Source: Thermoproteota archaeon
GTDB taxonomy: Archaea; Thermoproteota; Thermoprotei; Gearchaeales; Gearchaeaceae
NCBI GenBank assembly: GCA_041640715.1
Contig: JBEPZU010000001.1
Location: forward strand, 132,816-196,815
DNA length: 64,000 nucleotides
Reading direction: 5' to 3'
Part shown: piece after piece, positions 1-64,000 of the stretch
Position numbering within the stretch: position 1 is the stretch's first letter
Layout of the letters: each line of letters starts with the position of its first letter
Position numbers and translations under genes: made by a program
Notes under the pieces: model-generated
Database searches by the model: none
Told to the model about the DNA's origin: nothing
What the model saw: the letters and a program-made list of their open reading frames with translations, nothing else

Positions 1-33
1 ATTAGCTTTTAGTGTGGCCAGAGCTTTATTATC

Positions 34-486
34 GTGAAGAAAAGAGCGCTCGATGAATTAGACTTAAAGATCCTCAAGCTTCTCATAGAGAACGGAAGAC
101 TTTCTGCTAGAAAGCTTGCAGCGATGCTAGAGGTATCCGTAGGTACTGTGATAAAAAGAATAGAGAGATTGGAAAAAGAAAAATTGATCCTCGGTTATTC
201 AGCCATTGTAGATCACGCAAGACTAGGATATGAGCTTGCATCAATAATAGAGGTTAGGGTTTCACAAGGCAAACTTTTGGAAGTTGAAAACCAAATAGCT
301 AAAATACCCAATGTATACGGAGTTTACGATATAACAGGGGATTATGATGCAGTAATATTGGCTAAATTCAAAAGCAGAAAAGAAATGGACGATTTCATAA
401 AAAATCTTTTAGCTATGCCTTATATCGAAAGGACTAGAACGCATTTTGTTTTAAATATAGTAAAAGAAGATAACAGATTTATATGA
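34..486 (+). CDS. Lrp/AsnC family transcriptional regulator
   Basis: N-terminal HTH (LDELDLKILKLLIENGRLSARKLA...RIERLE), C-terminal RAM domain (VYDITGDYDAVI); GTG start. Confidence 0.93.
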   Translation: MKKRALDELDLKILKLLIENGRLSARKLAAMLEVSVGTVIKRIERLEKEKLILGYSAIVDHARLGYELASIIEVRVSQGKLLEVENQIAKIPNVYGVYDITGDYDAVILAKFKSRKEMDDFIKNLLAMPYIERTRTHFVLNIVKEDNRFI

Positions 487-1238
487 ACGATAGAGGAGCT
501 ATTTGCTTAGTAAGCGGAGGAGTAGATAGTGTAACTTGCTTGTTTTATGTCAAAAAGAAGATCGTTCCTTCTGATTTAAAGATAATATTTTGTAATTATG
601 GGCAAAGGACTTATTATGAAGAGAAATACTGCATAGAAAAGATAGCTGCATTTCTTAATACAGAGTTTAAAATAATAAACATAAGTTGGTTGGGGGAGAT
701 TAGTACTTCCCTTTTGGTCAGAAAGGATTTGGAAATACCGGAGACGAAGCTAGAGGATCTCTATGACTTGGAGAAGGCTAAAGCTAGAATACTTAAGTGG
801 TGGGATCCTGTTAGAAATGCACTCTTGATATTCGTAGCTCTAGCTCATTCTGAGTCTTTAGACATAAAATTCGGTAAAAAGTACGATGTTTACATAGGAA
901 TAAGAAGGGAGACCCCTATAGCTATGAAGGACAATACACCTGAATTCATAGAAGAAATGAACAGGCTTGCTGAGATAGCCACACATTTAGGGGGTTATAA
1001 AATCTATGCTCCTCTTATTACTTATGACAAAGACAAAGTAGTTAAATTAGGGGAAGAGTTAGAAGTACCTTGGCAGTATACATACAGTTGCTATAGAGGT
1101 GGTTTAGGGTTTAAGAAAATAGACGGTGAGGAAATACCCATTCACTGTGGTTGGTGTAGCAATTGTAAGAGAAGAGCTCTCGCTTTTAAGGAAGCAGGAG
1201 TTAAGGATCCCTCAGTATATCTAAAGTTTCCTCTGTGA
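483..1238 (+). CDS. queC: QueC-family PP-loop ATPase (7-cyano-7-deazaguanine synthase-like)
   Basis: SGGVDS PP-loop, YGQR, PVRN, TYSCY and HCGWCSNC Zn ligands; ATGA overlap with the Lrp gene. Confidence 0.8.
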   Translation: MNDRGAICLVSGGVDSVTCLFYVKKKIVPSDLKIIFCNYGQRTYYEEKYCIEKIAAFLNTEFKIINISWLGEISTSLLVRKDLEIPETKLEDLYDLEKAKARILKWWDPVRNALLIFVALAHSESLDIKFGKKYDVYIGIRRETPIAMKDNTPEFIEEMNRLAEIATHLGGYKIYAPLITYDKDKVVKLGEELEVPWQYTYSCYRGGLGFKKIDGEEIPIHCGWCSNCKRRALAFKEAGVKDPSVYLKFPL

Positions 1239-1402
1239 TGACTCAGCAAGAATTTGGGGAATAACGTCAAATTTCTCTATTGGCGTTAATTTTGTTTCTA
1301 TGATTTATATTCTAAGCCTTATGGATTAACAATGATTCCTTCACTTCGTTTTCCTCGAATCCTCCTTTGATTTTAATATGCATAAAGAAGGGAGGTAAAG
1401 CT

Positions 1403-1675
1403 ATGATGTTGTATCTAACTCAAGGTTTTTTGCGTGAATGTCCTAAGTAAAGAACAAAAATATTTATCAAGAGATTCGCTGAGCCGAGCATCGAGGATAG
1501 CAGATTTGATGGTGTAGAATATGAATATGGATGTCCTAGCATAAAACATTGTTTAGTTTATTATCATGCGAAAATTTCAGGAATATTCCAGCAAAAAGTA
1601 GTTAAAACGATAAAGGGAGAGGAACAAACCACTGATTTTCTTCAAAAGGAATTATCGCACGATAAACAGCGTTGA
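1403..1675 (+). pseudogene. Possible small Cys-containing gene interrupted by an in-frame TAA
   Basis: GGAGGT upstream of ATG 1403; frame reads MMLYLTQGFLRECPK*RTKIF...GCPSIKHC...DKQR* with a single internal TAA at 1448-1450 and ends at 1675, abutting the next gene. Confidence 0.35.
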
Positions 1676-2548
1676 TTAAAGTAAGATTTCCAAAGGTTTA
1701 GGGTCGATATAAATGCCTAAGAAAATCAATGCTAAGTAAGGCGTAGAGAACTTGAACAATAACCACGACTTTTCCTTCGAAGGATTGATTAAAATTGAGA
1801 ACGCTATTGTTAAGAATATTAAGTTCAAAGCAATGCTGAAAACTATGAAGAATAAGCTCATACTTCCTATGTATGCTAGTATTAGGGATATGAAAGGTAA
1901 AGGCAAAGATGATATAGCGATAAATCTAGCAGCTCTCTTATCATCCACCATTGCTGTGAGCATTTTTATTCCTGCATTCTGATAGTCATCTTTCAATCTT
2001 AAGGCTAAAGCCCATATATGCGGATTTGTCCAGAAATAAATCAACATCCCTAAAAGGAATGCGAAAAGGTTAAAAGAACCCGTTGCAGCGCTCCATCCTC
2101 CCCAAGCTGTACAAGAACCTGCGAATCCTCCTATTATGACGTTGAGCCATGTTCGTTTTTTGATGAAAGTATATATCATGTATATTATAGTGGCCAAAGC
2201 AATGAATGAAGCAGTCAAAGCGTTGATGAAGAAATAGCTTATAAGGAAACCGGCTATAACTAGCGAAATCCCTGAGTATAAGGCAAAGCTCTTCGATATC
2301 GTCCCTTTAACCAAAGGTCTCTTTTTTGTTCTATCCATTATTCTATCAGTTTCAACTTCTAGGTATTCGTTCAAAGCTCCATTGCCCATTATCGCAAATG
2401 TACCTCCTATTATCATGAAGAGGAACTTATCCAAAGAGAATTCATAACCTGCTTTTAAAGCGATTAAATAAGAAAAAATTGCTGTGAATATGAGCAATGT
2501 CCACACTCTAAATTTATAAAGCCTTATATAATCCTTGACTTTTCCCAT
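1676..2548 (-). CDS. cyoE: Protoheme IX farnesyltransferase (heme O synthase, UbiA family)
   Basis: NEYLEVETDRIMDRTKKRPL, KKRTWLNVIIGGFAG, FWTNPHIWALA, DDYQNAGIKML motifs; multi-pass membrane protein. Confidence 0.93.
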   Translation of the reverse strand: MGKVKDYIRLYKFRVWTLLIFTAIFSYLIALKAGYEFSLDKFLFMIIGGTFAIMGNGALNEYLEVETDRIMDRTKKRPLVKGTISKSFALYSGISLVIAGFLISYFFINALTASFIALATIIYMIYTFIKKRTWLNVIIGGFAGSCTAWGGWSAATGSFNLFAFLLGMLIYFWTNPHIWALALRLKDDYQNAGIKMLTAMVDDKRAARFIAISSLPLPFISLILAYIGSMSLFFIVFSIALNLIFLTIAFSILINPSKEKSWLLFKFSTPYLALIFLGIYIDPKPLEILL

Positions 2549-2605
2549 TTCTTCTTATTCTCTACTAACCAACTTAATAACATTTCTATAGATTTATTAA
2601 GAGTA

Positions 2606-3097
2606 ATGGCTGTAAGTTTTGCAGCGATATCTTTAATATTAAGGGACTCTGAAGGTAAAAGAGAAGCTTTATTTATAAAAAGGAAGGTGAGAAAGGATGA
2701 TCCATGGTCAGGAGATATAGGGTTGCCTGGAGGCAAACATAAATTAGAGGATGGAAATTTGCTAAATACTGCGATAAGGGAAACTTTAGAAGAAGTAAAC
2801 ATAGATTTGAGAAAACATAAATTGCTAGGAGATCTGCCATATGTAACAAGTCGCATCTGTAGGGATCTGAAGGTTAAGCCCTTCATTTTCTTTCTAGAAG
2901 GGAATGAAAAGATAAAAAAAGGAGAAGAGATAGAGCAGGTTTTCTGGATACCTTTAAGCTCTCTACAGAAAAAGAGGATCATGATAAGCAAAATAAAAAA
3001 GAGAAGAATGGCTTTCGTTTATAACGATTTAGTGATATGGGGCTTGACTTTTAGGGTACTTAGCTTAGCGAAACGAAAATATCCTCAATTCTTTTAG
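2606..3097 (+). CDS. Nudix hydrolase, CoA-pyrophosphatase-like
   Basis: DPWSGDIGLPGG followed by Nudix box TAIRETLEEVNI; C-terminal IWGLT. Confidence 0.88.
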   Translation: MAVSFAAISLILRDSEGKREALFIKRKVRKDDPWSGDIGLPGGKHKLEDGNLLNTAIRETLEEVNIDLRKHKLLGDLPYVTSRICRDLKVKPFIFFLEGNEKIKKGEEIEQVFWIPLSSLQKKRIMISKIKKRRMAFVYNDLVIWGLTFRVLSLAKRKYPQFF

Positions 3098-3353
3098 CGA
3101 GTTCGAAATCTAACTCTGTTATTCCTCCTTCATCATGCGTGGTTAGTCTTATTATGAGATTATTGTAATCTTTTATCTCCAAATCAGGATGGTGTTCTAG
3201 TTCCTCTGCTATGGGCACTATCTTATTCACGAATTCCACTGCTGAAACGAAATCTTTGAATTTCATCCTTCTAACCAGATAATTTCCTTCTCTATTCCAA
3301 TTCTTCAATTCCTTGAGCTTATTATTTATTTCTTCTTCGTTTAATCTAACCAT
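3060..3353 (-). CDS. Pterin-4-alpha-carbinolamine dehydratase family protein
   Basis: AEELEHHPDL, LTTHDEGGITELDFELA signature. Confidence 0.92.
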   Translation of the reverse strand: MVRLNEEEINNKLKELKNWNREGNYLVRRMKFKDFVSAVEFVNKIVPIAEELEHHPDLEIKDYNNLIIRLTTHDEGGITELDFELAKRIEDIFVSLS

Positions 3354-3363
3354 GATCTTTATT

Positions 3364-3777
3364 TCAAAAACAAATTATTAAATCTGCTTGAGATAAAATC
3401 GAAGTTATTTCAAAGATCGTGGCAGGTTCAAAGAAATCCTCGATTTTTGAAACGTCTCCTAGTTTATTGGAAATTTTCAAGGCTACCAAAGAAGTATCGC
3501 ATACTTTAAACTCAGTTTCGTATTTCCTCTTGAGCAAAATTAAAAGATCCTTATGGTTTTTAACCTCTTTGAGGTCCAATCCAGTTTGTGCACTTATTAT
3601 TTTCTTGAAGTTTTCTTCTATAGGTATAGAAATCTCTTTGAGGGCTAGTTTTACCCCTTCTTCGATCAGTATTAATGATGAGTCCTGTGTTTTAGCTAAA
3701 AGGAATGCAAGGTATGAAAGGGATATTAGATCAGTTTCGTTGCCTAAAAATTTGGTTATTACAATACAGGCTTTCAC
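3364..3777 (-). CDS. DsrE/DsrF-like protein
   Basis: LILIEEGVKLA, FKVCDTSL (conserved Cys position), C-terminal ADLIICF typical of DsrE fold. Confidence 0.6.
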   Translation of the reverse strand: MKACIVITKFLGNETDLISLSYLAFLLAKTQDSSLILIEEGVKLALKEISIPIEENFKKIISAQTGLDLKEVKNHKDLLILLKRKYETEFKVCDTSLVALKISNKLGDVSKIEDFFEPATIFEITSILSQADLIICF

Positions 3778-4004
3778 TATCCTTTAGCCTCCATTTCTAC
3801 TGTTCTATCTTCTCCTACTTTGAAAACCTTATCATAAATATGTAAAGATATTGCTAGGAGGATTAGTATAAGAGCTATGAATGTTCCTGCATTTCTTTGG
3901 TTTTCATACTCTATAAAGGGATATTGAAGGTAAGTGAGAACGGTCAAAATTATTTGTATCACAACGATCAGGGCTATTATTATTGTAGCGGTTTTCTGAT
4001 CCAT
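3777..4004 (-). CDS. Small two-helix membrane protein
   Basis: 75 aa, two hydrophobic stretches, coupled to neighbours in the Rieske/cyt b operon. Confidence 0.6.
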   Translation of the reverse strand: MDQKTATIIIALIVVIQIILTVLTYLQYPFIEYENQRNAGTFIALILILLAISLHIYDKVFKVGEDRTVEMEAKG

Positions 4005-4009
4005 TTTCT

Positions 4010-4213
4010 CTATACGTTATAATACTTGTATATAAGCGTTATGAAAAACATCGAGAAGAATATTACAGCGAATCCTAATGCAGCTGTGCCTGTTAATATG
4101 TAGATGTTGTAATTCCCTGTTAGTAATATTTTAATAGCTTTGCTCAGAAGGTAAACAGCGGCTATGAAAATCATTAGAATGGAAGTTAAGATGAAATATA
4201 TTCTCAAAGCCAT
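4010..4213 (-). CDS. Small two-helix membrane protein
   Basis: 67 aa, two hydrophobic stretches; start overlaps cytochrome b stop. Confidence 0.6.
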   Translation of the reverse strand: MALRIYFILTSILMIFIAAVYLLSKAIKILLTGNYNIYILTGTAALGFAVIFFSMFFITLIYKYYNV

Positions 4214-5448
4214 TTCTTTTTCTTGTAAATTAGGTAACTTGTAGCGAAAACAGCTAAAGCTACGATGACCGTTAAGAAGCTCACCAAGAAGAAATCTGTA
4301 GATTCCTCGAAGCTAAGTCCGAATCCAAAGTCTAAATAAGTTTTGAATAGAAAGATGATTATAGTATATAAAACTGCCTCAGCTAACAGTATACTTGATA
4401 TAGTTACAAAGGCGAATCTATATCTTATATGAACTTCTCTTCTCCTATCAATAAAGGGTAAAAGGAGTATGTAAAGTCCAGCTATCAACAATACTCCTAT
4501 GGTTGTGAACGTGGCAACATCTTGGACTCCTAAACTCCTCATGAAGTTAACATATGGTTCAGGGAATCTTAATCTTACGATTTCATAAACGAAGAAGAAA
4601 TACCACTCTGGTAAAGGTATTTCTACTAAAGGTTGTGTAGGATCGTATGGTTCTCCTAGCTCAGCTGGGAATAAAGAAGCCATTAAAATGACTATCGCTG
4701 TAACTATTAAAGCCCATTTACCTATGTATACGGCGCCTTTGGGGAACCATATATAATGTTTGATTCTTTTGTTTTTCTTCAAATCTCTTAAAGGGTCGAA
4801 TGCTCCATGGATTTCGAACATGTAAAGCTTTATTGCGAGTAAGATGAGAATGCTACCTGGTATTATGAATACGTGAAGCATGTAAAATCTTTGTACCAAA
4901 TCTTGAGTCCCTAAGCCTTCCATTAAGTATCCAATAACGCCTCCTAGGTAGGGTATTTGTAGAGCGAAGTTATAACCTACTTGGGTTGCATATACAGCCT
5001 GAGCTGTATAGGGCAAAAGATAACCCGTGAAAGCTTGGGTTAGAACTAGAAGACCTAATAGCAAGCTTATTATCCACATAAATTCTCTTGGTCTTTTATA
5101 AGCTCCTGATATTACTTGTCTGAAGAAATGAAGGGCTGCAGAGATGAGCATACCATAAGCGGAGTATAAATGCAAGGTTCTAAGAGTTAAACCAAAAGGT
5201 ATGTTTTCATCCACGAATTTCACGCTAGAGTAAGCTTTAGGCATACCATTACTATCTGGTGCACTCGTAGGTATGAAATAGAACGCTAATAAAACTCCTG
5301 AAATCACTAGTATAACGAAGAAAGTTAAATTAATAGCGCCTAGCCAGTAGGAAATCTTGAAAGAATATTCAGGTATAGGTCTTAAAAAAGTATTGCTTAT
5401 TCCTATTCTTTTATCAAACCAATCGATTAATTTTTTAATCGAGCTCAT
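4204..5448 (-). CDS. Cytochrome b of a Rieske/cyt b complex (SoxN/SoxC-like, fused b plus subunit IV)
   Basis: RTLHLYSA...ALHFFR His pair, YKRPREFMW, FTGYLLP, RFYMLH, PEWY motif, LLPFIDR. Confidence 0.93.
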   Translation of the reverse strand: MSSIKKLIDWFDKRIGISNTFLRPIPEYSFKISYWLGAINLTFFVILVISGVLLAFYFIPTSAPDSNGMPKAYSSVKFVDENIPFGLTLRTLHLYSAYGMLISAALHFFRQVISGAYKRPREFMWIISLLLGLLVLTQAFTGYLLPYTAQAVYATQVGYNFALQIPYLGGVIGYLMEGLGTQDLVQRFYMLHVFIIPGSILILLAIKLYMFEIHGAFDPLRDLKKNKRIKHYIWFPKGAVYIGKWALIVTAIVILMASLFPAELGEPYDPTQPLVEIPLPEWYFFFVYEIVRLRFPEPYVNFMRSLGVQDVATFTTIGVLLIAGLYILLLPFIDRRREVHIRYRFAFVTISSILLAEAVLYTIIIFLFKTYLDFGFGLSFEESTDFFLVSFLTVIVALAVFATSYLIYKKKKWL

Positions 5449-6092
5449 GCTCGTGCACCACAGGTTATTGCCGTCTTTTCATCTACGATTTCACCGCCAG
5501 TAAATCCAGGTCTTAAATTGTCCTCTAGGTTAACACCTTCTTTTCCTGCAGGACCTTTTCCTAGTACCACAGGTCCTTCCATACCTACAGCATATATATC
5601 GCCTGTCTTTTCATCATATTCTAATAAAACTCTAGGCACTCTCCTAGGAGCAGGTCCAGCTAATACTTTTGCATTGTTTGCTACGTCATAGACGCTTAAA
5701 TGACAAATACAGACAAGCACATTGCTGTACTTATTAAAATAAGGTTCTTTGTCGGGATAGTAATCGCTGATTATGCATCCTAAATGCTGACATATAGCAT
5801 TGAAGGCTACTATGTCCTTATCAGGTCCTATTCCATTTTCCACTGGTTTTCCTGCTTTTACTAAGAGATTGGGTATTCCAGTTAAAGGATAGCAAAACTT
5901 CATAAAACTACCGTTCTTAAGATCTTTTACGTTCGCTATTTTAACCCTAGGATATTTAGGTAGTGCATGTGGAGGCGGAGAAGCAATATAACTTCCTACT
6001 GAAGAAACGCTTGCTATTGCAGTAATAATAGAAGCGCCTATTAGCCCCTTTATGAACGTCCGTCTCTTTTCATCTATTTCATCGTGAGGCAT
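5445..6092 (-). CDS. Rieske [2Fe-2S] protein (SoxL/AioB-like), Tat-exported
   Basis: RRTFIKG Tat motif plus TM helix; CQHLGC and CICHLS Rieske boxes; GPAPR. Confidence 0.93.
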   Translation of the reverse strand: MPHDEIDEKRRTFIKGLIGASIITAIASVSSVGSYIASPPPHALPKYPRVKIANVKDLKNGSFMKFCYPLTGIPNLLVKAGKPVENGIGPDKDIVAFNAICQHLGCIISDYYPDKEPYFNKYSNVLVCICHLSVYDVANNAKVLAGPAPRRVPRVLLEYDEKTGDIYAVGMEGPVVLGKGPAGKEGVNLEDNLRPGFTGGEIVDEKTAITCGARA

Positions 6093-6124
6093 ATGAGAAA
6101 TATTTTAAATCAACTTAAAAATAT

Positions 6125-6156
6125 TTTATATATTTTTATATACAAAAATATATAAA
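6125..6156. promoter_or_regulatory. 13-bp perfect inverted repeat upstream of the Rieske operon (operator or terminator candidate)
   Basis: TTTATATATTTTT (6125-6137), 6-nt spacer, AAAAATATATAAA (6144-6156). Confidence 0.35.
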
Positions 6157-6157
6157 G

Positions 6158-6601
6158 CTAAACTGGGAGTAACTTACTAATTCTTTCACCAACTTTTGAG
6201 ACGAACCATTCATCGTTTTCATCGAAAGCCCCTAGTTCATCGCTATCGATATCTATTTCGCCTATTATTACACCTTCTTTGTAAATAGGCACTACGAGTT
6301 CTGATTTCGTTTCAGGAAAACATGGAAGATAATTAGGGTTTAAGCTTACATCATAAACATTAACTATCCTGTTTTCTCTTACCGCCATTCCGCAAATTCC
6401 TTTTTCTATAGGTATTATCTTGTGTTCTGGTTCCTTATCTCCGCTGAAGGCTAATAACCTTAATTCTTTATCTTTAAGTAAATAAATACCCACCCAGTTG
6501 TAGTGCTTGATTTCTTTTCGCATCATGTCTAGGATTTCCTTTATATCGTTAGAATTTTCTATCTTCTGTAGTAGTTTCACATATTTCCTTTTGATACTCA
6601 T
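6158..6601 (-). CDS. GAF-domain protein, free methionine-R-sulfoxide reductase (fRMsr/MsrC)-like
   Basis: NWVGIYL, KGICG, YLPCFPETKSELVVPI, GEIDIDS. Confidence 0.85.
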   Translation of the reverse strand: MSIKRKYVKLLQKIENSNDIKEILDMMRKEIKHYNWVGIYLLKDKELRLLAFSGDKEPEHKIIPIEKGICGMAVRENRIVNVYDVSLNPNYLPCFPETKSELVVPIYKEGVIIGEIDIDSDELGAFDENDEWFVSKVGERISKLLPV

Positions 6602-6635
6602 AATTTTTTTATATATGCGTGTTTTTTAAAAAACT

Positions 6636-6953
6636 ATGGAGTTTTATAAAATATATTACGAGAATGTCTATGATCTAATATTTCATTTGGTTTCTACAAT
6701 GCCTTTCTCTCCTTTCTACACCTTGAATAAGCTCAAAGATATAGCCTATTTCTATGAAGCTTATGCTGAGAGCATAACTTTGCATTATGCCCATACAAAC
6801 ATAGAACCAGCTATATACGTTTTTGATTCTTCTAAGCTCGAACTAAAGAAGCAGAATGCGGTTCCTAAATTCGTTGAACACGGTTGTTATGTAGTAGTCT
6901 TGAAGAAGATAGGGAAGGATAATTTGTTAACCGAAATCCTGGAATCAGATTAA
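6636..6953 (+). CDS. Hypothetical protein
   Basis: 105-aa ORF in free space, divergent from the GAF gene; no recognised motif. Confidence 0.55.
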   Translation: MEFYKIYYENVYDLIFHLVSTMPFSPFYTLNKLKDIAYFYEAYAESITLHYAHTNIEPAIYVFDSSKLELKKQNAVPKFVEHGCYVVVLKKIGKDNLLTEILESD

Positions 6954-7201
6954 TTGTCAAAGTTAACTTTGGTGTCTTCAAAAAATGAGTTCAGCTTGTT
7001 TACCCATTAAAGATTAGCATGGCTTTGTAATATAATGTTGACTAACTTGAGATCGATGAGGTAAGTTATCGATCTTAGACACGGCTATAAAGGAGCATAG
7101 TGTTTTTACGTATCATCTTTCAAAATTTTACAGTAGCGATTTCATAATGACTTTTAGCTTATTTTAAGTATAAATAAATAAAAGATTCACGAATAGTAGA
7201 T

Positions 7202-8644
7202 ATGGGAAGACTAAAAGAATTAAATATAGAAGAGGATTTTGTATTCGGTTTTGATGATTTCATATTGCTTCCTTCTTATATTTCTATAGAGCCAAGCGAA
7301 ATTTCGCTTGCCACCAATTTCTCTTTAAACAATAAGCTAAACATCCCCTTTGTATCAGCTCCTATGGATACCGTTACTGAAGCAGAGATGGCTATAACTT
7401 TAGCTAGGAATGGAGGCATAGGAGTAATACATAGGAATTGTACTATCGAGGAACAACTAGCGCAGGTAAAGAAAGTGAAAAGGGCCGAGTCCTTCATAAT
7501 AAAAGACGTAATTACCATATCTCCTGAAGCAACTGTGGGAGAAGCGTCTAAGCTAATGGAAGAACATGGTATCTCAGGACTTCCTGTAGTGGACGAGAAT
7601 AACAAACTTGTTGGAATAATAACCGGCAGAGACGTACGTTTCACTTCTTTAGGACTAAAGGTAAAAGAAGCCATGACAAAAGACGTGATAGTAGCTAATG
7701 AGAGAGTGACCCCTGAAGAAGCCATAGATATGATGAGAAAATACAGGATAGAAAAATTACCCGTAGTAGATAAAGAAGGTAAGCTTGTAGGCTTGATAAC
7801 TTATAAAGACGTAAGCCATCGGGGTCTTTATAAGGATGCTATTAGGGACGAACAAGGAAGACTAAAAGTGGCGGCTGCCATTTCTCCTTTTGATTTAGAA
7901 AGAGCTAAGGCTTTAGAAAAATACGTAGATGCCTTGGTAATAGATGTAGCCCATTTTCATAATGAGAATGTAATCTCTGCTACAAAGAACATCATCCAAA
8001 ACGTATCTTGCGATGTAGTAATAGGCAATCTCGGTTCAAAAGAAGGAATTTTGGATTCTTTGTCTAAGTTAGATAAAGTAGCAGGGCTCAGAGTTGGTAT
8101 AGGTAGTGGATCTGTATGTATTACTACTCAAATTACTCATGCCGGCTCCCCAACGCTTTATGCTGTAGCGGTTGCTAAAGAAGCTCTAGAAATGTTAGGG
8201 CTTGACATTCCTATAATCGCAGATGGAGGAATTAGAAACGCTGGAGATATCGCGATATCTATAGCCTTTGGTGCTTCGTGCGTAATGATGGGTTATATGT
8301 TTGCTGCCTGTAAAGAAAGTCCTGCTCCTCTTATGATGATGGGTGGAAGATACTATAAGCTCCATAGAGGTATGGGAAGCGTTAGCGCGAGACAAAAGAG
8401 GTTAAGTATAGATCGTTACGCTAAGTTGCCAAAAGAGATAGCAGAAGGTACTGAAGCATGGATACCCTATAAAGGAGAGGCTTCAAGTGTAATAAAAGAA
8501 CTTGCAGCAGCTTTAAGAGTTGCGATGGGTTATGCAGGAGCAAGGAATATTAAGGAACTTCAAACAAATGCAAAAGTTAAGCGCATATCGGTGCATGCTT
8601 TTTCTAGAGCTTCAGATCTTTTGTTCCCTGGAGAAACTAGATAA
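7202..8644 (+). CDS. guaB: IMP dehydrogenase with CBS pair
   Basis: SAPMDTVTE, GGIGVIHRN, two CBS repeats, catalytic GIGSGSVCIT, IADGGI, RGMGS. Confidence 0.95.
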   Translation: MGRLKELNIEEDFVFGFDDFILLPSYISIEPSEISLATNFSLNNKLNIPFVSAPMDTVTEAEMAITLARNGGIGVIHRNCTIEEQLAQVKKVKRAESFIIKDVITISPEATVGEASKLMEEHGISGLPVVDENNKLVGIITGRDVRFTSLGLKVKEAMTKDVIVANERVTPEEAIDMMRKYRIEKLPVVDKEGKLVGLITYKDVSHRGLYKDAIRDEQGRLKVAAAISPFDLERAKALEKYVDALVIDVAHFHNENVISATKNIIQNVSCDVVIGNLGSKEGILDSLSKLDKVAGLRVGIGSGSVCITTQITHAGSPTLYAVAVAKEALEMLGLDIPIIADGGIRNAGDIAISIAFGASCVMMGYMFAACKESPAPLMMMGGRYYKLHRGMGSVSARQKRLSIDRYAKLPKEIAEGTEAWIPYKGEASSVIKELAAALRVAMGYAGARNIKELQTNAKVKRISVHAFSRASDLLFPGETR

Positions 8645-9301
8645 ATTTTCTTCTTCGTTATATCTTTTATTTATTATTTCGAAAATCTTCTTCGCTTTTG
8701 CGTCTCCTATAATTTTAGCTAAATCTTTTTCGCTTGCCGTAAATATGTTCTTTATAGTTTTGAAGTTATTCAATAATTTTTCTGAACTCTTTGAACCGAT
8801 TCCGGGCAAACTTTGCACGATGTATAATTGCCATTGTCTTAAGTCCTTTAACTGTGGGGGTTTTCCTTTAACCAGAGGGTATTCGTAGTTTGTTCTTTTC
8901 TTCTTTTTTGCAATCAAAGCTATGATATCTGCTGTTTCTTCTTTTTTCAAAGAATAGAATATTTTTATATCGTAATCAAGAGAAGCCGATATCATGGCTC
9001 CTCTGAAAACATTTAAATTCTCTACGATCAAAGGTAGTTCTGTAAGATCTCCTTCTATTATTATGAGAGGAACCTCATAAGCCTCCTTTAATCTAATACA
9101 CTGATCGAATAATCTACCATCATAGATGGATTTGACGAAATCTCTTAGAGTTTTCCTTTCTATAGCTATAGTATCCGAGATGAGATAATCTGCAACAGGA
9201 AGTTGTCTAAATTTTATCGAAACTCCCCTCTTGACTAAGAGCTCTGGTATTTCAGAATTTCTTTCTCTTTCATCCACAATCACCAGAGGCTTTTCTTTCA
9301 T
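8612..9301 (-). CDS. xpf: XPF/ERCC4 structure-specific endonuclease, short crenarchaeal type (nuclease + HhH2)
   Basis: IVDERE, ADY...IERKT...DF...DGRLFDQ ERKxxxD motif, LPGIG HhH; no helicase domain. Confidence 0.92.
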   Translation of the reverse strand: MKEKPLVIVDERERNSEIPELLVKRGVSIKFRQLPVADYLISDTIAIERKTLRDFVKSIYDGRLFDQCIRLKEAYEVPLIIIEGDLTELPLIVENLNVFRGAMISASLDYDIKIFYSLKKEETADIIALIAKKKKRTNYEYPLVKGKPPQLKDLRQWQLYIVQSLPGIGSKSSEKLLNNFKTIKNIFTASEKDLAKIIGDAKAKKIFEIINKRYNEEENLSSFSREQKI

Positions 9302-9858
9302 TTTATATTCAAAAAGTTTGACAATAAACTAGAGCCGTATTCTGTATGGTCTACTTCGGGATGGAATAAGACTGCATATATTTTCTTTTCTTTATGTTTG
9401 ACGGCTTCAACGTAACCTTTTTCTGCAAAAGCCAATGCTATTAGCTCCTCAGGTATTTTGCTTATCGTATCATTATGACTCTCCCATGCTGTGAAAACAT
9501 TAGGGATCCCTTTGAATATCTCATCTTCTTCTTTCACTATTACCTTTTGAGGACCAAAAGAAGGAGAAGTGCTTGTCAATTCTCCGCCTAAAGCTAAGCA
9601 TATTGCTTGAAATCCAAGGCAAATGCCCAATATTGGTCCTTTAAATTTCTTGATCAAATTTTCGATTAGCCTAATTTCTTTACTTCCTTTCTTTAACCTA
9701 GAAGGACCTCCTCCTATGATTACAGCATCGAACTCATTTGCTCTATCGACATTTTCGAGAGGTAAGAGAGTAGCTTCATAGCCTAATTCTTTAACCCTTC
9801 GCAATATTAGATGATTATATTGACCGCGAGGCCCTAGTATAAGTATTCTCTTATTCAT
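9298..9858 (-). CDS. guaAA: GMP synthase glutamine amidotransferase subunit A
   Basis: GQYNHLI, GGGP, PILGICLGFQ, WESHND, FHPEV catalytic triad. Confidence 0.93.
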   Translation of the reverse strand: MNKRILILGPRGQYNHLILRRVKELGYEATLLPLENVDRANEFDAVIIGGGPSRLKKGSKEIRLIENLIKKFKGPILGICLGFQAICLALGGELTSTSPSFGPQKVIVKEEDEIFKGIPNVFTAWESHNDTISKIPEELIALAFAEKGYVEAVKHKEKKIYAVLFHPEVDHTEYGSSLLSNFLNIK

Positions 9859-11038
9859 ATTCTATCGTAGCAGGCGGCTTAGGGGTTATGTCATAGTAGA
9901 CTTGGGTTATTCTAGTGTCTTTCATTATTTCATTCACCAAATCTTCGAGAAGAGAGAGGTCTGGATCAGGTACGCTGGCAGTCATGAAATCTTTGGTTTG
10001 CACAGCTCTTATCACTACAGCATATTTACCTGCAGGTCTTGGTTCTGATACTAAAACTGCTATTCTTGTATAATTCTTCAAAAATTTGGGGAATGCTTTA
10101 ATTATTTCTTCCTTATTTTTCAACAAAATTTCCTTTTCTTTATGATATATGCCTAGCATCTTAGAATATTCTCTAGCATCGCCTTTAACACCCGTGACCT
10201 TCTCGTAAAATTCAAAATTCTTGAACCCCCTTCCTCCTATTCCTGTTATGTTTTTAACTTCTTTGATGAATTCTATTATTTCTTTAGATGTTATCATTCT
10301 AGGTTTCTTAAATATCGCTAAAAAGCTTTGCGAAGCATCAATTTTTTCGAGCAATCCTTCGCATGCAGCGCTTATGTTTTTAAGTGCTTTTAACTTCTCC
10401 ATTTCAACTTCTCCTACACATCTGATCAGTAACCCGGGTCCTGGAAAAGGTTGTCTATTTACAATTTCTTTGGGTATTCTAAAATAATCCGCTATTGCCC
10501 TTACTTGATCTTTATATAAGTTTGCTAGGGGTTCTAATAATTTGAAGCCATATTTTTCTTCAGTTTTTATTCCTATCTGAGTTAAAACGTTATGCTGGGT
10601 TTTAATATTGCCTACTGTTTCTATCCAATCCGGAGCGATGGTGCCTTGAATTAAGAATTCTGCACCGACTTCCTTAACGATTTTTGATAAGACTTGATAG
10701 AACACTTCCCTAAATATTTTCCTTTTTTCTTCAGCATCTTTTTTATTCATTAATTCTTTGTAAAAGATTTCAGAAGCATCATATACTTGAACTCCTAATC
10801 CTATTGTTTCAAGTAAAACTTTATTTTTTTCTATTTCTCCATCTCTCATGAAACCAGTATCTATCATATAAGCTTTGAGATTATCCCCAACTGCTAACCA
10901 TGCAAGATAGCTAGCGACTGTGCTATCCACACCGCCTGATACAGCAGCGACTATTTTCTTATTTTCAACAGTCTTTTTAATCGAGTTAACTAAATCTTCT
11001 ACGAAATCTTCAACCTTTCTTCCGTATATTTTCATCAC
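9851..11038 (-). CDS. guaAB: GMP synthase ATP-pyrophosphatase subunit B
   Basis: SGGVDS, QGTIAPDWIE, IKTQHNV, YKDQVR, PFPGPGL, YDITPKPPATIEYE. Confidence 0.95.
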   Translation of the reverse strand: MMKIYGRKVEDFVEDLVNSIKKTVENKKIVAAVSGGVDSTVASYLAWLAVGDNLKAYMIDTGFMRDGEIEKNKVLLETIGLGVQVYDASEIFYKELMNKKDAEEKRKIFREVFYQVLSKIVKEVGAEFLIQGTIAPDWIETVGNIKTQHNVLTQIGIKTEEKYGFKLLEPLANLYKDQVRAIADYFRIPKEIVNRQPFPGPGLLIRCVGEVEMEKLKALKNISAACEGLLEKIDASQSFLAIFKKPRMITSKEIIEFIKEVKNITGIGGRGFKNFEFYEKVTGVKGDAREYSKMLGIYHKEKEILLKNKEEIIKAFPKFLKNYTRIAVLVSEPRPAGKYAVVIRAVQTKDFMTASVPDPDLSLLEDLVNEIMKDTRITQVYYDITPKPPATIEYE

Positions 11039-11068
11039 TATCTTATTGGTAATATTTTTTTATCTTTA

Positions 11069-11965
11069 TCATAATAACGTTGTTATAATGGTTTCTTTTT
11101 CCCCTATCACTACTGTATGTTCTTCCTGTGCTACCATACCATTGGTTTCTTCTATGAGGACATTGTACCCTATAACCTCTCCTTTTTCGATTAGCGTCAT
11201 CAAAGCCTTTTTGATTTTATTCGTATCGATCTCTTTTTGATACCAACGAAGACAAAAGGGAAGTTGAAATCTCTCTTTCCAGATCCTAGCAAGAAATCTC
11301 TCTACTTCTTTATCTTTGTATTTGACTTGTTTTTTTAAAGAAAATATTCTGATGTCTGCAGAATCATAGACATATCCTTTACCGTTTGTTAGGAAAGGTT
11401 CAACAGCGTAAACTTCAAAGGGTTTTATCACGACCTCATAGCCGTCATCATAATTTGGTATGCTCTTTCCAGCATGTAAAAGGTTTCTTTTGATCAAATG
11501 ACCGGCTAAATTCTTTACCGGGTTAAAACCATGAAGCTTTGCAACGCTCTCTATTATTTTGCCCACTTTATTAGTTGTAATCCCAGCTTTCATGTTATCT
11601 ATCGCGTTTTTTAAGGCTTTCTTCGTGGCATCAACGAGCGCGTTATATTTATCATCGAAGGAAATCGTTGTTGCGGCATCTGCGATGTATCCTTTTATAT
11701 GCACCCCTACGTCTAATTTAGCTATTGATTTGTTTGGAATAACACGTTCTTCGTTTTCTTCCGCAGTATCATGTGCTGCGACATTGTTTATTGAAATGTT
11801 ACAAGGAAAAGCCAAAGAACCTCCCTCGTTTAATATGAAGTTCTCTATTTTTTCACAAAGCTCTTTCAGGGATATTCCTACATGGATTTTATCCCTGGCG
11901 AATTCCAAAGCTTTTGCAGCTATCTTTCCTGCTTTTATATAAAGCTCTAATTCTTCTTCTGTCAT
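11069..11965 (-). CDS. map: Methionine aminopeptidase type II
   Basis: AFPCNISIN.AAHDT, KLDVGVHIKGYIAD, NLAGH...LHAG, AVEPF, AQEEHT. Confidence 0.95.
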   Translation of the reverse strand: MTEEELELYIKAGKIAAKALEFARDKIHVGISLKELCEKIENFILNEGGSLAFPCNISINNVAAHDTAEENEERVIPNKSIAKLDVGVHIKGYIADAATTISFDDKYNALVDATKKALKNAIDNMKAGITTNKVGKIIESVAKLHGFNPVKNLAGHLIKRNLLHAGKSIPNYDDGYEVVIKPFEVYAVEPFLTNGKGYVYDSADIRIFSLKKQVKYKDKEVERFLARIWKERFQLPFCLRWYQKEIDTNKIKKALMTLIEKGEVIGYNVLIEETNGMVAQEEHTVVIGEKETIITTLL

Positions 11966-12007
11966 TGATTAAATGTTTTTAAAGAGTAACTATTATTTCT
12001 TATTCAC

Positions 12008-12598
12008 ATGGAAGTTGAGATCTTGAAGAAAGATGATATAACAATTGAGCTTAATGTTAGTGATGTTTCTCCACAGTTCATGAATTTGCTTAGAAGATGC
12101 TTAATAACACGCGTTCCTATCCTAGCTATAGACGATTTAATAATTATAGAAAATTCGTCAGTAATGTATGATGAAATGTTAGCTCATAGAGTAGGCCTAA
12201 TCCCTTTAAAAACTGATATTCTTTCTCTAAAAGAAGATACAATAGCCTATTTTAGGTGTGAAGTCTCGGCTGAGGAAGGCGATAGAATCGTATACTCCAA
12301 AGACTTGATATCCTCAGATCCCAACGTCGTTCCTGCTTATGATAATATTCCCATCGTCAAACTAGCTAAAGGTCAAAAGGTACATTTTGAAGCTATAGCT
12401 AGAGTGAAAGAAGGATATGTTCATGCAAGATTTCAACCTGTCTCTGCTTGTGCTTATAAGCAGCTAGAAGATGGAAAGAGCTTTATATTCAAATTCGATT
12501 CGACTGGTGTAAGTGAACCAGAGAAGATATTGATGAAGGGGATAGAAGTAATATTGAAAACCTACGATGAAATGTTGAAAATCTTTGAAAAAATTTGA
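12008..12598 (+). CDS. rpoD: RNA polymerase subunit D (Rpo3), lacking the Fe-S domain
   Basis: NLLRR...VPILAID, ENSSVMYDEMLAHRVGLIPL, IPIVKLAKGQ, HARFQPV. Confidence 0.93.
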   Translation: MEVEILKKDDITIELNVSDVSPQFMNLLRRCLITRVPILAIDDLIIIENSSVMYDEMLAHRVGLIPLKTDILSLKEDTIAYFRCEVSAEEGDRIVYSKDLISSDPNVVPAYDNIPIVKLAKGQKVHFEAIARVKEGYVHARFQPVSACAYKQLEDGKSFIFKFDSTGVSEPEKILMKGIEVILKTYDEMLKIFEKI

Positions 12599-12601
12599 AG
12601 C

Positions 12602-12967
12602 ATGACTAAAGTAACAGGCCCTACGAATCCATTGCTTAGAAAGGAAATAAGATTTTTATACAAGAGCTATAAGACTAACGGAGCACCCATATGGAAGTAT
12701 GTGGCTGAGAAACTTTCTACTAGAAAAAGGGCTAGGTGTGTTGTAAACATATTGAAATTGAATAAAATGACCTCAGCTAATGACTTGGTTGTGGTCCCTG
12801 GTAAAGTACTTGGTTTTGGGTATATAGAGCATCCGATAATAGTAGCTGCGTATGCCTTTTCAAAAAGTGCCAAAGAGAAAATAGAAAAGAAAGGCGGTAA
12901 ATGTTTGTCTTATAGGGAAATGATAGAACTCAATCCTAAAGGTACCAATATAAAAGTAATAACATGA
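12602..12967 (+). CDS. rpl18e: 50S ribosomal protein eL18 (L18e)
   Basis: TNPLL, APIWK.VAEKL, VVVPGKVLG.G, FSKSAKEKI. Confidence 0.95.
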   Translation: MTKVTGPTNPLLRKEIRFLYKSYKTNGAPIWKYVAEKLSTRKRARCVVNILKLNKMTSANDLVVVPGKVLGFGYIEHPIIVAAYAFSKSAKEKIEKKGGKCLSYREMIELNPKGTNIKVIT

Positions 12968-13404
12968 ATCCTGAAACATTATACATAGACGCAAGTGAGC
13001 AGATTGTTGGTAGACTAGCTTCTCATATAGCAAAACTACTCTTGAACGGTTATTCTGTAGTTGTTTTTAATGCGGAAAAAGCGGTCATTTCGGGCGATAA
13101 GAATATGATAGTAGAGAAATTTAAGCAAAGATATTCGAGGAGGACTTTGAAAAATCCTGAGAAATTAGGTCATAGAGAACCACGCACGCCTCATGGGATT
13201 TTACGTAGAGCAATAAGAGGCATGCTACCTTATAAAAAAGCTAGAGGTAAGGAAGCTTATAAAAGGCTTAGGGTTTATTCAGGGCCTATAGAAATTTCTC
13301 AAGGGGCTAAATTAGTTAACTTTAATGACACTGATGCTTCAAGGCTTAAACATGGCTATGTTTATTTAGGTGAAATCGCTAAAATGTTTGGTTGGAAAGG
13401 CTGA
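12964..13404 (+). CDS. rpl13: 50S ribosomal protein uL13
   Basis: IDA...VGRLAS, NAEKAVISG, RRAIRGMLPYK. Confidence 0.95.
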   Translation: MNPETLYIDASEQIVGRLASHIAKLLLNGYSVVVFNAEKAVISGDKNMIVEKFKQRYSRRTLKNPEKLGHREPRTPHGILRRAIRGMLPYKKARGKEAYKRLRVYSGPIEISQGAKLVNFNDTDASRLKHGYVYLGEIAKMFGWKG

Positions 13405-13811
13405 TGCCTCAAATAGTATTAGCTACGGGAAAGAGGAAAACAGCTGTAGCAAGAGCCACTGTTAAGTATCCAGGAAAGGGTAGAGTATTGATAAACAAAA
13501 TCCCTTTGGAGCTCATTCAACCTTGGTTGGTAAAAAACATCATAGAAGAACCGTTTTTATTTTTACCAGAAAATTTAAGGTCTTCGATAGATGTAACAGT
13601 AAACGTAAAAGGCGGAGGTATTATGGGACAAGCCCAAGCTACTAGAATGGCTATCGCAAGAGCACTTTTAAGTTTGACGGGATCTGAAGAATTGAAAAAA
13701 ATGTATCTCCAATACAATCCCTTTATGATAAAAGGAGATCCCAGGCAAGTTGAGCCAAAGAAACCAAGGGGCAAAAAAGCAAGAGCTAAAAGGCAGAAAT
13801 CTTATAGATAG
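13404..13811 (+). CDS. rps9: 30S ribosomal protein uS9
   Basis: GKRKTAVARA, GGGIMGQAQA, DPRQVEPKK, QKSYR; start moved to ATG 13404 overlapping the uL13 stop. Confidence 0.95.
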   Translation: MPQIVLATGKRKTAVARATVKYPGKGRVLINKIPLELIQPWLVKNIIEEPFLFLPENLRSSIDVTVNVKGGGIMGQAQATRMAIARALLSLTGSEELKKMYLQYNPFMIKGDPRQVEPKKPRGKKARAKRQKSYR

Positions 13812-13813
13812 TT

Positions 13814-14101
13814 ATGCTAATACCAGTGAGATGTTTTACTTGTGGTTATCCTATAGCTAGATTTTGGGACGAATATAAGGAAAAGGTTAATAAGGGCGAA
13901 AATCCTGAAGAAGTTTTAAATAGTTTAAAAATTAAAAGGTATTGCTGTAGAAGAATGTTTCTATCTACTTTTGAATACATAGATGATTTCTTGATGTATA
14001 CAAAAGCGCAGGAAGAGTCCGATAAAAAAGAGCTAGAGAGCGGGTTAGAAGAAGATTTCGTGAAGAAAACAGGTAGAGGAAGGAGGCGAAAGGGGTATTA
14101 G
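13814..14101 (+). CDS. rpoN: RNA polymerase subunit N (Rpo10) with charged C-terminal extension
   Basis: MLIPVRCFTCG, RYCCRRM. Confidence 0.95.
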   Translation: MLIPVRCFTCGYPIARFWDEYKEKVNKGENPEEVLNSLKIKRYCCRRMFLSTFEYIDDFLMYTKAQEESDKKELESGLEEDFVKKTGRGRRRKGY

Positions 14102-15359
14102 TTCAGTAATAAAGGACATAAAGCTCAGAGTTATTTTCGATAGCAGAGGAGATAAGACAGTAGAAGCAGAGGTCATCACTGATTCAGCAAAAGGCATAGC
14201 TTCATCTCCAGCAGGAGCAAGTAAGAGCTCTTATGAAGTATTTAACTTACCTAACAGAAACTTAGAAGAGGCCATAAAGGAATTCAATGATAAAGTTAAG
14301 GAAAAACTCATTGGTTTAGATTCCTTTAAACAAGGATTCGTGGATTCAATATTATTGGAAAGCGATAATACTAGGCTTGAAAGATTTGGAGCAGCTATAA
14401 TCCTTTCTGTATCTATAGCTAACCTTAAAGCTGCTGCTTTATCAGCTAAAAAGAAATTATTTGAAATGATCAACCCAAAAACAAATTATTCTCTACCATT
14501 ACCGTTAGGAAATGTACTAGGAGGTGGTAAACATGCAAGAGGAAGATCTATCGATATACAAGAGGTACTAGTATTTTGCAAAGATGCCGCTGATATATAT
14601 GAGGCTATCGAGCTTAACATAGCTTTGCATAGAAAGCTTTTTAAGCTTTTATCTATAAACGACCCCAGTTTTGCAGGAGGTAAGAATGATGAAGGTGCCT
14701 TAGTAACTAGAATTGGTATGAAGAAAGCTCTTTCTCTTGTAAAACAGGCTTCTAAGGAAATAAAAGAAGAAAAAGGCAAGGAAATCGCCATAGGTTTAGA
14801 TGTTGCGGCTTCTTCTCTGTGGGACGGTAAAAAATATAATTATTCACATGAAAATTTTTCTTTGAGCGAAAGGGAGCAACTAGATTTCGTTTCAAGTCTA
14901 ATAGAAGATTTCGGAGTATTTTACTTAGAGGATCCATTTAATGAAGATTCATTTGATTATTTCGCCGAACTTAATCAAAAATATAGTGATGTACTAATAG
15001 TTGGCGATGACCTTTATGCTTCTAATTCAGAAAGACTTAAGCTTGGCATTGAGAAGAAAGCTACAGATGCAATAATAATAAAGCCAAATCAAGTGGGTAC
15101 TGTTACTGGGATCCTTAAAACTGTGAAGACTGCCTTAGAGAATGGGATTGAAATCATAGTGTCTCATAGATCTGGAGAGACAGAAGAAACCTTTATATCT
15201 CATTTGGCAGTAGCTTATGATGCTCCTTTAATAAAAAGTGGTACCATAGGCGGTGAGAGGATATCAAAGCTAAACGAGTTAATAAGAATATCAGAATATT
15301 TAGGCGAAAGGTCTTACTTATCCAATAAATTTAAATTAAAAGCTAAAGAAGAAAATTAA
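14097..15359 (+). CDS. eno: Enolase (true N-terminus lies upstream of the ORF-track start)
   Basis: In-frame upstream extension ISSVIKDIKLRVIFDSRGDKTVEAEV...SPAGAS; GGGKHA, DEGA, DVAASS, EDPF, VGDDL, IKPNQ, SHRSGET; start codon uncertain (ATT 14097). Confidence 0.9.
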   Translation: MSSVIKDIKLRVIFDSRGDKTVEAEVITDSAKGIASSPAGASKSSYEVFNLPNRNLEEAIKEFNDKVKEKLIGLDSFKQGFVDSILLESDNTRLERFGAAIILSVSIANLKAAALSAKKKLFEMINPKTNYSLPLPLGNVLGGGKHARGRSIDIQEVLVFCKDAADIYEAIELNIALHRKLFKLLSINDPSFAGGKNDEGALVTRIGMKKALSLVKQASKEIKEEKGKEIAIGLDVAASSLWDGKKYNYSHENFSLSEREQLDFVSSLIEDFGVFYLEDPFNEDSFDYFAELNQKYSDVLIVGDDLYASNSERLKLGIEKKATDAIIIKPNQVGTVTGILKTVKTALENGIEIIVSHRSGETEETFISHLAVAYDAPLIKSGTIGGERISKLNELIRISEYLGERSYLSNKFKLKAKEEN

Positions 15360-15362
15360 TAT

Positions 15363-15986
15363 ATGGCTGATTCAAAGGAAGAACAATTACTTCTGGCTCC
15401 TGCTGAGCTATATATAGAAGCTGCTTTGAATATGGGTACTAAGTTCAAGTCTAAGTATATGAAGAACTTTATCTATAAGACTAGACCTGAGGGAATTCAC
15501 GTAATAGATGTTAGAAGCATAGATGAGCGAATAAGAATTGCTGCAAAATTCATTTCCTATTACGAAGGAGAAAGAATTTTAGTGATAGCTTCAAGACCTT
15601 ATGCAATTAAACCTTCAACGATGTTCGCTAAGCTAATAGGGGCAAACATAATGACTGAGCGCTTTTTGCCAGGCACTTTGACGAATCCAAGCTTAGATTT
15701 CTATAAAGAAGTTGAATTGCTATTCCTTAATGATCCCTATCAAGATTCCCAAGCTTTAGAAGAAGCAACTATAGTAGGAATACCTGTAGTAGCACTGTGC
15801 GACACAGAGCATTCATGTGCTAACGTAGATCTAGTAATACCTTGCAATAATAAAGGAAGGAGAGCATTAGCTACCATTTACTGGTTATTGGCTAGACAAG
15901 TACTTAGAGAAAAAGGATTATTGAGATCTTCGGATCAATTTAACTATACTATTGATGACTTTGAAACTGAAATAGTTGAAGCTTAG
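15363..15986 (+). CDS. rps2: 30S ribosomal protein uS2
   Basis: GTKFK, RFLPGTLTNP, IPVVALCDT, IPCNNKGRRALA. Confidence 0.95.
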   Translation: MADSKEEQLLLAPAELYIEAALNMGTKFKSKYMKNFIYKTRPEGIHVIDVRSIDERIRIAAKFISYYEGERILVIASRPYAIKPSTMFAKLIGANIMTERFLPGTLTNPSLDFYKEVELLFLNDPYQDSQALEEATIVGIPVVALCDTEHSCANVDLVIPCNNKGRRALATIYWLLARQVLREKGLLRSSDQFNYTIDDFETEIVEA

Positions 15987-16279
15987 CTAACAATTTCTTT
16001 TTCGCTAGCCCTTCTTTTAACAGCTCTATCAAAGACGATCCAGTTATTATACCATTCTTCGTTTTCTTTCTTCAATAAACTCAAGGCTTCTTTCATCAAT
16101 TCTTTCGTAGTTATCTTATCTACGTTTTTTTCTAGTATTTTACTTAGGACTATCAAGGTAATTTTTCTAGCAACATCTACGCTTGCACCTGCTTTAAGTA
16201 AGCTTACGGTGATTTTTTCAGGGATTAATTCTTCTTCGCTTCCATCTCTTTTTATAACTTTAACCTTTAATTCATACAT
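15983..16279 (-). CDS. Stand-alone ATP-cone domain protein
   Basis: VIKRDGSEEEL.PEKI, ITTKEL. Confidence 0.8.
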   Translation of the reverse strand: MYELKVKVIKRDGSEEELIPEKITVSLLKAGASVDVARKITLIVLSKILEKNVDKITTKELMKEALSLLKKENEEWYNNWIVFDRAVKRRASEKEIVS

Positions 16280-16308
16280 ACATAATTAACGCCTTAAAGA
16301 TTTATATA

Positions 16309-17154
16309 ATGATGTTAAGGAAACCTGCTGTAGCTGGGTATTTCTACGAAAAGGATAGGGACTTTCTGATCAGCCAAATAGAAAAATGCTTTAAGCATGA
16401 ATATGGACCAGGTCCTATAACAGAATTCTCCACTTCTAGCGAAATCAAATTCCCTGCTTTCATCGTACCTCATGCGGGCTATATGTACAGCGGACCAGTA
16501 GCGGCTTATGCTTATAAGCTCTTAGCCGAAAGCGAAAAACCTAGTAACGTGATAATATTAGGTCCAAATCACACAGGTTATGGAGGGTTAGTATCAATTT
16601 TCAGCGAAGGTGGATGGGAAACTCCTTTGGGGGTGGTGAGGATAAACAAGGAGTTAGCTAGTAAAATATTGAAAAGATATAAATTAGCTAGCGCAGAGCC
16701 TTATGCTCATTTATATGAACATTCTATTGAAGTTCAACTTCCTTTTCTTCAATACATATTTAAAGATTTTGAGTTCGTCCCAATATGCATAATGCTACAA
16801 ACACTTGAAGTTGCTAGAGATTTGGCGAAAACTTTGTATGAAATTTTAAAAGGAGAAAGCGCAGTGGTTTTAGCCTCTACGGATCTTAATCACTATGAAA
16901 ATAATGAAATAACTTATAAGAAAGATTCCCTTGTGATCGATAAGATTTCTAAGTTGGATCCTGAAGGGCTTTTTGAGGTGATAGAAAAAAATGGAATATC
17001 GATGTGTGGTCCTTGTCCTACAGCTACAGTACTTTATTACTGTAAATTAATCGATGCAAAAAAAGTTATGATACTTAAACATGCAACTTCAGGAGATATT
17101 GAAGGCAATAAATCTAGTGTAGTAGGTTATTTAGCAGCAGCCTTTAAATTTTAA
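16309..17154 (+). CDS. MEMO1 family protein (AmmeMemoRadiSam protein B)
   Basis: RKPAVAGYFY, PHAGYMYSG, GPNHTG, EHSIEVQLPFLQ, ASTDLNHY, SMCG, VVGY. Confidence 0.93.
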   Translation: MMLRKPAVAGYFYEKDRDFLISQIEKCFKHEYGPGPITEFSTSSEIKFPAFIVPHAGYMYSGPVAAYAYKLLAESEKPSNVIILGPNHTGYGGLVSIFSEGGWETPLGVVRINKELASKILKRYKLASAEPYAHLYEHSIEVQLPFLQYIFKDFEFVPICIMLQTLEVARDLAKTLYEILKGESAVVLASTDLNHYENNEITYKKDSLVIDKISKLDPEGLFEVIEKNGISMCGPCPTATVLYYCKLIDAKKVMILKHATSGDIEGNKSSVVGYLAAAFKF

Positions 17155-17159
17155 ATTTC

Positions 17160-18131
17160 TTAAAAAGCCCTGACGCCTTCTTTTACTATTGAAACCTTAA
17201 AGACTTTTTTAGCTTTTTTCTCCAAAGCTTTTTTTATCTCATCTGAATGTTCTTTATCCGTTAATGCAAACATCACACCTCCCTTGCCTGCACCTGTTAG
17301 TTTTGCTCCATATGCTCCTTTCTTCCTTGCAATGTTAACCAATAAATCCAATTTGTAAGTTGAAAGTCCTAATGCAGATAATAGCTCATGATTTATGTTT
17401 ATTAATCGGCCCGCATTAACTAAGTCCTCTTTACTTAGATAATCAGCGATCTTCTTTGACAATGCTCCTCCTGCCATATAAATAGGATTGATAATTTCTG
17501 GTAATTCTCTTTTTAAATTTAAGACTTCTTCTACGATTTTTCCTGTCTGCATTCTCTTGCCTGTATAAGCGATTATGAATACCGCTTTTTCGCTTTTATT
17601 AACCATTATTGGCTTCTCTCCTTTCCTATATAACATCATTCCTCCGAAGGTGCTGATTGTAACATCCACGCCTGAAGGATTCTTATGAACCAATCTTTCA
17701 GCTTCGAAGGCTGCTTTCCATACGATGTCTTTATTAACCTCATATCCTAGCTCTTTCATAACAGCTGCAGCTGTGGCTACTGCTACGGCTGCTGAAGATC
17801 CTAAGCCCGCTGAAGGAGGGATGTTCGATTCTATATTAATATGCAAGCCTGTATTCGTATTCAACATTTCAAAGGTTTTTTTAACAGTCCTAAGTATAGG
17901 TCTAAGTATTCTCTTTGTTTTCTCTTTCCCGGTGTAATCTATTATTCTTTCGTTCAGTGTGCTCTTTATTACATATTTTCCGCTTTCAATTCTTATTGCA
18001 TTTTCATGGCTTTCTTCAACTCTTACTTCGGCGAATAAATTTATGGCGGCTGCTAGAGAATATTCCCCTGCAACTACAAAATGTTCTCCTGCTATGATTA
18101 TCTTTGATGGTGCTATTGCTTTTGCCACCAA
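17160..18131 (-). CDS. mvk: Mevalonate kinase (GHMP family)
   Basis: PSKIIIAGEHFVV, PPSAGLGSSAA, HKNPSGVD, GAKLTGAGKGG. Confidence 0.92.
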   Translation of the reverse strand: MVAKAIAPSKIIIAGEHFVVAGEYSLAAAINLFAEVRVEESHENAIRIESGKYVIKSTLNERIIDYTGKEKTKRILRPILRTVKKTFEMLNTNTGLHINIESNIPPSAGLGSSAAVAVATAAAVMKELGYEVNKDIVWKAAFEAERLVHKNPSGVDVTISTFGGMMLYRKGEKPIMVNKSEKAVFIIAYTGKRMQTGKIVEEVLNLKRELPEIINPIYMAGGALSKKIADYLSKEDLVNAGRLININHELLSALGLSTYKLDLLVNIARKKGAYGAKLTGAGKGGVMFALTDKEHSDEIKKALEKKAKKVFKVSIVKEGVRAF

Positions 18132-18159
18132 TTGATATAGTTTTTTAAAGGTTAAATCG

Positions 18160-18948
18160 TTGAACTTTTATGTGCAAAAAATCGTCATAAAGCTTGGTGG
18201 TTCGGTAATAACATATAAAGATAAACCTCTTACACCAAGAATTAACGATATAAACAGACTCTCAAGAGAAATTTCAGAAATATTAGGTGAAATTAAGCTA
18301 TGTTTGGTTCATGGAGGGGGATCTTATGGGCATTATATCGCTAAAAAATACGGAATAAACATAATGATGCCCCGGATAAAACTTGGTTTATCGATATTAG
18401 AGTTAGAAATGCGTAAACTCAATCAAATCATAATCAACTCTATGATTAATCATGGTGTTCCGGTGATACCTTTCTCACCTTCTAGCATGATAGTAACAAG
18501 AGAAGGTAAAATAAAGGAGTTTTTTAAAGAAGCTATAATAAAAGCATTAGAATGGGATTATGTTCCTTTGCTTTATGGTGACTTCGTCTTCGATGAGTTA
18601 CTAGGGTGTACAATTTTCTCAGGAGATCAGCTCAGTCTAGAGCTTGCTAAATTGATCAATGCTGATAAAATAATTTTCTGCTTAGATACGGCTGGAGTTT
18701 ACGATAAAGATCCTAAGAAGCATAATGAGGCTAAGCTATTAAAAGAAATAAGACATGAAGAATTGCCTGAAATTTTGAAGCACATGAGTAAAGGGGAAGA
18801 CGCTACAGGGGAAATTTTCAACAAACTGAGTGTGGCTTACGAAGCGGCTAAAAGCGGCATAAAATGCATTTTTATAAATGGTCTCTCGCATGGAATAATT
18901 AAAAGAGTCATATTAGGAGAAAATTTTGTCGGCACTGTTCTTTATTAA
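18160..18948 (+). CDS. ipk: Isopentenyl phosphate kinase
   Basis: IKLGGSVITYK, VHGGGSYGH, PLLYGD, SGD, DATGEI; next to mvk and idsA (start may be GTG 18172). Confidence 0.9.
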   Translation: MNFYVQKIVIKLGGSVITYKDKPLTPRINDINRLSREISEILGEIKLCLVHGGGSYGHYIAKKYGINIMMPRIKLGLSILELEMRKLNQIIINSMINHGVPVIPFSPSSMIVTREGKIKEFFKEAIIKALEWDYVPLLYGDFVFDELLGCTIFSGDQLSLELAKLINADKIIFCLDTAGVYDKDPKKHNEAKLLKEIRHEELPEILKHMSKGEDATGEIFNKLSVAYEAAKSGIKCIFINGLSHGIIKRVILGENFVGTVLY

Positions 18949-18970
18949 CTTAAAGTTATGTTAATGTAGT

Positions 18971-19933
18971 ATGCATGACTTGAAAGAATACGCAGAGAAA
19001 ATAACACAAGAGATAATAAAATATTTGAGTCGTCTTAGACCTGAGGTTCTAAGATCTTCTTCATCTTATCTAATAGTTTCTGGTGGTAAAAAATTGAGGT
19101 CTTATCTATTGATAAAGGTAGCTGAATGTTATGGCCTTGAATTTAAAAGATCTATATATGCAGCGATAGCTGTTGAATTGCTTCATAATTTCAGTTTGAT
19201 TCACGACGATATAATGGACAATGACGAATTAAGGCATGGAAAGCCCACTGTCCACGTAGTTTATGGAATACCATTAGCCATATTAGCAGGAGATACGCTT
19301 TTTTCTTTAGCTTTCAATGCTTTGGGAGAATTAATGTTGGATGAACAGACGAGATCCAAGCTATACAGAGAGTTATCGCTAGCATCGCTTAAACTTTCCA
19401 TAGGCCAGGCTCATGACATAGTTCAATCTTCTAAGGAAACATCTAGCTTTAAGCTTTATTATGAGGTGATAAAATACAAGACTGCTGCGTTATTTGAATG
19501 TAGCGCTGCGATGGGTGCTATATTAGGTGGCGCTTATGAGCACGAGGTAGAAAAATTAAGAGAAATCATGCGTTATGCAGGGATGGCTTTTCAGATAAAA
19601 GATGATATACTAGGTGTTTTTGGAGATCCTAAGGTAACTGGTAAGCCTATAGGTAATGATATAAGAGAAGGCAAAAAAACTTTGATCTTCATTTATGCTA
19701 AGAAGAGACTCGGTGATAAGCTATCTAGATTCGTGGGCAACAAAAACATAAGCGAATCTGAGATGGGGTCTTTCATTGAAGAACTTAAAAGTATAGGCGC
19801 CTATGATTATGCCTTAGAGAGAGCTAGATTATATGAGCGAAAGGCTCTTTCTAGAATAGAAACTTTGAGCAATGATAGGTTAAAAGATTTCCTGAGATTA
19901 TACGTAGAATACTTGGTAGAAAGAAAATATTGA
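18971..19933 (+). CDS. idsA: Geranylgeranyl diphosphate synthase
   Basis: GGKKLR, FSLIHDDIMD (Phe five residues before FARM = short chain), GQ, KTA, FQIKDDILG. Confidence 0.9.
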   Translation: MHDLKEYAEKITQEIIKYLSRLRPEVLRSSSSYLIVSGGKKLRSYLLIKVAECYGLEFKRSIYAAIAVELLHNFSLIHDDIMDNDELRHGKPTVHVVYGIPLAILAGDTLFSLAFNALGELMLDEQTRSKLYRELSLASLKLSIGQAHDIVQSSKETSSFKLYYEVIKYKTAALFECSAAMGAILGGAYEHEVEKLREIMRYAGMAFQIKDDILGVFGDPKVTGKPIGNDIREGKKTLIFIYAKKRLGDKLSRFVGNKNISESEMGSFIEELKSIGAYDYALERARLYERKALSRIETLSNDRLKDFLRLYVEYLVERKY

Positions 19934-21696
19934 TGGAAAATATAAGGGAACTTATATTCAAGAAAGCTCTTTCTAACGCTTATAAGCACCAAGGAAAGGC
20001 AAGTAAAGAAGCAGTTATAAGAAAGGTAATATTTGTAAAGCCTGAGCTAAAGTCTAGAATACGCGAGATTTTAGCCATAGTAGATGAAGTAATAGAAGAA
20101 GTGAATTCTCTTTCTTTAGAAGAACAATATAACTATTTGTTAGTTAAGTATCCAGACGAGCTCAAAGAAGAAAAAATAGAGGAGAAAAAGGAACTTCCTC
20201 CTTTGGAAGAAGCGGAACCAGGTAAGGTGGTAACTAGATTTGCTCCTAATCCAGATGGACCTTTGCACATAGGAAACGTGAGAGCTATGATATTATCTCA
20301 TGAATATGCAAGGATGTACAAAGGTAAGTTTATCCTCAGATTTGAAGATACAGATCCTAGGATCAAGAAACCTTTATTACATATTTATGAAGACGAAAAA
20401 AACGACTACGAATACATAATAAAGGATTTGCATTGGCTTGGTTGCTATCCAGATGAAATATACATCCAATCGGATAGACTTAAAATTTATTACGATTTTG
20501 CTAGGGAATTCATAAAAAGAGGTTTACTCTATTCATGTTTTTGCAATGAGGAGGAAATAAGGAAGAATAGGATGCTAGGATTGGAATGTATCCATAGAAA
20601 TAGAGATCCTGAAGAAAGTCTTAAAGACTTTGAAGAAATGATTGAAGGTAAGCTTAAGAAAGGTGTATTAAGAGTTAAGACAGACCTAAAGCATCCAGAT
20701 CCTAGTGTTAGAGATTGGATAGCCTTTAGAATTATAGATCCTAAGGTATATCCTCATCCTAGGCTTGAAACGATTTCTTCAAGTTTAGGCCATTTACCTT
20801 ATCTTTGGCCGACCTATAATTTTGCATCTAGCTTGGATGACCATTTGATGGGTGTTACACATATATTTAGAGCTAAAGAGCACATGGGCAACACAGTAAA
20901 GCAAGCTTTCATCTATGAAGGAATGGTATGGAAAAAACCTATAGTTATACATTACGGACGGATAAAATTTGAAAATGTTGTTCTTTCTAAAAGTAAAATA
21001 ATTGAAGGAATAAAGAAGAATAAGTTCGAGGGGTTTGACGACGTAGATCTTGCAACGATCTCAGCTTTTAGAAGAAGGGGGTTTTTACCTAAAAGCATAA
21101 AAGATTTGATTCTAAGTATGGGGATAAAGCCTACCGAAGCTAGGATAAGCTTTGAAAATCTGCATGCCTTGAACAGGAAATTGATAGATCCTATAGTTAA
21201 TAGGTATTTCTTCGTTTCAAAGCCTGTGAAGGTGAAGCTGAAGATGGAGGAATCCATTAAAGTCAAAAGGCAGCTACATCCTTCAAGAAAGGAATTCTTT
21301 GAATATGAGTTAATCCCAAAAGATGGGTACGTAGAAGTATTCTTAGATGAACCAGATCTTGAAGAAAATTTGGAAGTCAGATTAATAGAACTTGGGAACT
21401 TCAGGATCTTCAAAGAAGGAGACTCTTATATAGGAATCCAGTTAGAAGACAATTCCTTAGAATACTCTAGAAGAAGGAAGTTAAAATTGATACAATGGAT
21501 ATATGAAGGATATAGCATTGATTGCGAAATAAAAGTTCCTTCATACATAATTCCTTCGAAAAAAATCCATGGAAAAGCCGAATTTGAAATTGCAAAACTA
21601 GAGCCAAATACATCCTTGCAATTCATTAGATATTTTTTTGCAAAACTAGATTCTATCTCGGACACCAAAGCAATTCTGTTCTATTTACATCAATGA
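19930..21696 (+). CDS. gltX: Glutamyl-tRNA synthetase
   Basis: RFAPNPDGPLHIGN, RFEDTDP, PTYNFA, THIFRAKEH, VLSKS. Confidence 0.95.
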   Translation: MMENIRELIFKKALSNAYKHQGKASKEAVIRKVIFVKPELKSRIREILAIVDEVIEEVNSLSLEEQYNYLLVKYPDELKEEKIEEKKELPPLEEAEPGKVVTRFAPNPDGPLHIGNVRAMILSHEYARMYKGKFILRFEDTDPRIKKPLLHIYEDEKNDYEYIIKDLHWLGCYPDEIYIQSDRLKIYYDFAREFIKRGLLYSCFCNEEEIRKNRMLGLECIHRNRDPEESLKDFEEMIEGKLKKGVLRVKTDLKHPDPSVRDWIAFRIIDPKVYPHPRLETISSSLGHLPYLWPTYNFASSLDDHLMGVTHIFRAKEHMGNTVKQAFIYEGMVWKKPIVIHYGRIKFENVVLSKSKIIEGIKKNKFEGFDDVDLATISAFRRRGFLPKSIKDLILSMGIKPTEARISFENLHALNRKLIDPIVNRYFFVSKPVKVKLKMEESIKVKRQLHPSRKEFFEYELIPKDGYVEVFLDEPDLEENLEVRLIELGNFRIFKEGDSYIGIQLEDNSLEYSRRRKLKLIQWIYEGYSIDCEIKVPSYIIPSKKIHGKAEFEIAKLEPNTSLQFIRYFFAKLDSISDTKAILFYLHQ

Positions 21697-21759
21697 ATAG
21701 CTTTAGTAAAAAGTAATGCTTAAATACCAAATATAATGAAAGAATATTACTAGTTTAAC

Positions 21760-22173
21760 ATGTCGCCTAAAAAACCGATATATGTTAGGTTTGAGGTAAG
21801 TCCTGATCTATATGAGAAAATATACGAGCTAGTTAGGAGTAGTAGAGAGACCGGCAAAATCAAGAAAGGGGTCAATGAAACAACAAAATCCATTGAGAGG
21901 AATCAAGCGAAATTCGTAATAATAGCTGAGAATGTTGATCCTCCTGAGGTTGTAGCACATCTTCCTTTGCTTTGCGAAGAAAAAGGGATACCTTATTTAT
22001 ATATAGATGACAAAAAGAAACTAGGCGAAGCTGCTGGAATTAATGTAGCAGCTTCTTCCGTAGCTATCTTGGATGTAGGTAATGCTAAAAGCTTGTACGA
22101 TGAACTTGTGGCCAAGTTTTCAGAGTTAAAATCAAAAATAACTCCTCAAGAAGCTAAGGTAGCTAAGAAGTAA
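21760..22173 (+). CDS. rpl7ae: 50S ribosomal protein eL8 (L7Ae)
   Basis: [34 protein letters not shown]. Confidence 0.96.
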
Positions 22174-22388
22174 TGAGCGAAAAAAGCGAAGCTGTGCCTG
22201 CTGAAGTAATAGAAATATTAGGAAGAACCGGTATTGGAGGAGAGGTAATTCAAGTAAGGGCAAAGATACTTGAAGGGAAAGATAAAGGTCGTGTTTTGAC
22301 CAGGAATGTCAAGGGGCCTGTTAGAGTAGGTGATATATTAATGTTAAGGGAAACCGAGAGGGAAGCCAGAAAACTTACATTTAAATGA
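22173..22388 (+). CDS. rps28e: 30S ribosomal protein eS28
   Basis: [31 protein letters not shown]. Confidence 0.96.
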
Positions 22389-22577
22389 ATGGTAACAGAA
22401 TACATTTGTAGTTTTTGCGGTTTAAAATTCGATAAATCTAAAGGGATTACTTTTGTCAAAAACGATGGAACTATACTTAGGTTTTGTTCAAGTAAGTGTA
22501 GGAAGAACATGTTAAAGCTTAAAAGGAACCCTGTGAAGCTCAAGTGGACAGCTTTTTATCCTAGGTCCTCAAAATAA
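22389..22577 (+). CDS. rpl24e: 50S ribosomal protein eL24
   Basis: CSFCG, FCSSKC, RNPVKLKWT. Confidence 0.95.
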   Translation: MVTEYICSFCGLKFDKSKGITFVKNDGTILRFCSSKCRKNMLKLKRNPVKLKWTAFYPRSSK

Positions 22578-22601
22578 GTTATAGAATTATTTTTAAGGCT
22601 T

Positions 22602-24353
22602 ATGAGGATTAGACAGCCAGTAGTGGTGGTATTGGGTCATGTAGATTCGGGTAAGACTTCTTTGTTAGATAAGATTAGAGGCACCGCTGTTCAGCTAAAA
22701 GAAGCAGGAGGGATAACTCAGCATATAGGTGCATCGTATTTGCCCATTCAAACTATTGAGAAAATAGCATCAGAATTGCTTACGAAATATAAGATAAAGC
22801 TTTCGATACCTGGAATATTGTTCATAGATACTCCTGGCCATGAAATATTCTCAAATTTGAGGAGAAGAGGAGGTTCTGTTGCAGACATCGCTATATTAGT
22901 TGTGGATATTCTAAAAGGATTTGAAAAACAGACTTATGAAAGCCTAGAAATATTAAAGCAGAGAAAGGTATCTTTCGTAGTAGCTCTAAATAAGTTGGAC
23001 AGGCTGGAAGGATGGAGGTCTGAAAATGTGTTCTCTTTTTTGGTTTCTCTTCAGAAACAAGATGAAAGAGTCAAAGAAAAGCTAGACAACAGAGTATATG
23101 AAATAGTCAACATTTTAGCCAGGAATGGTTTTGAAGCAGAGAGATTCGATAGAGTAAGGGATTTTTCTAAGCAAATAGCTGTGATTCCTTTAAGTGCGAT
23201 ATACGGAATAGGTATAGCAGAACTTTTGTTGGTGATAAGCGGTATTTGTCAGAATTACTTGAAGAGTAGCTTGGCTTATACAGAAGGTCCAGCTCAAGGC
23301 GTAGTTATAGAAGTAAAAGAAGAGACGGGTTTGGGTAAGACTTTGGATGCAATAATATTCAATGGTATTCTTAAAAAGAATGATATTATAGTCTTGGCGG
23401 GTTTAAACGGAATAATAACAACTAGGGTTAAGGCGTTGTTGCTACCTAAGCCTTTGGATGAAATGCGCGCTCCTGAGGATAGATTTTTAAATATAAATGA
23501 AGTAGTAGCAGCTGCAGGAGTTAAAATTGTAGCAAGCGATTTGGATGAAGCTCTAGCAGGGTCTCCTTTGTATGTCGCTTCTGAGGAGAATTTGGATGAA
23601 ATAAAGAAACTTGTAATGGAGGAAATTAAAAGCTTGAGGATAAAGTATGATAAGGAAGGCGTTGTAGTTAAGACTGATACATTGGGAAGTCTCGAAGCGC
23701 TTTCCTCATATCTCAGATCTCAAGGTATACCTATAAGGTTAGCAGATATAGGACCTGTTACTAAGAATGATGTCTTTGAAGCTTACGTAACTAAGGAATT
23801 AGATAAAAAATATGGTGTTATCTTAGCTTTCAACGTCAAAATATTACCTGATGCGGAAGAAGAAATATTGGGCAAGCAGATCAAAGTATTCCAAGGTAAC
23901 ATCATTTACAAAATAGTTGAGGAATACCTAGATTGGGTTAGGAAATTGAAGGAAGAAGAGAAAAAGGAGCTAATAAGCAAACTACCAACGCCTGCTTTAA
24001 TAAGGATTTTGCCTGGCTATGTGTTTAGAAGAAGCGATCCTGCAATAGTAGGAGTAGAAGTGTTGATGGGCAAGATAAAACCTAATCTGCTTTTGATGAA
24101 CAAAAACAAGAGAATATTAGGATCTGTGCTACAAATCCAAGATAGAGGTAAAATTTTAGAAGAAGCTAGCAAAGGAATGAAGGTAGCGATATCTATAAAG
24201 GGCGATGCCTTCGTAGGTAGGAATTTATTCGAAAACGATCAACTTTTCTCAGTAATTCAAAGAGAAGAAGCTAAAATATGGTTAGAAAAGCTACGTGAAG
24301 AACTGAGCTCTGAGGAGATAGCTTATTTGGAACAAATTCTCCGTGAGGGCTAA
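22602..24353 (+). CDS. infB: Translation initiation factor aIF5B (IF-2)
   Basis: RQPVVVVLGHVDSGKT, EAGGITQHIGA, DTPGHE, NKLD, DTLGSLEAL. Confidence 0.96.
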   Translation: MRIRQPVVVVLGHVDSGKTSLLDKIRGTAVQLKEAGGITQHIGASYLPIQTIEKIASELLTKYKIKLSIPGILFIDTPGHEIFSNLRRRGGSVADIAILVVDILKGFEKQTYESLEILKQRKVSFVVALNKLDRLEGWRSENVFSFLVSLQKQDERVKEKLDNRVYEIVNILARNGFEAERFDRVRDFSKQIAVIPLSAIYGIGIAELLLVISGICQNYLKSSLAYTEGPAQGVVIEVKEETGLGKTLDAIIFNGILKKNDIIVLAGLNGIITTRVKALLLPKPLDEMRAPEDRFLNINEVVAAAGVKIVASDLDEALAGSPLYVASEENLDEIKKLVMEEIKSLRIKYDKEGVVVKTDTLGSLEALSSYLRSQGIPIRLADIGPVTKNDVFEAYVTKELDKKYGVILAFNVKILPDAEEEILGKQIKVFQGNIIYKIVEEYLDWVRKLKEEEKKELISKLPTPALIRILPGYVFRRSDPAIVGVEVLMGKIKPNLLLMNKNKRILGSVLQIQDRGKILEEASKGMKVAISIKGDAFVGRNLFENDQLFSVIQREEAKIWLEKLREELSSEEIAYLEQILREG

Positions 24354-24384
24354 GTTTTTATAAAGATTTTACTCTATACTTTCT

Positions 24385-24726
24385 ATGACCGAGTTTAAGG
24401 TCGTTATATCGAATCCTAAAGATGGAAAATCGAAGACCGTAGTGGTTAAAGATCAACAAGCCAGGGCATTGATCGGATTGAAGATAGGAGATGTGTTCGA
24501 TGGCTTCATAATAGGAGAAAAAGGAGTGAAACTCAAGATAACTGGCGGTTCTGATAGAAGTGGTTTTCCTATGCTAGCTAGCATTCCAGGGGGTGTCAAG
24601 AAGAGCTTAATATTGAGCAGAGGGATAGGAATGAAATCAAAGGAGTATACTAGAAAAAGGAAGACAGTGAGGGGTAATATGATAACCGAAGATACTGCAC
24701 TAATCAATACCGTTATCGTAGAATAA
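24385..24726 (+). CDS. rps6e: 30S ribosomal protein eS6
   Basis: FKVVISNPKDG, LKITGGSDRSGFPM, RKRKTVRGN. Confidence 0.95.
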   Translation: MTEFKVVISNPKDGKSKTVVVKDQQARALIGLKIGDVFDGFIIGEKGVKLKITGGSDRSGFPMLASIPGGVKKSLILSRGIGMKSKEYTRKRKTVRGNMITEDTALINTVIVE

Positions 24727-24791
24727 ATGAGAAAATTTCATTTAATATCAATTACGAGTAATTTTAAATTTTTCCTTTAAGTTAATTTGTT

Positions 24792-26048
24792 GTGTTCGAA
24801 GAACTAGGTCAACCTAGGTTAAATATAGGCACTTTGGGTCATGTTGATCATGGGAAAACTACATTAGTTAATGCCTTAACAGGTGTTTGGACTGCTAAGT
24901 ATTCAGAAGAAATAAGAAGAGGTATGACGATAAAACTAGGCTATGCTACTGCGATAATCATGAAATGTCCCAGATGTCTTGCCCCTGATAATTATCAAAC
25001 CTATTCCCTATCCAATAAGGGTAAGTGCATTCATTGTGGTTCAGATCTTATTCCTATAAGGAGAGTATCTTTCGTAGACTGTCCTGGTCACGACATGCTC
25101 ATAGCTACGATGTTATCCGGTGCGGCTATAATGGACGCTGCTATTTTGGTGATAGACGCTACAGTTCCTTGCCCTCAACCTCAAACTAGAGAACATCTTA
25201 AGACTTTGGAAATAATAGGTCTGAAGAACATCATAATAGTCCAAAACAAGTTAGATGTTGTTTCCAAAGAAAGAGCTTTAGAAAATTACGAAGAGATAAA
25301 GAGAATGATAAACAGCACTTTCTTAGCAGAAATAAACCCTGTAGTTATACCCGTATCTGCTTTGCACAAAGCAAATCTAGATTTAGTAGTAGAATCTATT
25401 GAAACTTTTTTCCCAAATCCTCAAAAAGATGAATCTAGCCCTCCTCTGGTATACGTGGTTAGGTCCTTCGATGTAAATAAACCCGGAATTAAATATGATG
25501 AGTTAAAAGGAGGCGTAATAGGAGGTTCTATAGTGAGGGGTAAGTTAAAAGTGGGGGATGAAATAGAAATAAGGCCCGGCTATAGAATTAAAAAGGAAGG
25601 CAAGGTTGTTTATGTACCTTTAGAAACTGAAGTAGTTAGTCTGAAGAGCGATGATCTAGATTTAAAGGAAGCTGTTGCTGGAGGATTAATAGGCATAGAA
25701 ACAAATCTCGATCCTTCAATAACTAAGGGAGATCAATTAGTAGGAAGTGTAGTTAGTCTAGCCGGTAAGTCCCCTCCTTTATGGAACAGTTTAAGGGTTA
25801 GCTATGTTTTGTTCGATAAAGTTGTAGGGACTAAAGAACCTATAAATGTCGAACCTCTAAAAGTTAAAGAAGAATTGGTCTTGAACGTAGGGCCTGCTAG
25901 AACGATAGGCACAATTAGCTCGGTGAAGAATGATGTATTCACTATTAATCTCTCGGTACCTGTGTGCGCAGAGCTTAAAACAAAGGTGGTTATAAGCAGG
26001 AAGATTGCAGGTAAGTGGAGATTAGTAGGTTATGGAGAAATAATATGA
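24792..26048 (+). CDS. eif2g: Translation initiation factor aIF2 gamma
   Basis: NIGTLGHVDHGKTT, RRGMTIKLGY, Zn ribbon, DCPGH, PQPQTREH, RSFDVNKPG, WRLVGYG. Confidence 0.96.
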   Translation: MFEELGQPRLNIGTLGHVDHGKTTLVNALTGVWTAKYSEEIRRGMTIKLGYATAIIMKCPRCLAPDNYQTYSLSNKGKCIHCGSDLIPIRRVSFVDCPGHDMLIATMLSGAAIMDAAILVIDATVPCPQPQTREHLKTLEIIGLKNIIIVQNKLDVVSKERALENYEEIKRMINSTFLAEINPVVIPVSALHKANLDLVVESIETFFPNPQKDESSPPLVYVVRSFDVNKPGIKYDELKGGVIGGSIVRGKLKVGDEIEIRPGYRIKKEGKVVYVPLETEVVSLKSDDLDLKEAVAGGLIGIETNLDPSITKGDQLVGSVVSLAGKSPPLWNSLRVSYVLFDKVVGTKEPINVEPLKVKEELVLNVGPARTIGTISSVKNDVFTINLSVPVCAELKTKVVISRKIAGKWRLVGYGEII

Positions 26049-26425
26049 GATATCTATTTTTGGATACGAGTTTTCTTATTTCAATGGTTGAAATAGGACG
26101 GGATTTGATAGAAGTTGGGAAAGATTATGCTAAAGAAGAACTAATACCAGCGACTTCAAGCTTCGTAGTGAAAGAACTTGGATTTTTGAGCAAAAAGAAA
26201 GATAAAATTGGCAAGATTGCAAAACTTGCTCTTGAGATTACCTCGAAGTTCAAAATATTCGAAGAATATAGCAATGTTAGCACTGACGATTCCTTAATAG
26301 AATTGTGCTTAAATAACAACGGTATATTGGCTACTTCAGATTTGGAAATGCTGAAAAAGGCTTTAAAGAAAGGGTTGTCTGTGCTTTATTTAAGAAACGA
26401 AAGAGAATTGGTATATATTTCTTAA
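26045..26425 (+). CDS. PIN-domain protein (Fcf1/Utp24-like)
   Basis: FLDTSFL, V..EL, TDD, LATSD; conserved position after aIF2g; ATG 26045 overlaps aIF2g stop. Confidence 0.85.
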   Translation: MRYLFLDTSFLISMVEIGRDLIEVGKDYAKEELIPATSSFVVKELGFLSKKKDKIGKIAKLALEITSKFKIFEEYSNVSTDDSLIELCLNNNGILATSDLEMLKKALKKGLSVLYLRNERELVYIS

Positions 26426-26524
26426 AATTGAAAACTCGGTACAGTTTTCTACTTTCGAAAGACTGAGTTAATTTTTTAAACATATAAGTTTTAAATAATA
26501 TCTCGTTTAAGTTGGTGAGCTAGA

Positions 26525-27088
26525 TTGTTTAGAGTAGTTACAGCTAAAATCACGATCGGTATACCTGCTAGAACTATAAGTCCAAAAGAGAGTCTTGATG
26601 AGGTAGTGTTAAATTTAGCTAGGAAAGAATATGAAGATAACTTCATTGAAGGGGTAGGATATATAATTGCGGTGTTATCTGCCAAAGTGCCTCGTTTCGC
26701 GGTGATCTTTCCAAGATCAGGAAGTCTTTACGTTGAGGTTGAAATCGAAATGTTAGTCTGGTATCCTGTGATAAAAGAAGTCGTACCTGCAATAGTTTCA
26801 GCTGTAAGGGAATTCGGTTGTTTCTTAGAAATAGGACCAATAGAAGGATTGGTTCATATATCGCAGGTATTAGACGATTTCGTGAGCTATGATAAGAGAG
26901 GAATGGCTATAGTTGCAAAGAAGACTAAAAGAATTCTCACGAAACAGGCTGAAGTTAGGGCTAGGATTATATCTGTGAGTTACGGCTCTTCAGGATCTTT
27001 AAAGCTAGCTTTTACCATGAGACAACCCTTTCTAGGTAAACTTGATTGGATAAAGGAGCAGGTTGAAAAAACAGCTAAGAAGAAATAA
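26525..27088 (+). CDS. rpoE1: RNA polymerase subunit E' (Rpo7)
   Basis: S1 domain FGCFLEIGPIEGLVHISQV.DD, TMRQPFLGKLDWI. Confidence 0.93.
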   Translation: MFRVVTAKITIGIPARTISPKESLDEVVLNLARKEYEDNFIEGVGYIIAVLSAKVPRFAVIFPRSGSLYVEVEIEMLVWYPVIKEVVPAIVSAVREFGCFLEIGPIEGLVHISQVLDDFVSYDKRGMAIVAKKTKRILTKQAEVRARIISVSYGSSGSLKLAFTMRQPFLGKLDWIKEQVEKTAKKK

Positions 27089-27089
27089 C

Positions 27090-27299
27090 ATGGTCAGAAA
27101 GGCAACTTATGGATTGAAGGCTTGTCTTAATTGCAAAATGCTCTCTGATAAGAAGGAAAAAATATGTCCTAATTGTGGCAGTAAAAATTTCTCAGATGAG
27201 TGGAGTGGAATGGTAGTAATATTGAATGTCAATAAATCTCAGCTTGCTGCTTTGCTTAACATAAAAAAGGAAGGAATTTATGCAGTCAAAGTCAGATGA
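27090..27299 (+). CDS. spt4: Transcription elongation factor Spt4 (RpoE'')
   Basis: KACLNC, CPNCGS, EWSGMVVI, GIYAVKV; start set to ATG 27090. Confidence 0.93.
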   Translation: MVRKATYGLKACLNCKMLSDKKEKICPNCGSKNFSDEWSGMVVILNVNKSQLAALLNIKKEGIYAVKVR

Positions 27300-27876
27300 T
27301 CTAGTTAGTTTTGAGAGCAAGGGAAAAGAAAGGCTGTTTTACATTAAGATCAATTCTAGATTTAAGGATCTAAGGAAAAAGCTCAAAAAACCCTTAGGCA
27401 TGCTAATCCCTCTAGAACATCCTCAATCTACTGAATATTTAAAGGAAGTGATTGAATTGTTAAAGCCTCCCCGCATAATAGCTATAGGGGATAGAATAAA
27501 CTCCTACCTAATTGAGCTAGGTATAAAACCAGACTTAGCCATAATAGATAAAAAAGTAGAAAGAAAGGCTTTCGATTTTCTCGATTTCTCTAAGTTTTTT
27601 GAGTACAAGGTGAAAGTGGAAAACCCTCCTGGAAAAATAAAAAAATCAGCCTATGAAGAAATTAAAATGGCCTTTAGGCATAGAAAGGCTTTGGTGGAAG
27701 TAGAAGGTGAAGAAGATCTTCTAACTTTAGTTGCTATAAAGGAAAGCGAGATTAATTCACTTGTATTATATGGCATTCCTAAGCTAGGATGTGTAGCTGT
27801 GATTTGCACAAAAAATAAAAAAGACTTCGTAGATAAAATAATCTTACTGAGTATGTATGGAAGGCAGCAAAATTAA
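27280..27876 (+). CDS. GTP-dependent dephospho-CoA kinase (DUF359)
   Basis: LKKPLG, IGD, IIDKKVER, NPPG, VEGEEDLL, LYGIP; conserved position between spt4 and eS24. Confidence 0.88.
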   Translation: MQSKSDDLVSFESKGKERLFYIKINSRFKDLRKKLKKPLGMLIPLEHPQSTEYLKEVIELLKPPRIIAIGDRINSYLIELGIKPDLAIIDKKVERKAFDFLDFSKFFEYKVKVENPPGKIKKSAYEEIKMAFRHRKALVEVEGEEDLLTLVAIKESEINSLVLYGIPKLGCVAVICTKNKKDFVDKIILLSMYGRQQN

Positions 27877-28222
27877 CATTTTAAGCAGTTTCGAGAATCC
27901 TTATTTCAATAGAACCGAATATTACATTGAAGTCAATCTAGAAAAGTCCAAATTTCCTTCGAGAGCGGAGTTTAGAGCTTTACTCTCGAAGCAATTGGAC
28001 ATACCAGAGGAATTGTTGGTGATTAAATGGATTAGAAGCGAATTTGGAGGGATTAAATGTTATGCTGAGGTGTTTGCCTATAAAGATAAGGAAAGTTTAA
28101 AAATAGAACCTACTCACATCTTGCTAAAGCATCTTAATAAGGAAGAAAGAGCTAAGAGAATAGAAGAAATGAAGAAGAAAAAGCTAGAAGCTAAAAAGGC
28201 TAAAGAGGTATCTAAGAAATGA
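27857..28222 (+). CDS. rps24e: 30S ribosomal protein eS24
   Basis: ENPYFNRTE, PSR, I.SEFG, EP.HIL; position before eS31. Confidence 0.85.
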   Translation: MEGSKINILSSFENPYFNRTEYYIEVNLEKSKFPSRAEFRALLSKQLDIPEELLVIKWIRSEFGGIKCYAEVFAYKDKESLKIEPTHILLKHLNKEERAKRIEEMKKKKLEAKKAKEVSKK

Positions 28223-28383
28223 CTTATATACACAAACTTTACGAAGTAGACTATTCAACTGGTAAAGTTAAGAGATTAAATAAGCGATGTCCTAGATGCA
28301 ATGTTTTCATGGGTAGACATAATAATCCTCCTAGATGGGCTTGCGGGAAATGTGGCTATACAGAATTCATTCCTAAGAAGTAA
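28219..28383 (+). CDS. rps27ae: 30S ribosomal protein eS31 (S27ae); missed by the ORF track (54 aa)
   Basis: Manual translation MTYIHKLYEVDYSTGKVKRLNKRCPRCNVFMGRHNNPPRWACGKCGYTEFIPKK. Confidence 0.95.
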   Translation: MTYIHKLYEVDYSTGKVKRLNKRCPRCNVFMGRHNNPPRWACGKCGYTEFIPKK

Positions 28384-29369
28384 TGATTGTATTGGGGATT
28401 GAAAGCACAGCGCATACAATAGGTGTTTCTTTGGTTAGCGATGAAGGAATTTTATCTAACGTAAATTCAGTTTATATACCTCCTAAGGGTAAAGGTATAC
28501 ATCCTCGAGAGGCAGCTATACATCATTCTCAAGAAGCTCCAAGGGTAGTTAAGGAAGCTTTTTCTAAAGCTAATTTGAGCATAAAGGATGTCGATGCAAT
28601 AGCTGTAGCGCTAGGACCAGGCTTAGGACCTTGTCTAAGGGTAGGAGCTACCATAGCTAGATATTTAGCCCTGCGTTTCTCGAAACCTCTCGTGCCTGTG
28701 AATCATGCAATTGCTCATATAGAGATAGCAAGGTATTTGTGCAATCAAGAAGACCCTTTGATAGTTTACATAGCAGGTGGGAATACGATAATTTCAACTT
28801 TCGTAGAAGGCAGATATAGAATATTCGGTGAAACCCAAGATATAGCTATAGGGAATGCCATAGATTTTTTGGGAAGAACAATAGGAGTAGACTATCCTGA
28901 GCTTATAAACGTAGAAAAACTAGCTCTTAAAGGAGAGAAAATCATAGAGATGCCCATACCAGTTAAGGGTCAAGATGTTTCTTATTCAGGGTTGTTGTCT
29001 TTTGTTCTTAAATTACTAAAGGAGGGGCATAGAATTGAAGATGTTTGCTTGAGTTTCATTGAACATGCTTATGCTGCACTTTGCGAATCTGTAGAAAGAG
29101 CGTTAGCCTATACAGGTAAGAAATCTCTAGTCCTTACAGGAGGAACTGCGCGATCTATTATACTTAAGGAAAAGCTTAAATTAGCAGCGCTTGAGCATGG
29201 TGCAGATTTCGCTGTAGTGCCAGCAGAGTATGCAGGAGATCATGGTGCTATGATAGCCTATACTGGCCTATTAGCCTATAAATCCAATGTCAAAATTCCT
29301 GTCGAAGAAAGCTATGTAAAACCTATGTGGAGAATAGATGAAGTAGATATACCTTGGCGTTCAAGCTAG
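28383..29369 (+). CDS. kae1: KEOPS t6A threonylcarbamoyltransferase Kae1
   Basis: LGIESTAHT, GIHPREAA.HH, GPGLGPCL, VNHAIAHIE, GETQDIAIGN, GDHGAMIA. Confidence 0.96.
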   Translation: MIVLGIESTAHTIGVSLVSDEGILSNVNSVYIPPKGKGIHPREAAIHHSQEAPRVVKEAFSKANLSIKDVDAIAVALGPGLGPCLRVGATIARYLALRFSKPLVPVNHAIAHIEIARYLCNQEDPLIVYIAGGNTIISTFVEGRYRIFGETQDIAIGNAIDFLGRTIGVDYPELINVEKLALKGEKIIEMPIPVKGQDVSYSGLLSFVLKLLKEGHRIEDVCLSFIEHAYAALCESVERALAYTGKKSLVLTGGTARSIILKEKLKLAALEHGADFAVVPAEYAGDHGAMIAYTGLLAYKSNVKIPVEESYVKPMWRIDEVDIPWRSS

Positions 29370-30016
29370 AGAAATTGTTAATGAAGGGGGCTGAAGCAGA
29401 AATCTGGAAAGGTGTATGGTTTGGTCTCGAAGCAATCTTCAAGATAAGGAAGAGTAAGCCATGGAGACACCCTTTATTAGATAGGAAGATATTAGAGAGC
29501 AGGACTTTAAAGGAGGCTAGAATCATATATTCTGCTTTCTTGCATGGTATAGATGTTCCCTTCATATATGATGTAGACAAAAACAACTTCTCTATCGTAA
29601 TGGAATACGTAAGAGGTAAGACTTTAAAGGATTTACTATCCGAAAAAAATCCTAAAATAGAGTATTTATGTGAAGAGTTGGGATCAATAGTGGCTATGTT
29701 GCATAAAATATCGATAGTTCACGGAGATCTCACACCTGCAAATGTAGTGCTGAGAGAAGAAGGTAGCTTATGCATTTTAGATTTCGGCCTAGCAGATTTC
29801 AGTAATAGAATAGAAGATAGAGGAGTGGATCTTCACTTGATGCTCAGAGCTTTAGAAAGTAGTTTTAGCTCACTACAAAATTTATGTTTTGAGTCTTTCA
29901 AAAGAGGATATAGTAAGGTAGCTGAAAATCCCGAGTTGGTATTTGAAAAGGTCAAGGAAATAAGAAGAAGGGGTAGATATGTATTAGAAAGGAGAAGAAA
30001 ATTCTATGCTTTATAA
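29354..30016 (+). CDS. bud32: KEOPS kinase/ATPase Bud32
   Basis: KGAEA, RHP.LD, VHGDLT, ILDFGL, EDRGVDL, RRRGRY. Confidence 0.94.
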   Translation: MAFKLEKLLMKGAEAEIWKGVWFGLEAIFKIRKSKPWRHPLLDRKILESRTLKEARIIYSAFLHGIDVPFIYDVDKNNFSIVMEYVRGKTLKDLLSEKNPKIEYLCEELGSIVAMLHKISIVHGDLTPANVVLREEGSLCILDFGLADFSNRIEDRGVDLHLMLRALESSFSSLQNLCFESFKRGYSKVAENPELVFEKVKEIRRRGRYVLERRRKFYAL

Positions 30017-30561
30017 TTTAAGTACCATTCAGCGAATTTAAAGGTGGCCTTTCCCCTATGGGAAAAATTGTTTTTTTCTTCAATATCCATTTCTCCAAAC
30101 GTCTTAGTCGAACCAACTGGCATGAAGATAGGATCGAAACCCCATCCTAGACCTCTTTTTTCATTTACTATTGAACCTATTACTTCCCCTTTGAAGATCA
30201 TTTCTTTCTCAGGATCTTTATAAGCTATCACTGAAACGAAAGTTGCTTTCCTTTCTTTTTTGCCTTCCATTAGCTTGAGAATTCCTTCATTTCCTATAGA
30301 CTTGAATACAAAGGAAGAATAAGGTCCAGGAAAGCCATTAAGTATATCTATGAATAGTCCTGCATCTTCGCATATTAAAGGCTTCTTTATTATCCCGTAA
30401 GCCTTCCTCGCGTAATCAAGTGCTATTTCCTCTAAGCTCTCGGACTGGATTTCAGGTAAGTTGATGTCAATTATTTCAACATCTATTTCGAATTTTTCAA
30501 GAATAGCTCTGATCTCTTTCTCTTTGTTTTTATTCCCTGTGATTAGCGTTATGCGTTTCAT
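30004..30561 (-). CDS. rdgB: Non-canonical purine NTP pyrophosphatase (XTP/dITPase)
   Basis: TGNKNKEKE, EDAGL...LNGFPGPYS, GWGFDPIF, KNNFSHRG. Confidence 0.95.
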   Translation of the reverse strand: MKRITLITGNKNKEKEIRAILEKFEIDVEIIDINLPEIQSESLEEIALDYARKAYGIIKKPLICEDAGLFIDILNGFPGPYSSFVFKSIGNEGILKLMEGKKERKATFVSVIAYKDPEKEMIFKGEVIGSIVNEKRGLGWGFDPIFMPVGSTKTFGEMDIEEKNNFSHRGKATFKFAEWYLNYKA

Positions 30562-30605
30562 AGCTTAAAACTATTTATTTATCACCTCTTATTTATTTCA
30601 ACCAT

Positions 30606-31043
30606 ATGCGTAGAAGTAGAGAGAAAGGAAAGTCCCATTCAACTAGACCTTTAACTAGGGATGAAGCTCTTTTAGCTGAGATAGACCCTGAATACATAAA
30701 GAACAGGATAATAGAATTAGCTAAAAAAGGAATACCTCCTTCAAAAATAGGGATAATACTTAGAGATGAGGAAAGTGTTCCTTTGGTTAAACACCTATTC
30801 GGGAAAAAACTTGTGCAAATTCTTAAAGAATATGGTCTAGCTCCTCAAATACCTGAAGACTTACAAAATTTGATAAATAGAGCAAATCGTGTAATTGAGC
30901 ATCTCAAGGAACATCCTAAAGATTACAGAGCTAAGAGAGGATTGGAGGAGATAATTTCCAAAATAAACAGGTTGACAAAGTATTACAAAAGAGAAGGGAT
31001 TTTGCCTCAAGATTGGGTTCCTGGAATAAAACTACAAACATAA
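30606..31043 (+). CDS. rps15: 30S ribosomal protein uS15
   Basis: GKSHSTRP, PSKIGIILRD, IPEDL, HPKD, SKINRLTKYYK. Confidence 0.95.
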   Translation: MRRSREKGKSHSTRPLTRDEALLAEIDPEYIKNRIIELAKKGIPPSKIGIILRDEESVPLVKHLFGKKLVQILKEYGLAPQIPEDLQNLINRANRVIEHLKEHPKDYRAKRGLEEIISKINRLTKYYKREGILPQDWVPGIKLQT

Positions 31044-31136
31044 AATACACATCAAATTTAATTCGCTGCTTTAATTTCATAGCACAGAATTCCCCACGTT
31101 TATAACTACTTAACAATATTAGAAGAAATTAGTTAT

Positions 31137-32489
31137 ATGGAATCTTCTCGAGAATTCAAGGATATGTTAGAGGATAAGATAGTTGATTTCTTAGATTTCA
31201 TAGAGGAAGATTATCTGCCCTTTCTAATAATTGGTCATCGCGACGCGGACGGTTTGATTTCCTCTTCGATAATCGCTAAACTTCTCTATGAGAAAAAAAT
31301 ACCTTTTGTGTTCAGATTATTGAACAGTCTTGATGCAAAAGAGATAAAAGAAACTGCTTTTTCTAAGATAATCATAGCTGATTTTCAAGTTAAGGAAGAA
31401 ATATCAAGGCTTGGAGAGAACAAAAGAATCTTGGTAATAGATCATCATCCTCCAATTGGAGATACCGAGAAATTATTAGTTATAAACCCGTACTTAATGG
31501 GTCTTGACGGAAAATATGATTGTTGTTGTTCTACTTTAGCCTATATCCTAGTAAGCCATGTCGATGATTTCTTCATATACCTAGCTCCTTTAGCGATAGC
31601 AGGTGCTTTGGAAGATAGACAAGATTTGGATGAAAGAAGATATTTCAGGAAAATAAATAAGCTAGTTTTGGAAGAAGCTGAAGAAGCAGCTCTAATAAGC
31701 AAGAGTATGGGTTTAGTATGCTATTCTAGTTTCTCAGAAAACCTAGCAAAAGTCTTTTCCCTAATGCTAGAGCCTTTTAATATGAGAACTTTCAATGATC
31801 ACGAGAAGAGCTTTAAATTCTTACTAGAATGCGGAGTAAGTAAAGAAATTTTAAATAAAAGGTTCTCGGAGCTCGATGAAAAATCGCATTCTGAGATTTT
31901 CAAGAGTTTGGCAAGAAAAATGCTTAAAGAAGGATTTGATCCAATGATCATTGAAAGGATCTATGGTTATAATTATGTAACAAATGCTTATGGGAAATCC
32001 AAGAATTTGCGCCAAATGGCAAAAGCGATAGATTTCCTAGCAAGATCTATGAACATTGATACTTGGTTATTGGCTATATTAGAAGATAAATTATCGAGTT
32101 TCGATTTCTCTAAATATTTCGATGAGTATATTAATTTAATACATAGGATTTTAGTGTCTGCTTTCTCTGAAAAAAAATACAAACAATATAATAAATTCCT
32201 TCATTTCCATGTAGAAGGGAAGTATTATAATTTCATAGGAAGCTTTGCAAACTTGCTAGTTGCTAGTGATTTGAAAGGTGATGTGATCGTTTTTTCCTCA
32301 GAAACTGAAGAAGGTCTTTTGAAGATATCTCTTAGAACTAGGAAAAAAGACATAGATTTAGGAAATATAGCCTTTTCTATTGCTAATAAGCTAGCAGGAA
32401 ATGGAGGAGGGCACAAGGACGCTGCTGGATTAATCATAGCTAGCGATAAACTTAATGATTTCCTTTCAGTCCTAGATTCAGTGTTATGA
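31137..32489 (+). CDS. DHH-family RecJ/Cdc45-like nuclease
   Basis: HRDADG, IDHH, GALEDRQD, DHHA1 GGGHKDAAG; conserved position between uS15 and Pcc1. Confidence 0.88.
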   Translation: MESSREFKDMLEDKIVDFLDFIEEDYLPFLIIGHRDADGLISSSIIAKLLYEKKIPFVFRLLNSLDAKEIKETAFSKIIIADFQVKEEISRLGENKRILVIDHHPPIGDTEKLLVINPYLMGLDGKYDCCCSTLAYILVSHVDDFFIYLAPLAIAGALEDRQDLDERRYFRKINKLVLEEAEEAALISKSMGLVCYSSFSENLAKVFSLMLEPFNMRTFNDHEKSFKFLLECGVSKEILNKRFSELDEKSHSEIFKSLARKMLKEGFDPMIIERIYGYNYVTNAYGKSKNLRQMAKAIDFLARSMNIDTWLLAILEDKLSSFDFSKYFDEYINLIHRILVSAFSEKKYKQYNKFLHFHVEGKYYNFIGSFANLLVASDLKGDVIVFSSETEEGLLKISLRTRKKDIDLGNIAFSIANKLAGNGGGHKDAAGLIIASDKLNDFLSVLDSVL

Positions 32490-32746
32490 TTTTAGAACTC
32501 GTTCTATCTTTGGATTTCCCCTCAGCTGATGATGCTGAAAACGTCTTAAAAGCTCTAAGTCCAGATAATATAAAGATTCCTCCTGATCTTAGCCTAGAGA
32601 TGACTAGGAATGGGAAAAAGTTGAAAATTTTTATTAAAAGCAATAACATAAAAAGAGCAAGATCTTCCTTGGACGAGATTTTAGCCTTAATTTCCTCACT
32701 TGAAAAGTTAAATACTCTAAAGGCGAATAAGGAAGAATATGAGTAA
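32486..32746 (+). CDS. pcc1: KEOPS subunit Pcc1
   Basis: KALSPDN, RARSSLDEIL; position before eS1. Confidence 0.85.
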   Translation: MILELVLSLDFPSADDAENVLKALSPDNIKIPPDLSLEMTRNGKKLKIFIKSNNIKRARSSLDEILALISSLEKLNTLKANKEEYE

Positions 32747-33314
32747 AGTAAGGAAGGCTCCTCCTAAAGTATATAACGTTCATGTAGATGGAGTATTCAA
32801 GAATAAAGTCGTGGCTCAAATACTAGGAAGAGAAGGAAGTGTGTTAAAAAGGACCATCGAAGTAACCCTTGCAGATTTAGTAGAAGATTATACTAATTTA
32901 TATTATCAATACATCAAACTCAAGTTCCAAATAGTAGGAGTTGACGAACAAGAATTATTCGCAAAGTTTAAGGGTCATGAACTTACTAGAGATTATGTTA
33001 GGAGTTTAGTAAGGGTAGGAACTTCAGCGGTATATGCTGTTTATGATTTCAATACTACTGATAATATCCATTTTAGAATCCAAGTATTAGCGATAACAGC
33101 ACAAAGAGTTTCCCATTCAAAGGAGAGCGCAATAAGGAAGAGAATATGGAAGGTATGTGAAGAGAAATTACCTAAAATGAGTTTTGATGAGGCAGCTGAA
33201 TATATTTATCTAGGAAAACTTGCGGCTGACATAAATCAAGAAGCTAAGAAAGTGTATCCTTTGAAGAAAGTCGAAGTGATAAAGAGCAAAGTTTTAACGC
33301 CGTTTCTACCTTAA
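32739..33314 (+). CDS. rps3ae: 30S ribosomal protein eS1 (S3Ae)
   Basis: RTIEVTLADL, KLKFQI, GHELTRDYVRSLVR, KVYPLKKVEVIKSKV. Confidence 0.93.
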   Translation: MSKVRKAPPKVYNVHVDGVFKNKVVAQILGREGSVLKRTIEVTLADLVEDYTNLYYQYIKLKFQIVGVDEQELFAKFKGHELTRDYVRSLVRVGTSAVYAVYDFNTTDNIHFRIQVLAITAQRVSHSKESAIRKRIWKVCEEKLPKMSFDEAAEYIYLGKLAADINQEAKKVYPLKKVEVIKSKVLTPFLP

Positions 33315-33315
33315 A

Positions 33316-34509
33316 TCATCTCGATGCTACAATTTTTATCACGTCTCTATCATTCAATACTTGATCTGCTGATATCCTTTGTTTCCTTTTAACGTCTATT
33401 GCGAACATGAAATTTTCTCCGAGCTCTGAATGTATCATGTATGCTAATTCTCTGGCCGTAGTTTCCTTTGGGACTAGGAATACATCAGGTAAAACTCTAC
33501 CTTCGTGATCTGTTAACTTATTTTGATCTTCTACGGGGAAGACTGCGATGTAGCCAAGTAACTTGAAATAGCATGCTTCTATAGCCTCTTGTACTCCTGT
33601 ACTTCCGAACTTCTTTAGAACACGCTCTTTTATATAATTCAAAGCCTTGAGCTTGTTTTCATCGACATCCTTTATTATCTCGAAATCTGAGGAGCCAGGG
33701 AAATACTTTATAATTCCCATTTCATCGGCCTTTTTAAGTGCAAGTTCTGCCTCTGAAGAGGTTGGGATGACAATTCTTTCTTTAAATTCTTTCTTCAACC
33801 TCTCGTAGTTATTCCATGATTCTGGTATGTCTATTTTGTTTGCTACGATTAGCATAGGCTTAGCCTTATTCCAAAGCGTTATTAGGAAATCCTTGAGATC
33901 CGCATCATTCCATTCTTTCAAGTGTTTTTGAATCGTAGAAAAAACTTCGGCAATATATTTCTTCTTTATCGAAAATCCGCTTAGCTTTTTTTCGAAGAAT
34001 TCCAAGATCTTAGACTTCTCTTCATGCACGATTTTCCTGATTTCTCTTTCAAATTCTTCTTTAAATCTAGAATAAATCCACATGGCTATCTCTTCATCTA
34101 TGAACTTGACATCCTCTATTGGGTCATGTGTTCCTGTTTTCATAATTCTTCCTTCAGAATCCGTATATCCAGATGCATCGACTACATGTATTAGAGCATC
34201 TGCTCTTCTTATTTCGTCTAAGAACTTATTGCCCAAACCCCTTCCCTTCCAAGCTTCAGGAACCAGCCCTGCTAGGTCGATGACCTCTACTGGAACAAGT
34301 CTTATTCCGTTAATACATAACGAATTCCTAGGATTATCTTTAACTCCCAATTCCTTACAAACGCATTTAACTCTAAGATATGCTATACCCTTGTTTGGTT
34401 CTATCGTTGTAAAAGGATAGGGTGCTATCTTAACAACTTGTTTAGTAAGAGCGCTAAAAAAAGTGCTTTTCCCAGCATTAGGTTTGCCTATTATTCCTAT
34501 CAGCGGCAA
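33316..34509 (-). CDS. Obg/YchF-family translation-associated GTPase with TGS domain
   Basis: GKPNAGKST, YPFTTIEPN, DLAGLVP.A..GRGLGNKFL, NKID, LPDVFL, IHSEL. Confidence 0.92.
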   Translation of the reverse strand: MPLIGIIGKPNAGKSTFFSALTKQVVKIAPYPFTTIEPNKGIAYLRVKCVCKELGVKDNPRNSLCINGIRLVPVEVIDLAGLVPEAWKGRGLGNKFLDEIRRADALIHVVDASGYTDSEGRIMKTGTHDPIEDVKFIDEEIAMWIYSRFKEEFEREIRKIVHEEKSKILEFFEKKLSGFSIKKKYIAEVFSTIQKHLKEWNDADLKDFLITLWNKAKPMLIVANKIDIPESWNNYERLKKEFKERIVIPTSSEAELALKKADEMGIIKYFPGSSDFEIIKDVDENKLKALNYIKERVLKKFGSTGVQEAIEACYFKLLGYIAVFPVEDQNKLTDHEGRVLPDVFLVPKETTARELAYMIHSELGENFMFAIDVKRKQRISADQVLNDRDVIKIVASR

Positions 34510-34571
34510 CCCAGTTCAACTATTCATTTTATATCAATAAGATTTAAATAAATGTAATTGAAAGGAAAAAT

Positions 34572-35273
34572 ATGGCAAGCGAGGAGGTAATAAGAATGAT
34601 AAATGTTCACAAAATTTATAGATTAGGCGAGGTGGAAGTTCCTGCTCTTGTTGATGTAAATCTTTCTATAAAAAAAGGTGAATTTGTAGCTATACTAGGT
34701 CCTTCTGGTTCTGGAAAGACCACCATGCTTAATTTATTGGGTGCGCTCGATAAAGCTACTAAAGGTGAGGTTATCATAAATGGGGTCCCTCTTAGTAAGT
34801 TAAATGATAAACAACTTGCTGATCTCAGGCTCAAGACCATAGGATTTGTTTTCCAAAACTTTTATCTAGTGCCTTGGCTTAGAGCCTTAGAAAATGTCAT
34901 GTTACCTATGATTTTTGCAGAAAAACCTCTATCTTACAGGAGACAGAGGGCGCTTGAGTTGTTAAAGATAGTTGGTTTGGAAAGAAGGGCTTATCATAAA
35001 CCTACTGAACTTAGCGGGGGCGAACAACAGAGGGTTGCTATCGCTAGGGCTTTGGCCAATGAACCTTCTATAATTTTAGCAGATGAACCCACTGGTAATT
35101 TAGATACCAAAACAGGCGCTATTATCGTGGATTTGCTTGAGAAGATAAATTTGGAAAGGGAAGTAACCATTATAATGGTGACGCATAATCTTGAGGTGGC
35201 TAATAGAGCTAGAAGAATAATAAGATTACGTGATGGTCGCATAGTTAGTGATGAATCAATAAGCGGAAGCTAG
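34572..35273 (+). CDS. ABC transporter ATP-binding protein (LolD/MacB type)
   Basis: GPSGSGKTT, GFVFQ, LSGGEQQRVAIARAL, ILADEPTGNLD, VTHN. Confidence 0.95.
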   Translation: MASEEVIRMINVHKIYRLGEVEVPALVDVNLSIKKGEFVAILGPSGSGKTTMLNLLGALDKATKGEVIINGVPLSKLNDKQLADLRLKTIGFVFQNFYLVPWLRALENVMLPMIFAEKPLSYRRQRALELLKIVGLERRAYHKPTELSGGEQQRVAIARALANEPSIILADEPTGNLDTKTGAIIVDLLEKINLEREVTIIMVTHNLEVANRARRIIRLRDGRIVSDESISGS

Positions 35274-35277
35274 GAAC

Positions 35278-36519
35278 ATGAGGTCTACTGATTATTTTAG
35301 GTATTCGTTCCTTCATCTGAAAAACAAGTCATCTAGGTCATTTCTCACCATATTAGGAGTAGCTCTAAGCGTAATGGCAATGGTTAGTATTGTTTCCATA
35401 GCCCAAGGTTTTGGAATTGCAATAGAAAGAGCTCTTACTGCGCAATTTAGTATTGATACAGTGATAGTGGTGGACCCTCTAGGAATCTATACATTAACTA
35501 CGGATGACATAGAAAGGCTTAAGAGTTCTCTGCCTTCTGCGCAAGTAGCTAGAATTTCGCCTGTAAAAATAGTGGCAGCAGACGTCTATACTTCCTCAGG
35601 TCTTTACGCAAAGACATTACTTGCAGGGGTTAATGCGAGCGAGGTAAGATACATTTGGCCTATTCTCTATGTAGCAAGAGAAGGCACTTTACCTGATCTT
35701 GATTGGGACTTTGAGGGGGCTGTAGTAGGTTCTAGTTTGGCTCATAAGCTTAATTTACACGCGGGTGATACTATACGAATACAGATTGTTCAGGAAGGAA
35801 CTAACTTATTCATAACTAGAGAAGTGAAAATAAGGGCTGTTCTTAAAGAATCTGGAATGAACCTCGTAGGAGTAGATGTTGACAGCGCAGTATTAATGAG
35901 TATAACTAAAGTGATGAAAATGAGTAATCCTCCTGATCTTCCAAACAAACTTTCTATGATCTTAGTCCAATTTAAAGATCCTGCTATAGCTTTGAGAAGT
36001 GAAAGTCTAATACAAAACACCGTATTTGGAGGTAATGTAAGAGCTGTAGCCATGCAGGCCTATGCGAGGGCAGTAGAGAATGTTGTGACTTTGTTTAACG
36101 CAATGCTAATCTCGCTGGTAATAATCGCCGTAGTTATAGCAGGTGTAGGTGTTATGAATACCATGTTTACTACAGTAAGGGAGAGGATTAAAGAAATCGG
36201 TGTTAATAGAGCAGTAGGAGCCAAAGCTTTAGAAATCCTCAATCTTTTCTTCGTAGAAGCTTTGATAATAGCTATTCTAGGCATGATTCTTGGAACTTTT
36301 CTAGGCATAGTAGCAGTTTATGTAATAGATCAATCAAATCTTTTGCAGTCTGCAATACAACTTGGAGGAGTGATAACTCTTAAAGCTTCTCCGTTTTTAG
36401 ATCCCTTCTTAATAACGATTTGGAATATAATTATCCTAATAGCAACATTAAGTTTCAGCTATCTACCTGCTAGAAGGGCCTCGAAGGTTCAACCTGTTGT
36501 AGCTTTAAGATATGAATAA
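35278..36519 (+). CDS. ABC transporter permease (MacB/FtsX/LolE type)
   Basis: RSFLTILGV, large extracellular loop, VMNTMFTTVRERIKEIGV.RAVGA, PARRASKVQPVVALRYE. Confidence 0.93.
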   Translation: MRSTDYFRYSFLHLKNKSSRSFLTILGVALSVMAMVSIVSIAQGFGIAIERALTAQFSIDTVIVVDPLGIYTLTTDDIERLKSSLPSAQVARISPVKIVAADVYTSSGLYAKTLLAGVNASEVRYIWPILYVAREGTLPDLDWDFEGAVVGSSLAHKLNLHAGDTIRIQIVQEGTNLFITREVKIRAVLKESGMNLVGVDVDSAVLMSITKVMKMSNPPDLPNKLSMILVQFKDPAIALRSESLIQNTVFGGNVRAVAMQAYARAVENVVTLFNAMLISLVIIAVVIAGVGVMNTMFTTVRERIKEIGVNRAVGAKALEILNLFFVEALIIAILGMILGTFLGIVAVYVIDQSNLLQSAIQLGGVITLKASPFLDPFLITIWNIIILIATLSFSYLPARRASKVQPVVALRYE

Positions 36520-38998
36520 AATTTCTTTATTTTTATTTATTTTACTTATAGTCCCTTTATTCGTTCATAATGTTGAAGCCCTTGATGTGGAAAGACCTTT
36601 AATTTATCGAGGCCCTTATGAAGGTGCTAAAGATTCTTTTTATAGCGATGATATAAACATAGATTACGCGCTGTTTTCCCAAGGAGAAGTCAGTGTTATA
36701 AAGGGACCTGGCTACGTTAATTTTGATGGTTCTTCGATAATAATGAATTGGAGAGGCTTCCTAGCAAGTATTTCCCCGTCCCCCATTGTAATTCTTTCAG
36801 TTAATTTCAAGCCTAAACTTGTTGCAGGCGATAGATTTATCAAAGTTAACTTGACTTTAGAATTGGATTACCTACTTCCTTTTCAGTCTTATTTCAAAAT
36901 CAATTATCCAGATGGAAGTAACACAGAAATTAGAGGAGAAGGTAAGCAAAAAATAGTTAAAGACATTACAAATATAGCTCCTGACGGAAGTGCCACTATT
37001 ACGTTAGAGCTTTATGTTCTAGGCATTTTAGGACAATTTTTCAATTCCTATGTGAAAGTTAAAATATATGAAACTCTTCAAAGAACTTTTAAGCTAGCAA
37101 CCAAGCACGAGATGTATTTTAGCGAAGATTATAAGACTGTTTATCATTATGCTTCAATACCTATCCAGTATTCAACTGGTCTTTACGATGAGACTTATGT
37201 TAGAATTTTATACCCTAAAGTTTTTGAACTGATAAATGCTTCTAGAGCCAATTTCCCATATTCTTTTGACGGCTGGTCTAAGAAAATCGAAGGTAATGCT
37301 ACTGTATTAATGAAGAAAGCCCCTTTTGGGGAGGGAAATATTGAAACTGTTATTTCCATGACTTTCAAACATCAGCAATCAATTTATCTAATACAAACAT
37401 TAACTTCTCTACTATCTCCTAGCGAAAGCTGGACATACAATGAGACGATGAGGTTAGTAGCGATTAATTTAGATATTAAGATTAAAGAGCTGAGGCGTGA
37501 CCAATTTAATTTTGGATATTACATAATAAATCCTGATGGAGACATAATAGGTTATTATGATTTCCCTTCGGAAAGTTTTAGAGTGGAGGAGACTCGAGAA
37601 TCTCCTCTGGGGAGGGTATTGGTAGCCAATGCAAATATAACGTTGGATTTCACCTATAACAGGCCTGGAATGTATAGAATTCAAACAATATCAATAACAC
37701 CATATAGTTTAGGAATTAATGAAACCAGATTTCTAGTTTATGATATAGACATTTCAAAACAAAGATTAACTTCAATAAGTACCGTTGAAATTGCCGGTAG
37801 TTTCAACATCACAGCTTCTTTAAATATATCTGAATATGGAATTTTCTACCAAGGAGCCTTTTTAATCGCAGCTGATGAATCCTCACCCTCTAAACCTTAT
37901 TCTAAGACCTTCAAGGTAACTAGCGGTATAGGTGTTTCCTCTCTAGTTATAAAAAACAAAATAGAATATCCTGGAACACTAGATAAGCCAAGCGAACCTA
38001 ATTTGGCATTTTTCACCCTGATCAATAACTCAACCGAGACTAAGATTTTAGATGAAATAATTATAGGCATCGAGGTGTTCGATCAGTTATCAATTGCTAC
38101 TTTTTCTCTCTTAGGAAAGGAGCCTAATTATTTAAAACCTGGAGAGATAAGGAGTTACGCGCTTTTATTTTCGATAGCTTTGCTTAATCAATACTTGGCT
38201 AATTACTTGGCTAAAAATTACAACATAACGGCTAAAATAATAAGTCAACAAACTGGTAAGAGTTATGGTCTTAATTTCACTTATGGAAAAGATCCTTCTA
38301 AAGTAAACCCAGCTGTAATACAATTAGAAAGGACTAAGGTTTGGAAATTGATCGTCTCGGTCGATAACAAAGTCTACAGCTCAGACTTTTTATTATATGA
38401 TCCCGGAAAATATTTCAAGGGAGATCTGCTCTTTGTAGCACCAGCCTTATTAGAAGGGTCGATTGTAACTTTCAATTCATCTCTTAATTTAAGAAGTGCT
38501 ATTCAAAAATATGCAATTTATGGAATAACCTATACGAGTGATTACTTGGTGAAAATCAAAGAAATACTAAGAGACAGTATTAAGGTTGAGCTCTCTTTGG
38601 AAGGTAATTATACGATAAAAGGTAAGGCTGGAGAACCTTTTACGATAAGTGTTCTCGCTAAGAATCTTTCTAATGTAACTTCCGTGACTTTCAATATAAA
38701 AGTATATAGCGGCTTTAATACTTTTTACGAGAATACTTACCTATTACAGCCCAACGAGAACAAAGTCATAAATATCTCTTTAACCATGCCTGAGGGACTT
38801 ACTGGTGATTATCTCATTGTCGAATCTTCTACTTTAGGAGTTATAGTTGCGATATTAAAGTTAGAGTATTCTCAGGACATCTTGGAGAACATTACTAAGC
38901 CTATAGGACCTGTAGTTAGTAACCAAACTATTATCTTAATTATAATAATTATATTAACAGTATTAATTCTCTTAAGATTATTTTTAAAAAAGCTTTAG
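36512..38998 (+). CDS. Secreted, C-terminally membrane-anchored beta-rich surface protein (S-layer-associated candidate)
   Basis: N-terminal signal peptide, many N-x-S/T sequons, Ig/CARDB-like end segment, C-terminal TM helix with basic tail; coupled to the permease. Confidence 0.65.
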   Translation: MNKISLFLFILLIVPLFVHNVEALDVERPLIYRGPYEGAKDSFYSDDINIDYALFSQGEVSVIKGPGYVNFDGSSIIMNWRGFLASISPSPIVILSVNFKPKLVAGDRFIKVNLTLELDYLLPFQSYFKINYPDGSNTEIRGEGKQKIVKDITNIAPDGSATITLELYVLGILGQFFNSYVKVKIYETLQRTFKLATKHEMYFSEDYKTVYHYASIPIQYSTGLYDETYVRILYPKVFELINASRANFPYSFDGWSKKIEGNATVLMKKAPFGEGNIETVISMTFKHQQSIYLIQTLTSLLSPSESWTYNETMRLVAINLDIKIKELRRDQFNFGYYIINPDGDIIGYYDFPSESFRVEETRESPLGRVLVANANITLDFTYNRPGMYRIQTISITPYSLGINETRFLVYDIDISKQRLTSISTVEIAGSFNITASLNISEYGIFYQGAFLIAADESSPSKPYSKTFKVTSGIGVSSLVIKNKIEYPGTLDKPSEPNLAFFTLINNSTETKILDEIIIGIEVFDQLSIATFSLLGKEPNYLKPGEIRSYALLFSIALLNQYLANYLAKNYNITAKIISQQTGKSYGLNFTYGKDPSKVNPAVIQLERTKVWKLIVSVDNKVYSSDFLLYDPGKYFKGDLLFVAPALLEGSIVTFNSSLNLRSAIQKYAIYGITYTSDYLVKIKEILRDSIKVELSLEGNYTIKGKAGEPFTISVLAKNLSNVTSVTFNIKVYSGFNTFYENTYLLQPNENKVINISLTMPEGLTGDYLIVESSTLGVIVAILKLEYSQDILENITKPIGPVVSNQTIILIIIIILTVLILLRLFLKKL

Positions 38999-39055
38999 TT
39001 ACTAGAGTGTAATTACAACAAGAAATTTATAGAGAATTTTAGTAATTCCCATGAA

Positions 39056-40078
39056 ATGGCTGAAAGTGTAGAAGCTGCTAAGTTAGGCTATGAATTCTCG
39101 AGAATTCTGGAGTCATATCGCGGTAGAATAATTAAAAACATACTTGAGCATGTTAGAAGCAACATACCAATTCTCGATGAGGCTTCTAAACATTTGATAA
39201 ATGCAGGGGGTAAACTTCTTAGGCCTTCTCTGGTTGTTTTGGCTTGCAAAGCAGTAGGTGGGGATGAAGATCTTGCAACCTTTGCCTCCGTAGGCGGTGA
39301 GACTGCTCACGTAGCGAGTCTCATTCATGATGACATAATAGACGGGGACGAACTAAGGAGAAATGTCAAAACTGTGCATTTGGAATACGGTTTGCCTTTA
39401 GCTATACTTGCAGGGGATTTTCTTATAATAAAGAGCTTCCAAATGATAGAAAGGTTAGTAAGAGAAAAAGGCTTCCCTGCTGAAAGAGCTATTGAATTAC
39501 TTAGACTTAGTTGCGAGGGAGCTCTAGACGTTACTGAGGGCGAAGTAATGGATATCTTATTTTTAGAAAGGGATCATGTTTCTCTCCATGAATATCTAAA
39601 GATGATAGAGCTAAAGACAGCTAGAGCCTTTGAGGTTTCGATGAAAGGCGGCGCAATCTTGGGCTTTGGAAGTAGGGAAGAAATAGAAATGTTAGGTAAT
39701 TATGGTCTTTATCTAGGAATGGCTTTTCAAATAGAAGATGATTTGCTTGGCAGTATTGGTAAGAGAGAAGATGTCGGTAAACCTATAAGCGATATTGTGA
39801 AAAAAAGGAAAAATTTCTTGGTATGTTATGTAGATACATTCGGAAGTCCCGAACAAAGAAGAGAATTGAGGAGGATATTGTCCAAAAAAGAAATCGACGA
39901 AAGAGAATTGTATGAGGCAAGAAATTTATTCTCGGAAAGTAATGCAATAGAAGCAGCTAAAAATTATATAAGAGATTACACAAGGAAGGCAGTAAAATCT
40001 ATCAGTTCTCTAAAACCCTCAGAGACCAAAGATCTTTTAATAGAATTAGCTTATTACTTGGCTAATAGGACTAAATAA
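39056..40078 (+). CDS. Second trans-polyprenyl diphosphate synthase, probably long-chain
   Basis: GGKLLRP, VASLIHDDIID (Ala five residues before FARM), KTA, FQIEDDLLG. Confidence 0.88.
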   Translation: MAESVEAAKLGYEFSRILESYRGRIIKNILEHVRSNIPILDEASKHLINAGGKLLRPSLVVLACKAVGGDEDLATFASVGGETAHVASLIHDDIIDGDELRRNVKTVHLEYGLPLAILAGDFLIIKSFQMIERLVREKGFPAERAIELLRLSCEGALDVTEGEVMDILFLERDHVSLHEYLKMIELKTARAFEVSMKGGAILGFGSREEIEMLGNYGLYLGMAFQIEDDLLGSIGKREDVGKPISDIVKKRKNFLVCYVDTFGSPEQRRELRRILSKKEIDERELYEARNLFSESNAIEAAKNYIRDYTRKAVKSISSLKPSETKDLLIELAYYLANRTK

Positions 40079-40106
40079 ATTTAACTTATTCTTCGTTTAA
40101 TCTTTT

Positions 40107-40427
40107 GTGGAAGAGAATGTAAAAGAAGCAGCTGAAGTATTCGGCGCATTAGCTAGCGAAGTTAGGTTGAAAATAATCATGTCTCTAAAAGACGGTCCTA
40201 AAACTTGGAGTGAGCTCATGTTCGGTCTTCAAGTTAATCCTAAAATACTTGATGAATCTCTTAAAAAACTTCTTAAAGCAGGGGTTATAGTTAAGGAGGG
40301 AAATAAGTACAGGTTGACTGGATTGGGCGATTACATTCTTCAGATAATAACTCCTATTTCGCAACTGGCTATAGAAGTACTTGTATCCCTCTTGAAAGGA
40401 TTCACATCTAAGAGAAAGAAAAATTAA
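40107..40427 (+). CDS. ArsR-like winged-helix transcriptional regulator
   Basis: FGALASEVRLKII..L..GPKTWSEL, L.KL..AGVI, YRLTGLG. Confidence 0.8.
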   Translation: MEENVKEAAEVFGALASEVRLKIIMSLKDGPKTWSELMFGLQVNPKILDESLKKLLKAGVIVKEGNKYRLTGLGDYILQIITPISQLAIEVLVSLLKGFTSKRKKN

Positions 40428-40529
40428 GTTCTTCCAAAATCTTTTCGTCTAGCCCGAATTTTGGGGTAAAATTTTAAGTTTTTAACCTGCTTCCTTTCAA
40501 CTAAGACCGAGCTTTCTTTAAAAGGATTA

Positions 40530-40540
40530 TATTTAAAAAC
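40530..40540 (+). promoter_or_regulatory. Putative TATA box of the giant protease gene (likely leaderless)
   Basis: TTTAAAAA about 25 nt upstream of ATG 40564 with purine-rich BRE-like bases before it. Confidence 0.35.
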
Positions 40541-40563
40541 TCCAATGTGCTTTTATCCTTACA

Positions 40564-43500
40564 ATGGGCAATTCGAAAAGTAAGATAGCGTTAGTGTTAG
40601 CCATTGCAATAACTGCTATGTTCATAGTACAGGCTACCTTTCCTTTATTGAGCGCAGCCCAAAATGTAATAGAAGGAAGTAAAGACAAGGCTAAACCTTG
40701 GCCCTATGTAATTCCGAAGGAATTTGAACTACCTTTGCTCTCCTCTCTTCCTAAGAGCAAAGTCGATCCTCGTATATACAAACAAATAGATTCTGGCGCT
40801 AGCAGCGTTCAGGTAATAATCCTGTATGACTGGCATTTCAGAGATAAACTTCTAGCTTCGCTTCCAGCAGGTTCAAAATTATTGAGATACGCTACTGAAG
40901 TAATCCAATACCTGCCTTTACTGGGCGTATCTCTACCTGCAAATAAGAATGAAATACAAAGACTTGCTAGCTTACCTTATGTTAAGCTAATAGCTTACAA
41001 TGAACCTTTGAGCTATGAAATGCTCAATGTGATGAATCCTAAGATCGAGGCTGAACTTTTTAAGAAAGAATTCAAAACTCAACAAGCACTTCCTTCAAGA
41101 TGGTATGCTACTCCTTTGGATGTTGCAATAGAAACCAGAGCTACAGAGTTATGGAAGAAGGGAATAACCGGGAAAGGAGTGATAATAGGCATTATGGATA
41201 CAGGTATAAACCCAAGGCATCCTGACTTCTTTTTCCCAGATGGCAGGAGTAAGATAATATTTTCCTTCAGCCCCTTCAGCGGTGAAGATGCATACACAAC
41301 TATACCTACTTTGTTTGCAGGACATGGTACTCATGTAGCATCGATAGCTGCCGCATCCGGTTTAGGTTCTGGTCAAGGATGGTATCTAGACAGAGCTACT
41401 TTCTTGTATCAACGTGCTACTATATCCAAGGGAGAAATTACAGGTTTGGCTCCCGATGCATACTTAGCTATCTTCAAAATATTCTCTGATCCAAATCTAT
41501 CTGCTGAGCCTCCTACTGTATACCACATAGCAATTTCAATAGTTCAAGCAGTTAAGGTAGGTGTAGATGTGATGAACGCAAGCTGGGGCTTTATAGGCTT
41601 CGATGCTGATACTCAAGCTGTATTGTATTATGCAGTTGCTTGGGCTATACAGTGCGGTATGGTCTGGGTTAACAGTGCAGGTAATTATGGTCCTGGGTTT
41701 GTCACGTTAGGTTTTCCAGCGGCTCAGGAGAGCGTGATCACTGTAGGTCTTACTTATCCCGCAAACTTCCCTAGCCCAGGTTATGGTAAAAAAGTGGTTT
41801 ACTGGTCAAGCAGAGGTCCAACATATCCTGCTAACTCTTTCTTCCAGAACGGTGCAGATATCATACCTACAACTGGATTCTTAAGCGCTGGTAGGAATAA
41901 ACCAGATATTTTAGCTCCAGGATTTGGCATAATGGCTGCTAACGCAGGCTTTGAATTTCCTTCACCGTATGAATCTCTAGATCCCTTCAATGATACTCAA
42001 ATAGCTTATCTCCATGCAGGTGTTAAGTACAAGGCATTATCGGGCACTTCTATGGCTGCACCGGTTATAACAGGCATCGTAGCTCTATTAATCCAAGCCT
42101 TCCCAGGAGCTACACCTGCTGCTATAAAGGCTGCTTTGATAAACGGTGCTGTTCCTACCACAACTGTACAAGGCGTTTCTGATCCCAACATATCAGGTGC
42201 TGGGTTGGTGGATGCATTAAACGCTTATAATATATTAGCGCAATCACCTAAGAAGAGTGGCTTCAAGATACCTCCTCCATATTGGGTTGTTGAAACTCAA
42301 GCGACGCCCGACGCCTACAAGCAAATATTTAGAGGATATAAAATATTGGTCGATGATATAACTGCTGTAGGAGAAAGTCAAAGTCTTGGATTACAATATT
42401 CTTATAACAACTTCATCGATGACCTCAGAAACAGAGGTGCAAACATAACTTATTTATCTCAAGCATTCCCGCCTAATTATGTTTGGCAGCAAATCAATCA
42501 AACGATAGAAAGTCCTCATCCTTATGAACCTTTGACAAACCAATTCTATCATATATACTACCCAGGCGCTACAGCTATTCAAATACATTTTGCGAGGATA
42601 GGTCTTGGTATAAGTCCTACACTTCCGGCTACTACTTCCTATATAGTTGTATATAGCTGGGACTGGAGTACAATAGTGGCGTTAATAGTAGGTCCTACCG
42701 ATCTTTATGACGTATTATATCCTGCGCTCGGTACTCCAGGTGTACACATAAGATTAATTACTGATAATTCAACAGGTTATGGTTTCAAGGTTGATTGGTA
42801 TGCTGTTCAATTGCCTAAGCCAAGCATTGTGGATTATAACGTTAGGAGAGAAGTTTTACTGCAATACTATTGGTCTAATAGATCAACGAATCCTTGGGAG
42901 GTAAATGTTGCACCTATACCCACACCTATCACGGTTGGTAAAGCTACTGCAGCAGGGTACTCTGATTTAGGCAACGAACCTTGGATTAAGAAGGAATATT
43001 TAGCATATCAAATTACTTATGAGAAATTGCTAGAGTGGTATAAGGTCAAGGAATCCATATCACAATGCTACTGGCCATATCTCGCTAGAGGTAATTTCAG
43101 TTTGTATGATCTATGGTTACCCTTGCCATCCTTTGGACTCAACTATACGGCTGCCTTTGATCCAAATAATCCACCGCCATTAGGAACTATGATAGAAGAT
43201 AATAAAGCAGGGCAAGGAATAGCTGATATAATGTATGTTAATGCAACTGTCTATGATATGCAAACCAAATCTTATACAACTATGTATTTGACTTTAGAGA
43301 TCTATAGGCCTTATTATAGAAATGGAATGCCAGCAACTGTTTCATCTCTTGATGATCTTGTACGTAAGACTGTTCCGCAACTGCTCTTTGGTGGGTCAGC
43401 TTTGTATAGCGTTTCTTATCTCACAGGCGTTGAGTCTTGGAAATGGGTTCGACTAACTACTAATGATCCAAACAAGAGAATATTCGTAGATGCATCTCAT

Positions 43501-46500
43501 CCTATTAAGATCTGGTTCATAACTAACGGTGATGGAAAAGGAGGAATTGGTTTGGAAGCCAATTATCTAGCTTTAGGTAGCGCTTCACTTACGCCTGAGG
43601 ACGAAGAACCTGAGGATCCTTCAATTTTCAATACAGTAATCCTTTCAGGTCATACGAACAGGCCTAATGCTATATTCTATGGTCAATTCGACCTATTCTT
43701 AATACTGACTCCTTGGTATGTAGATCCTGAATGGGTAGATAGAATTGAATTAAAGAACTACGTAGACAACTACATAGGCAGAGTTTTGTTCGTAGGAGGT
43801 TACATACCTAGGATGGAGCCGTTCTTTGGTACATATTTCGATGAACCTGTATACATGCTACCTAGAGGTTCTGAAGTAGGAACTCCTGTGAAGATGAATT
43901 ATTATACGTGGGATTTCGGCGTTGAATGGGTGAGCGATTCGATAGGCGGTCCTGCTAAGATATTAGTGCCTAATAATCCAATATTTGCACCAGGAGTAGC
44001 GCCTGATGGAAGTCCTCTAGATCCAGTTGTATATTTGGGAAGTGAAGTTATGTCGATAAAGCTTAGACCAAATGCCGCAAACACTAAAATATGGGCCTTA
44101 GATCCTACATTCCCTGCAATAGCATTCTATAATTCAACTCCATGCAATGGAGTTTTGATGATAAGCGATAGTTATGTTCTATCAGATATATCATATGGTA
44201 GCGAAGCTTTCCTATTCCATCAGTGGTTCGGTTTGAGAGCAGTTGCCTATTTGCTAGATTCATTACCTCCTTATAACTTGGTAGCAAAGGTTAATCAGTG
44301 GTTCTATCCGATAGGTGGCGCAGAAGGTGGTATTGGATTGTTCGTTAGACTTCAATACAACAAGATAGTAGCAAACGGTACAATATGGACTTTAAACTAT
44401 ACGATAACAAACTACTTGCCATATGCAGTTTCGATACATGCTAAACTAGAAATACCTAGCAATTCAACCATAGCGGGCTTGATCAAGGCTGCTGGTCTTA
44501 ACTTAACTGATTGGCGCGTAGTAGTTCCTCCTGCTACGGATCAAGGACCTTCAATTAAAACATTCGCAATAGGAGGGATAGCTTATACTAAATTCTTAGC
44601 TACTACAAGTCCAGGAATAGGATACTACCCAGCCTATACAGAGCTTTGGAGCACCTTTAAGTTCAATGCTACTCTCTATGCCAATTTCACAGACACGGGA
44701 GCTATAGATTACGATAACCCGATCTTTAGCCATGCAGGGAGGTCTGTAAGTATATTGAATAAGATTCATAGACAAGGTGATCTGCCTCTAGTTAGCACTG
44801 CTACACCTCTCAGCTTTGATAGTTATACATCTAACTTGGTAGCGAAATATCCTCTAGACTGGAAGTACGTCAATATAACGATAATAAATCCAGATGTATC
44901 AATAAGTAGTTTAAAGGCTCGTATAACTGGGAACGTTAGTTCAGTGGCACAGTTCGCTACATTGGTTAATGAAACATTTGGTCCTGGCGTTTGGAGAGTC
45001 AAACTTGTGCTTTTAGGTCCTTCAGTTGATCTAAGGCCAGAGAACGTAAGCGCAATAGCAGGCCAAGCTTTAGAATCATATCAAATTCCAGTTCCTGTGC
45101 CTATTGATGGACCACTCTTTGTGCCTATAGCGGACGGTCATTACCCAGGATTGCCTCATACTGGTCATTATTATGCTTTCGTATTCGTATTCATAGATCC
45201 TAACTTGCCAAGCGGAATGTATACTGGTGATGTTAATGTCTTAGACGATAACAACAATGTGATTGCTAGAACTAAATTGGCCATCACGGTAGAGCAAAGG
45301 CCTAATGGATACATTGTTTGGGATGACGGTTTGTACATAAATAACAGGCCTGCTGTAGATGATCCAGCAAACTACCATGGTGTAGGTTATGCTGTGTTTA
45401 CCGCACACGACTGGCCAACTCAACCTTGGGTAAATGCCTTTGAGTTGTGGAGGACCATTAGCGGTCCTGAGCTAAACTTCGCAGTCAAGCCTTCAGGGGC
45501 AATATCAATAGCTTTGGATATCATTGCAGAAAATCAAACTCCAGGTCAACCTCTATGGAAGATCGAGGCATTCTATAGAGACTTAGTAAACAGAGTCTTC
45601 AAGGATGCCCAAGGTTTCATGTTGGTAGAGAATGCTCACTTCAGACCTTTCGATGGTTATTACTTTGCTAGGGAAATAGGTTATGCACCAGAAATCAGAT
45701 GGGTTAACTACACTGCAAGGGATATAATGATCAAAATACTTGCAGAAAACAAAGGCTCATTGATAGTATTCTCTCAGTTTGCTTCGGCCAACTCAGTCAA
45801 TCCCGTATCAGGCCAACCTAATCCATATAATATGAACTGGTTGTTAGGTTATGTTGGATCCAGAGTGTACTTCCCAACAGGCATCAACACCTCAGCCGCA
45901 AAGGACTTGATGCTATTCGCTACAGGCTTGCCTTCTTTTGATCTACCTATACCTGCAGGTTGGAGGACTATAACACCTCCAGCGTTACCCTATAATACAA
46001 TTTCATTCTACTATCTATTCGCGAGTGAATCGGGCGGCTATGGGCTAATAAGCGACATAGCTTACAATGAAACTAAAAGGAAGCTCTTCTTAGATGTAAA
46101 CTCTTTTAACCTTGTAGACGGTTCGATTACCTATAGCAAGTATGTTCTTCCTACAGTGATAGAGACGCCTATGCCATATCCTCCTTTAACTACTTTCGTA
46201 TATAAGATAACTGTACCTAATGCAGACTATGTACTGCCTGTATTCGACTACATAAAAGTATCAGTAGGAACTATCATACAAATACTCGATACTAATTACG
46301 AAGTAAAAGCTCAGTTTATTGCAGCTAGCGATGTTGAAGATTATGGAGTAATCATAGGAGGGCCTGTTCGCGGCGATACTGTTTATATTAAATTTACTTC
46401 TTCAGCAGCTGTAAAGCCTGGCTTTGATGCAGGAATTAGGGTAAGCTATGTTCTCTATGCAAGCACTGCTTATTTCGTTAAAGACATTGCTCAGTTCTAC

Positions 46501-47964
46501 GTGAAGAACGAGGACGATCCTGAATTAACATGGCAAGATGGAAGATATAGGATGGCAGATTGGAATGCGATAGCTGGAAAGTGGGGCATTGCATTAGCCT
46601 TAGATACGCGTTTAACTGGAATATCAGGAGAAATATCTAAAATACCTTTACCAGATGCTAAGGTGATAGCTTTTGGCCAGTCTTCCTTCTTCGAAAACGT
46701 TTACTTCCAGCACTTCGTGACTCATATTACCGGCTTGATTTCTGAGAGCGCTTGGAGAACCTACTTAAAGATATTCTTAAGGTCGATACTCCAGTACGTA
46801 GGAGGCTATTATACTGCAGTGACAGGCGGCATAACAGGTCTAGAGACATTCATAAGTTTCCTTAGAATCTTAGAAGGTAACGCAAGAGATGCAGGAATGA
46901 TTGTAAGTCCAGAAGTTGATACAAAGATTAGCGCGGCTGAGGGCTATATAGCTGAAGCAAAGAATATAGTGCTAACAGGCAATTACATAGCAGCTGCTTC
47001 GCCTTTATTAAAGGCTAACTCTACTTTGAGTGAAGCTGCTACATTGCTAGTTACCCAATTAGAAGAGCAAGCGAATTCAGAAAAACTCAATGCAATGTCA
47101 ACGATAAATAAGGTTAGGGCTTTTGTGAACTTAACCGCAAGTTATAACGTAGATGTAAGAGAAGCTCTTACTATTTGGGGAAATGCTGAGAAAGCTTTTG
47201 ATTCAGGAAATTCAACATTGGCTTTATTCAATAGAGAAGATCCAGCTACATGGTTCAACTTAGTGGATAGCTACAAAGCATTTAAGCAAGCAGGCAGTTT
47301 GGCTATTCTTGCCTCTCAGAAGGCCGTGGTATCTGCCTATAATCTTGCTACTATGATAAGGGATCAGGCTACCAAGGTTTTAAACACAGTCTACACTCAA
47401 GTTTCAAACTTGGCTGCTGCAGGAATTCCGGCTAGCGACTCTACTAGGTCTTCTTATGAATTAGCGTCTGTAAAGTTAGCATCAGGAGATAATTCTATGA
47501 AAAACTACAACATTGCCGACATAAATACCTATACCAATGTGCTAGATGCATTAGCTAGCTACAGAGAAGCTCTTGGCTTTGCAGAAGAAGCGTTAAGCTC
47601 TGTTTTGAACGATGCAAGGAATGCTGCTGCAGAAAAGCTAGCTGAGCTTAGATCTGAAATAGCAAAAACCAGAGCTCTACCTCATGATGAAAGCATTGTC
47701 GCAGCTATCGACGCTAAAGTTCCATTCTATGAATCAAGATTAGTTGCAGCCAAAACTGTAAGCGACTTCATAAGATTATATAGTGAAATTACGGATGACA
47801 TAAGTAGAGTTAGAGCTGCTGTAATAACTCCTACTACACCAGCTCCCGGAATGACTCCATTACAACTGGCGATAATAGTAATACTAATTCTGATACTGAT
47901 ATTCGCCCTAGTATACGCGGCGACGAGAAGGAGAAGAGCGGCAAGTCTAGCGACTCTATTCTAA
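40564..47964 (+). CDS. Giant membrane-anchored S8 (subtilisin-like) serine protease, 2466 aa
   Basis: Signal peptide, propeptide, triad IMDTG / GHGTHVA / SGTSMAAP, oxyanion NSAGN, KPDILAPG; long multidomain C-terminus, helical stalk, PT linker, TM helix and RRRR. Confidence 0.92.
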   Translation: MGNSKSKIALVLAIAITAMFIVQATFPLLSAAQNVIEGSKDKAKPWPYVIPKEFELPLLSSLPKSKVDPRIYKQIDSGASSVQVIILYDWHFRDKLLASLPAGSKLLRYATEVIQYLPLLGVSLPANKNEIQRLASLPYVKLIAYNEPLSYEMLNVMNPKIEAELFKKEFKTQQALPSRWYATPLDVAIETRATELWKKGITGKGVIIGIMDTGINPRHPDFFFPDGRSKIIFSFSPFSGEDAYTTIPTLFAGHGTHVASIAAASGLGSGQGWYLDRATFLYQRATISKGEITGLAPDAYLAIFKIFSDPNLSAEPPTVYHIAISIVQAVKVGVDVMNASWGFIGFDADTQAVLYYAVAWAIQCGMVWVNSAGNYGPGFVTLGFPAAQESVITVGLTYPANFPSPGYGKKVVYWSSRGPTYPANSFFQNGADIIPTTGFLSAGRNKPDILAPGFGIMAANAGFEFPSPYESLDPFNDTQIAYLHAGVKYKALSGTSMAAPVITGIVALLIQAFPGATPAAIKAALINGAVPTTTVQGVSDPNISGAGLVDALNAYNILAQSPKKSGFKIPPPYWVVETQATPDAYKQIFRGYKILVDDITAVGESQSLGLQYSYNNFIDDLRNRGANITYLSQAFPPNYVWQQINQTIESPHPYEPLTNQFYHIYYPGATAIQIHFARIGLGISPTLPATTSYIVVYSWDWSTIVALIVGPTDLYDVLYPALGTPGVHIRLITDNSTGYGFKVDWYAVQLPKPSIVDYNVRREVLLQYYWSNRSTNPWEVNVAPIPTPITVGKATAAGYSDLGNEPWIKKEYLAYQITYEKLLEWYKVKESISQCYWPYLARGNFSLYDLWLPLPSFGLNYTAAFDPNNPPPLGTMIEDNKAGQGIADIMYVNATVYDMQTKSYTTMYLTLEIYRPYYRNGMPATVSSLDDLVRKTVPQLLFGGSALYSVSYLTGVESWKWVRLTTNDPNKRIFVDASHPIKIWFITNGDGKGGIGLEANYLALGSASLTPEDEEPEDPSIFNTVILSGHTNRPNAIFYGQFDLFLILTPWYVDPEWVDRIELKNYVDNYIGRVLFVGGYIPRMEPFFGTYFDEPVYMLPRGSEVGTPVKMNYYTWDFGVEWVSDSIGGPAKILVPNNPIFAPGVAPDGSPLDPVVYLGSEVMSIKLRPNAANTKIWALDPTFPAIAFYNSTPCNGVLMISDSYVLSDISYGSEAFLFHQWFGLRAVAYLLDSLPPYNLVAKVNQWFYPIGGAEGGIGLFVRLQYNKIVANGTIWTLNYTITNYLPYAVSIHAKLEIPSNSTIAGLIKAAGLNLTDWRVVVPPATDQGPSIKTFAIGGIAYTKFLATTSPGIGYYPAYTELWSTFKFNATLYANFTDTGAIDYDNPIFSHAGRSVSILNKIHRQGDLPLVSTATPLSFDSYTSNLVAKYPLDWKYVNITIINPDVSISSLKARITGNVSSVAQFATLVNETFGPGVWRVKLVLLGPSVDLRPENVSAIAGQALESYQIPVPVPIDGPLFVPIADGHYPGLPHTGHYYAFVFVFIDPNLPSGMYTGDVNVLDDNNNVIARTKLAITVEQRPNGYIVWDDGLYINNRPAVDDPANYHGVGYAVFTAHDWPTQPWVNAFELWRTISGPELNFAVKPSGAISIALDIIAENQTPGQPLWKIEAFYRDLVNRVFKDAQGFMLVENAHFRPFDGYYFAREIGYAPEIRWVNYTARDIMIKILAENKGSLIVFSQFASANSVNPVSGQPNPYNMNWLLGYVGSRVYFPTGINTSAAKDLMLFATGLPSFDLPIPAGWRTITPPALPYNTISFYYLFASESGGYGLISDIAYNETKRKLFLDVNSFNLVDGSITYSKYVLPTVIETPMPYPPLTTFVYKITVPNADYVLPVFDYIKVSVGTIIQILDTNYEVKAQFIAASDVEDYGVIIGGPVRGDTVYIKFTSSAAVKPGFDAGIRVSYVLYASTAYFVKDIAQFYVKNEDDPELTWQDGRYRMADWNAIAGKWGIALALDTRLTGISGEISKIPLPDAKVIAFGQSSFFENVYFQHFVTHITGLISESAWRTYLKIFLRSILQYVGGYYTAVTGGITGLETFISFLRILEGNARDAGMIVSPEVDTKISAAEGYIAEAKNIVLTGNYIAAASPLLKANSTLSEAATLLVTQLEEQANSEKLNAMSTINKVRAFVNLTASYNVDVREALTIWGNAEKAFDSGNSTLALFNREDPATWFNLVDSYKAFKQAGSLAILASQKAVVSAYNLATMIRDQATKVLNTVYTQVSNLAAAGIPASDSTRSSYELASVKLASGDNSMKNYNIADINTYTNVLDALASYREALGFAEEALSSVLNDARNAAAEKLAELRSEIAKTRALPHDESIVAAIDAKVPFYESRLVAAKTVSDFIRLYSEITDDISRVRAAVITPTTPAPGMTPLQLAIIVILILILIFALVYAATRRRRAASLATLF

Positions 47965-47995
47965 AACTTTTATTTTTAATTAATTAATTTTTTTT
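47965..47995 (+). terminator. Oligo-T tract after the protease gene (archaeal intrinsic terminator candidate)
   Basis: Several T-runs directly after the stop codon. Confidence 0.35.
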
Positions 47996-48928
47996 ATGAA
48001 AATTTTAGTTACCGACCCTATTTCTTCAACTTTCTTTGAGCTTATTAGGAAGGATGGTTTTGATGTTGTATACAAGCCTTATATAGAAAGGAAAGAACTT
48101 TTGGTTGAAATAAGGGATAAGGATGCTTTAGTTGTTAGAGGTAGAACTAAAGTTGATAGAGAAGTCATAGATCATGCAGAGAAAATCAAATTGATAGTTA
48201 GAACCGGGGTTGGTTTAGACAACATAGACCTAGAATATGCTAGAACAAAAGGGATAGCAGTATTCAATACCCCTGGCGCTACTTCTAATGCTGTTGCTGA
48301 GTTAACAGTTTGTTTGATCTTAAGTTTACTTAGAAGGGCTTACTTAGGTCATGAAGCGCTTAGAAGAGGAGAATGGATAAAGAATAAGCTAATAGGTTTT
48401 GAACTTAAAGGAAAGACTGTTGGTATTCTAGGATTTGGAAGAATAGGTTATGAAGTGGCTAAGAAACTCAAAGCCTTCGATTGCAGGATAATCGCTCATA
48501 GTAGGACTGATAAAAGTAAATTGGCTAATGAAATAGGGATTGAGTTCTCTACAGATCTAGATTATTTATTGTCCAACTCGGATATTTTAACTGTACATCT
48601 AAGCCTAAATCCTTCTACTTACTTATTCTTGAATAAAGAAAGACTGGCTAAATTGAAGAAGGGATCTTTTATAGTCAATACTTCTAGGGGTGCTATAATA
48701 GATGAAAAAGCATTGTTAGAGCTCATAGAATCAGGACATATTGCAGGAGTTGCTCTAGATGTATTTGAAAAAGAGCCTCCAGATACTGAAGTCGAGAAGA
48801 AATTGATTTCGATGGATAATGTAATAGTTACTCCTCACATAGGAGCTCAGACCAGAGAGGCAATGGAAGAGGAAGCAAAGGAGGCTGCGATGATTATATC
48901 AGAATTTTTTAGAAAATTAAAATACTAG
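47996..48928 (+). CDS. D-isomer 2-hydroxyacid dehydrogenase (SerA-like, no ACT domain)
   Basis: GVGLDNID, AVAEL, GILGFGRIG, VNTSRG, ALDVFEKEP, TPHIGA. Confidence 0.9.
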   Translation: MKILVTDPISSTFFELIRKDGFDVVYKPYIERKELLVEIRDKDALVVRGRTKVDREVIDHAEKIKLIVRTGVGLDNIDLEYARTKGIAVFNTPGATSNAVAELTVCLILSLLRRAYLGHEALRRGEWIKNKLIGFELKGKTVGILGFGRIGYEVAKKLKAFDCRIIAHSRTDKSKLANEIGIEFSTDLDYLLSNSDILTVHLSLNPSTYLFLNKERLAKLKKGSFIVNTSRGAIIDEKALLELIESGHIAGVALDVFEKEPPDTEVEKKLISMDNVIVTPHIGAQTREAMEEEAKEAAMIISEFFRKLKY

Positions 48929-48946
48929 AAAGTGGAAGACTAGGTA

Positions 48947-49393
48947 ATGGGTTTAGCGAAATATAGAAAACTGGTAAAGAAGGCATATGAAAAAGAGCTG
49001 AGAGAAAGGCTAATAGAATGGAGGAAGCAGCCTGCTGTAGTTAAACTAGAAAGGCCTACGCTAGTATATAAAGCTAGGATGTTAGGGTATAAGGCAAAAC
49101 AGGGAATAATAGTTGTTAGAGTCAGAATTAGGAAAGGTAAGATGTCAAAGCAAAGACCTAGAACAGGCAGAAGGCCTAAAAGAATGGGTACTACTAAATT
49201 GACTTTGAAGAAATCCCTTAGATTGATAGCTGAAGAAAAAGCCCAAAGGAAATTCCCTAACATGGAAGTTTTGAACTCTTATTATGTAGCAGAGGATGGA
49301 ATGTATAAATGGTTTGAAGTGATATTAGTGGATCCTTATAGCACAAGCATAAAATATGATAAGAATCTGAGCTGGATTTATAGGGGTGATTGA
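48947..49393 (+). CDS. rpl15e: 50S ribosomal protein eL15, C-terminally truncated
   Basis: [61 protein letters not shown]; ends before the [10 protein letters not shown] motif. Confidence 0.93.
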
Positions 49394-49829
49394 TATTTCC
49401 GTTCCAGAATTGAATTCCGAGCGTTTAGAGTTCGAAGAGCTTAGAAAGAAACTGGTAGCTTACGTCACTACTAGGACTGGAGAGAAAAGGAAAGGGAAGG
49501 GTTTCAGTATAGGGGAATTAAAGGCTATTAACTTGCCCGTAAAGAAAGCTATAAAATTAGGAGTACCTGTGGATCTTAGAAGGAAAACGAATTATGAAGA
49601 AAACATAGCTACTCTTAAAAGCATTGATTGGAATAGATACAAAACTTTGGCTAAAAAATTCCTTAAAAAGAAAAAACAACGTTGGTTTGGTCATAAGCAT
49701 AGGAAAAGGGTATTCAGGGGATTGACTTCTGCTGGTAAGAAGATGAGGGGTTTAAGGAGCCAAAAGTTAAGACATACGCATAAACATAAATGGAAGAAAA
49801 AGCAAAAAGAAAGAGAGGAAGGAAAGTAA
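49386..49829 (+). CDS. rpl13e: 50S ribosomal protein eL13 fused to the C-terminal tail of eL15
   Basis: [13 protein letters not shown]...[16 protein letters not shown] (eL13), then [19 protein letters not shown]...[12 protein letters not shown] (eL15 tail). Confidence 0.88.
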
Positions 49830-50039
49830 ATGGGAAAGATAAGCAAAGGAGTTAACTGCAGTGTAGTAGGATGTTCCAATAAAGCCGAGAAATCCCTGTC
49901 TTATGAAAGAGCTTCTTTAGCTAGCTCTTTTAGTTTTTCTTCAAAACTTAGGACGGTCTATCTATGTAAAGAACACTACAAGATTTGGAAGAAAGAGACA
50001 AAGGAAATCAGAGAACTAGAAAGAGCAAGTTGGAAATAG
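49830..50039 (+). CDS. Small basic Zn-finger-like protein (CxxxxC...CxxH)
   Basis: CSVVGC and YLCKEHY; tightly coupled to flanking genes. Confidence 0.75.
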   Translation: MGKISKGVNCSVVGCSNKAEKSLSYERASLASSFSFSSKLRTVYLCKEHYKIWKKETKEIRELERASWK

Positions 50040-51094
50040 TTGAATATTATGTAATCTTAATAGGAGACGATCCCTATTTAGCTGAAAGAGAAGTCATCTA
50101 TGCTCTAGAATCTGCAGGTTTTTATTACAATTTTCTAGGGAGGAATGGTTTAATTTTATTCATACGCAGCTTTGAAGGCATAGCTCCCTATCTTGCCTGG
50201 AGATGTGCTAAAGTTAGATATGTAGTAAGGCTTTTCTTCAAAGGTACCTTAGAAGAAATCAAAGAAATTGAGAAGTTAGATATTAAATTAGAAGGTAGCT
50301 TTGCTGTTAGGATTCATTCTTATGATAAAGATTTCAAGAAGATCACAAATGATTTGGAAAGGGAAATAGGCAGGATTTTTTACTTGAAGGGCAATAGAGT
50401 AGATCTCGAATCTCCTTCTGTATTAATATTAGGCTACATAAAAGACCGCATACTTTATCTAGGATTTCTTGAAGCTAAGAGCGATAGGAAAGCGCTTTTA
50501 TCTAGAAGACCTAGTAAGAGACCTGCTTTCCATCCTTCATCGATGATGCCAGAAAATTCTAGATTGATGGTCAACTTGGCAAAGTCACCTTTAAATGGGT
50601 TATTCGTGGATCCTTTTTGTGGTGTAGGCGGGATATTGATAGAAGCTGCCTTAATCTCAGAGCATTGCGTTGGAATAGATATAGATGCGAACATGATTAA
50701 GGGATGCAAGGAAAACGTTCGCTATTATCATCTTTATAATGTTGATTTGGTAAGAGGCGATGCCACAAAACTTCCTTTAAGGAGAGTTGAAAGCATAGCC
50801 TGTGATACTCCATATGGAATTGCTTCTTCTTTGAAAGGAAGGAGCCATGCTGATCTACTCAGAGAATTTCTAGAAGGAATTAAGAGCTATGGTAAGATGA
50901 GGATCTGCATTGCTACTGTTGAAGAAAAATTAGAGCCATTAGGATACAAGATAGTATTAAAACATCCTCAAAGGGTTAGGAAATCATTAATAAGGTGGCT
51001 TTATGTTTTAGAATTGGATGATGGAAGTAATACTCCTAGGAACAGCGGCGAGCAAGCCCACAAAGCAGAGAGGCCTTCCTTCTATAGCTATTAG
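50030..51094 (+). CDS. THUMP-domain tRNA m2G10 methyltransferase (Trm11-like)
   Basis: THUMP (SFAVR, EREIG, VDLESP), RPAFHPSSM, DPFCGVGG.LIEA, DTPYG; start set to TTG 50030. Confidence 0.87.
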   Translation: MEIVEYYVILIGDDPYLAEREVIYALESAGFYYNFLGRNGLILFIRSFEGIAPYLAWRCAKVRYVVRLFFKGTLEEIKEIEKLDIKLEGSFAVRIHSYDKDFKKITNDLEREIGRIFYLKGNRVDLESPSVLILGYIKDRILYLGFLEAKSDRKALLSRRPSKRPAFHPSSMMPENSRLMVNLAKSPLNGLFVDPFCGVGGILIEAALISEHCVGIDIDANMIKGCKENVRYYHLYNVDLVRGDATKLPLRRVESIACDTPYGIASSLKGRSHADLLREFLEGIKSYGKMRICIATVEEKLEPLGYKIVLKHPQRVRKSLIRWLYVLELDDGSNTPRNSGEQAHKAERPSFYSY

Positions 51095-51917
51095 AATAGA
51101 TGGTGACATATTTTTATTTGATTGTGGAGAAGGTACTCAAAGGCAATTATTGAATGCAGGTCTAAACCCCAATAAGATAAAGGCCATATTCATATCGCAT
51201 TTACATGGAGATCATTGGTTTGGCATCGCTGGACTGATATGGAGCATGGGCTTAGATTTAAGGAGAGAAGACTTACACGTTTATGCTCCTAAAAACTTCG
51301 AGGAAATATTCAATGTCTTGGATAAAGTCATAAATCCTTATCGTCTTTATAAGGTCGTCATCCACGAATTAAAGGAAGGGAAAATATATGATGATAAAAT
51401 AGAAGTTAGTGCTATCAGAGCTAAACATAGTGTGGAAAGTTATTCATTTAGGATAAAAGAAAAGGACAAGCCTCCTAGAATATTAAAGGAAAAGCTCAAA
51501 GAATTGGGTATACCTGAAGGTCCTCATTTGAGGAAACTCAAGAAGGGCTTATCCGTGAAGCTTAAAGATGGAAGGATTATATATCCTGAGCAAGTTTTGG
51601 GTGAGCCTGTTAAAGGAAAGGTGGTAGTCTATACAGGCGATACAGCTCCCAATGATGATTTGATAAGCTTTGCAAGCAATGCAGATTTGCTAATCCATGA
51701 AGCTACCTTCGGAGATGCAGAAGAAGCTCTCGCTAGAGAATCTAAGCATTCAACAGCTAGGGATGCTGCTAAGATAGCTAAGAAGGCTAACGTTAAAATG
51801 TTGTTGTTAACCCATATGAGCGCGAGATATACTAATCCAGATCAACTGATACTCGAAGCAAAGGAGGAATACGAGAACGTCATTGCAGCTCATGACTTCT
51901 TTCGTATTCAGCTTTGA
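51018..51917 (+). CDS. rnz: Ribonuclease Z
   Basis: LGTAAS.PT..R, FDCGEGTQRQ, SHLHGDH, exosite GIPEGP, YTGDT, HEATF, HST, THMSARY. Confidence 0.95.
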   Translation: MMEVILLGTAASKPTKQRGLPSIAIRIDGDIFLFDCGEGTQRQLLNAGLNPNKIKAIFISHLHGDHWFGIAGLIWSMGLDLRREDLHVYAPKNFEEIFNVLDKVINPYRLYKVVIHELKEGKIYDDKIEVSAIRAKHSVESYSFRIKEKDKPPRILKEKLKELGIPEGPHLRKLKKGLSVKLKDGRIIYPEQVLGEPVKGKVVVYTGDTAPNDDLISFASNADLLIHEATFGDAEEALARESKHSTARDAAKIAKKANVKMLLLTHMSARYTNPDQLILEAKEEYENVIAAHDFFRIQL

Positions 51918-52320
51918 ATTTCTTCACAATAGGCATAGGTGCAATATAATCTATTATCTTATCCAAATCCTTAGATTTTATCCTTATTTCTATGAATCCT
52001 AAAGGAGCTTCTCCTTCAACCGTTACGAAAGAAACCTTGTTCATATATGCTGCTTGTTTATTTAGCCTGAAGACCAAATTTTCATCTTCGATGCTTTTTT
52101 CGAGAATGCTTCTAACCGTTAGTTCTATTCTTTGTTTCTTTATCAACTTAGCGAGCTTGTTCAATGCGTTTAATGAATAGGCTTTTGCTATGTAAAATTT
52201 CAAGTCTTCTTCTTCAATTGTATTTAGAGTTTCGTAATCTAAGACATTATCCAAGGCAATCCTGACTTTATTTTCATCTTCTGTTGGTTTTATCTCTACT
52301 CTAGCTTCTATTTCTAGCAT
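51880..52320 (-). CDS. DUF54/UPF0201 RNA-binding protein
   Basis: PTEDENKV..AL.N, QRI, FRLNKQAAY, PLG.I. Confidence 0.85.
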   Translation of the reverse strand: MLEIEARVEIKPTEDENKVRIALDNVLDYETLNTIEEEDLKFYIAKAYSLNALNKLAKLIKKQRIELTVRSILEKSIEDENLVFRLNKQAAYMNKVSFVTVEGEAPLGFIEIRIKSKDLDKIIDYIAPMPIVKKFKAEYERSHELQ

Positions 52321-52828
52321 TTAATATCTTCTTAAGCACTTCTATAAAATTCTTCCTCAATTCTTCCTTACTTTCTTCATTGACTATCATGTAATCTGAA
52401 AGAGCTATTGTACTTCCCAATCCTAGTTTCAATTCCCTTTCATCTCTCTCTTTGAATTCCTCATAATTTTTAGGGTCATCCTTCCTTTTCCTATCCAATG
52501 CCCTCTTGAATCTTGTAGCAGGCGATGCGTGTATAGCTATTAAATATACCTCTCCTATTTTTTTGAGGTATTCAATTTCTTCGATATTCCTTATTCCTTC
52601 TATTACTGCATCTTTGTTCAATTTCTTTAATTCTTCTCCGCATATTCTTGCTATGTAATCCCTTCCATATTTTTCCCTTATCTCGAAGATTAGCTTTGAA
52701 GCATCTCCTTCTTCTATCTCTCTTATCTTATCGCCCATGCTTATTACAGGTAGACCTAGTTCCTTAGCAAAGCTTGCAGCCAAGGTCTTACCAGCCAAAG
52801 GCATGCCAGTTATACAGATTATTTTCAT
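52301..52828 (-). CDS. UPF0200 P-loop nucleoside/dephospho-CoA kinase-like protein
   Basis: ITGMPLAGKT, SMGD, EGIR, HASP..RF.R, RDEREL.LG. Confidence 0.85.
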   Translation of the reverse strand: MKIICITGMPLAGKTLAASFAKELGLPVISMGDKIREIEEGDASKLIFEIREKYGRDYIARICGEELKKLNKDAVIEGIRNIEEIEYLKKIGEVYLIAIHASPATRFKRALDRKRKDDPKNYEEFKERDERELKLGLGSTIALSDYMIVNEESKEELRKNFIEVLKKILNARNRS

Positions 52829-52902
52829 CCTATTTTTCCCTTAGTTCTCTTCTATTAAAATTTTTCAATTTAAATCATCGTAAGAATAATAAATTTAGTT
52901 AG

Positions 52903-53448
52903 ATGCGCTCTTTCATAGCTTTGGATATAAACGATGAAGAAGTTATCAATAGACTTGCTAGGGTTGCTTTAATGCTCAATTTAAGAGGTGTCAAACCTGT
53001 TGAAAGAGAAAATCTGCACATAACGATCAGATTCTTAGGAGAGATATCTGAACCTATGGTCCAAGAAGTCATATCAGCTTTGAGGAAAGTTAGGTACAAA
53101 CAAATATTCATTAGAATATCAAGTTTAGGAGCATTTCCCAGCCTGAAGAGACCTCGAGTTATATGGGCTGGTATTAAAGAGGGGTTTTCTGAATTGATAG
53201 AATTACATGAATTGATAGAGTATGAGCTTAAAAACATAAGATTAAGGCTTGAAAGAGAAGATTTCCATCCTCACGTTACGCTAGCGAGGATAAAAGAAAA
53301 TTCGAGCATCAACGAAGTCATCAAGATTTTAGAAAGCAATCTCGAATTAGAATTCGGTTCTTTCATTGCTAAGGATTTCTCATTGAAGCAAAGCATCCTA
53401 ACTCCTAGAGGTCCCATATATAGAGACATAGAAAGATTTTCGTTATGA
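52903..53448 (+). CDS. thpR: RNA 2',3'-cyclic phosphodiesterase (2H family)
   Basis: MRSFIA, HIT and HVT 2H motifs, GAFP..RPRVIWAG, S.LTPRGPIY. Confidence 0.93.
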   Translation: MRSFIALDINDEEVINRLARVALMLNLRGVKPVERENLHITIRFLGEISEPMVQEVISALRKVRYKQIFIRISSLGAFPSLKRPRVIWAGIKEGFSELIELHELIEYELKNIRLRLEREDFHPHVTLARIKENSSINEVIKILESNLELEFGSFIAKDFSLKQSILTPRGPIYRDIERFSL

Positions 53449-54794
53449 AGGCAGAAGAAGTATTAGACAAGGTTAAGGATAAACTTGAAATAAGTGAAGA
53501 AGAAAGAGCGAAGATAAACGAATTGGTCAAAGAAATATTGGAAGTATTAGAAAACAAAAGGAAAGAGCTAGGTATAGAAGCTTTGATAGAAGTACAAGGT
53601 TCATTTGCCCATGATACTTGGCTCAAAGAAGACAAGGATATAGATATTTTCATACTCGGAAGAAGCGATAACATAATAGAAGATGCTCTTAAGCTAGCTA
53701 AATATTCCTTCCCAAATCACATAGAAAGATATGCAGAACATCCTTTCATAACAGTTCCTTATAAGGGGTATAATTTCGACATAGTACCAGCGTATTTAAT
53801 AGAGAAAGGAGAGAAGATAAGGACTGCGGCAGATAGAACTAGACTTCATACTAGTTATTTGTTGGAAGTGCTGAATGATAAGTTAAGGAAGGAAATAAGA
53901 TTGCTCAAGTTATTTCTTAAGACTCTAGATCTTTATGGAGCTGAAATAAAAGTAGGAGGCCTATCAGGATATCTCTGTGAACTTCTAATAATTCATTATG
54001 GTTCCTTTATGAATTTGGTACGTTCCTCTTTGGAATGGAAGCCTTATAAAGTAATCATAGGAGATTGGAAAGGAAGACCGGAACCTATAGTAGTCGTTGA
54101 TCCAGTAGATCCTAATAGAAACGTAGCTTCTTCTTTCAAGAAATTCGACTTGTTCAAGTTTGGTTGTTTGTTGTTTTTAGAAAATCCTTCTACGATATTT
54201 TTCGAAGGAAGGAAGTATTGCTCAGACTTAGATCTAGCCTTAGAAATTTTCGAAGGAAGGGCTTCTGAAGCTTTGGTTGTTGAATTTGAATACCCTAAAA
54301 TAGCTCCAGACCAATTCTGGGGAGAAATCCAGCGAGCTCAAAGAAGCTTGACTAACTTTTTAATAATCAATGGTTTCGAAATATTAGATTCATTGACATA
54401 TTCTGATGAAAAAGAAAAAGCTGCCATCTTAATTGAAGTTAAGAGTAAAGAGCTCTCAAAATTCAAAATACATGAAGGACCTCTTTTATTTTTGCTCTCT
54501 CATGCGAGAGCTTTCATAAGAAAACATAGGAATGAACCTATAAGCTTGAAGGATGGGAGGTTGTTCGCTACTACTAAAAGGAAGATAACCAGCATTGATA
54601 GCGCTATAAAGAAATGGGCTTTGACACAATCTTTACCTAAGGATTTGATAAAATCTTTAAAGAACGCTAAAATATACTCAGCTGAAGAGGCTCAAGACCT
54701 AGGAATAAAGAGGAGAATTTTGGATTTAGCCTTGAAAGATCTTTGGTGGGTAAGGGAAGATTTGATAAAGAGCTTAAACATAAAGCTTGAGTAG
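53445..54794 (+). CDS. cca: CCA-adding enzyme, class I
   Basis: GSFAHDTWL..D.DIDIF, YAEHPF, DIVPAY, AADRT..H, YGAE, SGYLCELL, DPVDPNRNVA. Confidence 0.95.
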   Translation: MKAEEVLDKVKDKLEISEEERAKINELVKEILEVLENKRKELGIEALIEVQGSFAHDTWLKEDKDIDIFILGRSDNIIEDALKLAKYSFPNHIERYAEHPFITVPYKGYNFDIVPAYLIEKGEKIRTAADRTRLHTSYLLEVLNDKLRKEIRLLKLFLKTLDLYGAEIKVGGLSGYLCELLIIHYGSFMNLVRSSLEWKPYKVIIGDWKGRPEPIVVVDPVDPNRNVASSFKKFDLFKFGCLLFLENPSTIFFEGRKYCSDLDLALEIFEGRASEALVVEFEYPKIAPDQFWGEIQRAQRSLTNFLIINGFEILDSLTYSDEKEKAAILIEVKSKELSKFKIHEGPLLFLLSHARAFIRKHRNEPISLKDGRLFATTKRKITSIDSAIKKWALTQSLPKDLIKSLKNAKIYSAEEAQDLGIKRRILDLALKDLWWVREDLIKSLNIKLE

Positions 54795-55492
54795 TGTGGT
54801 TTGAAGAAATCCTATGTTATCCTTTATTTAGCAAGGAAGAATTTGAAAATAGGCTTAAAGAGCTAAAGGAAATTGGGATAGAAGATTTAATCGAAGGAGG
54901 AAATACAACAGTACTAGGGAGGAGAATAATAGGCAAGGGGACTACAAGCTTAGTAGTTAAGGCTTTATATAAAGGAAAATTGGTGGCTCTAAAGATAAGG
55001 CGTTTAGATTCCAATAGAGAATCTATGGAAAAGGAAGCTAATATACTGCAAGTCTTATCGAACCAAGATTTCGTCCCTAAGCTTTTTTCTTTTTCGAAGA
55101 ACTTCCTAATTTTGGAATACTTAGAAGGAACAGACATAGATGTTTTCTTGGAAAAGGCCGAAGAGGAAGAAATAAAAAGCGTAGTAAAGCAGATCATCTC
55201 TATTTGTATAAAGCTAGATGAGCTTGGAATAGATCACGGAGAACTCTCCAACGCTTCAGATCATGTATTAGTTGATAAAAATCTAAAAGTTAAGATAATA
55301 GATTTCGAATCAGCAAGCCTTAATAGGAAGCCTCAAAATATCACTTCGATTCTTTCATATCTATTTATATCTAATAAGCCTTTTTCAGAGAAGGTTTTAA
55401 AAGCTTTTGGACTTAAAAGAGAAGATGTGATTAATGCTTCAAGGGATTATAAAAAAGGCATTAAAGATTCTCTCAATATTTTCTTCAAGTGA
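54794..55492 (+). CDS. Atypical Ser/Thr protein kinase (RIO/Bud32-like) linked to cca
   Basis: IGKGTTSLV, ALKIRR.DS.R, DHGELS, IIDFESAS; GTG start. Confidence 0.85.
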   Translation: MWFEEILCYPLFSKEEFENRLKELKEIGIEDLIEGGNTTVLGRRIIGKGTTSLVVKALYKGKLVALKIRRLDSNRESMEKEANILQVLSNQDFVPKLFSFSKNFLILEYLEGTDIDVFLEKAEEEEIKSVVKQIISICIKLDELGIDHGELSNASDHVLVDKNLKVKIIDFESASLNRKPQNITSILSYLFISNKPFSEKVLKAFGLKREDVINASRDYKKGIKDSLNIFFK

Positions 55493-56534
55493 TCATTTCT
55501 ATTATTTCATTATAGAGCTGTATAGCTTCTTCATTATTACTAACATTTTTTATAAGCATTCTTCCGTTTTTAAATAGACTTATTTCTTTATCTTTATAAA
55601 CAAATCCTAGCATGATTGGGCTTTTTATTTTTATTTGAATTTTTTCTGATATTTCATCTTTGATATTATTAAGATTTAAATCAATTTTTCTACGAGGATT
55701 TACGTTGACCAAGTTTTTACCACAACTCCATATCAATCCTATATCTGCTGGTTTGTAAGCGAACTTACCAGAACACACTGGGCAATCTTCTCTTCTCCTA
55801 ACTTCGATTATGTCAAAGATAAGGCTTTTAACATCTACGAGCATCATTTTAGAGAACAAGGAAGGTTTAATTCCTAGTAAATATTTTAAAGCTTCATTTG
55901 CTTCTATAGAAGCGATGATGTTCACAGCTGTATTCAAAACACCTGCAGTTTCGCAAGTTTCAAGTCCTTCATCTTGCAAGTCTCCTATGATGCATCTTAA
56001 ACAAGGAGTTTCTCTGGGTTTAAAGAAAGAAACAGATCCTTCATATCTCAATACGGATCCGAATACATAGGGTATCCCTTTCTCTACGGCATAGCTGTTT
56101 ATTATGTCTCTAGTAGCTAAGTTGTCTAGACCATCTAGTATGATATCCACGTCTTGAAGGTATTCTCTGTAGTTCGATAAATTCAAATTCTCTGCATAAG
56201 CTTCTATCTCAACGTTAGGGTTTATTTTCTTTAATCTTTCTGCCGCAACCTCAACTTTAGGTTTACCTATATCCTCTGTGGTAAACAGAGGTTGTCTAGC
56301 AAGGTTGCTCAGTTCTATTATATCTTGGTCTATCAATCTCAAGTAGCCACATCCGTTTGAGGCTAATAAATATGCGATCACGTTACCCAAACCTCCTAAG
56401 CCTATGATAGCAACTCTTTTATCTCTAAGTTTACTCAACCCCTCTTTTCCTATTCCTTTTAATACAAGAATCCTAGAATAGTATTCCATTTCCTTAAAAT
56501 CCTTCAACATTCTTTTATACACTTTTCTTCTCAA
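55485..56534 (-). CDS. ThiF/MoeB/E1-like adenylyltransferase
   Basis: YSR, IGLGGLG, DQD.IE.SNL.RQ, DGLDN, PCLRC, TCETAG, CPVC; C-terminal CG...LFKNGRMLI domain; start may lie slightly downstream. Confidence 0.9.
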   Translation of the reverse strand: MRRKVYKRMLKDFKEMEYYSRILVLKGIGKEGLSKLRDKRVAIIGLGGLGNVIAYLLASNGCGYLRLIDQDIIELSNLARQPLFTTEDIGKPKVEVAAERLKKINPNVEIEAYAENLNLSNYREYLQDVDIILDGLDNLATRDIINSYAVEKGIPYVFGSVLRYEGSVSFFKPRETPCLRCIIGDLQDEGLETCETAGVLNTAVNIIASIEANEALKYLLGIKPSLFSKMMLVDVKSLIFDIIEVRRREDCPVCSGKFAYKPADIGLIWSCGKNLVNVNPRRKIDLNLNNIKDEISEKIQIKIKSPIMLGFVYKDKEISLFKNGRMLIKNVSNNEEAIQLYNEIIEMIT

Positions 56535-57285
56535 TTCTTTTACCTATGTAAATTGTGATTTCGTATAAAAGATAAACTGGAAAGAGTAAGGGTAATAAAC
56601 TTAAAAAAGTTGGGTCTGGGCTAATTAGACCTGCGATAAACGCTATTATCAAATATATTAGAATTCTATACTTAGACAAAACCCTCGTGCTTATTACTCC
56701 TATTTCTATCAATGGCAATAATATAGAAGGTGTAGCAAAAAGTAAACCTCCTAATATAGTTAATATTACCACGGTGTTTATGAAATCGTTCAAATTTATG
56801 AGGGGCGCTAATCCTAGAGGTTCATAAAATAAAGTTAATGCTCTGAAAGTCAAAGGTAATACTAATACAAGCGTGAAGATCAAGCCTATTAGATATAGCA
56901 ATGCAAAGGGTAGCAAATATTTCTTTAACACCTTTTTTTCTCTTTTGTAAAGCGCAGGAGAAATGAAAGCATATAATTCGTAGAATGCGAAAGGTATAGT
57001 TATTGCTAAAGCTAAAAGCAATGCTAGTTGTATCATTACAAACAAAGGAGAAGTGGGAGATGGAACGAATAGCTTGAATTCTGCAGGCAAATAAGCTTTG
57101 ACCATCGTTCTAATAAGCCAAAATATGAAAAGATCGTAAAACAAGGGATTGTTGCTACGTTGGTCATTAAAGAATTCCGCGCTAGGGATTACCAAAAATA
57201 TGAGGAGGGCAATTATGAAAACTATTATTACTTTCCTAATTCTGATAATTAATTCGTTGATGTAATCCAAAAAATCTTTATACAT
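56515..57285 (-). CDS. tatC: Twin-arginine translocase subunit TatC
   Basis: EL..RI, YELYAFISPALYKREK, six TM helices, ISPDPT, LLYE. Confidence 0.92.
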   Translation of the reverse strand: MYKDFLDYINELIIRIRKVIIVFIIALLIFLVIPSAEFFNDQRSNNPLFYDLFIFWLIRTMVKAYLPAEFKLFVPSPTSPLFVMIQLALLLALAITIPFAFYELYAFISPALYKREKKVLKKYLLPFALLYLIGLIFTLVLVLPLTFRALTLFYEPLGLAPLINLNDFINTVVILTILGGLLFATPSILLPLIEIGVISTRVLSKYRILIYLIIAFIAGLISPDPTFLSLLPLLFPVYLLYEITIYIGKRIEKKSV

Positions 57286-57317
57286 AAAACTTATTAGTTT
57301 TTGCTGAATTAATTTTT

Positions 57318-57692
57318 GTGAATATGATATATAATGCTTGGGGGCCTATAGAGTGGATTTTATTGATTTTCATATTATTGATATTATTTGGTTCGAAGAG
57401 AATACCTGAGATAGCGAGGAGCTTGGGCGAAGCTGTAAAAGAGTTCAGAAGATCCATGAGCGAAACTGAACAAGTTAGAAAGGCGATAACCGAATCTGAA
57501 CGTGCTACGAATCCTCAGTTAGAAGCTCAAAGAGAATTTGCAACTTCTCAAAGAACTCAAGTTGGAGTATATCAAGAAGATCCTTTGATCGAGCTTGCTA
57601 GGAATAAAGGTATAAGGGTAGAAGGTAAGACTAGGGTTCAAATAGTAGAAGAATTGGCTAAGAAAATAAAGGAAGAAGAATCTACTTCTTAA
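57318..57692 (+). CDS. tatA: Twin-arginine translocase subunit TatA
   Basis: TM helix then LFGSKRIPEIARSLGEAVKEFRR; divergent from tatC. Confidence 0.92.
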   Translation: MNMIYNAWGPIEWILLIFILLILFGSKRIPEIARSLGEAVKEFRRSMSETEQVRKAITESERATNPQLEAQREFATSQRTQVGVYQEDPLIELARNKGIRVEGKTRVQIVEELAKKIKEEESTS

Positions 57693-58101
57693 ATTTACTT
57701 ATAAGTTCTACCAATAACTTTTCTATTGCGATTATTCTTTCTTGGATTTCTCGCATATTTTGATCAGTTTTACTAACCTTAGCGCTGATATCTTTTATAA
57801 TCCCATAGTTAACGATGATCTCGTCACTCATCCTCTTGAGATCGTTTATCAATTCCAATGTATGCCTTTCCATGTCCTTTCTAAACGAGTCTTGTATGGT
57901 GTAATATAAGAAATAGAAAGCCCCTATTAGAGCTAATACTACGCTTAAGAAAACGTTAATACCTCCCACTTTATTCGTGATTTCGTCTAGTGAATAAGGG
58001 TTTAATCCTAAAACGAATGATGATATGAACATAGTTACCATGAAGATGAATATCGCGACCAAAGTAGTAAGTATAGCTCTTATCAAGGTATATAAGTTCA
58101 T
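57682..58101 (-). CDS. Hypothetical membrane protein (2 TM helices plus coiled coil)
   Basis: Two hydrophobic helices followed by a heptad-like charged tail. Confidence 0.6.
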   Translation of the reverse strand: MNLYTLIRAILTTLVAIFIFMVTMFISSFVLGLNPYSLDEITNKVGGINVFLSVVLALIGAFYFLYYTIQDSFRKDMERHTLELINDLKRMSDEIIVNYGIIKDISAKVSKTDQNMREIQERIIAIEKLLVELISKFKK

Positions 58102-58170
58102 AACTTAGGAATGGTTATTCAATATATAAATTTGAAAATTTTGATATATTAATTCTCCTAAATTAATGAT

Positions 58171-59517
58171 ATGTCCTGCCCTGTCTTTACGAGATATGCT
58201 ACTAAGGAAATGTCTAGAATTTTCAAAGAGGAAGCGAAGATCGAACGTTGGTTAATGGTCGAAGCAGCTTTAGCTGAAGCTCAAGCAGAATTGGGAATGA
58301 TACCTTTGGAAGCAGCTAAGGAGATATCTTCAAAAGCTAACTTAGCTCATGTATCGCTTGAAAGGATAAAAGAGATAGAAAAGGAAGTAGATCATGATTT
58401 ATTAGCAGTAGTTAATGCTTTGGCTGAAGTTTGTAGAGATGGTCTTGGCAGATTTGTTCATAAAGGCGCTACAAGCTATGACATAGAAGACACGGCATGG
58501 GCTTTAGCTTTCAAAGAGTCTCTTCAACTTTTGAAGAAAAGGACCAAAGAATTGTTGAAAATACTTTATGAAAAAACTGAGGAATACAAGGATTTGGTAT
58601 GCATAGGTAGAACCCATGGTCAGCACGCTCTTCCAACAACTTATGGAATGAAATTTGCTCTTTGGTGCTACGATATTTACAGGTGTTTAAAAAGGATCGA
58701 TTTCCTGCTTGAATTCGACATATTAGGTAAGATGAGCGGTGCAGTAGGTACTATGGCTGCTTTTGGTGAAAAAGGTTTGATTTTGCAAGAGAAAGTGATG
58801 GAAAAGCTTGGGATTAAGGCTTCCTTGATAACTAATCAAGTAGTTCAACGTGACGTTTTCTCAGATATAATGTATTTCATCGCAGTTTACAGTTCATGTC
58901 TTGAGAAAATAGCTAAGGAGATAAGGAATTTACAAAGGACAGAAATAGCTGAAGTTCTAGAGCCTTTCTCTGAGAAGCAAATAGGTTCTTCTACGATGCC
59001 TCATAAGAGAAACCCCCATCGTTCTGAGAGGATTTGTAGCTTAGCTAGATATTTAAGAGCTTTGGTGAATGTAGCTCTTGAAAACATAGCTCTTGAACAT
59101 GAAAGAGATTTAACGAATAGTGCAAACGAAAGGATAACGCTCTCCCATGGTTTCATTTTACTCGATTTCATGATAGAAGAAACGAAGAAGATAATCAAGG
59201 GATTGAAAATTTATGAGAAAAATGTTAAGAATAACCTCATGCTTTTAAACGGTATTTATCTAGCTGAAAGGGTGATGCTCGCTTTGGTGGAAAAGGGTCT
59301 CTCAAGGAATGTGACTCAGAACTTGGTCAGAGATATAGCTATAAAATGCTATGAAGAAAGATTGAATTTCAAGGAGGAACTCATAAAAAACGAATTGGTA
59401 AGTAAATATCTTAACAAGGAAGAAATAGAGCAACTCTTAGATCCCTATTCTTATATCGGGCAATCCAGGCAAATCGTAGAAAAAGTACTGGAAGAAATCG
59501 GTCCTCATTTAAATTAA
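58171..59517 (+). CDS. purB: Adenylosuccinate lyase
   Basis: VHKGATSYDI.DT, GRTHGQHA.PTT, SGAVGT, GSSTMPHKRNP, EHERDL. Confidence 0.96.
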   Translation: MSCPVFTRYATKEMSRIFKEEAKIERWLMVEAALAEAQAELGMIPLEAAKEISSKANLAHVSLERIKEIEKEVDHDLLAVVNALAEVCRDGLGRFVHKGATSYDIEDTAWALAFKESLQLLKKRTKELLKILYEKTEEYKDLVCIGRTHGQHALPTTYGMKFALWCYDIYRCLKRIDFLLEFDILGKMSGAVGTMAAFGEKGLILQEKVMEKLGIKASLITNQVVQRDVFSDIMYFIAVYSSCLEKIAKEIRNLQRTEIAEVLEPFSEKQIGSSTMPHKRNPHRSERICSLARYLRALVNVALENIALEHERDLTNSANERITLSHGFILLDFMIEETKKIIKGLKIYEKNVKNNLMLLNGIYLAERVMLALVEKGLSRNVTQNLVRDIAIKCYEERLNFKEELIKNELVSKYLNKEEIEQLLDPYSYIGQSRQIVEKVLEEIGPHLN

Positions 59518-59528
59518 TGGGCCTAGTT

Positions 59529-60058
59529 CTAACGCTTCCAAACAATGCTACAACCAAAAGGTCTAGTTATGGGTTCCTTCACTTCTTCTTTATTCAACAA
59601 GGCTTCTATCGTCTCTATGAGATCTCTTTTTTTAACTAGTTGAATATTTCTGTTGTCATCTATCCTTCCCTGATACCTCAATGTTCTCTTCTCGTCGAAA
59701 ACGAATACATGGGGCGTGCATATAGCACCAAAGATTCTAGCTACTTCTTGTGTTTCGTCCTTCAAATAATAGAAATTATATTCTTTTTCTTTAGCTCTCT
59801 TTTTCATTTCTTCTAGGCTTTCAGAATCCCTATGGTTAGAGTCTATTGCAATTAGTCGCACTCCCTTATCAGCGTATTTATTTTGTATTTTTATGAGTCT
59901 ATCTTCATAATCCCTATAGACTGGGCATAAGTTAGAAGCAAATACTATTACTAGGATTCTTTTAGATCTGAGTCGCTTACCAACTTTCCAGAAACGTCTT
60001 TTAAACTGAATTTAGGCATTGGGTCTCCTGTGTTCAGTTTAAATGAATTTGAGTCCAT
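59529..60058 (-). pseudogene. Frameshifted thioredoxin-fold (AhpC/TSA, PRX-like) gene
   Basis: ATG 60058 reads MDSNSFKLNTGDPMPKFSLKDVSGKLVSDSDLKES*; homology continues in another frame (RILVIVFASNLCPV...YEDRL...GVRLIAIDSN...AICTPHVFVFD...YQGRIDD...PFGCSIVW). Confidence 0.75.
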
Positions 60059-60089
60059 ATGCTTTTATTTTGTCTTATAATAAAATATT

Positions 60090-60428
60090 ATGAGTTCTTT
60101 CTCTGTGCCTATAGATAAAGTAAAGAAAGACATCATATCTATCTTGAAAGAACTAGGTATTGAAGCTGAAGAGGTAGCTTCTTGTAGCTCCAATATAGAG
60201 GTAAGGAAAGGTTATGCTCGTTACATTTATGTCGAGGATTATGCTGATTTAGAAGCTAAATTGAAAAGCTTTGTAGAAGATCAGGATTTCAAGAAATCAA
60301 AAAGTAAGGTCTATGTATGGTCAGAGTATGAAGGGCAATACAGGTATGTTCAAGTAGGTTATTTCCTGCCTAGCGAGGGAGGTTTGACTAGATTGAATAT
60401 TCTTACTGTAAGCGTGGCACAAAGCTAG
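60090..60428 (+). CDS. Hypothetical protein
   Basis: 112-aa ORF in free space; no recognised motif. Confidence 0.55.
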   Translation: MSSFSVPIDKVKKDIISILKELGIEAEEVASCSSNIEVRKGYARYIYVEDYADLEAKLKSFVEDQDFKKSKSKVYVWSEYEGQYRYVQVGYFLPSEGGLTRLNILTVSVAQS

Positions 60429-61539
60429 CTAATAAAGAAATTATTAGGGCTATTACTGAGAATGTAAGCGGTATTAAGAAAATTAGAGCATATTGTTGAA
60501 CAGGGAGTAGACCCGAACTTATAGAGCCTATTATGATTCCTGTCAAAGAAAGGCCTTGTAATATTCCAGAAGCTGAACCCCTAGCTTCTTCTCTCATCGA
60601 AGCAGTTACATAGCTGGAAGCTAAGAATCCTAAGCCTAAAGAGACCCCTAGTATGATAGAAGCAACAAGATAATAAGCGACGTTGAAGTAAAAGACCAAG
60701 GATGTAAAGAAAGCTGTTAAAGAGGAAAAAGCCAAGCTTAATTCCGGCCTATTTCTTTCAGATATCAAAGATGAAATATAAAAAAATGGTATCGATATAG
60801 CTGTAGCAATGGCCATGAATATACCAACTCTAGCCGCTGCTTGTTCATGAGGTAATTTCTCTACGATGCTCAAAATTGGTCCTAAGCTTCCTACTACAAC
60901 GCCATTTATCAAATAAATGCTAAACATCGTTAGAAAGGCAGGAAGCAATTTGAGGTAATTCATTTTTATTACACCTAGCGAATTCCCTAATCTATATCCA
61001 AAGACTTCTTTTATTTTGAGATTGTAAACCAGTAACAAGGCAGTTACGTGGAGAGCGATTATAAAAGAAAAAACAGCGCTAAAGCCGAATCTAAATACTA
61101 ATGTTGCCGTAAGTCCAGAACCTATTAGTATACTTATTGTGGTAAAGGTCCAGAAAAGGCTTAAAGGCTTACCTAATTTCCTGAAGCTATCCCCTACCAT
61201 AGCTATAGCTGAAGGGAATATCATGGAATCGAAGAACGCATGTAATGCTCTTGCGATTATTAAGTACGTGTAATTTGGGGCTAAAAGATATATTATAAAA
61301 GCTAAGATGTCCCCTGGAATTCCCATCAAAAGGACTTTCCTCCTACCTATTCTATCAGCTAAGTATCCTAGAGGAAAGCTTACTATGATAGCTATAATTG
61401 AATAAAGTGCTACTATAATTGCCGCAATACCCCTAGGTGCGTTTAATGAAACAGCATAACTCGCCAATATAGGGGAGAGCATAGCGGTATCTATTATACC
61501 TACGAAACCTATGAATGCTATTATAGGCAGTATACGCAT
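60403..61539 (-). CDS. MFS transporter
   Basis: Motif A GYLADRIGRRKVL, about 12 TM helices, RGSASG. Confidence 0.9.
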   Translation of the reverse strand: MRILPIIAFIGFVGIIDTAMLSPILASYAVSLNAPRGIAAIIVALYSIIAIIVSFPLGYLADRIGRRKVLLMGIPGDILAFIIYLLAPNYTYLIIARALHAFFDSMIFPSAIAMVGDSFRKLGKPLSLFWTFTTISILIGSGLTATLVFRFGFSAVFSFIIALHVTALLLVYNLKIKEVFGYRLGNSLGVIKMNYLKLLPAFLTMFSIYLINGVVVGSLGPILSIVEKLPHEQAAARVGIFMAIATAISIPFFYISSLISERNRPELSLAFSSLTAFFTSLVFYFNVAYYLVASIILGVSLGLGFLASSYVTASMREEARGSASGILQGLSLTGIIIGSISSGLLPVQQYALIFLIPLTFSVIALIISLLASFVPRLQ

Positions 61540-61726
61540 TGAATGAAAATTGCTTTGCCTCTATATATTCTTATGTATTTTTTATATGAAAATTTATAAT
61601 AAAAAGTGAACTGAGCATTTACGTCAATCTCTTTACTAGATTTATTTTTTTGATTCTATATTAAAAGAGAAATCTAAATAAAAAAATTAAATCCATATAA
61701 TAAATATCGAAATGATGAATAGATTT

Positions 61727-61766
61727 ATAATTAAATTTGATTTAAATAATTAAATTTAAATTTAAT
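61727..61766. repeat. AT-only direct repeat and palindrome within an AT-rich intergenic region
   Basis: ATAATTAAATTT at 61727 and 61746; 18-bp palindrome ATTAAATTTAAATTTAAT at 61749-61766. Confidence 0.4.
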
Positions 61767-61818
61767 AATTTTAAGATCTATTCTTAAACTAACAAATTTT
61801 TCTGGGACATTTTAAATT

Positions 61819-63555
61819 TTAATATCCTGGTAAATCTATTTTTTGGAATAAACTTTCGTATGTTTTTTTGGTTTCGTTAACGAATTCCCTATAATCTCTA
61901 ATGGTCACAACAGCAGGCAGCTTAACGGCTTCTCCGAATATTAAAGCTTCCTTTCTCTTGAGGGTTGAAACAACTGGTTCGAACAATTTGCTGTATTTCA
62001 ATCCTCTAGTCGCGCTTTCAATGTCTCTAGGTTCTGTGAGCGTGAGCACGAAGTTATTCCAAAGCATCGCCATAACATCTTCAGCTATCTGTGATGGTCT
62101 TTGATCTATTATGGCTAACAGTATTCCTCTTTTCCTCAATTCTCTAGCTATGTTTCCAAAGGCAGTTTTATCATAGAATTCCTCTGAAAGGAATTTATGC
62201 GCTTCTTCTAAGAATATTAGGATCTTATTTTCAAGTTTCCTTCCTTTCATTATTTCATCGATGGCCTTCTTCCAGATTCTCTTAGCTAAAAGTTGGGCTA
62301 TTAAAATATAAGCTCGAGGATCATCGCCGTATCTTCCAAAGCTTATTATTATATTCCTATTGCCTTCAAATAACTCGTTTACTATTTCATTCAGATTTCC
62401 TTTATACTCAGTACTCAAGAATTCATATCTGTTCAAGAACCTAAGCTTAGCCTTACCGGCTCTAAGCGCAGATAAAGCTCCAGGTCCCAAACTTTTCATA
62501 TACCCTCCTATTTTTTTCTCCAATCTTTCATATTCTGAGTTCGTGTAACTTTCTTCTAGGTATCCTAAAAGGTATAATAACCAAGAATAATCCTGCTTCG
62601 TTGTCGACCTTTGTTGTGTTTGACTAGTTTGTTTTGATATCTCATTTACGGCTTCATTTATGATGGCTCTAAACGAAGGTAGATAAGCCATGAAATTTTC
62701 AGATAAACCTAAGATTTTTTCCAAGACGTAAAAATCCTCGATCGTTATTTCGCTCAGATCTATCATTAATTTCTCCAACCCTCTTTCTTCTGCTAGAGCA
62801 TGATCTGGGGAGCATCTCAAAAATTCATTCCTAAAAATCAATCCGACACCTTCTGCATAATCATTTCCGTGCTCATCCTTTACCTTTAAGCCATATTCGC
62901 TGTGCATATCGAAGATCAAGAGCTTAATCTTCTTATCAGGATTTCCTAATTTGTTGAAGAGAACTATGAGCGTGCTTATTATATTACCTAAATGGGTTTT
63001 TCCAGTTCCGGATTTCCCGAAAATCCCAAAAGAGCCTCTTGTTAAGATATCTATATTCAACGGTATCATCACTTTAGATTCTATTTCTTTGAAGGGATGT
63101 TTTGAATATCCTATGCCCCAGTTAACTCTGTAATCTATTGTTCCATAGAACATTTTTATGTTTTTTTCGCTAGGTGCTAAAACCTTAGCCATGTGAACAG
63201 GAATTGTATCAACTTCTTCAGTAATTTTGCCGTCCGTTTGAGCTAAAGGTATTAATTTAAGTCCGGTAGAAAATTTGTCTCTTTCAACGTAACTTTCCTT
63301 TGTTATCTCAGCTATTCGTCTACCTGTTTCCTCTTTCATAAGAGAAACGTTTTGGCTAGCTCTTTCTGAACCTTTTAGGTGGCATGTCTCAGATATTATT
63401 CCTAAGTATATTCTCTTTTTACCTTCTATGACTGCGAGGGAATTTGTTGCTATATCCTCGGTCAAGCTATAATCTCTAAGCTGAGCTAGTATCCCTTCAC
63501 TAGTACTGGCATTCAATACAAAAGCTAATTCCTTGGTAGCTTTTTCTCCATCCAT
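61819..63555 (-). CDS. HerA/FtsK-family ATPase (HAS barrel + DUF87)
   Basis: GIFGKSGTGKT Walker A, IFDMHSEYG, FLEEAHKF Walker B, ARELRKRG Arg finger, DQRPS, ALIFGEAV. Confidence 0.9.
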   Translation of the reverse strand: MDGEKATKELAFVLNASTSEGILAQLRDYSLTEDIATNSLAVIEGKKRIYLGIISETCHLKGSERASQNVSLMKEETGRRIAEITKESYVERDKFSTGLKLIPLAQTDGKITEEVDTIPVHMAKVLAPSEKNIKMFYGTIDYRVNWGIGYSKHPFKEIESKVMIPLNIDILTRGSFGIFGKSGTGKTHLGNIISTLIVLFNKLGNPDKKIKLLIFDMHSEYGLKVKDEHGNDYAEGVGLIFRNEFLRCSPDHALAEERGLEKLMIDLSEITIEDFYVLEKILGLSENFMAYLPSFRAIINEAVNEISKQTSQTQQRSTTKQDYSWLLYLLGYLEESYTNSEYERLEKKIGGYMKSLGPGALSALRAGKAKLRFLNRYEFLSTEYKGNLNEIVNELFEGNRNIIISFGRYGDDPRAYILIAQLLAKRIWKKAIDEIMKGRKLENKILIFLEEAHKFLSEEFYDKTAFGNIARELRKRGILLAIIDQRPSQIAEDVMAMLWNNFVLTLTEPRDIESATRGLKYSKLFEPVVSTLKRKEALIFGEAVKLPAVVTIRDYREFVNETKKTYESLFQKIDLPGY

Positions 63556-64000
63556 CTGATTAATATAGTGTTAACCTTTTCTATTAACATATCCAAATAA
63601 TTTTCGTCCAAGCTTTTTTGAATAGAACTTAACATCATTTGTATTTCCTCTAAACTGAAATATTTAGACAAATTTTCGAAGAAGTTCTCCAAAAAGAAAA
63701 GGAACAAGCTTTGTTCTTGCTGAGGCATGCTATTATATATTAAAGGAAGATATCTCAATTCGAATTCTTCATTCATGATGTGCAGATCTCTTATGAATTC
63801 TCTAGTAGGTATGAAAACCAAATCATGGATTAGAGGAATGCTGCTAGGTCTTGTTTGATGGAATTCTCCTTCTTTAAAATAAGCTACCGTTATCGCTTCG
63901 CATACAGCGGCGTATTTTTCAGGAATATCCTTATAACTTTGAGCCAATTCTTCCCTCTTCATCTTGAATAACTTAGGTTTGCTTGGCAACTCTGCAAAGG
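63525..64000 (-). CDS. Probable stand-alone HAS-barrel protein (likely 5'-truncated by window edge)
   Basis: REEL...PE...EAITVAY.....HQTRP..IP.IHDLVF pattern resembles the small HAS-barrel proteins encoded next to bacterial herA; overlaps herA start. Confidence 0.55.
   Translation of the reverse strand, partial: FAELPSKPKLFKMKREELAQSYKDIPEKYAAVCEAITVAYFKEGEFHQTRPSSIPLIHDLVFIPTREFIRDLHIMNEEFELRYLPLIYNSMPQQEQSLFLFFLENFFENLSKYFSLEEIQMMLSSIQKSLDENYLDMLIEKVNTILIRWMEKKLPRN

Follow-up and report, generated by a model that had tools for sequence, protein, structure and literature searches.

How firmly is the tail of a ribosomal protein bound to its carrier? Ribosomal proteins rank with the most conserved proteins, and a long tail is commonly regarded as an invariable component of the protein that bears it. 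The question is raised by a locus of a hot-spring archaeon in which the reading frame for eL15 ends early, and the frame that overlaps its end begins as eL13 and finishes as eL15. We analysed it within a stretch of 64,000 nucleotides (the window) from a metagenome-assembled bin of 1.24 Mb, in 46 contigs and 90% complete. A preliminary description of this DNA had read the first frame as an eL15 that ends at residue 148, and the second as an eL13 followed by a Lys-rich linker and the eL15 tail, and both sequence and profiles agree with that. In our interpretation, the locus is very probably a working two-gene ribosomal operon, in which eL15 stops past its globular body and the coupled second gene encodes an eL13 bearing the old eL15 tail, following an ancient transfer that would have arisen by local duplication and loss. 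Here the tail changed carrier and became fixed in a whole class.

Two overlapping frames and their parts

Table 1. Features of the locus and its surroundings, in window coordinates.
Feature	Coordinates	Strand	Basis or remark
Probable giant surface subtilase, 2466 aa	40564-47964	+	known domain at residues 203-539 only (Peptidase_S8); hydrophobic C-terminal stretch
TTAAAATA, archaeal TATA-box-like element	48917-48924	+	23 nt 5' of the eL15 ATG; read from sequence
ORF1, eL15 without C-terminal tail	48947-49393	+	ATG start, 148 aa; Pfam/NCBIfam and PDB chain match; same break point in relatives
ORF1/ORF2 overlap	49386-49393	+	GTG at 49386, ORF1 stop TGA at 49391-49393; junction of the translational-coupling type
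ORF2, chimeric eL13-eL15 tail gene	49386-49829	+	GTG start, 147 aa; Pfam, NCBIfam and PDB matches, class alignment
eL13 core, ORF2 residues 29-79 (...PVDLRRK...EENI)	49470-49622	+	NF008914; PDB eL13 chains
Variable Lys-rich linker, ORF2 residues 80-99	49623-49682	+	poorly conserved alignment columns; pLDDT 57-75 in model
eL15-derived tail, ORF2 residues 100-147 (...HKHKWKKK...)	49683-49826	+	PF00827 positions 143-189; tblastn to intact tails; alignment
Small protein, CxxC...CxxH, 69 aa	49830-50039	+	begins right after the stop of the eL13-tail gene
THUMP + RMKL-like methyltransferase	49985-51094	+	3' of the ribosomal genes; syntenic in the order
tRNase Z-type metallo-beta-lactamase	51018-51917	+	3' of the methyltransferase

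The product of ORF1 ends in ...LSWIYRGD, five residues past a conserved Trp. It is an eL15, matching the Pfam family Ribosomal_L15e (PF00827) with an E-value of 9.3e-57 and 192.2 bits (cut-off 27) over profile positions 10-151 of 191, and the NCBIfam eL15 model (NF003269) with 217 bits (cut-off 178). Coverage of a full-length eL15 by one polypeptide was not found, positions ~150-190 of the profile being absent from ORF1. Judged from these matches, ORF1 is an eL15 without its last ~45 residues. The location of the break, 2-6 residues past the conserved Trp, is shared by every truncated eL15 that we examined. The TATA-like element upstream suggests an operon transcript with a short leader or none.

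ORF2 lies in the +1 frame relative to ORF1, which it overlaps by 8 nt. It matches Pfam Ribosomal_L13e (PF01294) with 35.2 bits, above the gathering cut-off of 24.9, and the model for the short archaeal eL13e (NF008914) over positions 23-73 of 83 (5.4e-17, 61.2 bits). It stays under the 96-bit equivalog cut-off of that model and does not give a near-full-length match, and the match is likewise under the cut-off in 39 of 41 relatives. Residues ~26-90 align with eL13 chains from many of the ribosome structures in the PDB. Further along, residues 94-139 match Ribosomal_L15e positions 143-189 with 30.6 bits (cut-off 27), so that the Pfam families fall on the two frames as the preliminary description had expected. 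The tail match is more than an effect of basic low complexity, because a tblastn search with residues 96-147 recovers the C-ends of intact eL15 in five outgroup genomes, at 72-83% identity and with E-values from 5e-6 to 7e-15. When a single 194-aa eL15 chain from the PDB is used as a ruler, ORF1 aligns to its residues 12-149 (E 7e-49) and the tail of ORF2 to residues 145-175. On the evidence of such matches ORF2 joins an eL13 core, by way of a Lys-rich linker, to the C-terminal tail of eL15. Across 12 members of the class, tail residues R108, F110, G112, T114, A116, G117, R121 and G122 are invariant, and the linker varies. Precomputed Pfam hits place both families on 12 of the 13 nearest protein clusters; public records name these chimeric proteins plainly 'ribosomal protein L13e'.

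The region of the break is present twice. Where intact eL15 reads WICEKQHRGRVF, ORF1 has WIYRGD and ORF2 holds a second Trp-containing copy. This second Trp, on the ORF2 side, is retained by the window only and was lost in the other members of its family.

The preliminary description had also taken both frames to be intact and translationally coupled, and the junction bears this out. In relatives the second gene starts with an ATG located between -4 and +1 nt from the eL15 stop (TAATG, ATGA, TAAGATG), and stop and start abut or overlap in four genomes. A strain variant seen in a public DNA run has substitutions at 49410 and 49412, which turn the TTG of ORF2 codon 9 into GTA and remove an alternative TTG start.

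In five relatives from the order, the 69-aa protein encoded immediately downstream has kept its position, as part of a conserved string of genes. It belongs to no Pfam or NCBIfam family, and its nearest Atlas clusters are unnamed archaeal proteins of 69 aa. A serA-like gene is kept 5' of eL15 in one Thermofilum-type genome; in five outgroup genomes, neither the serA-like gene of the window nor its genes for the Zn-ribbon protein and the THUMP methyltransferase were found near eL15 or eL13.

Distribution of the tail and of the gene order

We searched 301 genomes of the phylum, 45 of them from the window's own class, and separately 41 close and class-level relatives. All 45 class genomes have exactly one match to the tail, situated away from the match to the N-terminal part of eL15, in a frame of 147-255 codons that is not eL15. 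Of the 41 relatives, 39 have the eL13 core directly upstream of the tail with the reading frame unbroken, and the remaining two gave no eL15 or eL13 hits. Full-length matches carry the names Caldivirga, Thermofilum, Thermoproteaceae and Thermoproteales, the nearest ones being 'Candidatus Geoarchaeota' and two SCGC single-cell crenarchaeotes. From these source names we take the class to be that of the Thermoproteales, the Thermofilales and the NAG1/'Geoarchaeota' group. The transfer of the tail is old and fixed throughout the class as sampled. It is a lineage trait and not, as the preliminary description might be read, a peculiarity of a single genome; several Bathyarchaeia-labelled lineages carry the tail on eL13 as well.

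The ancestral state is seen in five outgroup genomes of the Desulfurococcales/Sulfolobales type: eL15 is intact and tailed (215-223 aa), and a short eL13 of 77-96 aa lies hundreds of kb away. At the other extreme, no tail was detectable on any protein in 138 of the 301 phylum genomes. In the examples that were checked eL15 ends near profile position 148, and these are cases of tail loss, not of transfer. The tail is thus dispensable in some ribosomes, and the earlier idea that the ribosome keeps the same peptide does not amount to a universal need. Outside the window's order, eL15 of the class (L134, L136, L138, L009 and others) ends in an unrelated basic stretch of 30-50 residues, for instance ...RRRIMRRLRERQKK....

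The side-by-side arrangement of the window has a much narrower distribution. Within the class, truncated eL15 and eL13-tail lie next to each other only in the window's order (NAG1/'Geoarchaeota'), where we found the same gene pair in nine of 12 genomes; one other has the two genes at the ends of separate contigs and two gave no hits. The nine are differently titled records and include single-cell assemblies. In the other families of the class adjacency was found in none of 29 genomes, the two genes being separated by 12 kb or more of the same contig in 17 and on different contigs in 12. A related order exists in family f20, which belongs to a second class with Bathyarchaeota/Bathyarchaeia source names on its proteins: there eL15 is intact and, in 10 of the 10 genomes for which both coordinates are listed, a short eL13 on the same strand follows it after 45-85 nt.

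Fusions of eL13 with the tail also occur in 13 Bathyarchaeia-labelled genomes (families f51, f55, f57 and f64, and genus g157 of family f12), as proteins of 101-129 aa, and eL15 is truncated in the six of these that were checked. Family f12 contains, besides fused members, one with a short eL13 and a tail-less eL15, a mixture that hints at later loss of the tail. In ten of the 13 genomes (L146 and L151-L159) the eL13-tail gene stands directly 3' of uL13-uS9. We considered this site as the ancestral location of eL13 and rejected it, because uL13-uS9 was not within ~1.5 kb of the short eL13 in three intact-state genomes of other families of that class (G320, G086 and G318), and this context was not found in the window's class. 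A second split eL15 suspected in genome G108 was likewise discarded, as it is a contig break inside an intact eL15.

How the tail may have changed carrier

We propose that the ancestor had the order [body-tail][eL13], as family f20 still has. A tandem duplication of [tail-spacer-eL13] would have given [body-tail][eL13-tail][eL13], with the second copy of the tail in frame behind eL13, and loss of the first tail copy and of the second eL13 copy would have left the order of the window. In the other orders of the class the genes would later have dispersed, adjacency being the original state. We read adjacency in this sense on the grounds of the mechanism and of the deep position of NAG1, which is placed as a deep branch of the Thermoproteales by Guy et al. 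(2014), as cited in PMC5671600. The duplicated Trp region is in line with a duplication, though weakly, since other members of the family lack the second Trp. Because eL13 is far from eL15 in the five outgroups, the precursor order eL15-eL13 is represented by a single family, from another class.

The main competing explanation, and the one favored in the preliminary description, is that eL13 was brought in from a distant locus and inserted within eL15 just 5' of the tail, splitting eL15 and capturing the tail in frame. The order of N-terminal part, eL13 and tail is exactly what an insertion predicts, and the outgroups do keep their short eL13 at a great distance from an intact eL15. However, an insertion demands the precise in-frame entry of a promoterless gene of 250 nt, and the break region, with its Trp, is present in both frames of the window. 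Moreover, the intact-state family f20 already has the two genes adjacent in all its genomes with coordinates, which offers a simpler local route and makes a local exchange between tail and eL13 at least as likely as an insertion. Of the original proposal it stands that the eL15 tail is now on eL13; that eL13 inserted into eL15 does not stand as stated, and we consider it possible but rather unlikely.

Duplication and loss in an eL15-eL13 operon may also have happened repeatedly. In a comparison of the distal tails, 13/13 tails of the class best match the long intact eL15 tails of the Desulfurococcales/Sulfolobales type. Among 12 Bathyarchaeia-labelled tails, of which two were too short to score, seven (three of them tied) best match the short intact eL15 tail of family f54 of their own class, with low scores on short tails. 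This suggests that the Bathyarchaeia-labelled fusions and those of the window's class may be independent transfers. A quick IQ-TREE phylogeny of the N-terminal part of eL15 and the eL13 core (40 genomes, 237 columns) is compatible with a single origin or with several: six of its 37 inner branches are starred, and the window's family sits on a long branch (0.89) beside f20 with weak support (82). As a tentative scenario, to which we give somewhat less than an even chance, the tail would have passed to eL13 at least once in the ancestor of Thermoproteales, Thermofilales and NAG1 and at least once inside Bathyarchaeia, each time by tandem duplication and loss in an eL15-eL13 operon; the order of the window would then be a living fossil of the intermediate order, and some lineages would have lost the tail later.

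On our reading of the locus, eL13 and not eL15 would now supply the ribosome with the rRNA-binding tail. A solved structure speaks to this. The eL13 of the Pyrobaculum calidifontis ribosome (PDB 9E6Q/9E71/9E7F, chain AH, 157 aa) aligns to ORF2 residues 35-144, tail included (E 1.9e-17), and the eL15 chain of the 9E6Q entry (189 aa) aligns with ORF1 only to residue 141. Chain AH of 9E6Q is also the top fold match of the model of ORF2, and the transplanted tail is ordered in a ribosome, since coordinates were built for 155 of the 157 residues of this chain. The window, with eL13 core and eL15 tail in one frame and a truncated eL15 in the same genome, is of the same type. For ORF1 and ORF2 themselves, a complex prediction gave an ipSAE of 0.54 (0.54, 0.54 and 0.19 in the individual runs), against 0.00 for the best of three controls. 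Of 80 solved complexes 58 reached the mark it passes, as did two of 110 mismatched pairs; of these, only seven of the 80 and both mismatches did so at or below 0.60. Partner pLDDT was no lower than 72, and agreement among the runs covered at least 20% of contacts, although the pass may reflect a memory of solved ribosomes. The predicted contact between the two proteins thus lends weak support.

It could also be that the tail borne by eL13 serves another purpose or binds elsewhere and has ceased to replace that of eL15. The large share of phylum genomes without the tail (138/301) could be understood in this way, as could the unrelated basic C-end of 30-50 aa that Thermoproteales-type eL15 has gained. 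Still, an 18-residue core of the tail is nearly identical in intact and transplanted tails, which argues for the same rRNA contacts and makes a change of role improbable.

More remote is the idea that the two frames are rejoined, either in the RNA, by removal of eL13 as a bulge-helix-bulge intron, or in translation, by a programmed frameshift that yields an eL15-eL13-tail polypeptide. The position of ORF2, in the +1 frame and across the stop of ORF1, is what could raise this idea, but we find it highly improbable. Splicing would remove the only eL13 of the genome, and the predicted fold of positions 49340-49730 (391 nt) has a z of +1.53, with 96 of 100 shuffles folding at least as well and the junction regions not paired together. 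A conserved frameshift is excluded because three genomes have an offset of +1 and two of -1. The second gene of the relatives has its own ATG, the pair is non-adjacent in 29/29 other genomes of the class, and the solved eL13 of P. calidifontis is one chain that includes the tail.

Finally, an assembly artefact or a decaying pseudogene, which a fragmented metagenome-assembled bin (46 contigs, 90% complete) could bring to mind, has practically no likelihood left, given that the same arrangement recurs in nine genomes of the order, single-cell assemblies included, that key residues are conserved, that the 90%-complete genome holds no second eL15 or eL13 sequence, both being single copy, and that a separately assembled Logan contig (depth ~130, from a public DNA run that may be the source sample of the window and so does not count as independent) crosses both junctions without indels. 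The search of public runs for this stretch listed that one DNA run and no RNA run.

The transfer among known ribosomal proteins

The preliminary description knew of no described case, and our full-text search of the literature, which covered main texts, found no account of a transfer of the eL15 tail to eL13. Term searches of the main texts of PMC3353972, 10.1101/2021.01.31.429008, PMC9932298, PMC7804294, PMC3082918 and PMC3553981 returned no description of it, and eL13 and eL15 are not named in the main text of the report on the P. calidifontis ribosome (bioRxiv 10.1101/2024.11.12.623245).

The consequences are practical as well as conceptual. For annotation, an 'L13e' of 105-160 aa and an 'L15e' of ~150 aa are not errors or fragments in these taxa, and where ribosomal proteins are concatenated for trees, a stretch of eL13 is homologous to the tail columns of the eL15 alignment. 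The combination of a truncated eL15 and a long eL13 is a molecular marker for the class and for parts of Bathyarchaeia. It also offers a natural test of whether an rRNA-binding tail can function whatever the body to which it is attached, an idea that can be examined in 9E6Q, since this solved structure contains such an eL13. The gene order that explains the transfer survives in one order, that of the window.

The closest known counterpart of ORF2 is the P. calidifontis eL13 (9E6Q chain AH), which has the same succession of core, linker and eL15-type tail (...HNYKFKKK in P. calidifontis). The two proteins differ in their N-terminal extension, and the distal tail is shorter in ORF2; unlike in the window, the eL13 gene of Pyrobaculum-type genomes is not next to eL15. 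The short crenarchaeal eL13e (NF008914, 83 positions) shares with ORF2 the core GRGFSxxELK...VDxRRK...ENV but has no eL15 tail. In the canonical eL15 of archaea and eukaryotes, such as that of P. furiosus (4V6U) or S. acidocaldarius (8HKU), both parts belong to one polypeptide, whereas in the window they are distributed over two proteins.

We know of no parallel for a segment moving between two neighbouring ribosomal proteins. Segments of ribosomal proteins have been repartitioned between genes in other cases, with the parts kept, as in the fusions of ubiquitin with eS31 and eL40 or in the split rpl2 of plant mitochondria. The difference with these cases is that here the segment has moved to a different, neighbouring ribosomal protein.
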